Positions 1 through 64,000 of a stretch of 64,000 nucleotides of DNA are shown here, piece by piece. The position numbers were made by a program, and so were the translations under genes. The DNA is from Squalus acanthias (taxonomy: Eukaryota). A model generated the notes under the pieces. The model was given only the letters and a program-made list of their open reading frames with translations, ran no database searches and had not been told where the DNA came from. Position 1 is the first letter of the stretch; the number at the start of each line of letters is the position of its first letter. Location: positions 7,874,001-7,938,000 of the forward strand of contig CM059432.1 of assembly GCA_030390025.1 (NCBI GenBank), written 5' to 3'.

Positions 1-119
1 TAATATCAATAAAATGATTTGGAGTGTTTAAAACCATTCTACGGCATTTCAAGCTTGGTTGATTCTTACCTTTTGTACCCTAAAGAGTTAAATAAATCTA
101 CACTGCTTTGCCCATTTTT

Positions 120-560
120 GTCAGCCATGGCTCAGTGGGTAGCACTCTCGCTTCTGAGTCAGAAGGTTGTGGGTTGAAGTCCCACTCCTTGAGCACAAAA
201 AATCTAGGCTGACACTCCCGGTGCAGTACTGAGGGAGTGCTGCACTGTCGGAGATGCCGTCTTTCGGATGAGACGTTGAACCGAAGCCCCGTCTGCTCCC
301 ATAGCACTATTTCGATAGAAGAGCAGGGGAGTTCTCCCCGGTGTCCTGGGGCCAATATTTATCTCTCAACCAACATCACTAAAACAGATTATCTGATCAT
401 TATCACATTGCTGTTTGTGAGAGCTTGCTGTGCTCAAAATGGCTGTAACGTTTCCTACATTACAACAGTGACTGCACTTCAAAAGAACTTTATTGGCTGT
501 AAAAGCGCATTGGGAAGTCCAGAGGTCGTGAAAGGCACTATATAAATGCAAGTTCTTTCT
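120..560 (+). mobile_element. tRNA-derived SINE (DeuSINE/SacSINE1-like), near full length
   Basis: Pol III A-box (TGGCTCAGTGGG) and B-box-like (GGTTGAAGTCCC) head. The body recurs >15 times in the window. Tail ...TATATAAATGCAAGTTCTTTCT. Confidence 0.85.
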
Positions 561-1299
561 ATTTTGGGGCGCAGAATGGGGCAAAAGCACCAATTTCCCA
601 GAGCAGTCTCCTGTGCCCCAAGAGCGCCTTAAATACATCCAGTACCATATTGGGTCAAGCGATATTCAGGCGTCATTGGCAGCTGCCTAAAACAAGTGTG
701 AGGCCCCTTGAATATATTAATGAGGGGGCTCACACCTGTTACAGGACCACTCCTGGAAATGTGTGAACTTTGCTCAGGCTTGTGGGTGCTTTAGCGGCCT
801 AACTGGTGGTCCTTAAAGAGACTGATGGAGCGCAGCAACAAAAAGGTATTTTCTTTTAAACTTACCTTCATATGGAGCCAGTGGGGGGACGGTTGCGGGT
901 GGCGAAGGAGTCCTCCTCCTAGCTCCACAAGACTACTGCGGGCCCACGCTAGCTCCCTCACAATCTCCTACCCATCTCCACCGCCGCCCCCCCCCCCGCC
1001 CCACACCCCTAGGGTCTGTTCCACCGTTCAATTAGATCCTGGCCGATCTGTGTCTCAACTCCATTTACCCGTTTTGGTTCCGTAACCCTTAATATCCTCA
1101 CCTAACAAAAATCCATCAATCTCAGTTTTGAAATTTTCAATTGACCCCCAGCCTCAACAGCTTGTTGCGGGAGAGAGTTCCAGATTCCCACTACCCTTTG
1201 TGTGAATAAGTGCTTCCTGACATCACCCCTGAATGGCCGAGCTCATTAAGTATGAAATTATAGCACATTTTGTGCAGCGAACTAGCAACCCATTGTCAA

Positions 1300-1735
1300 A
1301 ATTGAGTAGAATGGGCCTATATTCTCTGGAGTTTAGAAGAATGAGAGGTGATCTCATTGAAATACGTAAGATTCTGAGGGGGATTGACAGGGTAGATGCT
1401 GAGAGGTTGTTTCCCCTGGCTGGAGAGTCTAGAACTAGGGGGCATAGTCTCAGGATAAGGTCCATCATTTAGGACTGAGATGAGGAGGAATTTCTTCTCT
1501 CAGAGGGTTGTGAATCTTTGGAATTCTCTGCCCCAGAGGGCTGTGGATGCTGAGTTGTTGAGTATATTCAAGGCTGAGATCGATAGATTTCTTGACTCTA
1601 AGGGAATCAAGGGATATGGGGATCGGGCGGGGAAGTGGAGTTGAGGTCGAAGATCAGCCATGATCTTATTGAATGGCGGAGCAGGCTCGAGGGGGCGAAT
1701 GGCCGACTCCTGCTCCTAATTCTTACGTGCTTAAG
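1300..1735 (+). mobile_element. CR1 LINE 3' fragment; an opposite-strand CR1 3' piece lies at ~1008-1243
   Basis: ORF2 C-terminus LSRMGLYSLEFRRMRGDLIE...RTRGHSLRI, followed by the CR1 3' UTR and a TTCTTA-type tail. Confidence 0.85.
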
Positions 1736-1889
1736 TAAATTGGTATCAAGATATGCATTGTTTTGGGCTCGATCAACTCATTAATCATGAATTTGTTCCT
1801 GTACACAATGAGGGAGTTCAAACAGATTGCAGCTGATACATTGAACATTTAATACCCTATAGAGCAGGTTGAACAAGAACTGTACCAAA

Positions 1890-2481
1890 TATAAGAAGAT
1901 AAGAATATAAGAAATAGGAGCAGGAGTAGGCCATATGGCCCCTCGAGCCTGCTCTGCCATTCAATAAGATCATGGCTGATCTTCGACCTCAACTCCACTT
2001 TCCCGCCCGATCTCCATATCCCTTGATTCCCTAGAGTCCAAAAATCTATCGACCTCAGCCTTGAATATACTCAAAGACTCAGCATCCACAGCCCTCTGGG
2101 GTAGAGAATTCCAAAGATTCACAACCCTCTGTGTGAAGGAATTCCTCCTCATCTCGGTCTTAAATGGCCGACTCCTTATCCTGAGACTATGGCCCCTAGT
2201 TCTAGTCACTCCAGCCAGGGGAAACAGTCCCTCAGCATCTACCCTGTCAATCTCCTTCAGAATCTTGTATATTTCAATGAGATCACCTCTCATTCTTCTA
2301 AACTCCAGAGAGTATAGGCCCATTCTACACAATCTCTCATCATAGGACAGCCCTCTCATCCCAGGAACCAATCTAGTGAACCTTCGTTGCACTGCCTCCA
2401 AGGCAAGTATATCCTTCCTTAGATAAGGAGACCAGAACTGTGCACAGTACTTCAGGTGTGGTCTCACCAAGGCCCTGTACA
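1890..2481 (-). mobile_element. CR1 LINE, 5'-truncated
   Basis: ORF 1970-2626 contains YRALVRPHLKYCAQFWSP...RGDLIE...FTQRVVNLWNSLP. Short-repeat 3' tail at ~1890-1915. Confidence 0.9.
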
Positions 2482-2660
2482 CAGCGATGTGACCGAAGTG
2501 GAGGAGTTTCTGGAGGATGTACGGCCGCGGGAGTGGACGGTCGATGGTCGGTGGTCTGTAAAGACAGATGACAGCCTGTACTTCGTTGATACTAGAGACA
2601 AAAAGAAAGATCCACTCCATAATCAAGGAAAACTGAAGCCTGTGCGGAGCGACCCCATTC
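2480..2660 (+). pseudogene. NOP53: Fragment of a retrocopied NOP53 (GLTSCR2) N-terminal coding region
   Basis: Translates HSDVTEVEEFLEDVRPREWTVDGRWSVKTDDSLYFVDTRDKKKD...KLKPVRSDPI. This matches the vertebrate NOP53 pattern EVxxFLEDVRLQERTxGGLxSExxxxxLFFVDT...KPLRxDLI as recalled, not searched. No start codon, splice sites or other exons nearby. Confidence 0.7.
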
Positions 2661-3135
2661 AGTCACTTAAATATTGGTGCCCGCGCATCGGTCACTACGC
2701 TGGCTGGTCACTGTGCAAAACTCATATTTTAAGGCACTGTGCTAATATTATTTTTTCATGGGCGCCTTTGTGTGTGCTGCAGGGCTGTGCTTGTAGCACC
2801 ACAGGGAAAGTCATACGGAGGTTTACATATGACAGAGCCACATAATTACCGAGGCAGATATTGACACACAGGAGAACGTGGATCTAGAGAGTTTGGACAA
2901 AGAGAGATAGGCACCTGTACTTAGAAACATGTAGACAAGAGTTTCAGTGGAGATAGGTGAATGCAGGATTACACACAACGTAAGACAATTGGACACCACT
3001 GTGTGGCAATTAGGGGATCCGCTAGTGACCGTGACAAGGTCATTTACTGACACTCTGAGATCCATTGGTGAAAGGTTTCACAAATGACTTCAGTATTAAT
3101 CATCTACATGTGTAGCTCACTCGTCACCACCACCA

Positions 3136-3340
3136 CAACAACAACAACAACTTGCCTTTAACATAGTAAAACGTCCCAAGGTGCTTCACAGAAGTGTTAA
3201 AAGACAAAAAATTTGACAACGAGCCACATAAGGAGAAATTAGCTCAGGTGACGAGGTAGGTTTTAAGGAGTGTCTTAAAGGAGGAGAGAGAGGTAGAGAG
3301 GCGGAGAGGTTTAGGGAGGGAATTCAGAGCTTAGAGCCAG
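3136..3340 (-). mobile_element. L2 LINE 3' end
   Basis: (CAA)n tail on + strand; same 3' UTR as the other L2 copies. Confidence 0.8.
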
Positions 3341-3471
3341 AGTTTAGGACCACATCTAGACTAAAGTCTAAAATATTCTATTTTTAAAACAACTTTCGAT
3401 CTTGTATCAACTTTTTTGTTCAAAATTCAGTCTAGTTTTGTCAAACATGGAACACAACAACAAAACACAAA

Positions 3472-4415
3472 AGGGTTGACTTTAACTTGCCAAAATCATC
3501 GTTAACGGGGGGGTAGCCGACTTGGATTGGTGTCGGTGGACTTATTATCCCATCAACGCTGACGCTTTGCTCGCTGCCACCGTTACAGGGGCCAATCAGT
3601 GGCAGCTGAACCTCCTGCCTCTTGGGATAAGATAGGCCCCTTTAAATATGCAAATCGGGGCCATGCGCCGAACGTAGGACCAAAAATAATCAAAAACGTA
3701 GCTTTTTGAGGGACCCGTCAGCTCCATTACCGGTAAAACTAGACGGAGAATGCACCTTGACCAGTTCTGTACCAAAAATGGCAATCAAACAACAACAGCA
3801 ACAACTTGCATTTATATAGCGCTTTTAACGTAGTAAAACTTCCCAAGGCACTTCACAGGAGTGTTATGGGACAAAATTTGGCACCGAGCCACATAAGGAG
3901 ATATTAGGATTGGTGACTAAAAGTTTGGTCAAAGAGGTAGGTTTTAAGGAGCAATTTAAAGGAGGAGAGAGAGGTAGCGAGGCGGAGAGGTTTAGGGAGG
4001 GAATTCCAGAGTTTGGGGCCGAGACCGCTGAAGGCACGGCCGCCAATGGTGGAGCGATTAAAATCGGAGATGCGCAAGAGGCCAGAATTGGAGGAGCGCA
4101 GAGATATTGGAAGGTTGTCGGGCTGGAGGAGGTTACAGAGATAAGGAGGGGCGAGGGCCATGGAGATATTTGAAAGCAAGGCTGAGAATTTTAAAATCGA
4201 GGCGTTGCCGGACCTGGGAGCCAGTGGAGGTCAGCGAGCACATGGGTGAATGGGATGGTGCACGTTAGGATGTGGGATATGGGATGAGCTCAAGTTTAGG
4301 AGGGTGGTAGGTGGGAGATTGGCCGGGGGGAGTATTAGAACAGTCCATTTTTCACGGCCGGAACAGGTGGGTTACTGACGCCATCCACCAGTCACCCAAA
4401 GGTTAAAATCGACAC
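3472..4415. mobile_element. Degenerate Harbinger-type MITE split by an L2 insertion
   Basis: Left end GGGTTGACTTTAACTT; right end reverse-complements to GTGTCGATTTTAACCTT. GC-rich body. Confidence 0.45.
3787..4346 (-). mobile_element. L2 LINE 3' fragment
   Basis: ORF 3904-4179 reads LAPPYLCNLLQP...SLRSSNSGLL...GGRAFSGLGPKLWNSLP (L2 ORF2 C-terminus); (CAA)n tail. Confidence 0.85.
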
Positions 4416-4514
4416 TGCGCAACTATTTATTAGGCGTTGTGTGGTTAATGAGTACACTTACTATAGATAAGGATTTACACCACAGATAATTCCTGGTTTT
4501 TCAACGAATACATT

Positions 4515-5257
4515 GGGCCGTATTTTGCGACCCCTACGGGTGCGTACGAGGTCCGTAGGGGCCGTGCAAGTTCGGGTTTAGGTGTGCGAAGCGCATGCAC
4601 TGAAACCCGGCAGTTGCGATCTGTCAAGAATTCTCTTGACAGATCCTCCGCATCCCCGGGAGACGGGCCTCTGCGGGTGGAGATTTGCGCTTTTTGCCCA
4701 ACTTCTTCCCGCTGAATGCCCGTGAAATTCTTAGGCCCGGTAAAAGCAGGAGTAAGGCCAGCTTTTACCAGCATAAGAGTTTAAAAAAATAGAAAAATAA
4801 CATTTTATCACTCATTTATAAATTTAAAATATTCTTCTTATTTTTTGCCCTGTAAAAACATTAATTTTTTTTTCCAAAAATTACATTTTTGTTTAAAATA
4901 TTTAATTAAATGGCATTTTAATTAATTTTAAATATGTAAAAAATAAAGTTTTATTTTGTGTGTTGGTGCATTTTTTAAGTGATCCCCATTCATACTTACG
5001 GAGCTCCGTATGTACAGAACTGTCAAAATTATGAATGGGGATTCCCTTCGTTTATTGGTTGGGTCGGCCCATGTGATCCCAGGGGTCGCTTACGAACCGC
5101 TTGCGCCCCTGGGATACGGGGACCTCTGCCCGTGCGGACCCGGAGAGGCCCAGGATTGCGAGCCACCATTCCTCCGGGAGACCAGGTACATTCGTAGATA
5201 TTTTGCTGGTCGGAGGCGTCCGCCCGCGGGAAACCTCCGATCGCAAATGTTGGCCCC
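4515..5257. mobile_element. PIF/Harbinger-type MITE
   Basis: Imperfect TIRs GGGCCGTATTTTGCGA / TCGCAAATGTTGGCCC(C). Flanking ATT duplicated at 4512-4514 and 5258-5260. GC-rich arms with an AT-rich core. Confidence 0.75.
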
Positions 5258-5374
5258 ATTAATATGTAGGATACAGCAGACATATTGAATGGATTCTTAG
5301 ATAGATAACTTACATCTATTCTCATAAAAGATTACTGCAGACAAATTCGTATTAAATACATCTAAGCCATCATT

Positions 5375-6675
5375 ACAGAACTGAGAGGTTATACTTACCA
5401 GGAAAGATCGAACAGGCTGGGGCTCTTTTTTCTAAAAAAGAGAAGACTGGGGGGGGTGACCTGATAGAGGTCTTTAAGATTATGAAAGGGTTTGATAGGG
5501 TAGACATAGAGACAATGGGCTCAATTTTCACCGGCCCGTGGAGGCGGGTTTGGAGGCGTGTGGGGTGTGAAAATAGCAGATGCGGGGGTCCCGAACCCAT
5601 CCCGCCCCCAACCCGCCTCCATGCCAGTTTCACAGGAGGCAGGTACCCGACCTGTGCTGGGACCCGCCTCCCCGAGGCGGGAAGGGGATTAGTGCCAATA
5701 AACTGCCTGTTAACAGGTAGTTAACAGGCAGTTTTTTGCCTAATCCCTATTTTTGGCCCTGAAGTGTGGGCTTCCTGACAGGTCCGAACCACGCTGATTT
5801 AGCGAGGTGGACCGTCGGTCTGGAGGGCTTGGAGGGGTCGAGATGTCCGGTGTGCAGGTGAGTGATGGGTGCATGAGTGCAGAGGGAAGTGTGTTTGGTG
5901 TGTGTAAAGTGTTTTAAGAACTTGTACTTACCTTAACTTTGTCCTGCAGGCTAGCTTCCTTAAGGTGTCGGGAGTCCCTCACATCCACGGCACAGAAAGC
6001 AGAATGGCCGCGGAGCTGTCAAAAGCTGCAGTCTCTGCTTTCTGTGCTGGATTGATTTCTAACTGAGTCTAAGTACAGGGACTCACGTTAGAAATCATAT
6101 TGTCAGTGTTTGACAGCTTCACAGAGCTGTCAAACGCTGAAATTTCATCTGTCAAAAGTTCTTGACAGATGAAATTTCAATGGCTGACATCACCTGTATC
6201 CAAGGGACCCTTGATTGGCCTGCTCAGCCCGCTGGGCGGGCTTAACAAGGTCAATCAAGGGAAAATACAGTGGGTTGGCCACAAGTCGATGGAGGCGGGA
6301 CTACAACCCAAAAAGTGGGAGTCCCGCCTCCATCACGTCCCCATTGACAAAATCCAGCCCAATGTTTCCACTTGCAGGCGAGACCAGAACAAGGGGACAT
6401 AATTATAAGATAGTCACTAATAAATCCAATAGGGAATTCAGGAGAAACTTCTTTACCCAGAGAGTGGTGAGAATGTGGAACTCGCTACCACAGGGAGTAG
6501 GTGAGGCGACTAGCATGGATGCACTCAAGGGGAAGCTAGATAAGTGCACGAGGGAGAAAGGAATAGAAGGTTATGTTGATGGGGTTAGAAGAGGGGTGGG
6601 AGGAGGCTGGTGTGGAGCATGGACCTGTTGGGCTGAATGGCCTGTTTCTGTGCTGTAAATACCTTGTACTTTGTA
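5375..6675 (+). mobile_element. CR1 LINE 3' fragment interrupted by a MITE
   Basis: ...VFKIMKGFDRVDIETM | MFPLAGETRTRGHNYKI...FFTQRVVRMWNSLP. The halves rejoin after removing 5517-6360 and one AAT. Confidence 0.85.
5517..6360. mobile_element. PIF/Harbinger-type MITE (844 bp)
   Basis: TIRs GGGCTCAATTTT / AAAATCCAGCCC. 3-bp TSD AAT at 5514-5516 and 6361-6363. Same family as 24707-25553, in inverted orientation. Confidence 0.85.
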
Positions 6676-6721
6676 ATAACACATACAGAAGTTATTGAGA
6701 ATGTGTTACTCAGGAACTTGA

Positions 6722-7185
6722 TTGGAGAGGAAGATTTACCAGAATGGTTCCAGGGATGAGGGACTTCAGTTACGTGAAGAGACTAGAGAAGCTGGGATTG
6801 TTCACCTTAGAGCAGAGAAGGTTAAGGGGAAGACTTAATAAAATTAAGAGGGGTTTTGATAGAGTAAATAAGGAGAAACTGTTTCCACTGGCAGGAGGGC
6901 CGGTAACCAGAGGACACAGATTTAAGGTAATTGGCAAAAGAACCAGAGGGGAGAGGAGGAGAAGTCTTTTTACGCAGCAAGTTGCTATGATCGAGAATGC
7001 GCTGCCTGAAATGGCGGTGGAAGCAGATTCAATAGGGAGTTGGATATATATTTGAAAAGGATAAATTTGCAGGGCTATGGAGGAAAGAGCAGGGGGGAGT
7101 GGGCCTAATTGGAGAGCTCTTTCAAAGAGCCGGCACAGACACGATGGGTCAAATGGCCTCCTTCTGTGTTGCATGATTCGATGAT
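6722..7185 (+). mobile_element. CR1 LINE 3' fragment (second subfamily)
   Basis: MVPGMRDFSYVKRLEKLGLFTLEQRRLRG...TRGHRFKVIGKR; ATGATTC tail. Confidence 0.85.
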
Positions 7186-7249
7186 TGAATGTCCTGTGCC
7201 AGTAGGACACATGAATCCTCAAAGAATTAAAGGCGCGATGCCTGGTTCA

Positions 7250-7900
7250 TATTTTTCAAAGTTCCATAATTATTGAAGCAAGACCTGCGGCCTGGTGGAT
7301 AGGAAGTCTAGCTCCAATATTCAAAAAAGGAGCAAGACACGAAACTGGTTAATTTAAGGCCTGTTTGCCTAATATTAATTTTTGAGACATTCTATAGGAC
7401 ATTGTAGATTAATATGAAAAGAGCGCTGGAAACAATTAGCAATGGCTTTAAAAATACCAGGTCATGCCGATCTTAAAAATTCTTTGAGGAGCTAATTAAG
7501 CCAGTGAACAAGAATGATTCAGCGGATGTAATTTACTTGGATTCTTCGAAATGTAGTCGACATTGTTCCTCGTATGAGATGAAGAGAGAAGGTTAGGGCT
7601 CGTGGTACAGATGACAAATTGTCAAAGTAGATCGACAATTGGCTCAGCAACAGCAGTTAAATTGTTATAATAAATGGAAAGTGTTCTTCCTTGGAAGAAG
7701 TGATCGGGTGATATTCCACGGGGATCCACGGGGCTTTGTTCTCGGTCCCTTGCTGTTCAAGATATTTGTGAAAGATACTGGCAGGTAACGAGTAGCGACG
7801 AGGTTATTTTCAGAGAGACTTTGACTAATTATGTAGATGATCTGAAGCATGGTGGGTGGATTGAATGTGGTTAAGTGTAGGGCGATGCCTAAAGGAAGAG
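7250..7900 (+). mobile_element. Ancient, heavily decayed CR1 RT-region relic
   Basis: Remnants of PIFKKG/GNxRPVxL (~7310-7375), DVIYLD (~7525) and PxGxVLGPLLFxIF (~7725-7770), with many stops. Confidence 0.55.
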
Positions 7901-7993
7901 GGAAACACGTGAAGAACATGGAAGAATCCTATTTTGTATCTTTTTCCCACTCCAATGTTAGGCCCTAAAATTTCAGTAAATGAGATGGGTAAA

Positions 7994-8245
7994 AGAAAGA
8001 CTTGCATTTATACAGCGCCTTTCATGACCTCAGGACGTCTCAAAGCGCATTACAGCCAGTGAAGTATTTTTGAAGTGTAGTCACTGTTGTAATGTAGGAA
8101 ACGCGGCAGCCAGATTGCGCACAGCAAGCTCCCACAAACAGCAATGTGATAATGACCAGACAATCTGTTTTTAGTGATAGTGGTCAAGGGATAAATATTG
8201 GCCCCAGGACACCGGGGAGGGATCCCCTGCTCTTCTTCAAAATAC
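7994..8245 (-). mobile_element. SINE 3' half
   Basis: AAGAAAGACTTGCATTTATA tail and family body on the - strand. Confidence 0.85.
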
Positions 8246-8559
8246 TCCTCATGTCCACATTGATACTCATCTCAACAAGGCTGTGTGGGCTAAAGATGTA
8301 AGGAACGTTCCATTCCGTATTTGCATGCGTTTATCCGGGGAACGGATTGAGGATCAGGATTCTCCGAACAAACGCTGCACGTTGGTAATCTATGTTCCTG
8401 TCACATCCGACAAAGGTGATCAATGCTGATGAAAATGAAAACGTTTTGTTAAAATAAACTGCAAAAGGCGAGAGAAGAAAAGGAAGAGGATTTGTGAGTG
8501 ATTGATGGTCATACTGGATATTCTGAATAAGGAAATGCTCTTGATTGTACGCAACACAT

Positions 8560-9339
8560 GGGCGCTGAAATTGCGGCCGGCGGCATAGCTCAGGAGTACG
8601 CCACCGACCTCCGCACGACATCCGCACTTACCTGGTGCGAGGCCCCAAGCGAAAACTTGCTTTGAAATGCTGCGGAGTTGCGCGCAGCGTAATGGCCCAC
8701 CGTTCCAAGGGGCACACTGTGTACGTAAGCGTACCTGGGATCACGTGGGGCCGTGCTCCTTTCACCAGCCAATCAGGCAACATAAATCTCTGATGCCCGA
8801 AATCAATCAACTTTTAAATTAAACTGTTTGAATCTTTATTTGACAAGTGCATTACTTGGCTTTGAAAAGCAAAGGGAGTACTTTGGAGTAAGTGCAGTTG
8901 TTTACTGGAAGACTCTGCAAGATTTAAAAAAGATCTCATCCCTCAAACCGAGCCTTTACATCTGCCTGGCAGGTTCTTTTACGTGTTTGTTTTTATTTTA
9001 TGGCCCTGAAATTGCAAATCTCTCATTTCCCCCCTCTCCCCTTACGCTGTGCAAACAGGCTCCTGCGCCTGTTTGCACCAGCTGCAAAAATTTTTTACGT
9101 AATTAGAGCACAGTGGGTAGGCAATTAGCCCAACTCTGCGCCAGCACATCGATTCCAATGGGCAGCTGAAACATGCAGCACAGCCAATGCGCTGTCGGAA
9201 CTCGACAGACCGCAAGTTCGGGATTTAGCGCATGCGCGAGCGAGTGTGGAAATCCCGAACTGGCGGTCAATTTTAAAGGCGGCCGGTATGACGGCGTACT
9301 CTGAAACTAGGCCGTCATACTGACTGCAAATTCTAGCCC
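8560..9339. mobile_element. Harbinger-type MITE remnants (one or two elements)
   Basis: TIR-like starts GGGCGCTGAAATTGC (~8560) and GGCCCTGAAATTGC (~9002); end GCAAATTCTAGCCC (~9339); internal hairpin at 9208-9268. Confidence 0.5.
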
Positions 9340-9582
9340 ATTATTGTTCACTGAAGTTTGCTACACTTCAAGATCATTGTTGCCTGTACCTTGGCCATCA
9401 CTGTCAAGTACTGATGAAGTGAGGTGGTTTTCATGATTAGGATTCAGAACTGTGCCTGGTTGTTCATTCTGCCATTTGATCTTTACATTTGGATGGAAAC
9501 GTATTAGGTTGAACTCATAGTGGAAATTATTGACACAATCCTTGGGTGGTCTTCTTTCACAATACATTGCCAAATACATTGG

Positions 9583-9812
9583 AAAGAAAGACAAATTTGC
9601 ATTTATATAGCGCCTTTCATAACCTCAGGATGTCCCAAAGCACTTTACAGCCAATTAAGTACTTTTGAAGTGTAGTCGCTGTTGTAATGTAGGAAACGCG
9701 GCAGCCAATTTTTGCACAGCAAGCTCCCACAAACAGCACTGTGATAATGGCAGGATAGTCTCTTTTTTTTTAGTGATGTTGCTTGAGGGATCAATGTTGG
9801 CCGGGACACCAG
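9583..9812 (-). mobile_element. SINE 3' half
   Basis: Family tail and body. Confidence 0.8.
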
Positions 9813-9824
9813 GTCCCTCTCACC

Positions 9825-10620
9825 CATCACCCCTGTGCTTGCTGAATTACATTGGTTCCTGGTCCTCCAGTGTCTCGAATTTAAAATTCATATCCTCATG
9901 GCTTGACAGGGTAGATGCAGGGAGGATGTTTCCTCTGGCTGGGGAGTCTAGAACCAGGGGTCACAGTCTCAGAATAAGGGGTCGGTCATTTAGGACTGAG
10001 ATGAGGAGAAATTTCTTCACGCAGAGGGTGGTGAATCTTTGGAATTCTCTACCCCAGAGAGCTGTGGAGGCTCAGTCGTTGAGTATATTCAAGACAGAGA
10101 TCGATAGATTTTTGAATCTTAAGGGAATCAAGGGATATGAGGATAGTGCAGGAAAGTGGAGATGAGGTAGAAGATCAGCCATGATCTTATTGACTGGCGG
10201 AGCAGGCTCGAAGGGCCGAATGGCCACTCCTGCTCCTATTTCTTATGTTCTTATGTTTAACTTGATTCATGGTCTTGCCCTTCTCGAGCTCTGTATTCTT
10301 CTCCATCTCTACGCTCCTCCAATTCCGGCTTCTAGTGCTTCCCTCCTCCCTCCACTCCACCATTGATGGCTGTGCCTTCAGCCATCTCGGCCCTGCGCTC
10401 TGGAATTCCTCCCTAACCTCTCTGCCTCTCCATCTCCCTTTCTTCCTTTTAAGACCTTCCTTAAAATCCACCTCTTTGACCAAGCCTCTGTTCGGCCCTC
10501 GGAAGTATCTTTTCCTTGAGCTCGGGATCCATTTATGTCCGACTACGCCTCTGTGAAACGCCTTGGAACAAAGTTTCTTCACTGAAGGTGCTGCTTAAAT
10601 CCAGATTGATGTTGCTGTTC
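9825..10620 (+). mobile_element. L2 3' fragment with a CR1 3' fragment (9901-10255, +) inserted
   Basis: L2 sequence on both sides. CR1 reads LDRVDAGRMFPLAGESRTRGHSLRI...GKWR with a TTCTTATG tail. Confidence 0.8.
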
Positions 10621-11090
10621 TAATGATGTTTTATTTACACTTTTAATAGGATTCTATTGACGGTTCAGTTCACAATTGCAAGGAATTTGGCAAACACCGT
10701 TGGGGTTGATTTTTAGGTGAGACAGTTCTAAATGGTTGACGACTGCTCCAATTCTCACCAGAATAGTAATGAGCTGGCAGAAATCAAGCCTACAGGGTAA
10801 TTTGCATAATTATTTCGAGCTCCAGATGCAGATTTCGCGAGTGGAAGGAGTGAGAAATTGTGTGTCGGTGAAACTTAAATGAACACACATTGTCACGGTT
10901 TGGCCACCTTTACACAGAAAAAGGATTTGGAGAAAGAAATTACTTTAAATGTCTTGTTGTAAAGCAAGTAAAAGAAAGGGAGGTCTGAGACAGCAGGCAG
11001 TTAAGCTGCTAATGAGCTAACTTTGATGTTCTTTCATCATAGACTGCAAATCATAAGCAATTTGTTTGCTTGTCTACCTACTTAATAAGG

Positions 11091-11462
11091 GTCAACCGTG
11101 GCACAGTGGTGGCACTCTCGCCTCTGAGACAGGAGGCTTCAAACTCCACTCCAGGAAGAAAACTTAGGCCGACGCTCCCAGTGCAGTGCTGAGGGAGTGC
11201 TGCGCTGTCGGAGGTGCCGTCTTTCGGATGAGGCGTTAAACCGAGGCCCCGTCTGCCCCCTCAGGCGGACGTAAAAGATCCCATGAAACTATTTCGAAGA
11301 AGAGCAGGGGAGTTATCCCCGGTGCCTTGGGCCAATATTTAACCCTCGACCCACATCACTAAAAAAACAGATTATCTGGTCATTATCTCATCTGTATTTG
11401 TGGGAGCTTGCTGTGCACATATTGGCTGCTTCATTTCCAACGTTACAACAGTGACTGCACTT
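11091..11462 (+). mobile_element. SINE lacking its 3' tail, fused to the provirus remnant
   Basis: Head and body are present; the sequence switches to retroviral pol after ...GTGACTGCACTT. Confidence 0.85.
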
Positions 11463-13266
11463 TAGCAATGTCCAGCGGGCAATACGATTGCTACTCACTG
11501 TCCCATCTTTTATCCTCCCGTCCAATAGCATCTGTGTCGGGGTATGACATGTCAGTAAGGTTATTAAGGATGACCCCGTAAATAATTGGAAACGTTTGAC
11601 GGCCCAATAGCTCACCAAAAGGTGTCTTTCACAGTTCGAGTAACCACTCTCTACATCTGTCAGGACTCAGGAGGCATAAGCCACTGGCCTCAACTTGTCA
11701 TGCCGTTCTTGGAGCAACACTGCACTCAAACTATCCCCAGTAGCTGCTACCTCCAGATAAAAATCTTCGGTCCCGTTTATTGCTCCTAGTGCGGGTGCAG
11801 TTTGTTTAGGCGAGTAAATGCCTCCTTACAACTCTCATCCCATTCCCATCCTACTCCTTTCCTTCGGAGTCTAAGCAAAGGGGCTGTCGTGGCTGCATAG
11901 TTTTCAATAGCCTTCAATAAAATCCCTGCAATACCCTGTCATACCAAGAAAAGATCTCACCCCCGTTACACTCTTTGGAGCGGGTAGTGCCTGTACTGCC
12001 CTCCTCTTCACCTCATCTATAGCCCTTTCCCCTGCCCTAATCGTCAATCCGAAGAATTTCACCTCCTCCTGTCCTATTTGGGCTTTCTTGGGGTTTGCCT
12101 TAAACCCTGCCTCCCCGAACAGCTTTAGTAGCTCGTCCAGTAGTGGCCCGTGGTCCTCTGCACTTTCTGAGAATAATAATAGGTCATCCACGTACTGGAT
12201 CAACTGGCTAGGCTGACTGAAATTCTTTAAAGCATTAGCCATACACTGATGGAAAATCAAGGGCCTGTTATGAAACCCTTGTGGGAGGCACGTCCACGTA
12301 TACTGTTGCCCTTTGAATGTAAAGGCAAATTTATACTGATCCTCCCGTCTTACTGGGATAGACCAGAACCCGTTAGCTATGCCCAATACAGTGAACGTCA
12401 TTGCCTCCGCAGAGATATTCCCTATTAGATCGGCTACTGCTGCTACCGTGGGTGCGCATGCTGGAATACCTTTATTAAGAACCCGATAGTCTACCGTGGC
12501 TCTCCAAGACTGATCGAGCTTCTTAACTGGCCATAGGGGTGAATTTACTTGGGTCGCTATCGGCCTCAGTACCCCTTGTTCCACGAGGGAGCTCAGTGCA
12601 GTTTCCAAGTCCTTCTCTGCCTCCCGGGGAAAACTATACTGTTTCTGAGGTCGCCACATTGGGTCCCCGTGTACCTTCACCTCTACCCCCGTTACCCTAC
12701 CACAGTCATGTCGGTGAATGGCGAACACTGCGAGATTATTTTTCACATACCCCCTGATACCTTTCCGGGGTGCTACGGACCAATTGTTCCAAGTCATAGC
12801 TACCCTTCGGTTTCACAGTACAGGAGCTACCTTTCACTTTCCCCGCCTTGGGGATAACTAGAACTTCCTCAGGTTTATCTGAACCAACCGCCCCCCATAG
12901 ACAGTGGTTTCTCATATCCACGATCACATAGTGGGCCAGCATAAAATCAGCTCCGAGGACCCCCGCGCTGGGCTGATCCCATTGCATCAGTACACATTCC
13001 TACTTAGTAACAAGGGGTCCGAACCCTATAGACAAAGGTTTCGATACTGCCCCAGCCTGCTCGTTCCCTGTGAAACCCACTAACTTAAACGGGACCCTGC
13101 TCGACCATGGAGAAGTGGTCGGGTTTGGTGAGTGAACCACCGTACTGGAAGCTCCAATGTCCACTAGATACTTTCCCCGAACGGCCTCTACTCTGATCTC
13201 TACACAAGGTCTGCCCCACTCATCGTAGGTGAGCGGGCACAGGTACTCGGGTTGGGTGCATCCTAG
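11463..13266 (-). pseudogene. pol: pro-pol remnant: retropepsin, reverse transcriptase and RNase H-like connection domain; stops and frameshifts
   Basis: Protease YLVDIGASSTVV...GVLGADF. RT PQKQY, NSPLWPVKK, WRATVDYRVLNK, LPQGFHN, YVDDLL, VRSFLGMTGYCRDFI. Downstream LRPVAYAS...YSNCERHLL...RIARWTLL. Confidence 0.9.
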
Positions 13267-13677
13267 TCATGGGAGAAGTGGGGGCGCGCTGGGCTTTTCA
13301 CTGCATATGGCAGCGTCCAGCTTTCCCTGGTCTTTGCCCATAACCTGCCATAACGCGGTCACTAGAAGTTCCACCGGGTCTTCTACCCTCTCCTTCTCTG
13401 CCTCTACTACCCACGGTTTTGACCCTGAGGGACCCCCGTATCCTGGTTTTTTCCTTTTTGGGAACTTGCACTCCCTGTTCCAGTGTCCCATTCTCCCACA
13501 GTTAAAGCACGCCTGGGATCTGTCCACCTTACCCCCCTCCTGCTTCCATTCTTTTCTACCATCCACGCTTCCCTTCATCTCATGCACTTTTCCCATTTGT
13601 TTATTTTTTACTTTCCCAAACACATACGAGGATATCCTATCCTCCATCGTGGGTTTCTTGCACTTAACCCTGTCCAT
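13267..13677 (-). CDS. gag: Short Gag-like ORF (136 aa) with a nucleocapsid zinc knuckle
   Basis: CFNCGRMGHWNREC (CX2CX4HX4C) and a PSAP late-domain-like motif. Starts ~21 nt after the PBS. Confidence 0.75.
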   Translation of the reverse strand: MDRVKCKKPTMEDRISSYVFGKVKNKQMGKVHEMKGSVDGRKEWKQEGGKVDRSQACFNCGRMGHWNRECKFPKRKKPGYGGPSGSKPWVVEAEKERVEDPVELLVTALWQVMGKDQGKLDAAICSEKPSAPPLLP

Positions 13678-13698
13678 AATTTTGTTCTAAACCTTGAA

Positions 13699-13716
13699 GT
13701 CCTGCCGTGGTCGCCA
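13699..13716 (-). promoter_or_regulatory. Primer binding site, probably tRNA-Arg
   Basis: TGGCGACCACGGCAGGAC, 5 nt downstream of the LTR end. Its complement GTCCTGCCGTGGTCGCCA resembles the vertebrate tRNA-Arg(TCG) 3' end plus CCA (recalled). Confidence 0.8.
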
Positions 13717-13721
13717 GATTC

Positions 13722-14618
13722 TGTAAGGGGTTTTCTCCGATACTGATCCCCCGTTACACACAGTCCTTGGACATTAGGATTTATAAGAACAAAATACACA
13801 TGGCACAGGGTTTTGGCTCAAACTTTGATTCGTTCATTTATTGAACACACACACACACACAATTACCTCCCCAGTATAAATCCCTACGATTTATATTAGA
13901 CTAACAACCCCAAAATACAAACCCCTACGCAAGGGTCATTTGCATCGACACAATGTGACACAGTTAAACCCATCCGCGATTTGACTGTTACATATAAAGT
14001 TACCCAGACTCAATCACAAAACCCTTATTGTGATCTGACTGAAACTCACAAACTTACTCAGATTCAATCACAAAAGCCCCCTCTATGATTTGACTGAAAC
14101 ATACAATCACCACTCCCGATTGGCTGTCTCCTGGAGTTGATTGCAGGACCGAATCCTTCTGCTTGCTGTTCTTGCGTTAGCTCCCGACACCGTCTCTCTT
14201 CGAAGTGGCTTTTTTTCTTTATACCCAAAACCAACTTGCAATATCTTGAAACACATATCCTGGCCCCCCTCCTGTGCACACAAATGGCCGTATCAAAATG
14301 TGTGAATGTCTCTAGCAGAGAACTCTTGATGGCTAATTGTCCCTTGTATTGTCCATTGATTACTTGGGCACCGACTGTCTGTATTGAGGTCCTTTCTGAC
14401 AAAGCAACCTTCCCAAGGTGACTGCATAAGCTAGTTGTTGGTTTCTGTTAGCATTCGTATTCAAATGGTTCAGGGCCCGGCCCATTGTCTAGGCCTGCAC
14501 TGATACCAGCTGTTCTAGAGCCATGATCCAAGGTGGGCTTCTTTAACAATGTGACCCCTTAAGGTAAATGAATATGTGAATGTTCTTGTATCTTCCCCAG
14601 ACAGAAAACCTTCGTACA
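13722..14618 (-). repeat. 5' LTR (~897 bp)
   Basis: TG...CA ends with imperfect inverted termini TGTAAGGGGTTTTCT / AGAAAACCTTCGTACA. Minus-strand TATAAA at 14218-14223 and AATAAA at 13837-13842. Confidence 0.85.
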
Positions 14619-15037
14619 GCAATTCGGCCGCAATGTCTGAATTAACCCTTTATTGCCCAGCTCTTTTTGCGGGCTGTGCAGTTCTGGGTTTGCATACTTG
14701 AAGGGAAAACAGGGCTATGAGGAAAGAACGGGGAGGGGAGTACAACGAATTGGATAGCTCCTTCAAAGAGCCGGCACAATGGGCCGAATGGCCTCCTTCT
14801 GTGCTGTGAGATTCAATAGGAACATAGGAACAGGAGGAGGCCATTCAGCCCCTCGAGCCTGTTCCGCCATTCAATGAGATCACGGCTGATCTGCAACCTA
14901 ACTCCATATGATTTTAACTGGGAATCACTTTAATATAAAGTAAGATAAGAAACTCAGCTATAGCTGAGATACAGCGATAGGCTTCACTTATATTTGTGCC
15001 TCTATTGATTTATACTCTGTTACTTACCTCAAAGGCT

Positions 15038-15508
15038 ATTAAGAAAATAAGAATTAGGAGCAGGAGTTGGCCATACGTTCCCTTGAGCCTACTCCGCCAT
15101 TCAATAGGATCATGGCTGATCTTCGACCTCAACTCCACTTTCCCACCCGATCCCCTTGATTCCCTTAGTGCCCAAAAATCTATTGATCTCTGGATTGAAT
15201 ATACTCAATGACTGAGACTCCACAGCCTTCTGGGGTAGAGAATTCCAAAGATTCACCACCCTCTGAGTGAAGGAACTTCTTATCTCAGTCTTAAATGGCC
15301 GACCCCTTATCCTGAGACTATGCCCCCTGGTTCTCGACTCTCCATCCAGGGAAACAACCTCCCTGCATCTACCCTGTCCAGCCCTGTAAGAATTTTGTAT
15401 GTTTCAATGAGGTCACCTCTCATTCTTCTAAACTCTGGAGAATATAGGCCTAGTCTACTCAATCTCTCCTCATAGGACAGCCATCTCATCCCAGCAATCA
15501 ATCTAGTC
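15038..15508 (-). mobile_element. CR1 LINE 3' fragment
   Basis: IAGMRWLSYEERLSRLGLYSPEFRRMRGDLIETYKI. Confidence 0.85.
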
Positions 15509-16220
15509 TAGCTTCATCTTTGGACGCTGGGAAGAAACAGGTAAATCATTTCTGCGCGGGTTGTATTGCACTTTTGCCCTTGAAAATCTGCCTAGTCGCT
15601 GGCGGATTCGGGACGCAACCGGGGAAAGGAAACGGGGGCAGGACCCAGTTACACAAGGTCTCCATTCTGCTGTAAGTTAAGCGTGATTTCCTGTGCGGGG
15701 GGGGGGGGGCGGGGGATAGGTGGGGGATTTACTCCTCTCACTTCGCAGCTTGACCTCATTAATGGAGGATTGGAAGGTTGGCATCACGCGTCGGAATTCT
15801 TTTCAGTCCCGTCGCCCGACCCTAGAGTCAGAAATGGGGGCCCGTCGGAGCGTTCCAGCGTGGTTTTGTGGACTGGAACATTGAAGAATGCCCTGAGGCA
15901 GCCGTGGTGGAGTTGGATTGTCTAGAAAGGGGCCAAGTTCCATTCGTCAGTATTACCTTTAACTGCTTCTGTCCCCCCAAGTGGCTGACCTCGGGCCACA
16001 TTTCCCCCACGCCCCACTTAGCAGGCACCCCAAATGCACCGACAATGCCGCGGGCAAATTGCCTGACCCCGGCCACGTGGGTTGCATGAGCCGCTCCACC
16101 ACAGTCGCATTGTCCAGATGGGACGTCGACCGAGAGTCTCTGGGGTGGGAGGTGGAGGCAATCAGGAGGGGCGTGACCGGTGGGGGTGGTGCCGGCAACA
16201 GCGAATAATTCTGCTCTTTC

Positions 16221-16547
16221 CGGTACGACAGCCGCAAGACCACCAGATGTGTCATCGAGCAAGCCATCAAGTGCCAAGATAGGTCAGTAGGCACCTTTCA
16301 GTGCTCGCCAGCGAGAGTGTCCAAAGTCGTAGTGGTGTGCTGCGTCCTGCACAACATTGCGCAGTAGCGAGGATTAGAGGGCGAAGATGAAGAAGGCGGT
16401 CATCACTCATCATCTGATGACGCTCCCAATAAAGAGGAGGAAGACGAGGAGGAGGAAGAGGAAGATGGGGCCCCCAATGTCAGGCCCGCCGTTCACCTTG
16501 CTGCTCGGGATGCCAGGGCTGACCTAATAGGTCAAAGGTTCAGTTAG
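16221..16547 (+). pseudogene. Harbinger (HARBI1-type DDE) transposase C-terminal remnant
   Basis: RYDSRKTTRCVIEQAI / DRSVGTFQCSPARVSKVVVVCCVLHNIA, an acidic tail, then RADLIGQRFS*. Matches the Harbinger pattern TRxxIE...CCVLHN. Confidence 0.8.
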
Positions 16548-16759
16548 TCACTCACCCTGGGCCAAAGTAACTCTCACATCCCCCGGCCCGCCCCACCCCC
16601 ACTCACTCAAAGCAGTCCTGCAACCGACCACTCACACATTGCACATCCCCCAATTGGTCCCCGTCAATTCACGGTCTTCACATTCATCACCAAGAAACTG
16701 AAAAGGCGAGTTCCCACTCGGCACGCAGGAATGGGCAACACGGGGAAATAGTGAAAATT

Positions 16760-18870
16760 TAATACATTTTATTTGCCGTGATAACAAAAGGAAACTTAAC
16801 AACATAACATTTTCTCAAACACCCGCGTGTGTACACACTTGGTGAATTTCTCTTCCTTCGTGTAACGCTCCTACGTGGTGCAACCCCTGAGGCTTCAGCA
16901 GACGTAGAGGCAGGCTGCTCAGATCCCTGCTCTAACTGCTGAGATGTTCTTGGCCAACAACCTCTGGGTGTTTGAGCCGTGAGGGCCCCGCCAAAGACTG
17001 CTCCACCAGCACCTGTGCAGGGGCAGACTCGGCCATCAGGAGACAAGGCAGCATGTCGGGTACTGGCTGGGGGGCGGTGGGGGGGGTAACAACAGGTGAG
17101 TTGTGGAAGCGCTTTGAGTGGAGTTCCCACTTCCATGTCCCCTTTCAGCATCATCTCTCTCCTGGGCCAGCGACACATTGCTCCTCCCACTCTGCGGGGG
17201 GAGCAGTTTGGTGAAGATCAGTGACACTGTGTAAGGCCACGGATAAGGTATCTGTCACCCTATTTAAGGCGGCAGATATGCTGGCTTCCAAAGTCTGCAC
17301 GGCCATGGTCATGGATTGCATGGACTGGTTTGAGAGCCGCGATTGCAGTTCTACGGAGGCAGCCACTCTCTCAATGGCAGACATTCGCGCAATGGCCTAC
17401 GACATCAATCCACTAGCGATTCAGTTGGACTCCTCCATGCTCTCCGCTATTGTGGAGAGTGTGCGTGGCGTGTCTGCCAATACCACACAAATTAGCTGCT
17501 GGCCCTCAATGACTCTCCTTTTCATCGATGGTTCAGCATCTGTGTCCAGCCGAGCAGAGAGGATTGCGCCCCCCCCGACGCGGACTCTCCACAGCTGTCC
17601 CTGCCACCAGTGTCTGCTCGTGCTCACTTGTGAACAGGGAGTCACCAGGGGAAAACCCAACCAGCTGTCTAACCGGGCCCACTGAAGTGCGAGTATTTGC
17701 GCTGGTGCCTGGGTTGTATGCCCTGTGACGGTGCAGCCTCAGAAGCAATGAGGTCCCCCGAGGAATCGTCCTTCGGAAAGTCAACAGACTGCTGCTCTAC
17801 GCATGAAGGCCCTGGAGGAGAGAAGAAAGGGATATGAACCAGTCCTGGCAATGTAACAATGTTGCCTCTCAGGCTTATCACATTTCGCTTGTTGCTGAAA
17901 TAAAGTCAAATGAATTGGTCTTGTATGAGACGTTTGGCAGTTATATTTTTAATTCAGTGGCATCTGCGAAATTCCAGTCTCTCCATCTCCGATGGTCAGG
18001 GACGCTGAGATGCCACTGATCTCCTTTGCCTCCTCCTCTGCAGCTGTCAGCTGCACAATCTGTGCCGGCCCACCTCCAGTCCTCTCCCTCTCCCTTGTGC
18101 TTTATGCTCTCTTCTCCTGCAACGTGGGAATGAACAGACCTGTGAGTGACTGTGTTTACCCGATGGATGCAATGCCTTCGATGAGGGCGACCATCAGGCA
18201 GAGGCATCACATTACATAAGCACCAGGGTGAGTGGCAGCTGTGGAAGGATAAATGGGGAGGTGAGGAAGTGCATAGAAAGTGAAGGATGGGTTTTGGACA
18301 CTTAAGTGGGTGTGAGGAGTGATGTGATGGAGTAGGCTTGACAAGACAGAGTGGGGGTGACATGAATCTGTCATTCATGAAAGAAAGACTTATGAAATAA
18401 TACTGAGTGGCCTGCGGGTGGCGCTGTCCAGGGAGAGTATAAATACTCGGGCACGGGCCCAGCTTGCGCAGGACATTCTTAACAGGAACTAGTGAAGGCT
18501 ACAACTAGACCTCCATGTTGTAAAACAGTTGATTAAAGCTTTGTTTAATGCTTAGACCAAGTGCCTAGTCGTTTTCTTATGTGAGATGATGTGCACTACA
18601 TGATGTAGGTGAATCAGCAACTGTACTCACCTTTCCTGGCCTGGTTAGGTCATTAAAGCGCTTCCCGCACTGGATCCAGGAACGAGCCACAACGCTCCTG
18701 CTGCTGACCTCCTCAGCCACCTCCAAGCACGCCTTCTTGGTGAGAGCAGCAGGTTTCTTCCACCCGTTGCCAGGGAAGATGATCCCTCTCCGACCCCTCA
18801 CTGCACCCAGCAATACGTCAAGCGATGCATCCGTAAAGCGAGGCGCAGCCCGAGACCGTCCTGAATCCGT
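16760..18870 (-). pseudogene. Harbinger Myb/SANT-like DNA-binding gene, spliced and decayed
   Basis: Exon 18631-18870 reads RAAPRFTDASLDVLLGAV...EVAEEVSSRSVVARSWIQCGKRFNDL, donor AAG|GTGAGT. The next exon from 18116 (TTGCAG|) has RERERTGGGP. A further acceptor lies at 17812-17813. Convergent with the transposase. Confidence 0.8.
18358..18584 (+). mobile_element. Short (~227 bp) solo-LTR-like element, copy 1
   Basis: Near-identical to 26160-26195 plus 26941-27123. TGACAT start, TATAAA at 18438, ATTAAA at 18532. No clear TSD here. Confidence 0.65.
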
Positions 18871-19050
18871 TACGAAACTTCTCCCTCCCTTTGTGCACTC
18901 TCCTGACTCCTCTAAATGCCATCTTTGGATTGGCTCTTCAAATAGTTGTGCTGAGATCGCGTCACGCCCGCTGCCGCGCACTGGAGGCACGATACCCGGT
19001 AGTAAAATTATAATTAGATCGCCATGTTGAAATCGGACATTCCGACATGT

Positions 19051-19624
19051 CATAGAAACATAGAAGCATAGAAGATAGGAGCAGGAGTAGGCCATTCGGC
19101 CCCTCGAGCCTGCTCCGCCATTTAATGAGATCATGACTGATCATCCAAATTCAGTACCCTGTCTCTGCCTTTTCCCCATATCCCTTGATCCCTTTAGCCT
19201 TAAGAAATATATCTATCTCCTTCTTGAATATATTTAATGAATTGGCCTCAACTGCCTTCTGTGGTAGAGAATTCCACAGGTTCTGGGTGAAGAAATTCCT
19301 CCTCATCTCAGTAATAAATGGCTTACCCCTTATCTTTAGACTGTGACCTCTGGTTCTGGACTCCCCCGCCATCGGGAACATCCTTCCTGCATCCAGTCTG
19401 TCTAGTCCTGTTAGAATTTTATAAGTTTCAATGAGATCCCCTCTCATTCTTCTAAACTCTAGTGAATATAAGCCTAATCGACCCAATCTCTCTTCATACG
19501 TCATTCCTGCCATCCCAGGTATCAGTCTGGTGAATCTTCGCTGCACTCCCTCCATGGCAAGAACATCCTTCCTCAGATAAGGCGACCAAAACTGCACACA
19601 ATACTCAAGGTGTGGTCTCACCAA
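19051..19624 (-). mobile_element. CR1 LINE 3' fragment
   Basis: ORF 19151-19624 LVRPHLEYCVQFWSP...; (CATAGAAA)n tail. Confidence 0.9.
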
Positions 19625-19865
19625 GCTTCTTCCGAGTTTGACGTCTGCTATCGCGCCTCCCCTCCCCCCCCCCCGCCGCGCGAACCCCGCCCTTGCTCAG
19701 AACCCACCTCTGGGTTGTTATCAGGGCCCTATGAGTGAAATGAAATACTAACGAAACATGGATATAACATTTCCTTCCCAATAAAAAGTATATATCGTCA
19801 ACCCTTAATCTCACATAAATTTAAAAAGAAACTTTGCAATCCCCAATAAAAATAACCTCAGGAAT

Positions 19866-20325
19866 CAATAAGAACACAAGAACATAAGAAATAGGAGCAG
19901 GAGTCGGCCATTTGGCCCCTCGAGCCTGCTCCGCCATTTAATGAGATCATGGCTGATCTGATCTTGGGCTCAACTCCATTTCCCTGCCCGCTCCCCATAA
20001 TCCATCACTCCCTTATTGTTCAAAAATCTCTCTATCTCCACCTTAAATATATTCAATGACCCAGCCTCCACAGCTCTCTGGGGCACAGAATTCCAAAGAT
20101 TCACGACCCTCTGAGAGAAGAAATTCCTCCTCATTTCAGTTTTAAATGGGCGACCCCTTATTCTGAAACTATGCCCCCTAGTTCTAGATTCCCCCATGAG
20201 GGGGAAACATTCTCCCTGCATTTACCCTGTCGAGCCCCCTCAGAATCTTATATGTTTCAATAAGATCACCTCTCATTCTTCTAAACTCCAATGAGTATAG
20301 GCCCAACCGGCTCAACCTTTCTCTG
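19866..20325 (-). mobile_element. CR1 LINE 3' fragment
   Basis: FPLMGESRTRGHSFRI...FFSQRVVNLWNS; family tail. Confidence 0.85.
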
Positions 20326-21021
20326 GCAGCTGTGATAATAATCACTCCTGCCAGAGAACAATGAGCATTCTGTTACTGACGGGCTTTCCCTGAATTCTTT
20401 TAAGCAGCTTGAAGGAGTTCCCTTGATGCATTTTTTCAAACATGACAAATTACTCTTCAATTTTCCAAGTAGGTCATACGCGTACCTCAGTAACATTTAC
20501 AGCCCTTCGCTGAACTTAACGTTAAAAGCTCTCTTTCCATTGCAAATTACCTTTCTGACATCCTATAATTATGTAACTGCAGTGTTATCACCCCAAGATG
20601 TTGTTAATATATTTGCAACCAAAGGTGAGACCCTGATCAGTCGCTGGATTGTTGAATTATTGCCCTCTCACTGGCAGCTAAGAGCCAACTTCAGAGCGTT
20701 GGTGAAAGGTTGCATTAAATGACTTCTCAAGAGTTCAAAAGTGGTGTTGATGGGACCATGAAAGGAGCACACATCATTCGTAAGTATTCTGAAAACTATC
20801 ATTTATGTATCCCTAAGCCATTGTCACTCAGCGGTTGCAGTTTGTTGCCATCACAGTGTGATCTCCACATCAGCTCAATCCGTCGCCAGACATTTTGACA
20901 TGTCAATTGTGGCTTGGAAAAAAATACATTTTTTTTCAAATGCTATCCTTGTTGAAACACACTCCTTTTACCTGCATCGAAATGTTTTAAAATCAAACTG
21001 TTCATGCAATTAAGTAATTAT

Positions 21022-21358
21022 GTCTAGCCCTTCAACCCTCCGAGATCTCTGCGCTCCTCCAATTCTGGCTTCTTACGAACCCTCGATTTTCATCGCGCCA
21101 ACGTTGGCGGCCGCGTCTTCAGCTGCCGAGGCCCTGAGCTCTGGAATTCCCTCCCTAAACCTCTCCGCCTCTCCACCTCTCTCTCCTCCTTTAAGACGCT
21201 CCTTAAAACCTACCTCTTTGACCAAGCTTTTGGTCACCTGCCGTAATATCTCATGTGGCTCGGTGTCAAATTTTGTCTGATAATCGCTCCTGTGCAGCGC
21301 CTTGGGACGTTTTACTACGTTAAAGGCGCTATATGAATACAAATTGTTGTTGTTGTTA
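21022..21358 (+). mobile_element. L2 3' end
   Basis: L2 3' UTR with (TTG)n tail. Confidence 0.85.
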
Positions 21359-21359
21359 C

Positions 21360-21489
21360 TAAAGCAAAATCCTGCGGAGGCTGGAAATCTGAAAAAAACC
21401 CTGAAAATACTGGAAACACTCAGCAGGTCAGACAGCATCTGTGGAGAGAGAAACAGAGTTAACGTTTCAGGACGGTGACCTTTCATCGG
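21360..21489 (-). mobile_element. Penelope-like terminal repeat fragment with a degenerate hammerhead core
   Basis: Same sequence as the arms at 57145-57373. Minus strand reads CCGATGA-AAGGTCACCGTCCT-GAAACGTTAACT. Embedded in the L2 (TTG)n tail. Confidence 0.7.
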
Positions 21490-21979
21490 TTTTTGTTGTT
21501 GTTGTTGTGACAGCTTGGCCTCGCTATTAACCCCGCACCCCCACGATGGGCGGGAGAGGGTCAGGGGTCAAGGGGTTAAAAACGGAGGACGCGACCCCAG
21601 CCCGACCTCGCCCGTTGCTGTTTTTACCATGGCAGATATCGGGGGGGTCTGATTGCCCGCAGTGGTGAAATAGGACACTTCATTAAAACTTTTAAATTGG
21701 GCACCCACAGTGCAATTGGGAGCCTGATTAAAACTTCACTGCTGCCGGACGTGTGTCCCAGGGGTTTCGGGACACCTGGCAGTGAAAGGGAGGCTGGAGC
21801 TGCCGGCTTGCTCAAGGTGAGTGCCTTTTCCAGGACTCCTTGTGGGCCAGGAGGAGCAAAGAGTGCTTCCTCCGCCCCCCGGGCCCCTCAAAGAAGCCTT
21901 CAGCCTCCCCCCCCCCCCACCCCGCACCCTCCCCGCCTCCCCTTAAATATCGGGGTCTTTGTATCTTTTATGTGTAAAA

Positions 21980-22440
21980 GTGGCTCAGTGGGTGGCACCC
22001 TCGCTCTCTGCTGTCAGAAGGTTGTGAGTTCGAAGTCCCACTCCAGAGACTTGAGCACAAAAATCTAGGCCGACACTCCCAGTGCAGTGCTGAGGGAGTG
22101 CCGCACTGTCGGAGGTGCCATCTTTCGGATGAGACGTTAAACCGAGGCCTCGTCTGCCCTCTCAGGTGGACGTAATAGATCCCACGGCACTATTTCGAAG
22201 AAGAGCAGGGGAGTTATATCCTGGTGTCCTGGCCAATATTTATCCCTCAATCAACATCAGTAAAACAGATTATCTGGTCATTATCACATTGCTGTTTGTG
22301 GGAGCTTGCTGTGTGCAAATTGGCTGCTGCGTTTCCTACATTACAACAGCGACTGCACTTCAAAAAGTACTTCATTGGCTGTAAAGTGCTCTGGGATGTC
22401 TTGAGGTCGTGAAAGGCGCTATAGAATGCAAGTCCTTCTT
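21980..22440 (+). mobile_element. SINE, near full length
   Basis: A/B-box head, body and tail. Confidence 0.9.
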
Positions 22441-23137
22441 TATATGCAAGGCAAATCGCAAAAACAAGACAGGCCATCACATTTGCATCTGAGGCTGGGG
22501 TACCAGTACAAATCACAGGGCAGCAATTCCAACATGAATAATAGAACATTTTAAAATGTCTGAAGCCTATTCAGACGGATAATGTTATAACAATTGGAGA
22601 AATGTCATCGATACACTAATGGATACAATGAACGCTGCCACAGCTCTGAAGCTGAAACGGAGAAGATGGATGAAAGTACAAGTGTATAGGTCTCAGTCCT
22701 CCAAAGCAACATTAAAAACACTGTAAGACTGACTGTAAACACACCAGTACATGCTTGACCTAAAGTCTGGCATTACTTTGGCCAATCGCCAGTCATTTTT
22801 GTTCAGTAAAGATATTCAGATTATTAAAATAATTGGAAAACTGATCATTCCTTGTTCAAGATTGATATGAGGATGCCAATTATAGATTTATTTTTTATTC
22901 GTTCCTGGGATGTGGGCGTCACTGGCAAGGCCAGCCTTTATTGCCCAACCCTAATTGCCCTTGAGAAGGTGGTGGTGAGCCGCCTTCTTGAACCGCTGCA
23001 GTCCGTGTGGTATTATCACGCGATAACTCCGCATACACAAACAACCAGTGTCTCAGAAACATGGATGGGATATGGCAGCAGAATCAAAAACACGAAAATC
23101 TCAGAGGGGGAGGAGGCATAAATGGGGTACATTCGGA

Positions 23138-23713
23138 ACATTACCTCCAGACTCGACTCTTCCAATGCTCTCCTGGCTGGCCTCCCACCTACCACCCTCC
23201 GTCAACTTGAGCTTATCCAAAGCTCTACTGCCCGTCTCCTAACACGCACCAAGTCCCGTTCAACCATTACCCCTGTGCTCGCTGACCTACATTGGCTCCC
23301 GGTCCGACAACGTCTCAATTTTAAAATTCTCATCCTTGTGTTCAAATTTCTCCATGGCCCTCGCCCCTTCCTATCTCTGTAACCTCCTCCAGCCCTACAA
23401 TATTCCAAGATCTCTGCGTTCCTCTACTTCTGGCCTCTTGCGCAGTGCCGATTTTCATCGCTCCACCACTGGCGGCTGTGCCTTTAGCTCCCTAGGCCCT
23501 AAGCTCTGGAATTCCCTCCCTAAATCTCTCCGCCTCTCTCTCCTTCTTTAAATCGCTCCTTAAAACCTACCTCTTTGACCAAGCTTTTGGTCACCTGTCC
23601 CAATATCTCCTTCTGTGGCTCGGTGTCAAATTTTGTCCGATGACGCTCCCCTGAAGCGCCTTGGGACGTTTTACGATGTAAAAGGCACCATATAAATACC
23701 AGCTGTTGTTGTT
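23138..23713 (+). mobile_element. L2 3' fragment
   Basis: ITSRLDSSNALLAGLP...ITPVLADLHWLPVRQRLNFKILILVFK (L2 ORF2). Confidence 0.9.
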
Positions 23714-23861
23714 GAAGGGATAGGGACAACCAGAGATGTGGATTGGAAGAACTTACAAGCGTGAGGGGAAGCAGAATCAGAGATGCAATCTCAGAGACAG
23801 AGTGGAGCTATCAGGACTGGTACAAGAGTGACAGGCTGCATTTAACCAAACTGAACCAAGG

Positions 23862-24326
23862 TGTCAGCCTTTGCTCAGTGGGTAGCACTCTTACCTCTCT
23901 GTCAGAAGGTTATGGGTTCAAATCCCACTCCAGGGACTTGAGCACCAAATCCAGGCTGACACTCCAATACCAATACTGAGGGAGTGCTGCCCTGTCGGAT
24001 GGTGCCGGTCTGTTGGATGAGACGTTAAACTGAGGCCCCGTCTGCTCTCTCAGGTGGATGTGAAAGATCCCATGGCACCATTTCGCAGAAGAAACAGAGG
24101 GGTTTCTCCCCAGTGTCCTGGCCAATATTTATCCCTCAATCCAACATCACTACTACAACAGATTATCCAGTCGTTATTACATTGCTGTTTGTGGGGTCTT
24201 GCTGTGCACAAATTAGCTGACATGTTTCCCACATTACAACAGTGACTACACTTCAAAAAAGTACTTCATTGGCTGTAAAGCGCTTTGGGATGTCCCAAGG
24301 GCGATATAAATGCATTTCTTTCTTTC
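23862..24326 (+). mobile_element. SINE, near full length
   Basis: A/B-box head, body and tail. Confidence 0.9.
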
Positions 24327-24504
24327 AAGGACTTGAAAGGGACATGGGGGCAGCAATGGAATTTCATTTCATCTAGACAGCTGGGGGGGGGTTGGGCTTC
24401 TGATATTCAAAAAGGTGTACGAAACAGACACTGGCAACTACAAACCCATTGGCTCATACTTCCATTCCATGTAAAATAATGGAATTGATTATCAGGAGCG
24501 AATC

Positions 24505-26010
24505 TGAGCAAAGCAAGCACTGGGGTTCATTTCTAGAGGAATAGAATTGAAAAGGAGAGAATTTATGTCAAACTTCTGTAGACCTTTGGTTAGACCACAC
24601 TTGCAGCACTGTGAACAGTGCTGGTCTCCATATTATAAAAAGGATATAGAGGCAATGGACAAGGTGCAAAAAAGATTTACTAGAATGATACCAGAACTGA
24701 AATCATGGGGGTGATTTTCTCAATGGGGAGCTTTTGGAGGCGGGACTCCCACTTGCCGGGCTTCAGTCCCGCCTCTATCAGCCTCTGGGCAACCAGTGGG
24801 ATTTTCCCCTGATTGACCTTGTTAAGCCCGCCCGGCGGGCTCAGCAGGCCAATTAGGGGGAAGTCAGTGACAGAGCACGTCAATGTATGACGTGTCATCT
24901 GTCAAGAATTTTTGAAAGAAGAAATGTCATAATTTGACAGCTCTGCGAAGCTGTCAAACACTGACATTCTGTGTAGTTTGATGAGGTCTTGTATACAAGA
25001 CCTCATCAAACTTCTTTCTTTTACAGAAATGAGATGTTTGTTGCATATGAGAATGCAACGGACATCTCTCATCTGCAACATGGAGGGTGCAAGACTCTCC
25101 GCATAGAAACCGACTGAAGCCTGCAGGAAGAAACAAAGGTAAGTACACTTTTAGAAACACTTTGCACTTACCTCAGATACTCACCTCTCCACTCTTGCAC
25201 CCATCACTTACCTTCACAGCACACTTTTGCACCCCCCCAACCTCCGCAGACCCAGTACTCGCCTCGGTGGCCCTGGCGGGTTTCGGAGCCTTCGGGAAGC
25301 CCGCACTTGTGAGGACAAAAATGGGATAATCCTATTTTCTGCCTGTTAACTACCTGTTAGCAGGCAGTTAATCGGCTTTAATCCCTTCCTGCCTCCAAGG
25401 AGATGGGACAAGGCGCGGGACGGCAACCCGCCTCCTGGGAAGATGGCACGGAGACGGGTTGGGGGCGGGTTGGGCACCCACCCCCAAATTCTGCCATTTT
25501 CCCGGCAGTCCCGCCTCCATACCCGCCTCTTTGGAGCTGAGAAAATTGCCCCCGTTAACTCTATGAGGAAAGATTGAACAGGCTGGGGCTTTTTTCTCTA
25601 GAAAAGTGAAGACTCAGGGGTGACCTGATAGAGGTCTTTAAGATTATGAAAGGGTTTGAAGGGTAGACGTAGAGAAGCTGTTTCCACTTGTGGGCGAGAC
25701 CAGAACTAGGGGCCATATATATAAGATAGTCACTAATAAATCCAATCGGGAATTCAGGAGAAACTTCTTTACCCAGAGAGTGGTGGGAATGTGGAACTCA
25801 CTACCACAGGGAGTGGTTGAGGCGAATAGTATAGATGCATTTAAGGGGAAGCTGGATAAACACATGAGGGAGAAAGGAGTCGAAGGATATGTTGATGGGG
25901 TGAGATGAAGAAGGGTGGGAGGAGGCTCCTGTGGAGCATGAACACCGGCATAGACCAGTTGGGCTGAATGGCCTGTTTCTGTGCTGTAAATACTTTGTTA
26001 TACTTTGTAA
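24505..26010 (+). mobile_element. CR1 3' fragment interrupted by a MITE
   Basis: LVRPHLQHC...FTRMIPEL before 24706; GETRTRGHIYKI...FFTQRVVGMWNSLP after 25554. Same subfamily as 5375-6675. Confidence 0.85.
24707..25553. mobile_element. PIF/Harbinger-type MITE (family of 5517-6360, inverted)
   Basis: TIRs GGGGGTGATTTTCTC / GAGAAAATTGCCCCC. Internal similarity to 5517-6360, e.g. TGATTGACCTTGTTAAGCCCGCCC vs GGGCGGGCTTAACAAGGTCAATCA. Confidence 0.8.
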
Positions 26011-26159
26011 TCTGTACATCAATAACCTAGTTAACAACAGTCAGCATGGATGCCTCACCTTCTTAAGGAAGTGACAAACAATTGTGTTGTAGGAAGCTCT
26101 ACGACGTGGTGTACCTCGACTATTAAAAAGGCTTTTGACAAGGTTCCATACAAAAGCCT

Positions 26160-27123
26160 TGACATGAATCTGTCATTCATGACTTATGAAATAATGGCCC
26201 AAAAATTAGTGAGTGAGCCTTCGTGCGAGGGTAAGGCCTTCCCGCGATCTCTCACTGCACGCTGGCTTTTTCAGTCCGAGCTCGCACGAACTTGATGTTC
26301 TGGACAGCTGCTGTGCTGGGCTTTCGTATCCCACAGGCGTAGTTAATTCATGCGAGCTGTGGGATCACGTGACTCAGTTAGAGCCAATGGCAGCACACCA
26401 TCTTTCATTCATAGCTTTCACAGCACGGCTGTGAAAGCTAGGAATACTATACCCCCCCAAAAGAACAGCTAAACCTCAATTAAATTTAAAAAAAAACATC
26501 ACATTAATAAAATAAGTATAGTTAAATAAATTAACCATTTTAAACAAAAAATTTAATTTTTGAAAAAATTTTAAATCTTTTAAAAAGTTATAAAAATAAA
26601 CTTACCTGTCTTTAAAGTCTCTAAAAAAGATATACCTGTTAAAAAAAATTCAAAATAATACTTAATTAAGTACTTACCTTGTTAAAAGAGGGTCTTACAC
26701 CTCCTTTCTTTATGTCTAAAATCTTCTATGCTTACCTGCGCGTCCAAAGCACTAAGTGCACTGCGTGCGCGCAGCCTGTAGCGCGCACGCGGTTCACCTA
26801 GGAACCGCCCCCTTTTGAATTCACCAAGTGCCGGTTTTCAGTGCATACGCAGTGCATGCAGAAAACCGGCAATTGGAGACAGAATACGCGAGAGTACACA
26901 GTGCGTACTCTCGCGTAGCGGCACTAATTTTTGGGCCAATACTGAGTGGCCTGCGGGTGGCGCTGTCCAGGGAGAGTATAAATACTCGGGCACGGGCCCA
27001 GCTTGCGCAGGACATTCTTAACAGGAACTAGTAAAGGACACAACTAGAACTCCATGTTGTAAAACAGTTGATTAAAGCTTTGTTTAACGCTTAGACCAAG
27101 TGCCTAGTAGTTTTCTTACGTCA
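26160..27123 (+). mobile_element. Short solo-LTR-like element, copy 2, inside an old CR1 and itself split by a MITE
   Basis: TGACAT...ACGTCA termini. 5-bp TSD AGCCT at 26155-26159 and 27124-27128, within a CR1 KAFDKVP...LL relic. Confidence 0.8.
26196..26937. mobile_element. PIF/Harbinger-type MITE (742 bp)
   Basis: Perfect 16-bp TIR GGCCCAAAAATTAGTG / CACTAATTTTTGGGCC; TSD AAT. The empty site is visible in copy 1 (GAAATAATACTGAG, ~18395-18408). Confidence 0.92.
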
Positions 27124-27271
27124 AGCCTATTAGTTGAACTCAAAGCTGTGGGAATTCAGAGGAGAAATCCTGGCAATGGATAAGAAACTGGTTGAAGGGT
27201 AGCAAACAACAGGCTGAAGGTTAGAGGAGTTATGTCAGATTGGGAGGGGGTGGAGGGGAAACATTAAATAG

Positions 27272-27733
27272 CAGACTTGCATTTCTATAGCGTCTTTCAT
27301 TACCACTGGACATCCCAAAGTGCTTTACAGCCAATGAAGTACTTTTGAAGTGTTGTAATGTGGGAAATGCGGCAGTCAATCTGTGCACAGCAAGCTCCCA
27401 CAAACAGCCACGTGATAATGACCAGATAATCTGTTTTTTTAGTGATGTTGATTGAGGGATAAATATTGGCCAGGACACCAGGGATAACTCCCCTGCTCTT
27501 CTTCGAAATAGTGGCCATGGGATTTTTGACGTCCACCTGAGAGAGCAGGCGGGGCCTCGGTTTAACGTCTCATCCGAAAGACGGCACCTCCGACAGTGCA
27601 GCGCTCCCTCAGTACTGGCACTGAGAGTGGAGTGTCAGCCTAGATTTTTGTGCTGCAAGTCTCTGGAGCGGGACTTGAACCCACAACCTTCTGACTCCGG
27701 AGGTGAGTGTGCTACACACTGAGCCACGGCTGA
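27272..27733 (-). mobile_element. SINE, full length
   Basis: Head at ~27733, tail at ~27272. Confidence 0.9.
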
Positions 27734-28371
27734 ATATCATTGCGCGAACAGATTCTAAACACCAAACAGTCACGCAGAAAAGGGGCAGGATGAAAACATT
27801 TACTTAAAATGGTGATGTTAAGCTGGTTCATCCTGAATCATGTGCTAATGGGTATAATGAATGATCCAGCAGACTCCACGCTGGCGTAGAAGACCTGGAA
27901 CTAATACAAACAGTCAGTCGAGCTCTCCCTTGTGCCCTTTTCCAGCACAACTACTGAATGATTCATTACAGACTTGTTAGCATGCCCTCCCTCCCACCCA
28001 AAAAAAAACCATACTATTCACATCTGCAGCTGAACGCACGGTATGAATAATTGAATATGTTTCTCCCCCCGGGGGTTACTTATACTCATGACAACACTTA
28101 CCAATTTTCTCTGAGTAAACCTACAAAAAAAAAGTGCATGGATGGGATGCAAAAGCTGTCGGGCTCTTCTGAGTAACGAAACCTACCATTCTGTTCACGT
28201 TGTCAAGCGTTTAAGGCTATGCCCACTATGGGTACATTCAAAAAAATCTGACAAGTCTCCCTTATTTTTAATGAGGCTATTTTTTTGGAGGAAAAAAAAT
28301 AATGGAACTTGTTTATCCTGCTGTTCAAAAACAAACGTACCAAGCTTCTTTGATTTCAGGCACCTCACAGT

Positions 28372-28536
28372 CAATGTTTCCTCTTATTTTTATTTGGGTG
28401 CGCGGTCCCTTTAAGTGGCTGCGTGGCCCATTCAAATTTTCGGGCGTGCGCGGTTTCTCCAGGTGTAAAAGCTGGTGAGCGGCCTGCGCGGGACCGCCAG
28501 ACCGCCAGATGGCCACACAGCTTAACGGGAACGTTG
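28372..28536. mobile_element. hAT (Tip100-like) MITE, 165 bp
   Basis: TIRs CAATGTTTCCTCTTA / TTAACGGGAACGTTG. 8-bp flanks CTCACAGT / CTTACACT match at 6/8. Confidence 0.65.
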
Positions 28537-28691
28537 CTTACACTTGTCCGCCTTGATTTTAAAATTTAACTTTAAAATTCTCATCCTTGTGTTCAAATCC
28601 CTCCACGGCCTCGCGCCCCTCCCTACCTCTGTAACCTCCTCCAGCCCTGCAACCCTCCAAGAACTCTGCGCTCCTCCAATTCTGGCCTCTT

Positions 28692-30660
28692 ACATAAGCA
28701 CATAAGAAATAGGAGCAAGAGTAGGCCATACGGCCCCTCGAGCCTGCTCCGTCATTCAATGCGATCATGGCTGATTATCCACATCAACTCCACTTTTCCT
28801 TGATTCCCTTAGAGTCCAAAAATCTATCTAGCTCAGTCTTGAATATATTCAATGACTCAGCATCCACAACCCTCTGGGGCAGAGAATTCCAAAGATTCTG
28901 AGTGAAGAACTTCCTCCTCAGCTCGGTCTTAAATGGCCTATCCCTTATCCTGAGACTATGCCCCCTAGTTTGAAGGGATTTTTATGAGTCCTAGCCCCTT
29001 TTAGGGCTACCCCAGATAAGGCGTATTCCTCAGACGTTCACTTTCAACTAAAGTTTGAGGTAGCCGAATCCTAAAGATGCTTAATTGGGTCTAAAGGTCC
29101 GGACTATCTCTCCCTAAAGGAAAGGAACAACCTGAAAATGTTACCGTCCTCCAGATAGCACTTTAAATAAGTTTAGCTAGACTGTAACGTTCTGGATATT
29201 ATGAGGGTCCGGAAAACTCCCCCAGAATTCTGCAACTCCTCACCAAAGAGTGTACAGAGATTGAGTTCACGAGTTTTTGATACAGAAGTCTTATGTGAGA
29301 CAATTCTAAAAATATATAGATTTATTAAAGAACCGACATGTATTTTACAGTTGGTGAGTCAATCGCAACATTAACAGTTCCAAAAAGAGAAAACATACGA
29401 TCTTTTTAACAGAGAATCTTACTTTCAAATCTTAACTTCGCTACAGTATTACAGTTCTTAAAGTTTTCTACAGGATGTCCACCAATATCAAATATCTTTG
29501 ATCCCCAAGGTACAAAGAGTGGTAGACTACAGAGCCGCCTCTGAAGCCGAGAATCGCTTTGCCCGATTAAAGCGAGTCTGTTATCCCATTTGAGTGTTCA
29601 ATATTTATACCCTTTTCCAGTGGTATTTCCTTTAAGGTTTTCTGCTGATGCAAGCTAATTATCTCTAGTCATCTTTCTGCCGACCTCTGCAATTCTTACT
29701 GCCACATCAGCTGGTAGCATTACAGAATCATGCCTCATCTCTAGGTGTTCTAAGTTTACCATATAAAAAAACGATGTGACGGCAGGTGTTCCTTACTTTA
29801 TGTCATCTTTACGAGGGCAGATGTTCCTTACCTTATGTGCTTCTTTACGAAGTTTAAATTAGAACACCTTATCCAGGGTGAACCATTGTTTTGTTCCCAA
29901 AAGTTCAGCTTGTCGGAGCCCTTCACCTTCTGTTTCAATAAGGTTATTTATTCAGGGTCAACAACTGTCTTATCTCAATAGCCAGAATGCTTTCATAGCT
30001 ATTTCATAGTTAGGTTTCTAAATTTCCAATCCCAGTTTGTCATGTTTTAATAAGGCCAGAATTCTTTCATAAGTTAATATTTTTCTGAATAGGTTATATG
30101 GCTTATTCCTTCACAAGTTCCAGACTCTCCAGCCAGGGGGAAACAGCCTCTCAGCATCTACCCTGTCAATCCCCTTCAGAATCTTGTATGTTTCAATGAG
30201 ATCCTCTCATTCTTCTAAACTCCAGAGAGTATAGGCCCATTCTACACAATCTCTCATCATAGTAGGACAGCCCTCTCATCCCAGGAATCAATCTAGTGAA
30301 CCTTCGTTGCACCGCCTCCAAGGCAAGTATATCCTTCCTTAGATAAGGAGACCAAAACTGTGCACAGTACTCCGGGTGTGGTCTCACCAAGGCCCTGTAC
30401 AATTGTAGCAAGACTTCTTGACTCTTGTACTCCAACCCCCTTGCAATAAAGGCCAACATGCCATTTGCCTTCCTTATTGCTTGCTGTACCTGCATGCTAG
30501 CTTTCTGTGTTTCTTGCACGAGGACACCCAAATCTCTCTGAACACCAACATTTAAAAGTTTCTCGCCATTTGAAAAATATTCTGTTTTTCTATTCTTCCT
30601 ACCAAAGTGAATAACCTCACATTTCCTTACATTATACTCCATCTGCCACCTTACTGCCCA
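28692..30660 (-). mobile_element. CR1 LINE (split by a solo LTR), inserted in an L2 (28552-28691 and 30737-31020)
   Basis: EWAVRWQMEYNVRKCEVIHFG...LVRPHPEYCAQFWSP. The L2 halves rejoin at ...CTGGCCTCTT|GCGCATCC. Confidence 0.88.
28971..30115 (-). mobile_element. Solo LTR (1145 bp)
   Basis: TGAAGGGA...TTCCTTCACA termini. 4-bp TSD AGTT at 28967-28970 and 30116-30119. Minus-strand TATAAA at 29604-29609 and AATAAA at 29321-29326. Confidence 0.85.
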
Positions 30661-31026
30661 CTCTCCTGACGGGAAATTCAGCTTTAGCGCTCCAAGAGGG
30701 AAGTGGGCGTTCAAATCAAGCGCTAACCACTTCTCCACTTGCGCATCCTCGATTTTAATTGCTCCACCATTGACGGCCGTGCCTTCTGCTGCCAAGGCCC
30801 TAAGCTCTGGAATTCCCTCCCTAAACATCTCTGCCTCTCTACCTCTCTTTCCTCCTTTAAGATGCTCCTTAGAACCTACCTCTTTGACCAAGCTTTTGGT
30901 CACCTGCCCTAATATTTCCTTATGTGGCTCGGTGTCAAATTTGTTGATAATCGCTCCTGCGAAGCGCCCTGGGATGTTTTACTAGGTTAAAGGCGCTATA
31001 TAAATGCTAGTGGTTGTTATTATTTT

Positions 31027-31538
31027 AAAGAACATAAGAAATAGGAGCAGGAATCGGCCACTTGGCCCCTCGAGCCTGCTCCGCCATTCAATAAGATCAT
31101 GGCTGATCTTGGGCTCAAAGCCACTTCCCTGCCCGCTCCCCATAACCCTTCACTCTCTTATCTTGCAAAAATCTGTCTATCTCCACCTTAAATGTATTTA
31201 ATGACCCAGCCTCCACGGCTCTCTGGGGCAGAGAATTCCACAGATTTACGACCCTCTGAGAGAAGAAATTCCTCCTCATCTCAGTTCTAAAAGGGCGACC
31301 CTTTATTCTGAGACTATGCCCCCGAGTTCTAGATTTCCCCACGAGGGGAAACATCCTCTCTGCATCTACCCTGTCGAGCTCCCTCAGTATCTTATATGTT
31401 TCAATAAGATCACCTCTCATTCTTCTAAACTCCAATGAGTTTAGGCCCAACCTGCTCAACCTTTCTTCATAAGTCAACCCCCTCATCTCAGGAATTAACC
31501 GTGTGAATCGTCTCTGAACTGCCTCCAATGCAAGTATA
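31027..31538 (-). mobile_element. CR1 3' fragment
   Basis: ORF 31115-31528. Confidence 0.9.
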
Positions 31539-31596
31539 AGAGGGCAAAAAAAAACTGCCTTCCATATGGCCTGACCTTCCTAGATATGAAGAACAA

Positions 31597-32355
31597 GGGG
31601 GAGAAATTTGGTTGGTTAGCGCCTCCCGTTAGTGCCTGGGGGCGGGTGCTAACGGGGGCGCTAAGGGGTTAGCGACCGGGCCTGGCAAATGCAGCGACGC
31701 CCACGAACTTCATTTCCGGTTTTCCTCTTACTGCCTGGGCCTCGAGCGCCTCGCAGATCGTGACATCATCAAGTGCGCAGCGCTCCGTTACCGCCCCGGT
31801 TGTGAAATTGGCTCCCCCCTGCTGTATCGCCGGGCGTGAACAAGGACAGGAAGAGGAGGCGTTGTCAACTCGGCTGGCCGCTTGGGGAGCGCTATTTTAA
31901 GGGAATGGTTTTCAGGTAGGCCAGCCTTTAATATTTCCACCAGTCCTGGTTCCTGCTGAAAGCTTTTGGTCGCTTCATTGCTGCAAGATGTCCAAGCCTT
32001 CCACTTTGTGAGAGTGTTTGGGGCTGTAACGGCAGTCACCCAGGTCGCCCTGCAACGCAGACCTGATGACAAGTAGGTTGTGCACCATCACTGGCCCTTC
32101 CCTTTAAGCGAGGGAAGCAACCTCTGATGCCGTCAGCGATGCGCTCCAAATTGTTCAGCGCTCTGCCGCTACCGCTCCGTTCTCGGACTTCAGCGCCCTA
32201 AGAGAAGTGGTTAGCGCTTGATTTTAGCGCTCCACTTCCCTCTTGGAGCGCTAAAGCTGAATTTCCCGTCAGGAGAGAATCATTGCGCCTGGCGCTACTT
32301 TTCCTACTTTTCAAAAGTTAGCGCCCCCAACCGGGGCGATACGGAATTTCTAGCC
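31597..32355. mobile_element. Harbinger-type MITE rich in AGCGC motifs
   Basis: TIR-like GGGGAGAAATTTG / CGGAATTTCTAGCC; CpG-rich body. Confidence 0.6.
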
Positions 32356-32407
32356 AGCGGCTTCTCCTTATAACCAGTGACAGTGGGGATGGTCAGTACA
32401 CATAGAT

Positions 32408-32890
32408 AACTCGCACCAAGTCCCGTTCGCCCATCTCCCCTGTGCTCGCTGACCTACACTGGCTCCCGGTTAAGCAACACCTCGATTTTAAAATTCTCAT
32501 CCTTGTTTTCAAATCCCTCCATGGCTTCGCCCCCTCCCTATCTCTGTAATCTCCTCCAGCCCCACAACCCCCCGAGATATCTGCATTTTTCTAATTCTGC
32601 CCTCTTGAGCATCCCTGATCATAATCGCTCAACCTTTGGTGGCCGTGCCTTCTGTTGCCTAGACCTTAAGCTCTGGAATTCCTGCCTATACCTCTCCGCC
32701 TCTCTACACCTCTCTCCTCCTTTAAGACACTCCTTAAAACCTACCTCTTTGACCAAGCTTTTGGTCACCTGCCCTAATTTATCCTTATGTGGATCAGTGT
32801 CAATTTTTTTTGTCTTATAATACTCCTGTGCAGCGCCTTGGGACGTTTTACTACGTTAAAGGCGCTATATAAATACAAGTTGTTGTTGTT
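32408..32890 (+). mobile_element. L2 3' fragment
   Basis: LADLHWLPVKQ region, 3' UTR and (TTG)n tail. Confidence 0.88.
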
Positions 32891-33629
32891 TTCGTGAAAG
32901 CAGCAGAAGTTTCAATTTTTAAAAAGAACTGTAGGGATGCGATTGAGGCAATTGCCTTCAAGCAGAGAGGCGGACCGTGAACCTGGTGTGAAAGGGACAC
33001 TCCAGATTTGACCATTGCACAGTTTGCAGGTTGAGACCCATTGACAGCGCCCTCTTCCGCCCTATCCTCCCTGCTCTCTCTCTCCAATCGGATCGTGCAA
33101 GTTTGAAAACCACAGTTACATGGTTGGATTTTCTGAAATCACACTGTTGCAGAAGATTATTTTTAAACACATGCAGGATCAGAGCAACAACAAAAAAAAA
33201 TGGCAATTAAAAAAAAATAGGGTCTGGGCTTCAAGCAGTTTGCAGAAAGTAGCTGAAGTTAGGAGTTTGTAACGTGTGTGTGGTGTGTGCGTGTGTGAGA
33301 GGACTCGGGTCTCGGCGGAACAGTGAACAATCCGAGAGAGAGAGAGAGAGAGACAGGGGGAGAGGGCTGGTGGATCAGAAACAGACAGCAAAGGGCTGGG
33401 CTGGGTTCTGTCCGGGGAGGAGTCCCACACTGTCCAGGGAGCCTTCTATAGATTAAAAAAGTTTGGCGACTTCACGGAAGCAAGTTAGAAAACTTAAGCC
33501 CCTGAAACTCCACCCCCGCGGCCCCTATTGGGCTTTCAGCGACTTGTGTGTTGGGGAGGGAGGCGAGGAGGCGGCTCTCAGGTGGAGATAAGACCCCGCT
33601 CTCACTTAACCAGCACATCCCAGTGCAGA

Positions 33630-34896
33630 TTACTCCCAGCACAGAGACACTGCTCCCAGCAGAGAAACACTATTCCCATCACGGAGACACCAGTCCCAGC
33701 ACAGACTCCCAGCACAGAGACACTGCTCCCAGCACGGAGACCCGATTCCTAGCAGAGACACTGCTTCCAGCACAGAGACACTATTCCCAGCGCAGAGAGA
33801 CACTGTTCCAGCAGAGAGACACTATTCCCAGCACAGAGAGACACTGTTCCAGCAGAGACACTGCTTCCAGCAGATACACTATTCCCAGCACAGAGAGACA
33901 CTGTTCCAGCAGAGAGACACTATTACCAGCACAGAGAGACACTGTTCCAGCACAGAGACACTATTAACATAGAAGATAGGAGCAGGAGTAGGCCATTCGG
34001 CCCCTCGAGCCTGTTCCACCATTCAATGAGATCATGGCTGATCATCCAAATTCAGTACCCTGTCCCTGCTTTCTCCCCATATCCTTTGATCCCTTTAGCC
34101 TTAAGAAATATATCTAACTCCTTCTTGAATATATTTAATGAATTGGCCTCAACTGCCTTCTGTGGTAGAGAATTCCACAGGTTCACCACTCTCTGGGTGA
34201 AGAAATTCCTCCTCATCTCAGTCCTAAATGGCTTACCCCTTATCCTTAGACTGTGATCCCTGGTTCTGGACTCCCCCACCATCGGGAACATTCCTAGCAC
34301 AGAGATACTATTCCCAGCAGAGACACTGCTCCCAGCAGAGAGACACTATTCCCAGCACAGAGAGACTTCTCCCAGCACAGAGACATGGCTCCCAGCACAT
34401 AGACACTATTCCCAGCACAGATACACTATTCCAGGTACAGAGAGACTGCTCCCAGCAGAGAGAGAACTACTCCCAGCAGAGATACACTATTCCCAGCACA
34501 GAGACACTGCTCCCAGCACAGAGACACTGCTCCCAGCACAGAGAGACACTACTCCCAGCAGAGAGACACTATTCCCAGCACAGAGACACTGCTCCCAGCA
34601 TAGAGAGATACTGCTCCCAGCACAGAGACACTGCTCCCAGCACAAAGACACTATTCCCAGCACAGATACACTATTCCCAGCACATAGACACTGCTCCCAG
34701 CACATACACTATTCCCAGCACAGAGACTGCTCCCAGCAGAGAGAGAACTACTCCCAGCAGAGAGACACTATTCCCAGCACAGAGACACTATTCCCAGCAC
34801 AGACACTGTTCCCAGCAGAGACATGCTATTCCCAGCAGATAATCATTATTCCCAGCACAGAGAATCATTATTCCCAGCACAGAGACACTATTCCCA
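33630..34896. repeat. ~18-22 bp minisatellite (CCCAGCACAGAGACACT-ATT/GCT)n interrupted by a CR1 3' fragment (~33966-34294, -)
   Basis: Tandem units are directly visible on both sides of the CR1. Confidence 0.9.
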
Positions 34897-34979
34897 CTTG
34901 TGGAGGGAGGGAGGGAGGGAGAGACGGGAAAAAACAACAACCCGACCGGTGTGATGGGCAGGAACTAGAGCTGATCATT

Positions 34980-35370
34980 CAGAAAGAGAGAGAGAGGAGA
35001 GAAGGGAGGAGAGGGAGAAGGAGGGATAGTCAGACAGAGAGAGAGAAGGGAGAGAGAGGAGAGGGAGGCGAGAGAGTAAAGAGAGAGGGAGAGAGAGACA
35101 GAGAGAAGGGAGGAGAGAGAGAAGGGAGGAGAGAGAGAGGAGAGACAGACACAGAGAGAGAGAGAGAGGAGGGAAGGCGAGACCGAGAGAGGAGGGGTGG
35201 ATAGACTGGGAGGAGAGAGAGAGGAGGAAGAGGAGGAGAGACGGAGACAGAGCGAAGGGGGGAGAGAGAGAGAGAGAGAGACAGAGGCAGAGAGAAGGGA
35301 GGAGAGAGAGAGAGAGAGAGAAAGGAGGAGAGAGAGGGAGGGAGGAGAGGAGAGAAGAGAGAGGAGGAGA
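34980..35370. repeat. Polypurine (GA-rich) low-complexity tract
   Basis: About 390 bp, almost exclusively G/A on the + strand. Confidence 0.9.
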
Positions 35371-35618
35371 GCCGGAGCCGCCGGGCGATGGGGACGAGCC
35401 ATGAAGATCTGGCTGTAAAGTTTGGGAGTCGGGTCCCGGCAGATGCAGTGTGGAAGCTCTTGTGGCGGAGTTGGTGAGCCTGGAGCCGGAGGATCGGGGT
35501 CTGGCGGAGCCGCCACTGAACTCTCTCCCTCTGATGTCCCCACCTCCAGCGATCGATCGGATCTCCAGCGCGGTCCACCCCAGAGCAGCAGCGGGCTGAT
35601 CCGAGTTGAGATGTAAAC

Positions 35619-36607
35619 ATGGCGTTGATTCTGAGCCCCTTGCTGCTCTTTGCTTGTGTCTGCCCTGGGCTCGGCGAGAGGGACATCTATTGGGACCGGA
35701 GCGGCTTGTCGGAGGAGCAGCGGAGCGATGTCCACCAGCCTCCTCACCCTCTCCTCTACTTCGACTCCCGGGACATCAAGATCCTACGGCAGAAGTCCCA
35801 CACCAGCCACTCGCCCATCACCCGGGCCATCAAGAACGCTGTGAGGACCATGGTGACCAAAGCCACCCTCTACCTGCCCCCTGCCGACCACCTGACCTTC
35901 TCGGCCAAGTGGAACGAGGTCTATGGGAACAACCTAGGGGTGCTGGCCCTCTACTGCCTCCTCTTCCCAGAAGATCGGGCAGCGTTGGACTTCACCCTGG
36001 ACTACCTGGACAGGATGTCCACTTACCCCCACTGGCAGGTCCGGGTGGCACCCAACGACGAGGTGCCGGTGGCTCACTCCTTGACTGGCTTCGTGACCGC
36101 CTTCGACTTCCTCTACCAGTTCCTGGACGCCCCCAGGAGGAAGGGTTACTTGGAGAAGATCCAGAGCGTCACCAAGGAGCTCTACGAGTTCTCCAAGTAT
36201 CGAGCCTGGGGCAAGCACTTCCTGCACAACCACCAAGCCACCAACGTCTTGGCCCTGCTGATGGGGGCGCTGGTGCTGACTCCTCACCAGCCCCAGAGCG
36301 CCCTGCTCTGCAAGCAGATAGCCATCGACATAATGGAAAAGACCATCTTCCTGCTCGACCACGTCGTCGACGGCTCTTTGGACGAAGGGGTGGCTTACGG
36401 CAGCTACACTTCCAAATCCATCACCCAGTACGTCTTCCTGGCCCTGCGGCATTTCCAGCTGAACCACACCGGTAGCCCCTGGTTGAAGCAGCACTTCTGG
36501 TTTTACTATGCCACCCTGTTGCCTGGGTTCCAGAGGAGTGTGGGCATCGCTGACTCCAACTACAACTGGTTCTATGGGCCAGAGAGCCAGCTAGTTTTCT
36601 TGGACAG
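35619..36607 (+). CDS. DSEL: Dermatan-sulfate epimerase-like protein, first coding exon (~329 aa; remainder not in window)
   Basis: Signal peptide, then [88 protein letters not shown]. Good Kozak context (AAACATGG), GC3-rich codons, no stops. Probable donor AG|GTTTGT at 36607/36608. Orthologue versus paralogue not resolved. Confidence 0.9.
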
Positions 36608-36731
36608 GTTTGTAATTAACTTTCCCTCTCCTTCCGAAATTGTTTCTTCCTGTTGTAAAATTATGCAACTTCAACACATTGGGGTGTAAAAATCTGTTGA
36701 GGCTGGGGGTCAACTGCAAATGTCAGAGAAT

Positions 36732-37360
36732 GTATGAGAATGATTCCAGGGATGAGGGACTTCAGTTACGTGGGTCGACTGGAGAAGCTGGGGTTGTTCT
36801 CCTTGGAGCAGAGAAGGTTGAGAGGAGATTTGATAGAAGTATTAAAAATCATGAGGGGTCTAGACAGAGTAGATAGAGAGAAACTGTTCCCATTGGCGGA
36901 AGGCTCGAGAACCAGAGGACTCAGATTTAAGGTGATTGGCAAAAGAACCAAAGGCGACATGGGGAAAAACTTTTTTACGCAGCGAGTGGTTAGGATCTGG
37001 AATGCACTGCCTGAAAGGGTGGTGGAGGCAGATTCAATCGTGGCTTTCAAAGGGAATTGGATAAGTACCTGAAGGAAATTTTTTTTGCAGGGCTACGGGG
37101 AAAGGGCGGGGGAGTGGGACTAGCTGAAGTGCTCTTGCAGAGAGCCGGCACGGGCTCGACGGGCTGAATGGCCTCCTTCTGTGCTGTAACCATTCTATGA
37201 TTCTATGATTCTAACTGAGATTGATAGATTTATGTTAGGCAAGGGTATTAAAGGTTATGGAAACAAGGTGGGTAGATGGTGTTAAGATACAGATCAGCCA
37301 TGATCTAATTGAATGGCGGAACAGGGTGGAGGAGCTGAATGGCCTCATCCTGTTCCTATT
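36732..37360 (+). mobile_element. Two adjacent CR1 3' fragments
   Basis: RMIPGMRDFSYVGRLEKLGLFSLEQRRLRGDL...; ATTCTATG tail at ~37195-37212, then a second 3' UTR. Confidence 0.85.
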
Positions 37361-37684
37361 CCTTTTACCTTCAGCCTTGTTCATTTAAGATCCATTATTT
37401 AATACTAGCGATTGCAGTGTTCCAATTGGTCCGGGAGAACCAGTATTACTATTGCTGAAACCCAAAACCAAAAGTTTTCAAAAGAAAAAATAATGAGGTT
37501 GCAGTTATTGTATCAATAAGCAAGGGGAGTCTGGGATCTTATGATTAACTGACACCTTTTTATAGTGTTTGTGGGGCACACATGATTGTAAAAGTATCAC
37601 GATTGGTGAATAAGCGGTTGTATCAAGATCATCAAACTTCATTGGAATTAAAACAAAACAGATTGTGTTTGCAGCACATTGGGA

Positions 37685-40600
37685 GAATGTGTTGAGGTCG
37701 TAGGTCGTAAGATGGGTTGAGGTCATAGGATGTGTTCAGGCTGTAGGATGTGTTGAGGCTGTAAGATGCATTGATGCTGTAGGATGTGTTGAGATTGTAG
37801 GATGTGTTGAGGCTGTAGGATGTCTTGAGGCTGTAGGATGTGTTGAGGCTGTAGGATGTGTTGAGGCTGTAGGATGTGTTCAGGCTGTAAGATGCATTGA
37901 GGCTGTAGGATGTGTTGAGATTGTAGGATGTGTTGAGGCTGTAGGATGTCTTGAGGCTGTAGGATGTGTTGAGGCTGTAGGATGTGCTGAGGCTGTAGGA
38001 TGTGTTGAGATTGTAGGATGTGTTGAGGCTGTAGGATGTCTTGAGGCTGTAGGATGTGTTGAGGCTGTAGGATGTGTTGAGGCTGTAGGATGTGTTGAGA
38101 TTGTAGGATGTGTTGAGGCTGTAGGATGTGTTGAGGCTGTAGGATGTGTTGAGGCTGTAGGATGTGTTGAGGCTGTAGGATGTGTTGAGATTGTAGGATG
38201 TGTTGAGGCTGTAGGATGTCTTGAGGCTGTAGGATGCATTGAGTTAGTAGGATGTGTTGAGATTGTAGGATGTGTTGAGGCTGTAGGATGCGTTGAGTTA
38301 GTAGGATGTGTTGAGATTGTAGGATGTGCTGAGGCTGTAGGATGCGTTGAGGCTGTAGGATGTGTTGAGGCTGTAGGATGTGTTGAGGCTGTAGGATGTG
38401 TTGAGGCTGTAGGATGTGATGAGGCTGTAGGATGTGCTGAGGCTGTAGGATGTGTTGAGGCTGTAGGATGTGTTGGGGCTGTAGGATGTGTTGAGGCTGG
38501 AGGATATGTTGAGGCTGTAGGATGTGTTGAGGCTGGAGGATGTGTTGAGGCTGGAGGATGTGTTGAGGCTGTAGGATGTGTTGAGGCTGGAGGATGTGTT
38601 GGGGCTGTAGGATGTGTTGAGGCTGTAGGATGTGCTGAGGCTGTAGGATGTGTTGGGGCTGGAGGATGAGTTGAGGTAGTGGGATGAGTTGAGGCTGGAG
38701 GATGTGTTGAGGCTGGAGGATGTGTTGAGGTAGTGGGATGAGTTGAGGCTGGAGGATGTGTTGAGGTTGTAGGATGTGTTGAGGCTGGAGGATGTGTTGG
38801 GGCTGGAGGATGTGTTGAGATTGTAGGATGTGTTGAGGTTTTAGGATGTGTTGAGGCTGTAGGATGTGTTGAGGCTGTAGGATGTGTTGAGGCTGTAGGA
38901 TGTGTTCAGGCTGTAGGATGTGTTGGGGCTGGAGGATGTGTTGAGGCTGTAGGATGTGTTGGGGCTGGAGGATGTGTTGAGGCTGTAGGATGCGTTGAGG
39001 CTGTAGGATGTGTTGAGGCTGTAGGATGTGTTGAGATTGTAGGATGTGTTGAGGCTGTAGGATGTCTTGAGGCTGTAGGATGCATTGAGTTAGTAGGATG
39101 TGTTGAGATTGTAGGATGTGCTGAGGCTGTAGGATGCGTTGAGGCTGTAGGATGTGTTGAGGCTGTAGGATGTGTTGAGGCTGTAGGATGTGATGAGGCT
39201 GTAGGATGTGTTGAGGCTGTAGGATGTGTTGAGGCTGTAGGATGTGTTGGGGCTGTAGGATGTGTTGAGGCTGTAGGATGTGATGAGGCTGTAGGATGTG
39301 TTGAGGCTGTAGGATGTGTTGAGGCTGGAGGATGTGTTGAGGCTGTAGGATGTGTTGGGGCTGTAGGATGTGTTGAGGCTGGAGGATGTGTTGAGGCTGT
39401 AGGATGTGTTGGGGCTGTAGGATGTGTTGAGGCTGGAGGATGTGTTGAGGCTGTAGGATGTGTTGAGGCTGTAGGATGTGCTGAGGCTGTAGGATGTGTT
39501 GGGGCTGGAGGATGAGTTGAGGTAGTGGGATGAGTCGAGGCTGGAGGATGTGTTGAGGCTGGAGGATGTGTTGAGGTAGTGGGATGAGTTGAGGCTGGAG
39601 GATGTGTTGAGGTTGTAGGATGTGTTGAGGCTGGAGGATGTGTTGAGGCTGGAGGATGTGTTGAGGCTGTAGGATGTGTTGAGGCTGTAGGATGTGTTGA
39701 GGCTGTAGGATGTGTTGGGGCTGGAGGATGAGTTGAGGTAGTGGGATGAGTCGAGGCTGTAGGATGTCTTGAGGCTGTAGGATGCATTGAGTTAGTAGGA
39801 TGTGTTGAGATTGTAGGATGTGCTGAGGCTATAGGATGCGTTGAGGCTGTAGGATGTGTTGAGGCTGTAGGATGTGTTGGGGCTGTAGGATGTGTTGAGG
39901 CTGGAGGATGTGTTGAGGCTGTAGGATGTGTTGAGGCTGTAGGATGTGCTGAGGCTGTAGGATGTGTTGGGGCTGGAGGATGAGTTGAGGTAGTGGGATG
40001 AGTCGAGGCTGTAGGATGTGTTGAGGCTGTAGGATGTGTTGGGGCTGTAGGATGAGTCGAGGCTGTAGGATGTGTTGGGGCTGTAGGATGAGTCGAGGCT
40101 GGAGGATGTGTTGAGGCTGGAGGATGTGTTGAGGTAGTGGGATGAGTTGAGGCTGGAGGATGTGTTGAGGTTGTAGGATGTGTTGAGGCTGGAGGATGTG
40201 TTGGGGCTGGAGGATGTGTTGAGATTGTAGGATGTGTTGAGGCTGTAGGATGTGTTGAGGCTGTAGGATGTGTTGAGGCTGTAGGATGTGTTGAGGCTGT
40301 AGGATGTGTTGGGGCTGGAGGATGAGTTGAGGTAGTGGGATGAGTCGAGGCTGGAGGATGTGTTGAGGCTGGAGGATGTGTTGAGGTAGTGGGATGAGTT
40401 GAGGCTGGAGGATGTGTTGAGGCTGTAGGATGTGTTGAGGCTGTAGGATGTGTTGAGGCTGTAGCATGTGTTGGGGCTGGAGGATGTGTTGAGGCTGTAG
40501 GATGTGTTGGGGCTGTAGGATGTGTTGAGGCTGGAGGATATGTTGGGGCTGTAGGATGTGTTGAGGCTGTAGGATGTGTTGAGGCTGTAGGATATGTTGA

Positions 40601-41585
40601 GGCTGTAGGATGTGTTGAGGCTGGAGGATGTGTTGAGGCTGTAGGATGTGTTGAGGCTGGAGGATGCATTGAGGCTGTCGGATGTGTTGAGATTGTAGGA
40701 TGCGTTGAGGCTGTAGGATGTGTTGAGGCTGTAGGATGTGTTGAGGCTGTAGGATGTGTTGAGGCTGTAGGATGTGCTGAGGCTGTAGGATGTGATGAGG
40801 CTGTAGGATGTGTTGGGGCTGGAGGATGTGTTGAGATTGTAGGATGCGTTGAGGCTGTAGGATGTGTTGAGATTGTAGGATGCGTTGAGGCTGTAGGATG
40901 TGCTGAGGCTGTAGGATGTGTTGAGGCTGTAGAATGTGTTGGGGCTGGAGGATGTGTTGAGATTGTAGGATGTGTTGAGGCTGGAGGATGTGTTGAGATT
41001 GTAGGATGTGATGCGGCTGTAGGATGTGTTGGGGCTGTAGGATGTGTTGAGGCTGTAGGATGTGTTGAGATTGTAGGATGTGTTGAGGCTGTAGGATGTG
41101 TTGAGGCTGGAGGATGTGTTGAGATTGTAGGATGTGTTGAGGTTGTAGGATGTGTTGAGGCTGTAGGATGTGTTGGGGCTGGAGGATGTGTTGAGATTGT
41201 AGGATGTGTTGAGATTGTAGGATGTGTTGAGGCTGGAGGATGTGTTGAGGCTGGAGGATGAGTTGAGGCTGTAGGATGTGTTGAGGCTGTAGGATGTGTT
41301 GAGGCTGTAGGATGTGTTGAGGCTGTAGGATGTGTTGAGGCTGGAGGATGAGTTGAGGCTGTAGGGTGTGTTGAGGCTGTAGGATGAGTTGAGGCTGGAG
41401 GATGTGTTGAGGCTGTAGGATGTGTTGAGATTGTAGGATGTGTTGAGGCTGGAGGATGTGTTGAGATTGTAGGATGTGTTGAGGCTGGAGGATGTGTTGG
41501 GGCTGTAGGATATGTTGGGGCTGTAGGATGTGTTGAGGCTGTAGGATGTGTTGAGGCTGGAGGATGTGTTGGGGCTGTAGGATGC
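37685..41585. repeat. 18-bp minisatellite (GAGGCTGTAGGATGTGTT)n, ~215 units
   Basis: Register is kept from 37741 to 41521 (3780 bp = 210 x 18). Confidence 0.97.
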
Positions 41586-42477
41586 TATTGAGCGCTTGTT
41601 AGCAGGACTGGACTGAGGGAATGTTCACTCAAGTTCTAAAGTTTAATTCACTAGGAAATGCAGGTTTATTAGTGCTCAATATATCAGCAAATTCAAGAGA
41701 GAATTGAATAAGTACCTGAATAAAACATTGATAGAGAGGCATTGTGTGATATGATATGTGGGATAAGCAGTGGGACTGCCCAGAAGGACTACAATATTCT
41801 TTCCTAATCCTGTTTATTCCTGTATCATTCTGTTTCTATCCCCTTCTCCACCTCTCTCTCCACATCTTTTTCTAGCTCCCACTTAAGCCCCACATTAACT
41901 TAAGGCACCCGGCCAGAATGGGGCGTGTTCGGGTCGGACGCCCGATTTACAGCCCACTCGACTTTCAGTTCAATTGAAGCCAACAGGGCGTAAAATCGGG
42001 TGGGGTTTAAAAAGGGCAAATGAGCCCCGTTCTGATCGGTTGCATTAGGTTAAAATCAGGGCTTCTCCGCCTTTCTCTGGTCCAGCTCACTTTCTCTGCT
42101 GTATACTGAGAACCAGCACAAAGAGCAAGTTTATAATGCAGTTTTAGTATTGTTGAGAAATGGTTTTCAAAGTATAATGTGAGTAAGACCAAAATCGATT
42201 TCTGAAGGAGAGAATGTGAGGCAGCTGGAGGAGACAGTTTGACACTACTTAGAAGCAACACTAGTGCAGTGTCAAACTGGATTTTTGAAAGTGCTTAAGG
42301 GTTATATAAGATCTCCTGGATACTTTCCAAACACACCAAAATCTTAAGTTAAATGTTTTTTGAGTGTAAATGCTCTCCTTCTCAAAACCTTAAAAATGTA
42401 ACTGTCACAAGCAGCGTTGTGCTCATGTAGGAGAGCTCAGTACTCTCCTGGATCTGACTGCTCACCGTATAAAAATA

Positions 42478-43535
42478 AAGCCTTGCATTTATATAGCGCC
42501 TCTCCCGACCTCATGGGGTCCCAACGCGCTTTACAGCCAATAAAATACTTTTGCAGTGTAGTCACTGTTGTAATGTAGGAAATGTGGCAGCTGATTTGCT
42601 CGCAGCAAGCTCCCACAAACAGCAATGAGATAATGACCAGATCATCTGTTCTTAGAGATGTTGGTTGAGGAATCAGTATTGGCCAGGACTACCCTGCTTT
42701 TTCCACAAGTTTTTTTTTCTTCGTTTATGGGATGTGGGCATCGCTGGCAAGGCCAGCATTTATTGCCCACCCCTAATTGCCCTTGAGAAGGTGGTGGTGA
42801 GCCACCTTCTTGAACCGCAGCAGTCCGTGTGGTGAAGGTACTCCCACAGTGCTGTTAGGGAGGGAGTTCCAGGATTTTGACCCAGCGACGATGAAGGATC
42901 GGCAATATACTTCTAAGTCAGGATGGTGTGTAACTTGGAGGGGAACTTGGAGGTGGTGGTGTTCCCATGCGCCTGCTGCCCTTGTCCTTCTAGGTGGAAG
43001 AGGTCGCGGGTTTGGGAGATGCTGCTGAAGAAGCCTTGGCGAGTTGCTGCAGTGCATCTTGTAGATGGTACACACTGCAGCCACGGTACGCCAGTGGTGG
43101 AGGGAGTGAATGTTTGAGGTGGTGGATGGGGTGCCAATCAAGCAGGCTGCTTTGTCCTGGATGGTGTCGAGCTTCTTGAGTGTTGTTGCAGCTGCACTCA
43201 TCCAGGCAAGTGGAGAGTATTCCATCACACTCCTTACTTGTGCCTTGTAGATGGTGGAAAGACTTTGGGGAGTCAGGAGGTGAGACACTCGCTGCAGAAT
43301 ACCCAGCCTCTGGCCTGCTCTTGTTGCCACGGGATCTTTTACATCTACCTGAGAGAGCAGACGGGGCCTCGGTTTTAACGTCTTATCGAAAAGGCGGCAC
43401 CTCTGACAGTGCAGCACTCCCTCAGCACTGGCACTGGAGTGTCAGCCTGGATTATGTGCTCAATGCTTGTGGAGTGGGACTTGAACCCATGAAGTTCTAG
43501 ACTCAAGGGCGAGACTGCTACCCACTGAGCCATAT
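42478..43535 (-). mobile_element. SINE split by a CR1/L2-group LINE 3' fragment (~42712-43328, -)
   Basis: SINE tail at 42478-42700 and head at 43326-43535. LINE ORF reads IYKAQVRSVMEYSPLAW...SLHHWRTVAAV. Confidence 0.85.
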
Positions 43536-43576
43536 TGCTGCCTGCAAAGGGACACTATCGTCACCAATCTGCGATT

Positions 43577-43860
43577 TAAGAACATAAGAAATAGGAGCAG
43601 GAGTAGGCCATTCGGCCCTTCGAGCCTGCTCCGCCATTCAATGAGATCAAGGCTGATCTTCTGCCTCAACTCCATTCACTGGCCCCATCGTCATATCCCT
43701 TGATGCCCTTACTAGTCAGAAATCTATCGACTTCTGCTTTGAATATACCCAATGACTGAGCCTCCACAGCCCTCTGGGGTAGAGAATTCCAAAGATTCAC
43801 CACGCTCTTTGTGAAGAAATTTCTTCTCATCTCAGTCTTGAATGGCCTACCCTTTATCCA
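43577..43860 (-). mobile_element. CR1 3' end
   Basis: Family 3' UTR and tail. Confidence 0.85.
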
Positions 43861-44582
43861 GCAAAACTGTACCCCAAAAAAACCTGTTTAATAAGCAGTG
43901 AATGGTGTTTCGTTGAAAGGAGTTGAGGAACGTACTAGATGGGATACAAAGATAGTCTCTGTCCGGCAATGGAAAATCATCAGAAAGATTATTTTTTAAA
44001 AAAGCAGTTCCAAAATAGAAAGGCATGAAGCGGAAGTTAGATGGAAGAATTTGGCAGGAAAATGGGAAGATAACTAATGCCTGAAGTTGGCAAAGTCGAG
44101 AATGAAAACCAGGACGCCGGGGAGAATGAGCTCGATTATCATAGAATCATAGAAATTTACGGCACAGAAGGAGCCCACTCGGCCCATCGTGTCTGTGCCG
44201 ATTGGAACAGAGTACGAGGCTGGAGACAGAGGAGAGAGTGGGAGTGGGAGTCGGGAGGAGTTGAAGTGGTGAGGCACGTGGAAGTCAGGATCACATTTTC
44301 AGATGCTTGTGTATATCCAGTGCCCCTGTTTTCATTTCAAATGTCCAATCTTGGCAGTTTTCATCTCGAATTCAGACATTAGAATTAAAGGGGTTGGTGG
44401 GGGGGGGGGGGGGGAGCGTGCATGGGAGTGGAAACTAGCACACAAAAGACACTGTCACCCAAGGCTGTGTACTCAAACATAAAACCATGCACGATTCAGG
44501 GATTAGTGGGATTTGGAATATTTTTAGTCAAACTATGCCGTGAGTCTCAAATATTCTGATACTCACCAGTAAATCTCAATCC

Positions 44583-45472
44583 TGAGGATAGTGATAGACT
44601 TCAAGAGGACATAGACAGGCTGGTGGAATGGGCGGACACGTAGCAAATGAAATTTAACGCAGAAAAGTGCAAAGTGATACAGTTTGGTAGGAAGAACGAG
44701 GAGAGGCAATATAAACTAAAGGGTGCAATCCTAAAGCGGGTTCATGAACAGAGAGACCTGGGGGTGTATGTGCACAAATCATTGAAGGTGGCAGGGCAGG
44801 TTGAGAAATCGGTTAAAAAAGCATACAGGACCCTGGGCTTCATAAATAGAGGCATAGAGTACAAAAACAAGGAAGTTATGATGAACCTTTATAAAACACT
44901 GGTTTGGTCTCAACTGGAGTATTGTGTCCAATTCTGGGCACCGCACTTTAGGAAGGTTGTGAAGGCCTTAGCGAGGGTGCAGAAAAGATTTACGAGAATA
45001 GTTCCAGGGATGAGGGACTTCAGTTACATGGATAGACTGGAGAAGCTGGGGTTGTTCTCCTTAGAGCAGAGAAGGTTGAGAGGAGATTTGATAGAGGTGT
45101 TCAAGATCATGAGGGGTCTGGACAGAGTAGATAGAGAGAAACTGTTCCCATTGGCGGAAGAGTCGAGAACCAGAGGACACAGATTTAAGGTGATTGTCAG
45201 AAGAACCAAAGGAGACATGAGGAAAAACTTTTTTACGCAGCGAGTGATTAGGATCTGAAATGCACTGCCTGAAAGGGTGGTGGAGGCAGACTGAATTGTG
45301 GCTTTCAAAAGGAAATTAGATAAGTACCTGAAGGAAAAATAAATTGCAGGGCTATGGGGAAAGGGTGGGGGAGCGGGACTGGCTGAAGTGCTCTTGTAGA
45401 GAGCCGGCACGGGCTCGACGGGCCGAATGGCCTCCTTCTGTGTTGTAACCATTCTGTGATTCTGTGATTCTA
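44583..45472 (+). mobile_element. CR1 3' fragment
   Basis: ORF 44647-45258 MKFNAEKCKVIQFG...LEYCVQFWAP; ATTCTGTG tail. Confidence 0.9.
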
Positions 45473-45851
45473 TAAATGATGACACTTGTCACACTTGATA
45501 TTCATACTTGGTGATTAACAATAAAAACAGAATTTGTCCTATAATTACAAACGAGGATGCAGCACAACAGGGGGCCATTCAGCTATCGTGCCTGTGCCGG
45601 CTCTCTGAAAGAGCTCTCCAGTTAGTCCCACTCCCCTGCCCTTCCCCCATAGTCCTGCAAATAATAACTGTATATGACTCACAGCCCTACTCAAAAATTA
45701 TAAATACTTAATGTGTGCGAAACGGATCATCAAATAACTGTCCTTACTCCTGTTCCTCAACTTCACTCTGCCTTTCTCATTATTTTACCACTTAATTTCT
45801 CTCCATGTCTATTCAGCCTCCTTATGATTTGAAGCCGCAATCTGTCTATCT

Positions 45852-46170
45852 GAGGACTGAGGGAGCGCTGCACTCTCAGAGGTGCTGTTTTTCGGATGAG
45901 ACATTAAACCAAGGCCATGTCTGCCCACTCGGGTGGACGTAAAAGATCCCACGGGCACTATTTCAAAGAAGAGCAGGGGAGTTCTTCCCGATGTCCTGGG
46001 CTAATATTTATCCCTCAACCAACATCACTAAGAACAGATTATCAGGTCATGTTTGTGGGAGCTTGCTGTGCGCAAATTGGCTGCTACGTATCCTACCTTA
46101 CAACAGTGACTACACTTTGGGACGTCCTGAGGTCATGAATGGCGCTATATAAATGCATGTCTTTCTTTTG
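45852..46170 (+). mobile_element. SINE, 5'-truncated
   Basis: Family body and tail. Confidence 0.8.
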
Positions 46171-46375
46171 CTCAGCTTTATTTTATGTGAAACTTCAAAA
46201 AATGTTGACTAAATTCATCATGGAAATCTATTGATCTATTATTTCAACCTGCCACTGTCTGGACTTCACACCAATTAAGAGAATCTTGAGCAATCTTACG
46301 AAAATCCTGGTATTAGATCAAGAGACATAAATCAAGATTCCAGAAGTGAAGCTTTAATTTTTTTTAAATAGATGT

Positions 46376-46825
46376 AGAATCATCGAATCATAGAATGGTT
46401 ACAGCACAGAAGGAGGCCATTCGGCCCGTCGAGCCCGTGCCGGCTCTCTGCAAGAGCACTTCAGCCAGTCCCACTCCCCCGCCCTTTCCCTGTAGCCCTG
46501 CAATTTTTTTTCCTTCATGTACTTATCCAACTCCCTTTTGAAAGCCACGATTGAATCTGCCTCCACCACCCTTTCAGGAAGTGCAATCCAGATCCTAACC
46601 ACTTGCTGCGTAAAAAAGTTTTTCCTCGCCTTTGGTTCTTCTGCCAATCACCTTAAATCTGTGTCCACTGGTTCTCGACCCTTCCGCCAATGGGAACAGT
46701 TTCTCTCTCTCTACTCTGTCCAGACCCCTCATGATTTTGAACACCTCTCTCAAATCTCCTCTCAATCTTCTCTGCTCTAAGGAGAACCACCCCAGATTCT
46801 CCAGTCTATCCACGTAACTGAAGTA
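46376..46825 (-). mobile_element. CR1 3' fragment
   Basis: FSYVDRLENLGWFSLEQRRLRGDL. Confidence 0.85.
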
Positions 46826-46949
46826 ATGTTCCAATATGTTGGAAATATTGGTACGCTATTGGTACAACGCAACCATTCATCTGTGTTTTGTGGTTCAAAG
46901 GCGAGTTAATGAGAAGAATAAATTAAAAATATGTATTTAATAGATCATG

Positions 46950-47917
46950 AAAGGAAAAATGAGGAAAGGCAATATAAATTAAATGGAGCAATTTTAAAGG
47001 GAGTGCAAGAAAAGAGGGAACTTACATACACAAATCTATGAAGGTGGCAGGACAAGTTGATAAGACTGTTAAAAAAGCACATGGGATCCTTGGTTTTATT
47101 AATAGGGGCATCGAGTACAATAGCAAGGAAGTAATGGTAAACCTTTCTAAATCATTGATTAGGCTTCAGCTGGAGTATTGTGTCCAATTCTGGGCACCAC
47201 ACTTCAGACAGAATGCCAAGGCCTTGGAGAGGGTGCAGAGGAGATTTAAAAGAAAAAAGAAAGAAAGATTTGCATTTCTATAGCGCCTTTCACGTCCACC
47301 GGACGTCTCAAAGCGCTTTACAGCCAGTGAAGTACTTTTTGAAGTGGAGTTACTGTTGTAATGTGGGAAACGCGGCAGCCAATTTGCGCCCAGCAAGGTC
47401 CCACAAACAGCAGTGTGATAATGACCAGATAATCTGTTTTTGTTATGTTGGTTGAGGGATAAATATTGGCCCAGGACACCGGGGATAACTCCTCTGCTCT
47501 TCTTCGAAATAGTGCCATGGGATCTTTTACATCCACCTGACAGAGCAGACGGGACCCTCGGTTTAACGTCTCATCCGAAAGACGGTACCTCCGACAGTGC
47601 AGCGCTCCCTCAGCACTGCACTGGAGTGTCAGCCTAGCTTTTTATGTGCTCTTTACCAGAATGTTAACAGGGATGAGGGGCTTCCGTTATGTGCAGAGAC
47701 TGGATAAGCTGGGGTTGTTTTCCTTAGAGCAGAGATGGTTAAGGGGAGATTTGATAGAGGTAACTTTCAAAAGGGAATTGGATATATACTTGAAAAGGAG
47801 AAATTTGCAGGGCTATGGGGAATGAGCAGAGGGAGTGGGACTAATTGGATAGCTCTTTCAAAGAGTTGACACAGGTACGATGGGCCGAATCACCACCTCC
47901 TGTGCTCTATGATTCTA
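46950..47917 (+). mobile_element. CR1 fragment interrupted by a SINE (~47250-47650, -)
   Basis: LERVQRRF | TRMLTGM rejoin across the SINE, with TTTA on both sides. Confidence 0.85.
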
Positions 47918-48027
47918 ATTTAAAATTTTTTGGTTGCGATAATTATTCTGGGATGATATTGTAAGCATAATGTCAACCACGTAGTATCATCACTGCATCT
48001 AGCAGGACATCATTTTATTTTGTTGAT

Positions 48028-48487
48028 GGTCAGCCGTGGCTCAGTTGGTAGCACTCTTGCCTCTGAGTCATGAAGGTTGTGGGTTCATAGTCCCACTCCA
48101 GAGACTTGAGCACAAAAATCCCAATGCAGTGCTGAGGGAGTGCTGCGCTGTCGGAGGTGCCGTCTTTCGGATGAGACATTAAACCAAGTCCTCGTCTGGT
48201 CTCTCAGGTGGATGTAAAAGATCCCATGGCACTATTTCAAAGAAGAGCAGGGGAGTTATCCCCGTTGTCCTGGGCAATATTTATCCCTCAATCAACATAA
48301 CAAAAATAGATTATCTGGTCATTATCACATTGCTGTTTGTGGGAGCTTGCTGTGTGCAAATTGGCTGCTGCGTTTCCCACATTATAACAGTGACTACACT
48401 CCAAAAGTACTTCATTGGCTGTAAAGCGCTTTGAGACATCCGGTGGTCGTGAAAGACGCTATATAAATGCAAGTCTTTCTTTTCTTT
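48028..48487 (+). mobile_element. SINE, full length
   Basis: A/B-box head, body and (TCTT)n tail. Confidence 0.9.
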
Positions 48488-48531
48488 ATAATGCTTTCAT
48501 TTTAAAGAATGAAAAACATTAATTGTTTTGG

Positions 48532-48750
48532 TAGGCCCTAAGCTCTGGAATTCCCTCCCTAAACCTCTTCATTCTCTCTACTTCTCTCTCGTCCTTTAAG
48601 ACGCTCCTTAACACCTCCCTCTTTGACCAAGCTTTTGGTCACCTGCCCTAATATCTCCTTATGTGGCTCGGTGTCAAATTCAGTTTGATAATCGCTCCTG
48701 TGAAGCGCCTTGGGACATTTTCACTACAATAAAGGCACTATGTAGAAGCA
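48532..48750 (+). mobile_element. L2 3' end
   Basis: Family 3' UTR. Confidence 0.8.
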
Positions 48751-49482
48751 TGCCGGTGTTATAAAGTGGTGTATAATTGTGCCTTTAAGATGCTTGTATA
48801 TAATGAGCACTATGCAATAATTCAAAAAAAATGCCACCGTTAAAGGTACAGATGGAAACGATGAAATGTCGGTGGTAAAACGTTAATGTTAACAAGAGTT
48901 GCATTGCATAAGTCAGTGGAAGGTATGTATGTACCTGTTGCAGATTTTCAGCTGATTCGCTGTCGATGTAATGGAGACATTTTCTCTGACTTTATCTCAT
49001 TGTCTAAAAGTTCTACTGCCTGGATATTAATCAAGCGCCAAGCTAAGTGATTCTGCTCAGATTGCTATATAGAGCCGAATGCAAATGATCTGTCACTTTC
49101 CACTGCACAGAATAAGTCATTTGTCACACAAGTAATTTTAGCCCTGTTGAATTTGGGGCAGAGGAGAACATGAATGCTGGAAGTAAGCCACATTCAGTTC
49201 AAAATATTCTAACCTCGTTATGTCAGTGACAAGAGACTCTCCATAGAAAAGGTTACTCAGAAATAAATTCCTCAGTGCAGTTGGTTTGATTTCAACTCAC
49301 TGATTTAGATGAAAGGCTTCTCTCCACTGGTGCTAGACAGGATGAGTTTGGGCGGTCTGAACACAGTTTCTGATGAGCTTGCATCTACAACACAAAACTA
49401 TCCATCATTCAGGTAGAAACTAGTAGACATGTCTAAAATCAAACATTGTAGTCATACCCAAAGGCGGGTATAGTTACCTTAA

Positions 49483-49700
49483 CGAAAGAAAGACTTGCAT
49501 TTCTATAGCGCATTTCACAATCTCAGGATGTCCCAAAGCGCTTTACAGCCAATGAAGTACTTTTGGAGTGTAGTCACTGTTGTAATGTGGGAAACGCGGC
49601 AGCCAATTTGTGCACAGCAAGCTCCCACAAACAGCAATCTGATTAATAACAAGATAATCTGTTTTAGTGATGTTGGTTGAGGGATAAATATTGGCCAGGA
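49483..49700 (-). mobile_element. SINE 3' half
   Basis: Family tail and body. Confidence 0.8.
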
Positions 49701-49984
49701 TAATATTGATGGCAAAGGCTCTTGCTTTTATGCCATCAATGAACAGGATCCGAATGTTCTGTGGCACATGTGAACATTAAGAATAGTGGCCCTTGAAGAG
49801 GCCTATTGCACTGTACATTAGTGCAGTCAGTTTTTTTCCTTTTTACAGCACAGAGACAGGTCATTCGACCCAACAGGTCCATGCCGGTGTTTATGCTCCA
49901 CACGAACCTTCTCCCACCCTACTTCTTCTAAGCCCATCAACATATCCTTCTACTCCTTTCTCCCTCATGTGTTTATCCAGCTTC

Positions 49985-50860
49985 AGCAACAATAACAACA
50001 GCTTGTATTTATATAGCGCCTTTAATGTAGTAAAACATCTCAAGGCGTTTCACAGGAGCGATTATCAAAGAAAATTTGACACTGAGCCACATAAGGAGAT
50101 AATAGAACAGGTGATCAAAAGCTTGGTCAAAGAGGTCGGTTTTCAGGAGCGTCTTAAAGGAGGAGAGAGAGGTAGAGAGGCGGAGAGGTTTAGGGAGGGA
50201 ATTCCAGAGCTGAGGGCCTAGGCAGCTGGAGGCACGGCCGTCAATGGCGGAGCGATTAAAATCGGGGATGCCCAACATGCCAGAATTAGAGGAACGCAGA
50301 TATCTCGGAGGGATGTGGGGCTGGAGGAGGTGACAGAGATAGGGAGGGGCGAGGCCATGGAGGGATTTGAAAACAAGGATGAGGATTTTAAAATCGAGAC
50401 GTTGCTTAACCAGGAGCCAATGTAGGTCAGCGAGCACAGGGGTGATGGGTGAACGGGACTTGGTGCGAGTTAGGACACGGGCAGTCGAGTTTGGGATGAC
50501 CTCAAGTTTATGGAGGGTAGAATGTGGGAGGCCGGTCAGGAGTGCGTTGGAATAGTCGAGTCTAGAGGTAACAAAGGCATGAATGAGGGTTTCAGCAGCA
50601 GATGAGCTGAGGCAGGGGCGGAGACGGGCGATGTTCCGGACGTAGAAATAGGCGGTCTTAGTGATGGCGGATATGTGGTCGGAAGCTCATGTTGGTGTCA
50701 AATATGACTTCAAGGTTGCAAACAGTGTGGTTCAGCCTCAGACAGTTGCCAGGGAGAGGGATGGACTTGGTGGGTAGGGAACGGAGTTTGTGGCGGGGAC
50801 CGAAGACAATGGTTTCAGTCTTCCCAATATTTAGTTGGAGGAAATTTCTGCTCATCCGGT
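49985..50860 (-). mobile_element. L2 3' fragment, within a CR1 3' remnant (~49842-49984 and ~50865-50966)
   Basis: MSRNFLQLNIGKTETIVFG...; LADLHWLLVKQRLDFKIL...LWNSLP; (CAA)n tail. Confidence 0.88.
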
Positions 50861-51121
50861 ACTACCTTATATGTATGGCCCCTAGTTTTGGTCTCCCTAA
50901 AAGTGGAAACATCTTCTCTATGTCTACCCTATCAAACTCCTTCATAATTTTAAAGACCTCTATCATTTCCCCATTACGATATTCTGATTTCAGCTGGCTG
51001 CATGAAGGGGGCATTGAAAGGAGAATGGTTTATTATCTATAGGTGGGGAAGATAATGTAGATCGCTCTTGTAACTGGTTACAGATATACACATTGATAGA
51101 ACCCGCTCATTCTGTTGCATG

Positions 51122-51553
51122 ATGAGACTGGAGAAGCTGGGTGGATCTCTTCGAGCAGAGAAGGTTAAGGGGAGATTTAATGGAGGCGTTCAAAATCATG
51201 AAGAGTTTTGCTAGAGTAAATAAGGAGAAACTGTTTCCAGTGGCAGGAGGGTCAGTAACCAGAGGACACAGAGTTAAGGTAATTGGCAAAAGAACCAGAG
51301 GGAGAGATGAGGAGACATTTCTTTACACAGCGAGTTGTTGTGATCCGGAATGCGCTGCCTGAAAGGGCGGTGGAAGCAGATTCAATACTAACTTTCAAAA
51401 GGAAATTGGATAAATACTTGAAGGGGAAAAATTTGCAGGGTTATGGGGGAAAGAGCAGGGTGGAGAGTGGGACTAATTGGAGAGCTCTACCAAAGAGCCG
51501 GCACAGGCACGAGGGGCTGAATGGTTTCCTTCTGAGCTGTATGATTCTATGAT
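51122..51553 (+). mobile_element. CR1 3' fragment
   Basis: EQRRLRGDLMEAFKIMK...FFTQRVV. Confidence 0.85.
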
Positions 51554-51651
51554 CCCTACAGCATGGAAGAATGGTTACAGCACGGAAGAAGGCCATTCGG
51601 CCTGTCGAGATCACAGATCACTTCCCACCTGCAGAATAGCATTTTATCCCA

Positions 51652-51782
51652 AAATGCAAAATACTGCAAATGCTGGAAATCGGAAAGGAAAACAGGAAAT
51701 GTTGGAACCGCTCAGCAGGTCAGGCAGCATCTGTGGAGAAAAGTGACAAGTGAAAATTCAGGTTTGGACCCTTCATCGGATG
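51652..51782 (-). mobile_element. Diverged Penelope-like terminal repeat; a possible opposite arm lies at ~52230-52283
   Basis: GCAAAATACTGC...CAGCAGGTCAGGCAGCATCTGTGGAGA...CCCTTCATCGGA, as in 21360 and 57145. Confidence 0.6.
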
Positions 51783-52339
51783 CTACCGATGAACAACATT
51801 TAAAAAGGAACAAAATAAGGGGGAGGGATAGAACACACACTACTATCACATCTGCCACTTAATCATCTCCTCTTCTCCACTTAAGCACATTACAGGTCGT
51901 TCTCGTTCTTTTCCTTTGTGTGAGTTTGCCCTCTCCCCTTCCCCTGCCCCTTATTCTGCCACCCGTGTCCTAACTTGCACCAAGTCCCGTTCACCCCTCA
52001 CCCCCTGTGCTCGCTGACCTACATTGGCTCCTGGTCCGGCAATACTTCGATTTTAAAATTCTCAGTCTTGTGGTCAAATCCCTCCATGGCCTAATATCTC
52101 CTTGTGTGGCTCAGTGTCACGTTTTGTTTGATAACGTTCCTGTGAAGCACCTTGGGATGTTTTAGTACGTTAAAGGCACTGTATAAATTCAAGTTGTTGT
52201 TGTTGTTTTCATCAGTAATATCGTCCAGTTCCTACACCTGAAACGTCAAAATTGTCTGTTCCCTCCATGGATGCCGCCTGACTTCACAGAATCACAGAAT
52301 CCCCACAGTGCAGATAGAGGCCTTGCTAATGATTCCAGC

Positions 52340-53370
52340 ATTTAGGTCCTGGGGCTGTGATGATTGATCTTCAACCACCACAACCATATTCCTTTCTGCT
52401 AGGTATGACTCCAGCCAGTGGAGTGTTTTACTCCCGATTCCCATTGACTTCAGTTTTACTAGGACTTCTTGATGCCACACTCAGTCAAATGCTGCCTTGA
52501 TGTCAAGGGCAGTCACTCTCACCTCACCTCTGGAATTCAGCTCCTTTGTCCATGTTTGGACCAAGGCTGTAATGAGGTCGGGAGCCGAGTGGTCTTGGCG
52601 GAACCCAAACTGGGCATCAGTGAGCAGGTTATTGGTGAGTAAGTGCCACTTAATAGCACTGTCGATGACACCTTCCATCACTTTGCTGATGATTGAGAGT
52701 AGACTGATGGGGCGGTAATTGGCCAGGTTGGATTTGTCCTGCTTTTTGTGGACAGGACATACCTGTGCAGTTTTCCATATTGTCGGATAGATGCCAGTGT
52801 TGTAGCTGTAGTGGAACAGCTTGGCTAGAGGCGCGGCTCGTTCTGGAGCACAAATCTTCAGCATGACAGCCAGGATGTTGTCGGGGCCCATAGCTTTTGT
52901 TGTATCCAGTGCGCGCAGCCGTTTCTTGATATCACATGGAGTGAATCGAATTGGCTGAAGACTGGCTTCTGTGATGGTGGGGACTTCAGGAGTAGGCCGA
53001 TATGGATCATCCACTCGGCACTTCTGGCTGAAGATGGTTGCAAACGCTTCAGCTTTGTCTTTTGCACTCACGTGCTGGGCTCCACCATCATTGAGGATGG
53101 GGATATTCATGGAGCCTCCTCCTCCCGATAGTTGTTTAATGGTCCACCACCATTCACGACTGGATGTGGCAGGACTGCAGAGCTTTGATCTGATCCGTTG
53201 ATTGTGGGATCGCTTAGCCCTGTCTATAGCATGCTGCTTCTACTTTTTAGCATGCATGTCGTCCTGTGTTGCAGCTTCCCCAGGTTGGCACCTCATTTTT
53301 AGGTATGCCTGGTGCTGCTGCTGGCACGCTCTGCTACACTCCTTATTGAACCAGGGTTGGTCCCCTGGCA
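52340..53370 (-). mobile_element. CR1/L2-group LINE internal ORF2 fragment
   Basis: KAMGPDNI, PVHKKQDKSNLANYRPISLLSIISKVME, QFGFR, ALDIKAAFD. Same family as 61838-63398. Confidence 0.88.
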
Positions 53371-53857
53371 TAATGGACAGGTGCCAATTAAAAGGGGAGG
53401 AAAGGAAAGAATTTGGTTTGTGTTTTTCATTAATTCATCAAATGTATACAAGGGTCCGTTTTCTGTACTGATCAAGGCTTAGTATCCATCTCAAAGGCAG
53501 TTGGTTATAAGTTGAAAAATATTTATTTGTGGTGTTTATAACTTATTGGTAAAGCTGCATTTGAAATATTGTATGTAATTTTGCTCAGCGAGCTGTCAAA
53601 CAGACATTGGATTCTCCGCAGTTTGAGAAGAGCTGTCCATGAGGATTTTTTTTTAGATAAGTAGTAAGATTCTATAGATTTACTATTGAAAGGTAGGCGT
53701 TGGGGGTGGCACCAGCCTTAATCATAACTAATTAAATTCTGTTGTGACGTGACATCCTATAACAAATCCTGTGGGATATTTTTTGGGTGACATTTTGCAA
53801 TTTCATCCCAAATAGAACAATACTTATTCATTTAAACTTCTTTTATAGACATGCTAT

Positions 53858-54548
53858 TACAACAACTTCGACAACTTGTATTTATATAGCGCCTTTAACG
53901 TAGCAAAACATCTCAAGAGGCTTCACAGGATCGTTATAAAACAAAATTTGACAGGGTAGATGCAGGGAGGATGTTTCCCCTGGCTGGGGAGTCTAGAACC
54001 AGGGGTCACAGTCTCAGAATAAGGGGTCGGCCATTTAGGACTGAGATGAGGAGAAATTTCTTCACTCAGAGGGTGGTGAAACTTTAGAATTCTCTACCCC
54101 AGAGGGCTGTGGAGGCTCAGTCGTTGAGTATATTCAAGACGGAGATCGATAGATTTTTGAATATACGGGGAATCAAGAGATATGGGGATATTTCAGGAAA
54201 GCGGTGATGAGGTAGAAGATCAGCCATATAAGGAGACATTAGGGCAAAGAGATAAGTTTTAAGGAGCGTCTTAAAGGAGGAAAGAGAGGTGGAGAGGTTT
54301 AGAGAGGGAATTCCATAGTTTAGGGCCGAGGCAGCAGAAGGCACGGCCGCCAATGGTGGAACGATTAAAATCGGGGATGCGCAATAAGCCAGAATTAGAG
54401 GAGCGTAGAGATCTCGGAGGGTTGTGGAGCTGGAGGAGATTACAGAGAGAGAGAGGGGCGAGGCCATGGAGGGATTTGAAAACAAGGATGAGAATTTTAA
54501 AATGAAGGCGCTGCTTAACCAGGAGCCAATGTAGGTCAGCGAGCACAA
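53858..54548. mobile_element. L2 3' fragment (-) interrupted by a CR1 3' fragment (~53948-54227, +)
   Basis: L2 pieces on both sides of CR1 sequence. Confidence 0.8.
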
Positions 54549-55271
54549 GTATACGTTTTTTTTAATTTTACTAGTCCTATAAAACAATCCCGGTTTCAGA
54601 TCCCCAGTCTATGCTGAGGTAGCTGATCTCCGCCAGGACAGCAGTTGACCATTACAATTGCTTTCTTCTGTGTCCCTGGTCTTGATAATGGCCAAAATCC
54701 TGGGCTCGCACTCCTGGCCGCTATCTCGTCACCTTTGTTCGAAAATGTGGATATCTGTTGTTGGAGGAGGAGGAGACAAAAATGGTAAGGTGGGGGGTGT
54801 GGGGGCAGAGATGCTTGTGTGAAAGATGAAAATACAGTGTTTCTGGCTGTCTGTGTTATTTTTCTCCTCTCCCCCAGCACCCCCCCTTGTGTTCCCTGGT
54901 CTCAGTTAACATAAAAAAAGTCTTGCATTTCTATAGCGCCTTGCACAACCTCAGAACGTCCCAAAGCATTTACAGCCAATTAAGTACTTTTGAAGTGTAG
55001 TCACTGTTGTAATGTAGGAAATGTGGCAACCGATTTGTGCACAGCAAGCTCCCACAAACAGCAATGTGATAATGGCCTGATTATGTGTTTTAATGTAGAG
55101 TATGAAACAGTAAATTATCACGGGACATTTCACCTACAGACATTTTTTTAAAAGAATGATGGACTATTATAAGTTTGCGGTTTGCATCAATATTCTCTGG
55201 GATCCAGTAGTGCTGGTCACTCTAAGCATCATGTGTTTGAGGGTGTGCCTGTACTGCTTGATATCTAACTT

Positions 55272-55752
55272 TAGACTGGTTCCTGGGATGGGGGGATTGT
55301 CCTATGAGGAGAGATTGAGGAGACTAAGCGTATATTCTCTAGAGTTTAGAAGAATGAGAGGTGATCTCATTGAAACATACAAAATTCTTACAGGACTCAA
55401 CAGGGTAGAAGCAGGGAGGATGTTTCCCCTGGCTGGGGAGTCTAGAACCAGGGGTCACAGTCTCAGAATAAGGGGTCGGCCATTTAGGACTGAGATGAGG
55501 AGAAATTTCTTCACACAGAGGGTGGTGAATCTTTGGAATTCTCTACCCCAGAGGGTTGTGGAGGCTCAGTCGTTGAGTATATTCAAGATAGAGATCGATA
55601 GATTTTTTGGATATTAAGGGAATCAAGGGATGTGGGGATACTGGAGGAAAGTGGAGATGAGGTAGAAGATCAGCCATGATCTTATTGAATGGCGGAGCAG
55701 GCTCGAGGGGCCAAATGGCCGACTCCTGCTCCTATTTCTTATGTTCTTATGT
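55272..55752 (+). mobile_element. CR1 3' fragment
   Basis: RLVPGMGGLSYEERL...; TTCTTATG tail. Confidence 0.9.
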
Positions 55753-55832
55753 TTACGATGGAGTAACTCAGGCTTGTAACAATCTGAACTGAATATTGTG
55801 TCTTTCACATGTACCCTTCTGTTCTCACTGAT

Positions 55833-56822
55833 GGCACTCTCGCCTCTGAGTCAGAAGGTTGTGGGTTCAAGCCCCACTTCAGAGATTTGAGCATGTAATC
55901 TAAACTGATTCTCCACTGCAATACTGAGAAAGAACTTACATTTATATAGCACCTTTCATGACATCAGGACTTCAGAAAGTGCTTCACAGCCAATTAATTA
56001 CTTTTTGAAGACCAATTAAACTTTTAATGGTGGTGGTTGAAGGATAAATGTTGGCCAGGACACCAGGGAGAACTCCCCTGCTCTTCTTCAAATAATGCCA
56101 TGGATTTCCTTGCTTTTGTACTTTATGCCTCTGTTAATGAAGCCCAGTATCCCGTATGCTTTTTTAACCGCTTTCTCAACCTGCCCTGCCACCTTCAACG
56201 ATTTGTGTACATATAACCCCCAGGTCTTTCTGTTCGTGCACCCCCTTTAGGATTGTACCCCTTAGTTTATATTGCCTCTCCTCATTCTTCCTACCAAAAT
56301 GTATCACGTCGCACTTTTCTGCGTTTAATTTCATCTGCCACGTGTCCGCCCATTCCAGCAGCTTGTCTATGACCTCTTGAAGTCTATTACTCTCCTCCTC
56401 ACCGTTCACTATACTTCCAAGTTTTGTGTCATCTGCAACTTTTGAAATTGTGCCCCGTACACCCAAGTCCAAGTCATTGATGTATATCAAGAAAAGTGGT
56501 GGCCCTAGTACCGATCCCCTGGGGAACACCACTGTATACCTTCCTCCAGTCCAAAAAACAACCGTTCACCACTATTTCGCAGAAGAGCAGGGGAGTTCTC
56601 CCTGGTGTCCTGCCCAATATTTATCCCTCAACCAATATCACTAAAAACAGATTATATGGTCATTCATCACATTGCTGTTTGTGGGAGCTTGCTGTGCGCA
56701 AATTGGCTGCCGCGTTTCCTACATTACAAACAGTGACTACGCTTCAAAAGTACTTCATTGGCTGTAAAGTGCTTTGGGACGTCCTGAGGTCCTGAAAGGC
56801 GCTATAGAAATGCGAGTCTTTT
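55833..56822. mobile_element. Mosaic: SINE head (+), SINE piece (-), CR1 RT piece (~56110-56570, -), SINE 3' half (+)
   Basis: CR1 PRGSVLGPPLFLIYINDL...ADDTKL; SINE body and tail at 56570-56822. Confidence 0.75.
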
Positions 56823-57144
56823 ACTACAGAGATGTGCCACACTTTCATGCTGCCAACACTCAGTGGAGGAGGTAATTGACAGAGCTGGCGTCCTGGATTA
56901 ACTGTCAATCACCTCAACGCAGCTGTGGGCAACAAACAGAAGCGTCAAATTTGAGGGTCAAGGTAGCAAATGTAACCTCACTATTTAAGAAAGGAGTGAG
57001 AGAGAAAACGGGGAACTACAGACCAGTTAGCCTGACATCAGTAGTAGGGAAAATGCTGGAATCTGTTATTAAGGACGTGCTAACAGGGCACTTAGAAAAT
57101 AATAATAGGATTGGGCAGAGTCAACACGGATTTATGAAAAGGAA

Positions 57145-57373
57145 TAAAAACAGAAAATGCTGGAAATACTCAGCAGGTCAGGCAGCATCTGTGGAGAGAG
57201 AAACAGAGTTAACGTTTCAGGTCGATGACCCTTCGTCAGAATTGACAAAGGGTCATCGACCTGAAACGTTAACTCTGTTTCTCTCTCCACAGATGCTGCC
57301 TGACCTGCTGAGTATTTCCAGCATTTTCTGTTTTTATTTCAGATTTCCAGCATCCGCAGTATTTTGCTTTTGT
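57145..57373. mobile_element. Penelope-like insertion: inverted pair of terminal repeats with hammerhead cores
   Basis: Arms 57143-57238 and 57243-57338. 15-bp TSD ATTTATGAAAAGGAA / ATTTGTGAAAGGGAA at 57130-57144 and 57374-57388. Confidence 0.8.
57207..57243 (-). ncRNA. Putative minimal type I hammerhead ribozyme motif
   Basis: AAUU-CUGACGA-AG-GGUC(AUC)GACC-U-GAAA-CGUU^AACU: CUGANGA and GAAA boxes, stem II, palindromic ACGU stem III, NUH site GUU. Stem I is weak. Confidence 0.55.
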
Positions 57374-59894
57374 ATTTGTGAAAGGGAAGTTGTGTTCGAT
57401 GAATCTGTTAGAGATTTTTGAGGTTGTAACTAGCAGAATAGATAAGGGGGAACCAGTGGATGTGGTGTATTTGGATTTTCAGAAGGCATTCGATAAGGCG
57501 CCACACAAGAGGTTATTAAACAAAATTAGGGCGCATGGGATTGGGGGTAATATACTAGCATGGATTGAGGATTGGTTAACGGACAGAAAACAGAGAGTAG
57601 GAATAAACGGGTTATTTTCAGGTTGGCAGGCTGTAACTAGTGGGGTACCGCAAGGATCAGTGCTTGGGCCTCAGCTATTCACAATCTACATCAATGATTT
57701 GGATGAGGGGACCAAGTGTAATATATCCAAGTTTGCTGATGATACAAAGCTGGGTGGGCATGTAAGTTGTGAGGAGGATGCGAGGAGGCTTCAAGGGGAT
57801 ATAGACAGGCTAAGTGAGTGGTCAAGAACATGGCAAATGGAATATAATATGGAGAAATGTGAAGTTATCCACTTTGGTCGGAAAAATAGAAAAGCAGAGT
57901 ATTTTTTAAATGGTGAGAGATTGGGAAATGTTGGTGTTCAGAGGGACCTGGGTGTCCTTGTACGCGAATCACTGAAAGTTAACATGCAGGTACAGCAAGC
58001 AATTAGGAAAGCAAATGGTATATTGGCCTTTATTACAAGAGGATTTGAGTATAAGAGTAAAGACATCTTACTGCAATTATATAGGGCCCTGGTGAGACCA
58101 CACCTGGAGTATTGTGTACAGTTTTGGTCTCCTTACCTAAGGAAGGATATATTTGCCATAGAGGGAGTGTGACGAAGGTTCACCAGACTGGTTCCTGGGA
58201 TGGGGGGATTGTCCTATGAGGAGAGATTGAGTAGACTAGGCCTATATTCTCTAGAGTTTAGAAGAATGAGAGGTGATCTCATTGAAACATACAAAATTCT
58301 TACAGGGCTTGACAGGGTAGATGCAGGGAGGATGTTTCCCCTGGCTGGGGAGTCTAGAACCAGGGGGCCACAGTCTCAGAATAAGGGGTCGGCCATTTAG
58401 GACTGAGATGAGGAGAAATTTCTTCACTCAGAGGGTGGTGAATCTTTGGAACTCTCTCCCCCAGAGGGTTGTCGAGGCTCAGTCGTTGAGTATTTTCAGG
58501 ACAGAGATCGATAGATTTTTGGATGTTAAGGGAATCGAGGGATATGGGGATCGGGCAGGAAAGTGGAGATGAGGTAGAAAATCAGCCATGATCTTATTGA
58601 ATGGCGGAGCAGGCTCGAGGGGCCAAGTGGCCTACTCCTGCTCCTATTTCTTATGTTCTTTGTAATCTTGACAACTATGCAGATTGCCTGGAGGCCTTCT
58701 TCGGTTACTGCCTCCAGCTAAACCTTAGCCTCCTAATGCACTGCTTGCTCTTCAGTCAGTCGCAGGTGCTTGGGATGCCTGAGCTGATGGATAGTGCAGC
58801 AATGAGCCCAGTGCCACCTTCCATCTCTCTCAGCGTTTTCTCCTCCCTGCTGATTGCAGCCAACTCAAGTGCATAAGGAATCAGTTATTGCAATCCTCAT
58901 TGTGATGGGCACATAAAACAAGGTTGTTGGTTGGAAACTCCATAAAAGTCACAAGTTCACTACACCAGCCCGAGGCCAGAAAGCCGGCCCGCCTTGCGGT
59001 GCCCGTGCTACACGGGCGGCAGGAACGGCACCAGACGTGGGGTACGGAAGCTGCGCCAATCGCCTCGTGCCCCCCAGTTGAGCCTCAGTTACCTCAGCAC
59101 CAATGGCCTGATTGCAGTCGTGCCCAGAAGCCTCCTTCGTGGCCAACTGCGTGGAACAGAGCGTAGGCTGATCGGGAAAAACGTACGCCACGCTTCCCTC
59201 CTGATCTAGCTGGCCCATTGACCTGAATTTACGGCTGCCTTCAGGCTCTGTGCTGACACTAACTTCTGGATTATGGGTTCTTTTAAGTCTAACTGAATCG
59301 TGGTAATGTACTTCATGCAACAGTGCGCTTGTCAATTAAGATTAAGGGATTGATAGAGTGGACCTTTAATCTTGTCCTTTCTTGTTATTGATCCCAATGC
59401 TTAATTTAACCAAGTTGCATTCACATTCATTAAGGACAATTAGCACTGAGCCCGAGAAAGCACTCAGCAAATGAGCATCCGCATTGCATGTGAATCCTCT
59501 TGAGTTCCATCGATAATGATTAGATCTCTCTCTTGCCCTTTGATCTTATTCTATTGTAACTGAGAGACAGCCATTGGAATGTCACCTCTACCCAGGAGAA
59601 AATTGTGTTATCACAGAGGATACTGCCACAGCGGCGGTAATTCATACACGATCCTTCTTTCTCATTTCTGTGCATGTTAGATGTTCAGCTGGTGTGATAT
59701 TTCAATCGAATGTGCCTCTTCATTTTGCGAGCAGTTATCCAGCAGGCTTTCAATCAGTCTACTTTATACTGCATTAGTGCTGTGAATCCATGTTTGAAAC
59801 CTACCGGAGTCTTTTACTGGTATTGACTGATTTGATTTTCACTGCAAAGAAATAAAATTCAACAAATCCTTCTCCAAAATATGGAACTAATTTG

Positions 59895-60810
59895 TTGCCT
59901 TAGAGGGAGTGCAACAAAGGTTCACCAGACTGATTCCTGGGATGAAGGGATTGTCCGATGAGGAGAGATTGAGTAGATTAGGCCTATGTTCCCTAGAGTT
60001 TAGAAGAATGAGAGGTGATCTCATTGAAACCTATAAAATTCTTAAGGGGTTTGTCAGGGTAGATGCAGGGAGGATGCTTCCCCTGGCTGGGGAGTCTACA
60101 ACCAGGGGTCACCGTCTCAGAATAAGGGGTCGGCCATTTAGAAAAGAAAGAAAGACTTGCATTTATATAGCGCCTTTCACGACCACCGGACGTCCCAAAG
60201 CGCTTTACAGCCAATGAAGTACTTTAGAAGTATAATCGCTGTTGTAATGTGGGAAACGCGACAGCCAATTTGCGCACAGCAAGCTGCCACAAACAGCAAT
60301 ATGATAATGACCAGATAATCTGTTTTAGTGATGTTGGTTGAGGGATAAATATTGGCCAGGAGACCGGGGAGAACTCCCCTGCTCTTCTTCGAAATAGTGC
60401 CATGGGATCTTTTACGTCCACCTGAGAGAGCAGACGGGGCCTCGGTTTAACGTCTCATCTGAAAGACGGCACCTCTGACAGTGCAGCACTCCCTCAGCAC
60501 TGCACTGGAGTGTCAGCCTAGATTTATGTGTTCAAGTCCCTGGAGTGGACTGAGATGGGGAGGAATTTCTTCACTCAAAGGATTGTGAATTTTTGAATTC
60601 TCTACCCCAGACATCTGTGGATGCTCAGTCGTTTAGTATATTCAGGACAAAGATCGATAGATTTTTGGACACTAAGGGAATCAAGGGATATGGGGATAGT
60701 GCGGGAAGGTGGAGTTGAGGTAGAAGATCAGCCATGATCTTATTGAATGGCGGAGCAGGCTCGAGGGGCCGAACGGCCTACTCCAGCTCCAATTTCTTAT
60801 GTTCTTCTGT
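59895..60810 (+). mobile_element. CR1 3' fragment interrupted by a SINE (~60141-60547, -)
   Basis: RGRPFR | TEMGRNFF rejoin across the SINE. Confidence 0.88.
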
Positions 60811-61328
60811 TCAAATGGCCTAAATTCATATTAAAAGTAGCAAATAGAGTCCATTCCAATACTTATGTAACTTTTCAATCTCTTGAGTCATTGCACATGG
60901 TAAGTTGGAGAATATGATATTTCTTGTTGTCTTTGTGTTGTATATTTCTCTGTTTTGTCTCATCTCCCTACCTCTCCTTTTTGATTCTTTCCTATTTCTT
61001 CTTACTTTCCTCTTTTCTATCTGGTGGGAAATGGTGGGGGAATGGGAGCCATTAACAGTTGCGTTTGGTGAGGGACTTTATAAGGAAATTGTGACCCTCA
61101 GTGGCTCCTGCCCATCTCCTTCCCCCAGTCACTCACCTTCCCATTACCTCCTCCACTTCTTACCATCCCCTCATTCCCATCGCTACCTCTACCACTTCCC
61201 ATTTGAACTACCCTTCGCTGTCTCTCACCTCACACTTAACCCTCAATTCTCAATCCATTTCCCGCACTCGCTCCAACCTGCCTCCCTCCTCTCCTCTCTC
61301 TACCTTTCCTCCCTATCTCTTTCTAGTG

Positions 61329-61785
61329 TGTCAGCTGTGGCTCAGTGGGTAGCGCTCTCTTGCCTTTGAGTCAGAAGGTTGTGGTTTCAACTCCCACTCC
61401 AGAGACTTGAGCACATAAATCTAGGCTGACACTCCAGTGCAGTGCTGAGGGAGCGCTATACTGTCGGAGGTGCCGTCTTTCAGATGAGACATTAAACCGA
61501 GGCCCTGTCTTCTCTCTCAGTTGGACGTAAAAGATCTTTCGAAGAAGAGCAGGGGAGTTCTCCCTGGTGTCCTGGGACAATATTTAACCCTCAATCAACA
61601 TCACTAAAACAGATTATCTGGTCATTATCACATTACTGTTTTTGGGAGCTTGCTGTGCGCAATTTGGCTGCCGCGTTTCCTACATTACAGCAGTGACTAC
61701 ACTTCAAAAAGTACTTCATTGGCTGTAAAGCGCTTTGGGACGTCCAGTGGTCGCGAAAGGCGCTATAGAAATGCAGGTCTTTCTG
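61329..61785 (+). mobile_element. SINE, full length
   Basis: A/B-box head, body and tail. Confidence 0.9.
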
Positions 61786-61837
61786 TCATTCTTCAGAGGC
61801 TTTATTTGCTTCCAAAAATCAACTTTTTAAAAATGTG

Positions 61838-63398
61838 TTTTTATGGGATGTGGGCGTCGCTGGCAAGGCCAGCATTTATTGCCCATCCTTAGTTGCCCTT
61901 GAGAAGGTGGTGATGAGCTGCCTTCTTGAACTGCTGCAGTCCATGTGGTGAAGGTGCTCCCACAGTGCTGTTAGGGAGGGAGTTCCAGGATTTTGACCCA
62001 GCGACGATGAAGGATCGGCGATATACTTCCGAGTCGGGATGGTGTGTGACTTGGATGGGAACTTCGAGGTGGTGGTGTTCTCATGCGCCTGCTGCCCTTG
62101 TCCTAGGTGGAAGAGGTCACGGGTTTGGGAGGTGCTGCCGAAGAAGCCTTGGCGAGTTGCTGCAGTGCCTCTTGTAGATGGTACACACTGCAGCCACGGT
62201 GCGCCGGTGGTGGAGGGAGTGAATGTTTAAGGTGGTGGATGGGGTGCCAATCAAGCGGGATGCTTTGTCCTGGATGGTGTCAAGCTTCTTGCGTGTTGTT
62301 GAAGCTGCACTCATCCAGGCAAGTGGAGAGTATTCCATCACACTCCTTACTTGTGCCTTGTAGATGGTGGAAAGTCTTTGGGGAGTCAGGAGGTGAGACA
62401 CTCGCCGCAGAATACCTAGCCTCTGACCTGCTCTTGAAGCCACAGTATTTATGTGGCTGGTCCAGTTAAGTTTCTGGTCAATGGTGACCCCCAGGATGTT
62501 GATGGTGGGGGATTTGGCGATGCTAATGCCATTGAATGTCAAGGGGCAGTGGTTAGACTCTCGCTTGTTGGAGATAGTCATTGCCTGGCACTTCTGTGGC
62601 GCGAATGTTACCTGCCACTTATCAGCCCAAGCCTGAACGTCGTCCAGGTCTTGTTGCATGCGGGCATGGACTGATTCATTATCTGAGGAGTTGTGAATGG
62701 CGCTGAACACTGTGCAGTCATCAGCGAACATCCCCATTTCTGACCTTATGTTGGAGGGAAAGTCGTTGATGAAGCAGCTGAAGATGGTTGGGCCTTGGAC
62801 ACTGCCCTGAGGAACTCCTGCAGCGATGTCCTGGGGCTGTGATGATTGACCTTCAACCACTGCAACCATCTTCCTTTGTGCTAGGTATGACTCCAGCCAG
62901 TGGAGAGTTCACCCCCCCCTGCCCCCCCGAGTCCCATTGACTTTAGTTTTACTCGGGCTCCTTGATGCCACACTCGGTCAAATGCTGCCTTGATATCAAG
63001 GGCAGTCACTCTCACCTCACCTCTGGAATTCAGCTCTTTTGTCCATGTTTGGACCAAGGCTGTAATGAGGTCGGGAGCCGAGTGGTCTTGGCGGAACCCA
63101 AACTGGGCATCAGTGAGCAGGTTATTGGTGAGTAAGTGCCGCTTGAAAGCACTGTCGATGACACCTTCCATCACTTTGCTGATGATTGAGAGTAGACTGA
63201 TGGGGCGATAATTGGCCAGGTTGGATTTGTCCTGCTTTTTGTGGACAGGACATACTTGGGCAGTTTTCCATCTTGTCGGATAGATGCCAGTGTTGTAGTT
63301 GTACTGGAACAGCTTGGCTAGAGGCGCGGCTAGGTCTGGAGCACAAGTCTTCAGCAACGACAGCCGGGATGTTGTCGGGGCCCAGAGCCTTTGCTTGT
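61838..63398 (-). mobile_element. CR1/L2-group LINE, 1.5-kb 3' part with RT domain (clade not resolved)
   Basis: NYRPISLLS, LDIKAAFDRVWH, GVPQGSVQGP, MFADDC, WADKWQVTFAPQKC. Frameshift at the poly-C around 62912-62929. Confidence 0.9.
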
Positions 63399-63745
63399 GT
63401 CTTTAAAATAAATCAAATTTAGAATGAGGCAAAGCACTGCCTCTGTCTCTCTGTCTTTAAAAAAACACTTAATATACATTTTTCCCCAATAAAGCTTTTG
63501 AAATTTATCCTCTTGTTTTTCAAAATTGTTTGATGAAAAGCCACTGAGCAGAAAGTTCTCGAAACTGGGAAATAAATGATCCATGCAGCTAACTGAGCGA
63601 CACTGCTGCCTCCTGGGAAATTAGCTACACTGTACAATCCAAATTCAGCTCAGTGTTGCAGCTCTGGGTAAAGATTTCAACTCCAAGCCCAGGCTTTTGG
63701 GAGAGGCTGAGGCCTTTCAAGTATAAACTTTTAATGAAGACACTG

Positions 63746-63980
63746 AAAGAAAGAAAGACTTGCATTTATATAGCGCCTTTCACGACCACCGGACGTCCCA
63801 AAGCGCTTTACAGTTAATGAAGTACTATTTGAAGTGCGGTCACTGTTGTAATGTAGGGAGCGCAGCAGCCAATTTGCGCACAGCAAGCTCCCACAACCAG
63901 CAATGTGATATTGACCAGATAATCTGTTTCAGTGATGTTGATTAAGGGTTAAATATTGTCCAGGACACTGGGGGAGAGCT
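63746..63980 (-). mobile_element. SINE 3' half
   Basis: (GAAA)n tail and family body. Confidence 0.85.
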
Positions 63981-64000
63981 CGGTTAAAGACACAAAAACC

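Follow-up and report, generated by a model that had tools for sequence, protein, structure and literature searches.

A retrovirus-like element on the minus strand of the 64-kb stretch of DNA analysed here (the window) raises the question of how its Pol proteins were made, when gag is closed by an in-frame TGA beyond which the same frame runs on into the protease. The original prediction was that this lineage makes Gag-Pol by reading through UGA followed by CUAG. Our best reading of the sequence is that Gag-Pol was probably made by UGA readthrough.

The gag-pro junction and the element that carries it

The junction reads CCA TGA CTA GGA TGC on the minus strand, and both these letters and the coordinates originally given for the TGA are correct (Table 1). 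One frame runs from the CCHC knuckle through PSAPPLLP and the TGA into the protease. That gag and pro share it, as had been claimed, is supported by a zf-CCHC match upstream of the TGA and a weak RVP match downstream, and the peptide quoted for the frame past the stop proved exact. The Asp of the protease catalytic motif lies 36 codons after the TGA, and ATG is absent from those 36 codons. With pol in the zero frame and lacking an ATG ahead of this Asp, there is no need to invoke frameshifting, and reinitiation is improbable; frameshifting was rejected on that zero frame and on the absence of any listed indel at the junction.

TGA followed by CTAG is rare by chance: the two strands of the 64-kb window contain 2449 TGA triplets, of which 4 precede CTAG and 23 precede CTA. 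The site has the arrangement of type II readthrough, in that UGA is followed by CUA and the downstream reading frame is in frame without a start of its own. The statement that UGA-CUA(G) is a proven readthrough context of alphaviruses and human genes is backed by the text of PMC13517186, and the context is described from alphaviruses, a triatovirus, plant viruses and host genes (PMC13517186; Firth et al., PMC3159437).

The element is a dead, internally deleted endogenous retrovirus. It belongs to a multi-copy vertebrate family that falls outside the gamma/epsilon group. That the copy is dead went unmentioned in the original prediction. It has the gag-PR-RT order and the retroviral reverse transcriptase (RT) of a retrovirus-like element. 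The gag remnant aligns to residues 14-50 and 490-613 of a 619-aa Gag (P0088), and loose contig ends at the gag deletion fall at 13605 in three of four runs and at 13607 in two of four, among those listed. The protease carries an in-frame stop at 13002-13000 that other copies lack, a further in-frame stop lies at 11669-11667 in the tether region, pol has three frame breaks, and RT is out of frame with the protease from a break near 12750-12755. An interspersed repeat near 11462 marks the end of the element. Neither RNase H, integrase, env nor a 3' LTR was found in the 64-kb window, nor a second LTR or second copy of the element, and ARAGORN found no tRNA there. Because a second LTR is absent from the window, the 5' LTR is a presumed one; its candidate outer boundaries are 13992 and 14548. 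The primer-binding-site-like 18-mer may correspond to tRNA-Arg(UCG). A role for the PSAP motif is given in Table 2 of PMC8278194. Because the copy is dead, the window alone cannot show that the TGA is original, and the evidence for this comes from the contigs of sequence runs.

Table 1. Features of the element in the window, in order of position
Feature	Positions	Strand	Evidence and remarks
Tether (degenerate RNase H) region, in pieces	11463..11938	-	
Reverse transcriptase with YVDD, 302-codon open stretch	11907..12812	-	Pfam RVT_1, E 2e-29
Protease region in the gag frame; Asp codon 13161-13159	12750..13266	-	RVP, E 0.009, weak, below cut-off
Predicted 12-bp hairpin, starting 25 nt past the stop	13211..13242	-	Best local z -2.9 out of 28 windows
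CTAG (+4 to +7), a context of type II readthrough; the AG doubles as a YAG splice-acceptor-like site	13263..13266	-	
In-frame TGA closing gag, preceded by a proline codon	13267..13269	-	No variant among those listed, 4 runs
Gag remnant from ATG at 13677; a large internal deletion near 13606 fuses its N-terminal piece in frame with the NC region	13270..13677	-	
Late-domain-like PSAP motif close to the C-terminus of Gag; shared with P0088	13282..13293	-	
Single CCHC zinc knuckle of Gag NC	13468..13509	-	Pfam PF00098, E 3.9e-06
Primer-binding-site-like 18-mer, starts TGG	13699..13716	-	Sequence; variant at 13708 in run contigs
Presumed 5' LTR, 3' part; AATAAA at 13842, ends ...TACA at 13722	13722..13992	-	Motif scan and sequence

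The TGA and its surroundings in other copies

Parts of the element occur in 20 of the 24 listed runs, and the 16 with the larger shares carry eight organism labels. Contigs of four of them (X1, X3, X4 and X11; four organism labels, three studies), one of which may be the window's own source, were aligned on 12700-13750 at 80% likeness. At site 13001, the middle base of the protease stop, the contigs differ from the window in 100, 100, 100 and 90% of depth, and since nearly all of the depth contradicts this stop, the method can see decay in the window copy. By contrast, no variant falls on 13261-13285 among the 40 of 369 listed, which thus leave TGA-CTAG untouched; minor variants at the stop may sit among the remaining 329. 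Variants do flank the junction, at 13252, 13257, 13259, 13260, 13286 and 13287, and depth at 13260 is 523, 742, 217 and 101 in the four runs. Given that the lowest best-run share is 0.46 among 14 recomputed variants, a majority variant at the stop should appear among those listed, and its absence there suggests that TGA-CTAG is the majority state in all four runs. A contig whose junction does not resemble that of the window is clipped and so drops out of the tally, which therefore leans towards CTAG. No indel lies between 13121 and 13280 among the 12 of 14 listed, and the common gag-pro frame would thus be original. Two contigs of run X11 start exactly at 13270, which we read as a graph branch further into gag and not as a variant of the stop.

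Consensus strings of loose contig ends reach into more divergent sequence. Of 24 listed out of 211, three begin close to the protease start, on its gag side (behind 13251/13256). Read by hand, two ends from X11, built from 4 and 6 contigs with agreement of 0.74 and 0.68, carry TGA exactly at 13269-13267, followed by AGGG and TGGG and not by CTAG, while an end from X1, built from 4 contigs, shows no stop at the TGA codon or at any of the five preceding codons. Since two divergent ends keep the TGA with other 3' letters, we take CTAG to be a trait of a subfamily and not of the whole lineage. P0088, a Gag relative at 31% identity, ends 6 residues past its PSAP, and the window Gag 4 past. In a coelacanth gene model (P0007), which may result from a predicted splice, a Gag-like part continues into protease with no stop between them.

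These comparisons make it very likely that gag of this family originally ended at the TGA. Post-insertion decay of the TGA, the case that the original prediction had set against itself, is not borne out, given that the protease stop varies and the TGA has no listed variant. The claim of UGA-CUAG for the whole lineage survives in part: the TGA appears to be inherited, but CUAG does not extend across the lineage, with two divergent ends differing and a third lacking the stop.

Readthrough and other routes to Pol

If the stop is inherited, we hold readthrough to be likely, with good confidence. In the active ancestor most ribosomes would have terminated at the TGA and released Gag, and a few percent would have decoded the UGA by means of a near-cognate tRNA and continued in frame to give Gag-Pro-Pol. 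The leak would probably have come from the CUAG of this subfamily (+4 to +7), perhaps with assistance from the downstream hairpin. We lean, by a little, towards CUAG as the main signal; that the hairpin has any role is doubtful. Basal readthrough of UGACUAG in human genes is put at at least ~1.3% in the text of PMC13517186. In AQP4, MAPK10 and OPRK1 reporters, however, all four proline codons before UGA-CUAG gave control-level readthrough (reported in bioRxiv 10.64898/2026.07.14.738498), a result that belongs to human cells and to reporters without viral 3' structure. The proline before the TGA argues against a strong signal made up of CUAG only.

A stimulatory stem-loop had been suggested as a check, and here the outcome is mixed, with a weak hairpin predicted at +25 and no strong structure downstream. 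The hairpin is not exceptional, since other windows of the element match its z, and the 156-nt region after the stop folds no better than shuffles (z +0.60). No structure is predicted to begin 8-16 nt past the stop, the distance typical of known stimulators, and Rfam gives no match in 12900-14700.

Readthrough could also be real and yet depend, as in MLV, on an RNA structure past the stop or on a trans factor, with CUAG incidental or minor. The TGA is indeed kept in two divergent ends while their +4 to +7 letters differ, a hairpin is predicted at 13242-13211, and fish and amphibian retroviruses show UGA or UAG in varied contexts according to the text of PMC13517186. Set against this, the hairpin has weak support and lies 25 nt from the stop, and CTAG is the exact optimum motif and recurs in a lokiretrovirus subgroup, and we regard such a driver as possible, if on the unlikely side. 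It overlaps with our preferred explanation, with readthrough in both and a different signal in each. We give far less credence to the idea that gag-pol was one uninterrupted frame in which a sense codon decayed into the TGA after insertion, with CTAG beside it by coincidence. The copy bears two other in-frame stops and three pol frame breaks, some lokiretroviruses have a single gag-pol ORF (Loki-Pma), and there is no stop at the junction in the divergent X1 end or in P0007. Yet the stop at 13002-13000 is contradicted in all four runs and the TGA by no listed variant, TGA occupies the same codon in two divergent ends, P0088 terminates at the matching place, and few TGA triplets of the window precede CTAG.

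Two further routes would make the TGA a true terminator. Pol might come from an mRNA spliced from a gag donor to the AG of CTAG, which would bypass the stop in a loosely foamy-like manner, or splicing and readthrough might share the site. This AG tops the 95 YAG sites of the element in upstream pyrimidines (12 of 16 on a crude score, the next having 11), a proline codon ahead of the stop is unfavourable for readthrough, and the best solved-structure matches of the RT are foamy-type. However, the pyrimidine run is accounted for by the codons of PSAPPLLP, two divergent ends retain the TGA and not a YAG in the same phase, CTAA in Loki-Bsp retains the readthrough core and shifts the AG (CUAA is functional in one human gene), and the separate pol start codon that PMC8278194 describes for foamy viruses is missing in the window. 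We think splicing improbable because the proline-rich codons explain the pyrimidines and the divergent ends lack the acceptor phase. There is a similarly slender chance that TGA-CTAG served both as a leaky stop and as a 3' splice acceptor, in which case a spliced transcript would fuse partial Gag to Pro-Pol. Were this dual use true, the deep-branching lineage would bridge retroviruses that rely on readthrough and foamy viruses, whose pol mRNA is spliced, and the heptamer of the lokiretrovirus subgroup, behind a C-rich tract, would be a second case. Making Pol by reinitiation or internal initiation past a true gag stop, or by reading UGA as selenocysteine, is very improbable. The predicted Pol proteins of relatives begin at a Met within the protease region, but these starts are choices of the gene caller that remove a conserved N-terminal protease strand (PL...GRP.V; P0007, P0084, P0104), and the window has no in-frame ATG there. 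As for selenocysteine, Rfam matches nothing in the interval given above, and the 3' end of the element, a possible location of a SECIS, is missing from the window.

Placement of the element and comparison with known junctions

The RT is 73% identical to a Logan Pol (P0002) and ~50% identical to frog and coelacanth proteins labelled NYNRIN-like; P0002 holds the tether, RNase H and integrase, of which the window keeps the tether only. Its best PDB matches are foamy-virus-type PR-RT-RH first and MLV-type next. RT trees were built from 56 rows and AU tests run on 30, with fragments and near-duplicate matches left out, group labels inferred, and the sampling made up without SnRV, CmiERV, foamy, lokiretrovirus or named WDSV or SSSV rows. 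In the 56-row tree the window falls with the relatives labelled NYNRIN-like, with weak support (93/80), and outside the starred 33-row class I-type clade. Grouping with gammaretroviruses/class I is rejected by the AU test (p-AU 3.3e-09), as is grouping with the presumed fish class I (epsilon-like) rows P0026/P0035/P0038 (p-AU 0.0009). Grouping with ERV-L-type rows, which we take L001, L012 and P0073 to be, is neither recovered in the tree nor rejected (p-AU 0.11). Presumably the Arg primer-binding site is a resemblance to the SnRV-related group. Table 1 of PMC4299795 gives ERV3/ERV-L (narrow class III) as lacking a Gag zinc finger and permits one in the unclassified SnRV-related group (clade Huo, CmiERV lineage I). 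The zf-CCHC present in the window excludes ERV4 and speaks against ERV3/ERV-L sensu stricto. Clade Huo was found across all vertebrate groups (PMC6001957), an elephant-shark ERV lineage groups with SnRV (PMC4422223), and SnRV itself has a single gag-pro-pol frame (Jern et al., PMC1224870), as reported in the respective texts.

Searches for further relatives returned little that spans the junction. A whale-shark protein is 52% identical to the element over the protease-end stretch. No fused Gag-Pol relative appeared among 1458 candidates of 554-2000 aa (a weak search), none of the 77 phmmer matches had its best stretch spanning the stop, and P0088 had no relative of near length except itself. 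Viral contigs gave no match by protein, alignment or junction pattern, and metagenome contigs no match to the junction protein. A metagenome search with the RT alignment gave 22 loci, 25-40% identical, with the junction checked in 17 of the 22 and none of this ERV family; the ESM Atlas, searched with P0088, returned generic retrotransposon-Gag clusters only.

Readthrough of UGA at such a junction is a known strategy. The view that it is unusual for a retrovirus-like element does not hold, given the in-frame UGA reported for SSSV, ZFERV and RMEV (PMC13517186) and for XtERV-S (PMC8278194), and the contrast with gamma- and epsilonretroviruses as users of UAG was too strong, since UGA junctions are in print for SSSV and ZFERV. 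The gag-pro junctions tabulated in a 2026 review are UGAAGA in SSSV, UGACGA in ZFERV, UGAAGU in the toad ERV RMEV and UAGGGC in SnRV (PMC13517186). Like the element, SSSV, ZFERV, RMEV and snakehead retrovirus have aquatic hosts and an in-frame stop between NC and protease; the first three share its UGA, while none of them has UGACUA. According to the same text, epsilonretrovirus readthrough lacks experimental verification and the fish and amphibian cases are inferred. XtERV-S of Xenopus tropicalis (class III; PMC8278194) has one gag/pol frame split by a TGA, for which suppression was proposed, and shares with the element a PSAP near the Gag C-terminus and a short leader. It differs in having no zinc knuckle, YIDD, a dUTPase and a tRNA-Ser primer-binding site as described, where the element has a CCHC knuckle and YVDD. 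In both of the bird-type class III loci that extend over the junction, an in-frame TAG precedes the Asp by 37 codons, against 36 in the element. Gammaretroviruses (MoMLV, type III) likewise have gag-pro-pol in a single frame with a suppressed stop; unlike the element, they use UAG-GG with a pseudoknot, and in the intact gamma-type loci examined the stop precedes the Asp by 27-29 codons. Tj1 of Schizosaccharomyces japonicus, a fungal Ty3/Gypsy element and in that unlike ours, also has a stop between gag and an AUG-less pol, and this stop is reported to be needed for transposition, the deletion mutant being named TGAx (PMC4600332).

What is apparently undescribed for retroviruses is the UGA-CUA(G) signal. 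Our literature search, which covered few subscription papers and not all figures and supplements, found no paper naming it at a retroviral gag-pol junction, and term searches of PMC9040795, PMC10435555 and PMC12193657 gave nothing on the junction. The same UGA-CUA(G) is reported in the alphaviruses SINV, ONNV and CHIKV and in human AQP4, OPRK1 and MAPK10 (PMC13517186; PMC3159437; bioRxiv 10.64898/2026.07.14.738498). These type II cases are unrelated to the element, and the alphaviruses add an extended stem-loop, its start at ~+9 to +16, that was not seen in the element. If true, a retroviral UGA-CUAG junction would bring reverse-transcribing viruses into the range of type II readthrough, and the family would form a natural series, with the same TGA, three 3' contexts and an unfavourable proline, suited to tests of the Gag/Gag-Pol ratio without a pseudoknot. 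The general picture is unchanged, stop suppression being the expected route to Pol in such elements.

A parallel in the signal itself comes from the lokiretroviruses, an assignment that the NYNRIN-like labels had prompted for the element and that was set aside on RT motifs, by eye: Loki-Pma has RCPFGYSNSP and PLSRWPM, the element CLPQGFHN and PACAPTV. No PFG-type motif occurs among the RT proteins listed. The supplement of PMC7947760 holds at least 17 TGACTAG strings, four of them gag ends (Ofa, Cne, Pyo and Sau) and 13 not junctions. By eye, TGA-CTA closes gag in frame with a pol-side linker in all five junction-bearing consensuses of one subgroup in that supplement, with CTAG in Ofa, Cne, Pyo and Sau, and CTAA before the same linker in Bsp; the consensus of a sixth member, Ape, is without gag. 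Eight other entries with a separate pol gene lie outside this count, and in Pma gag-pol is a single ORF. The main text of PMC7947760 leaves TGA-CTA(G) unremarked, using neither 'stop codon' nor 'frameshift', and the one Chondrichthyes row inspected in its supplement has no lokiretrovirus. The subgroup resembles the element in its gag-final, in-frame TGA-CTA(G), and it has a dual RNase H as does P0002, the nearest full Pol. A further likeness is that lokiretrovirus integrase is CGIN1-related and the relatives of the element are annotated NYNRIN-like. Lokiretroviruses differ in their long protease-RT spacer. Because the RT motifs of the window differ by eye from those of Loki-Pma, these sequences suggest that UGA-CUA(G) was reached in parallel by the lokiretrovirus subgroup and the family of the element.

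Signs of decay in the window copy

Comparison with P0088, a 619-aa Gag relative (31% identity), reveals a large, in-frame internal deletion in gag of the window copy, removing ∼470 codons at 13605-13607. Because the two GKV-encoding stretches that the deletion joins are alike, the sequence at the join suggests that it arose by template switching at microhomology. The catalytic motif of the protease in this copy is DIG (13159-13153), and in all four sequencing runs the codon in this motif is unlike that of most other copies (variant rows 13156 and 13157). This departure is a further sign of decay in the window copy.

Other copies and surrounding repeats

Among contigs of run X1, the loose end behind window position 13256 (the consensus where contigs diverge from the window) represents a divergent, high-depth subfamily, which has the protease start in common with the window element. 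Neither at the codon matching the window TGA nor in the five preceding codons does this subfamily carry a stop; its linker may be longer, or it may produce Pol by a different route. At the two-state site of an 18-mer resembling a primer-binding site, the share of depth with the other letter is 98, 39, 57 and 9% across the four runs; tRNA genes could be an alternative source of the contigs covering this 18-mer.

Three further reverse transcriptase (RT) fragments are probably decayed LINEs. Long ORFs across the 18-bp array are spurious, being a product of the array, and have no Pfam match. Interspersed repeats of 300-550 bp are numerous in window 1-33000.

Features of the window and their coordinates
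Feature	Position	Strand	Details
PBS-like 18-mer	13699-13716	minus	two-state site at 13708
20-bp minisatellite blocks and AG-rich run	33633-34896; 34981-35371		
18-bp tandem array	37707-41584		215 copies with 88% matches; GC skew is strong
Three further RT fragments	52481-53239; 57312-58172; 62117-62908		Pfam RVT_1

Related elements and their gag-pol junctions

Four Pol relatives from frog and coelacanth (P0004, P0006, P0007 and P0008), labelled NYNRIN-like, have an RT of retrovirus type and an integrase tail that by eye is like that of lokiretroviruses; possibly they represent a poorly described lineage. In the lokiretrovirus subgroup Loki-Ofa, Cne, Pyo, Sau and Bsp, we find by eye that gag terminates at TGA-CTA(G) with pol in the same frame, using consensus sequences from the available part of the PMC7947760 supplement, which annotates gag and pol as separate genes; the main text of that paper does not take up this gag end. 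Bird-type class III ERV loci among metagenome contigs (the L012:1906 and L019:2525 regions) carry an in-frame TAG-AGGGGC 37 codons upstream of the protease Asp, and one loose end of run X11 has TGA-AGGGGC, a similar 3' context.
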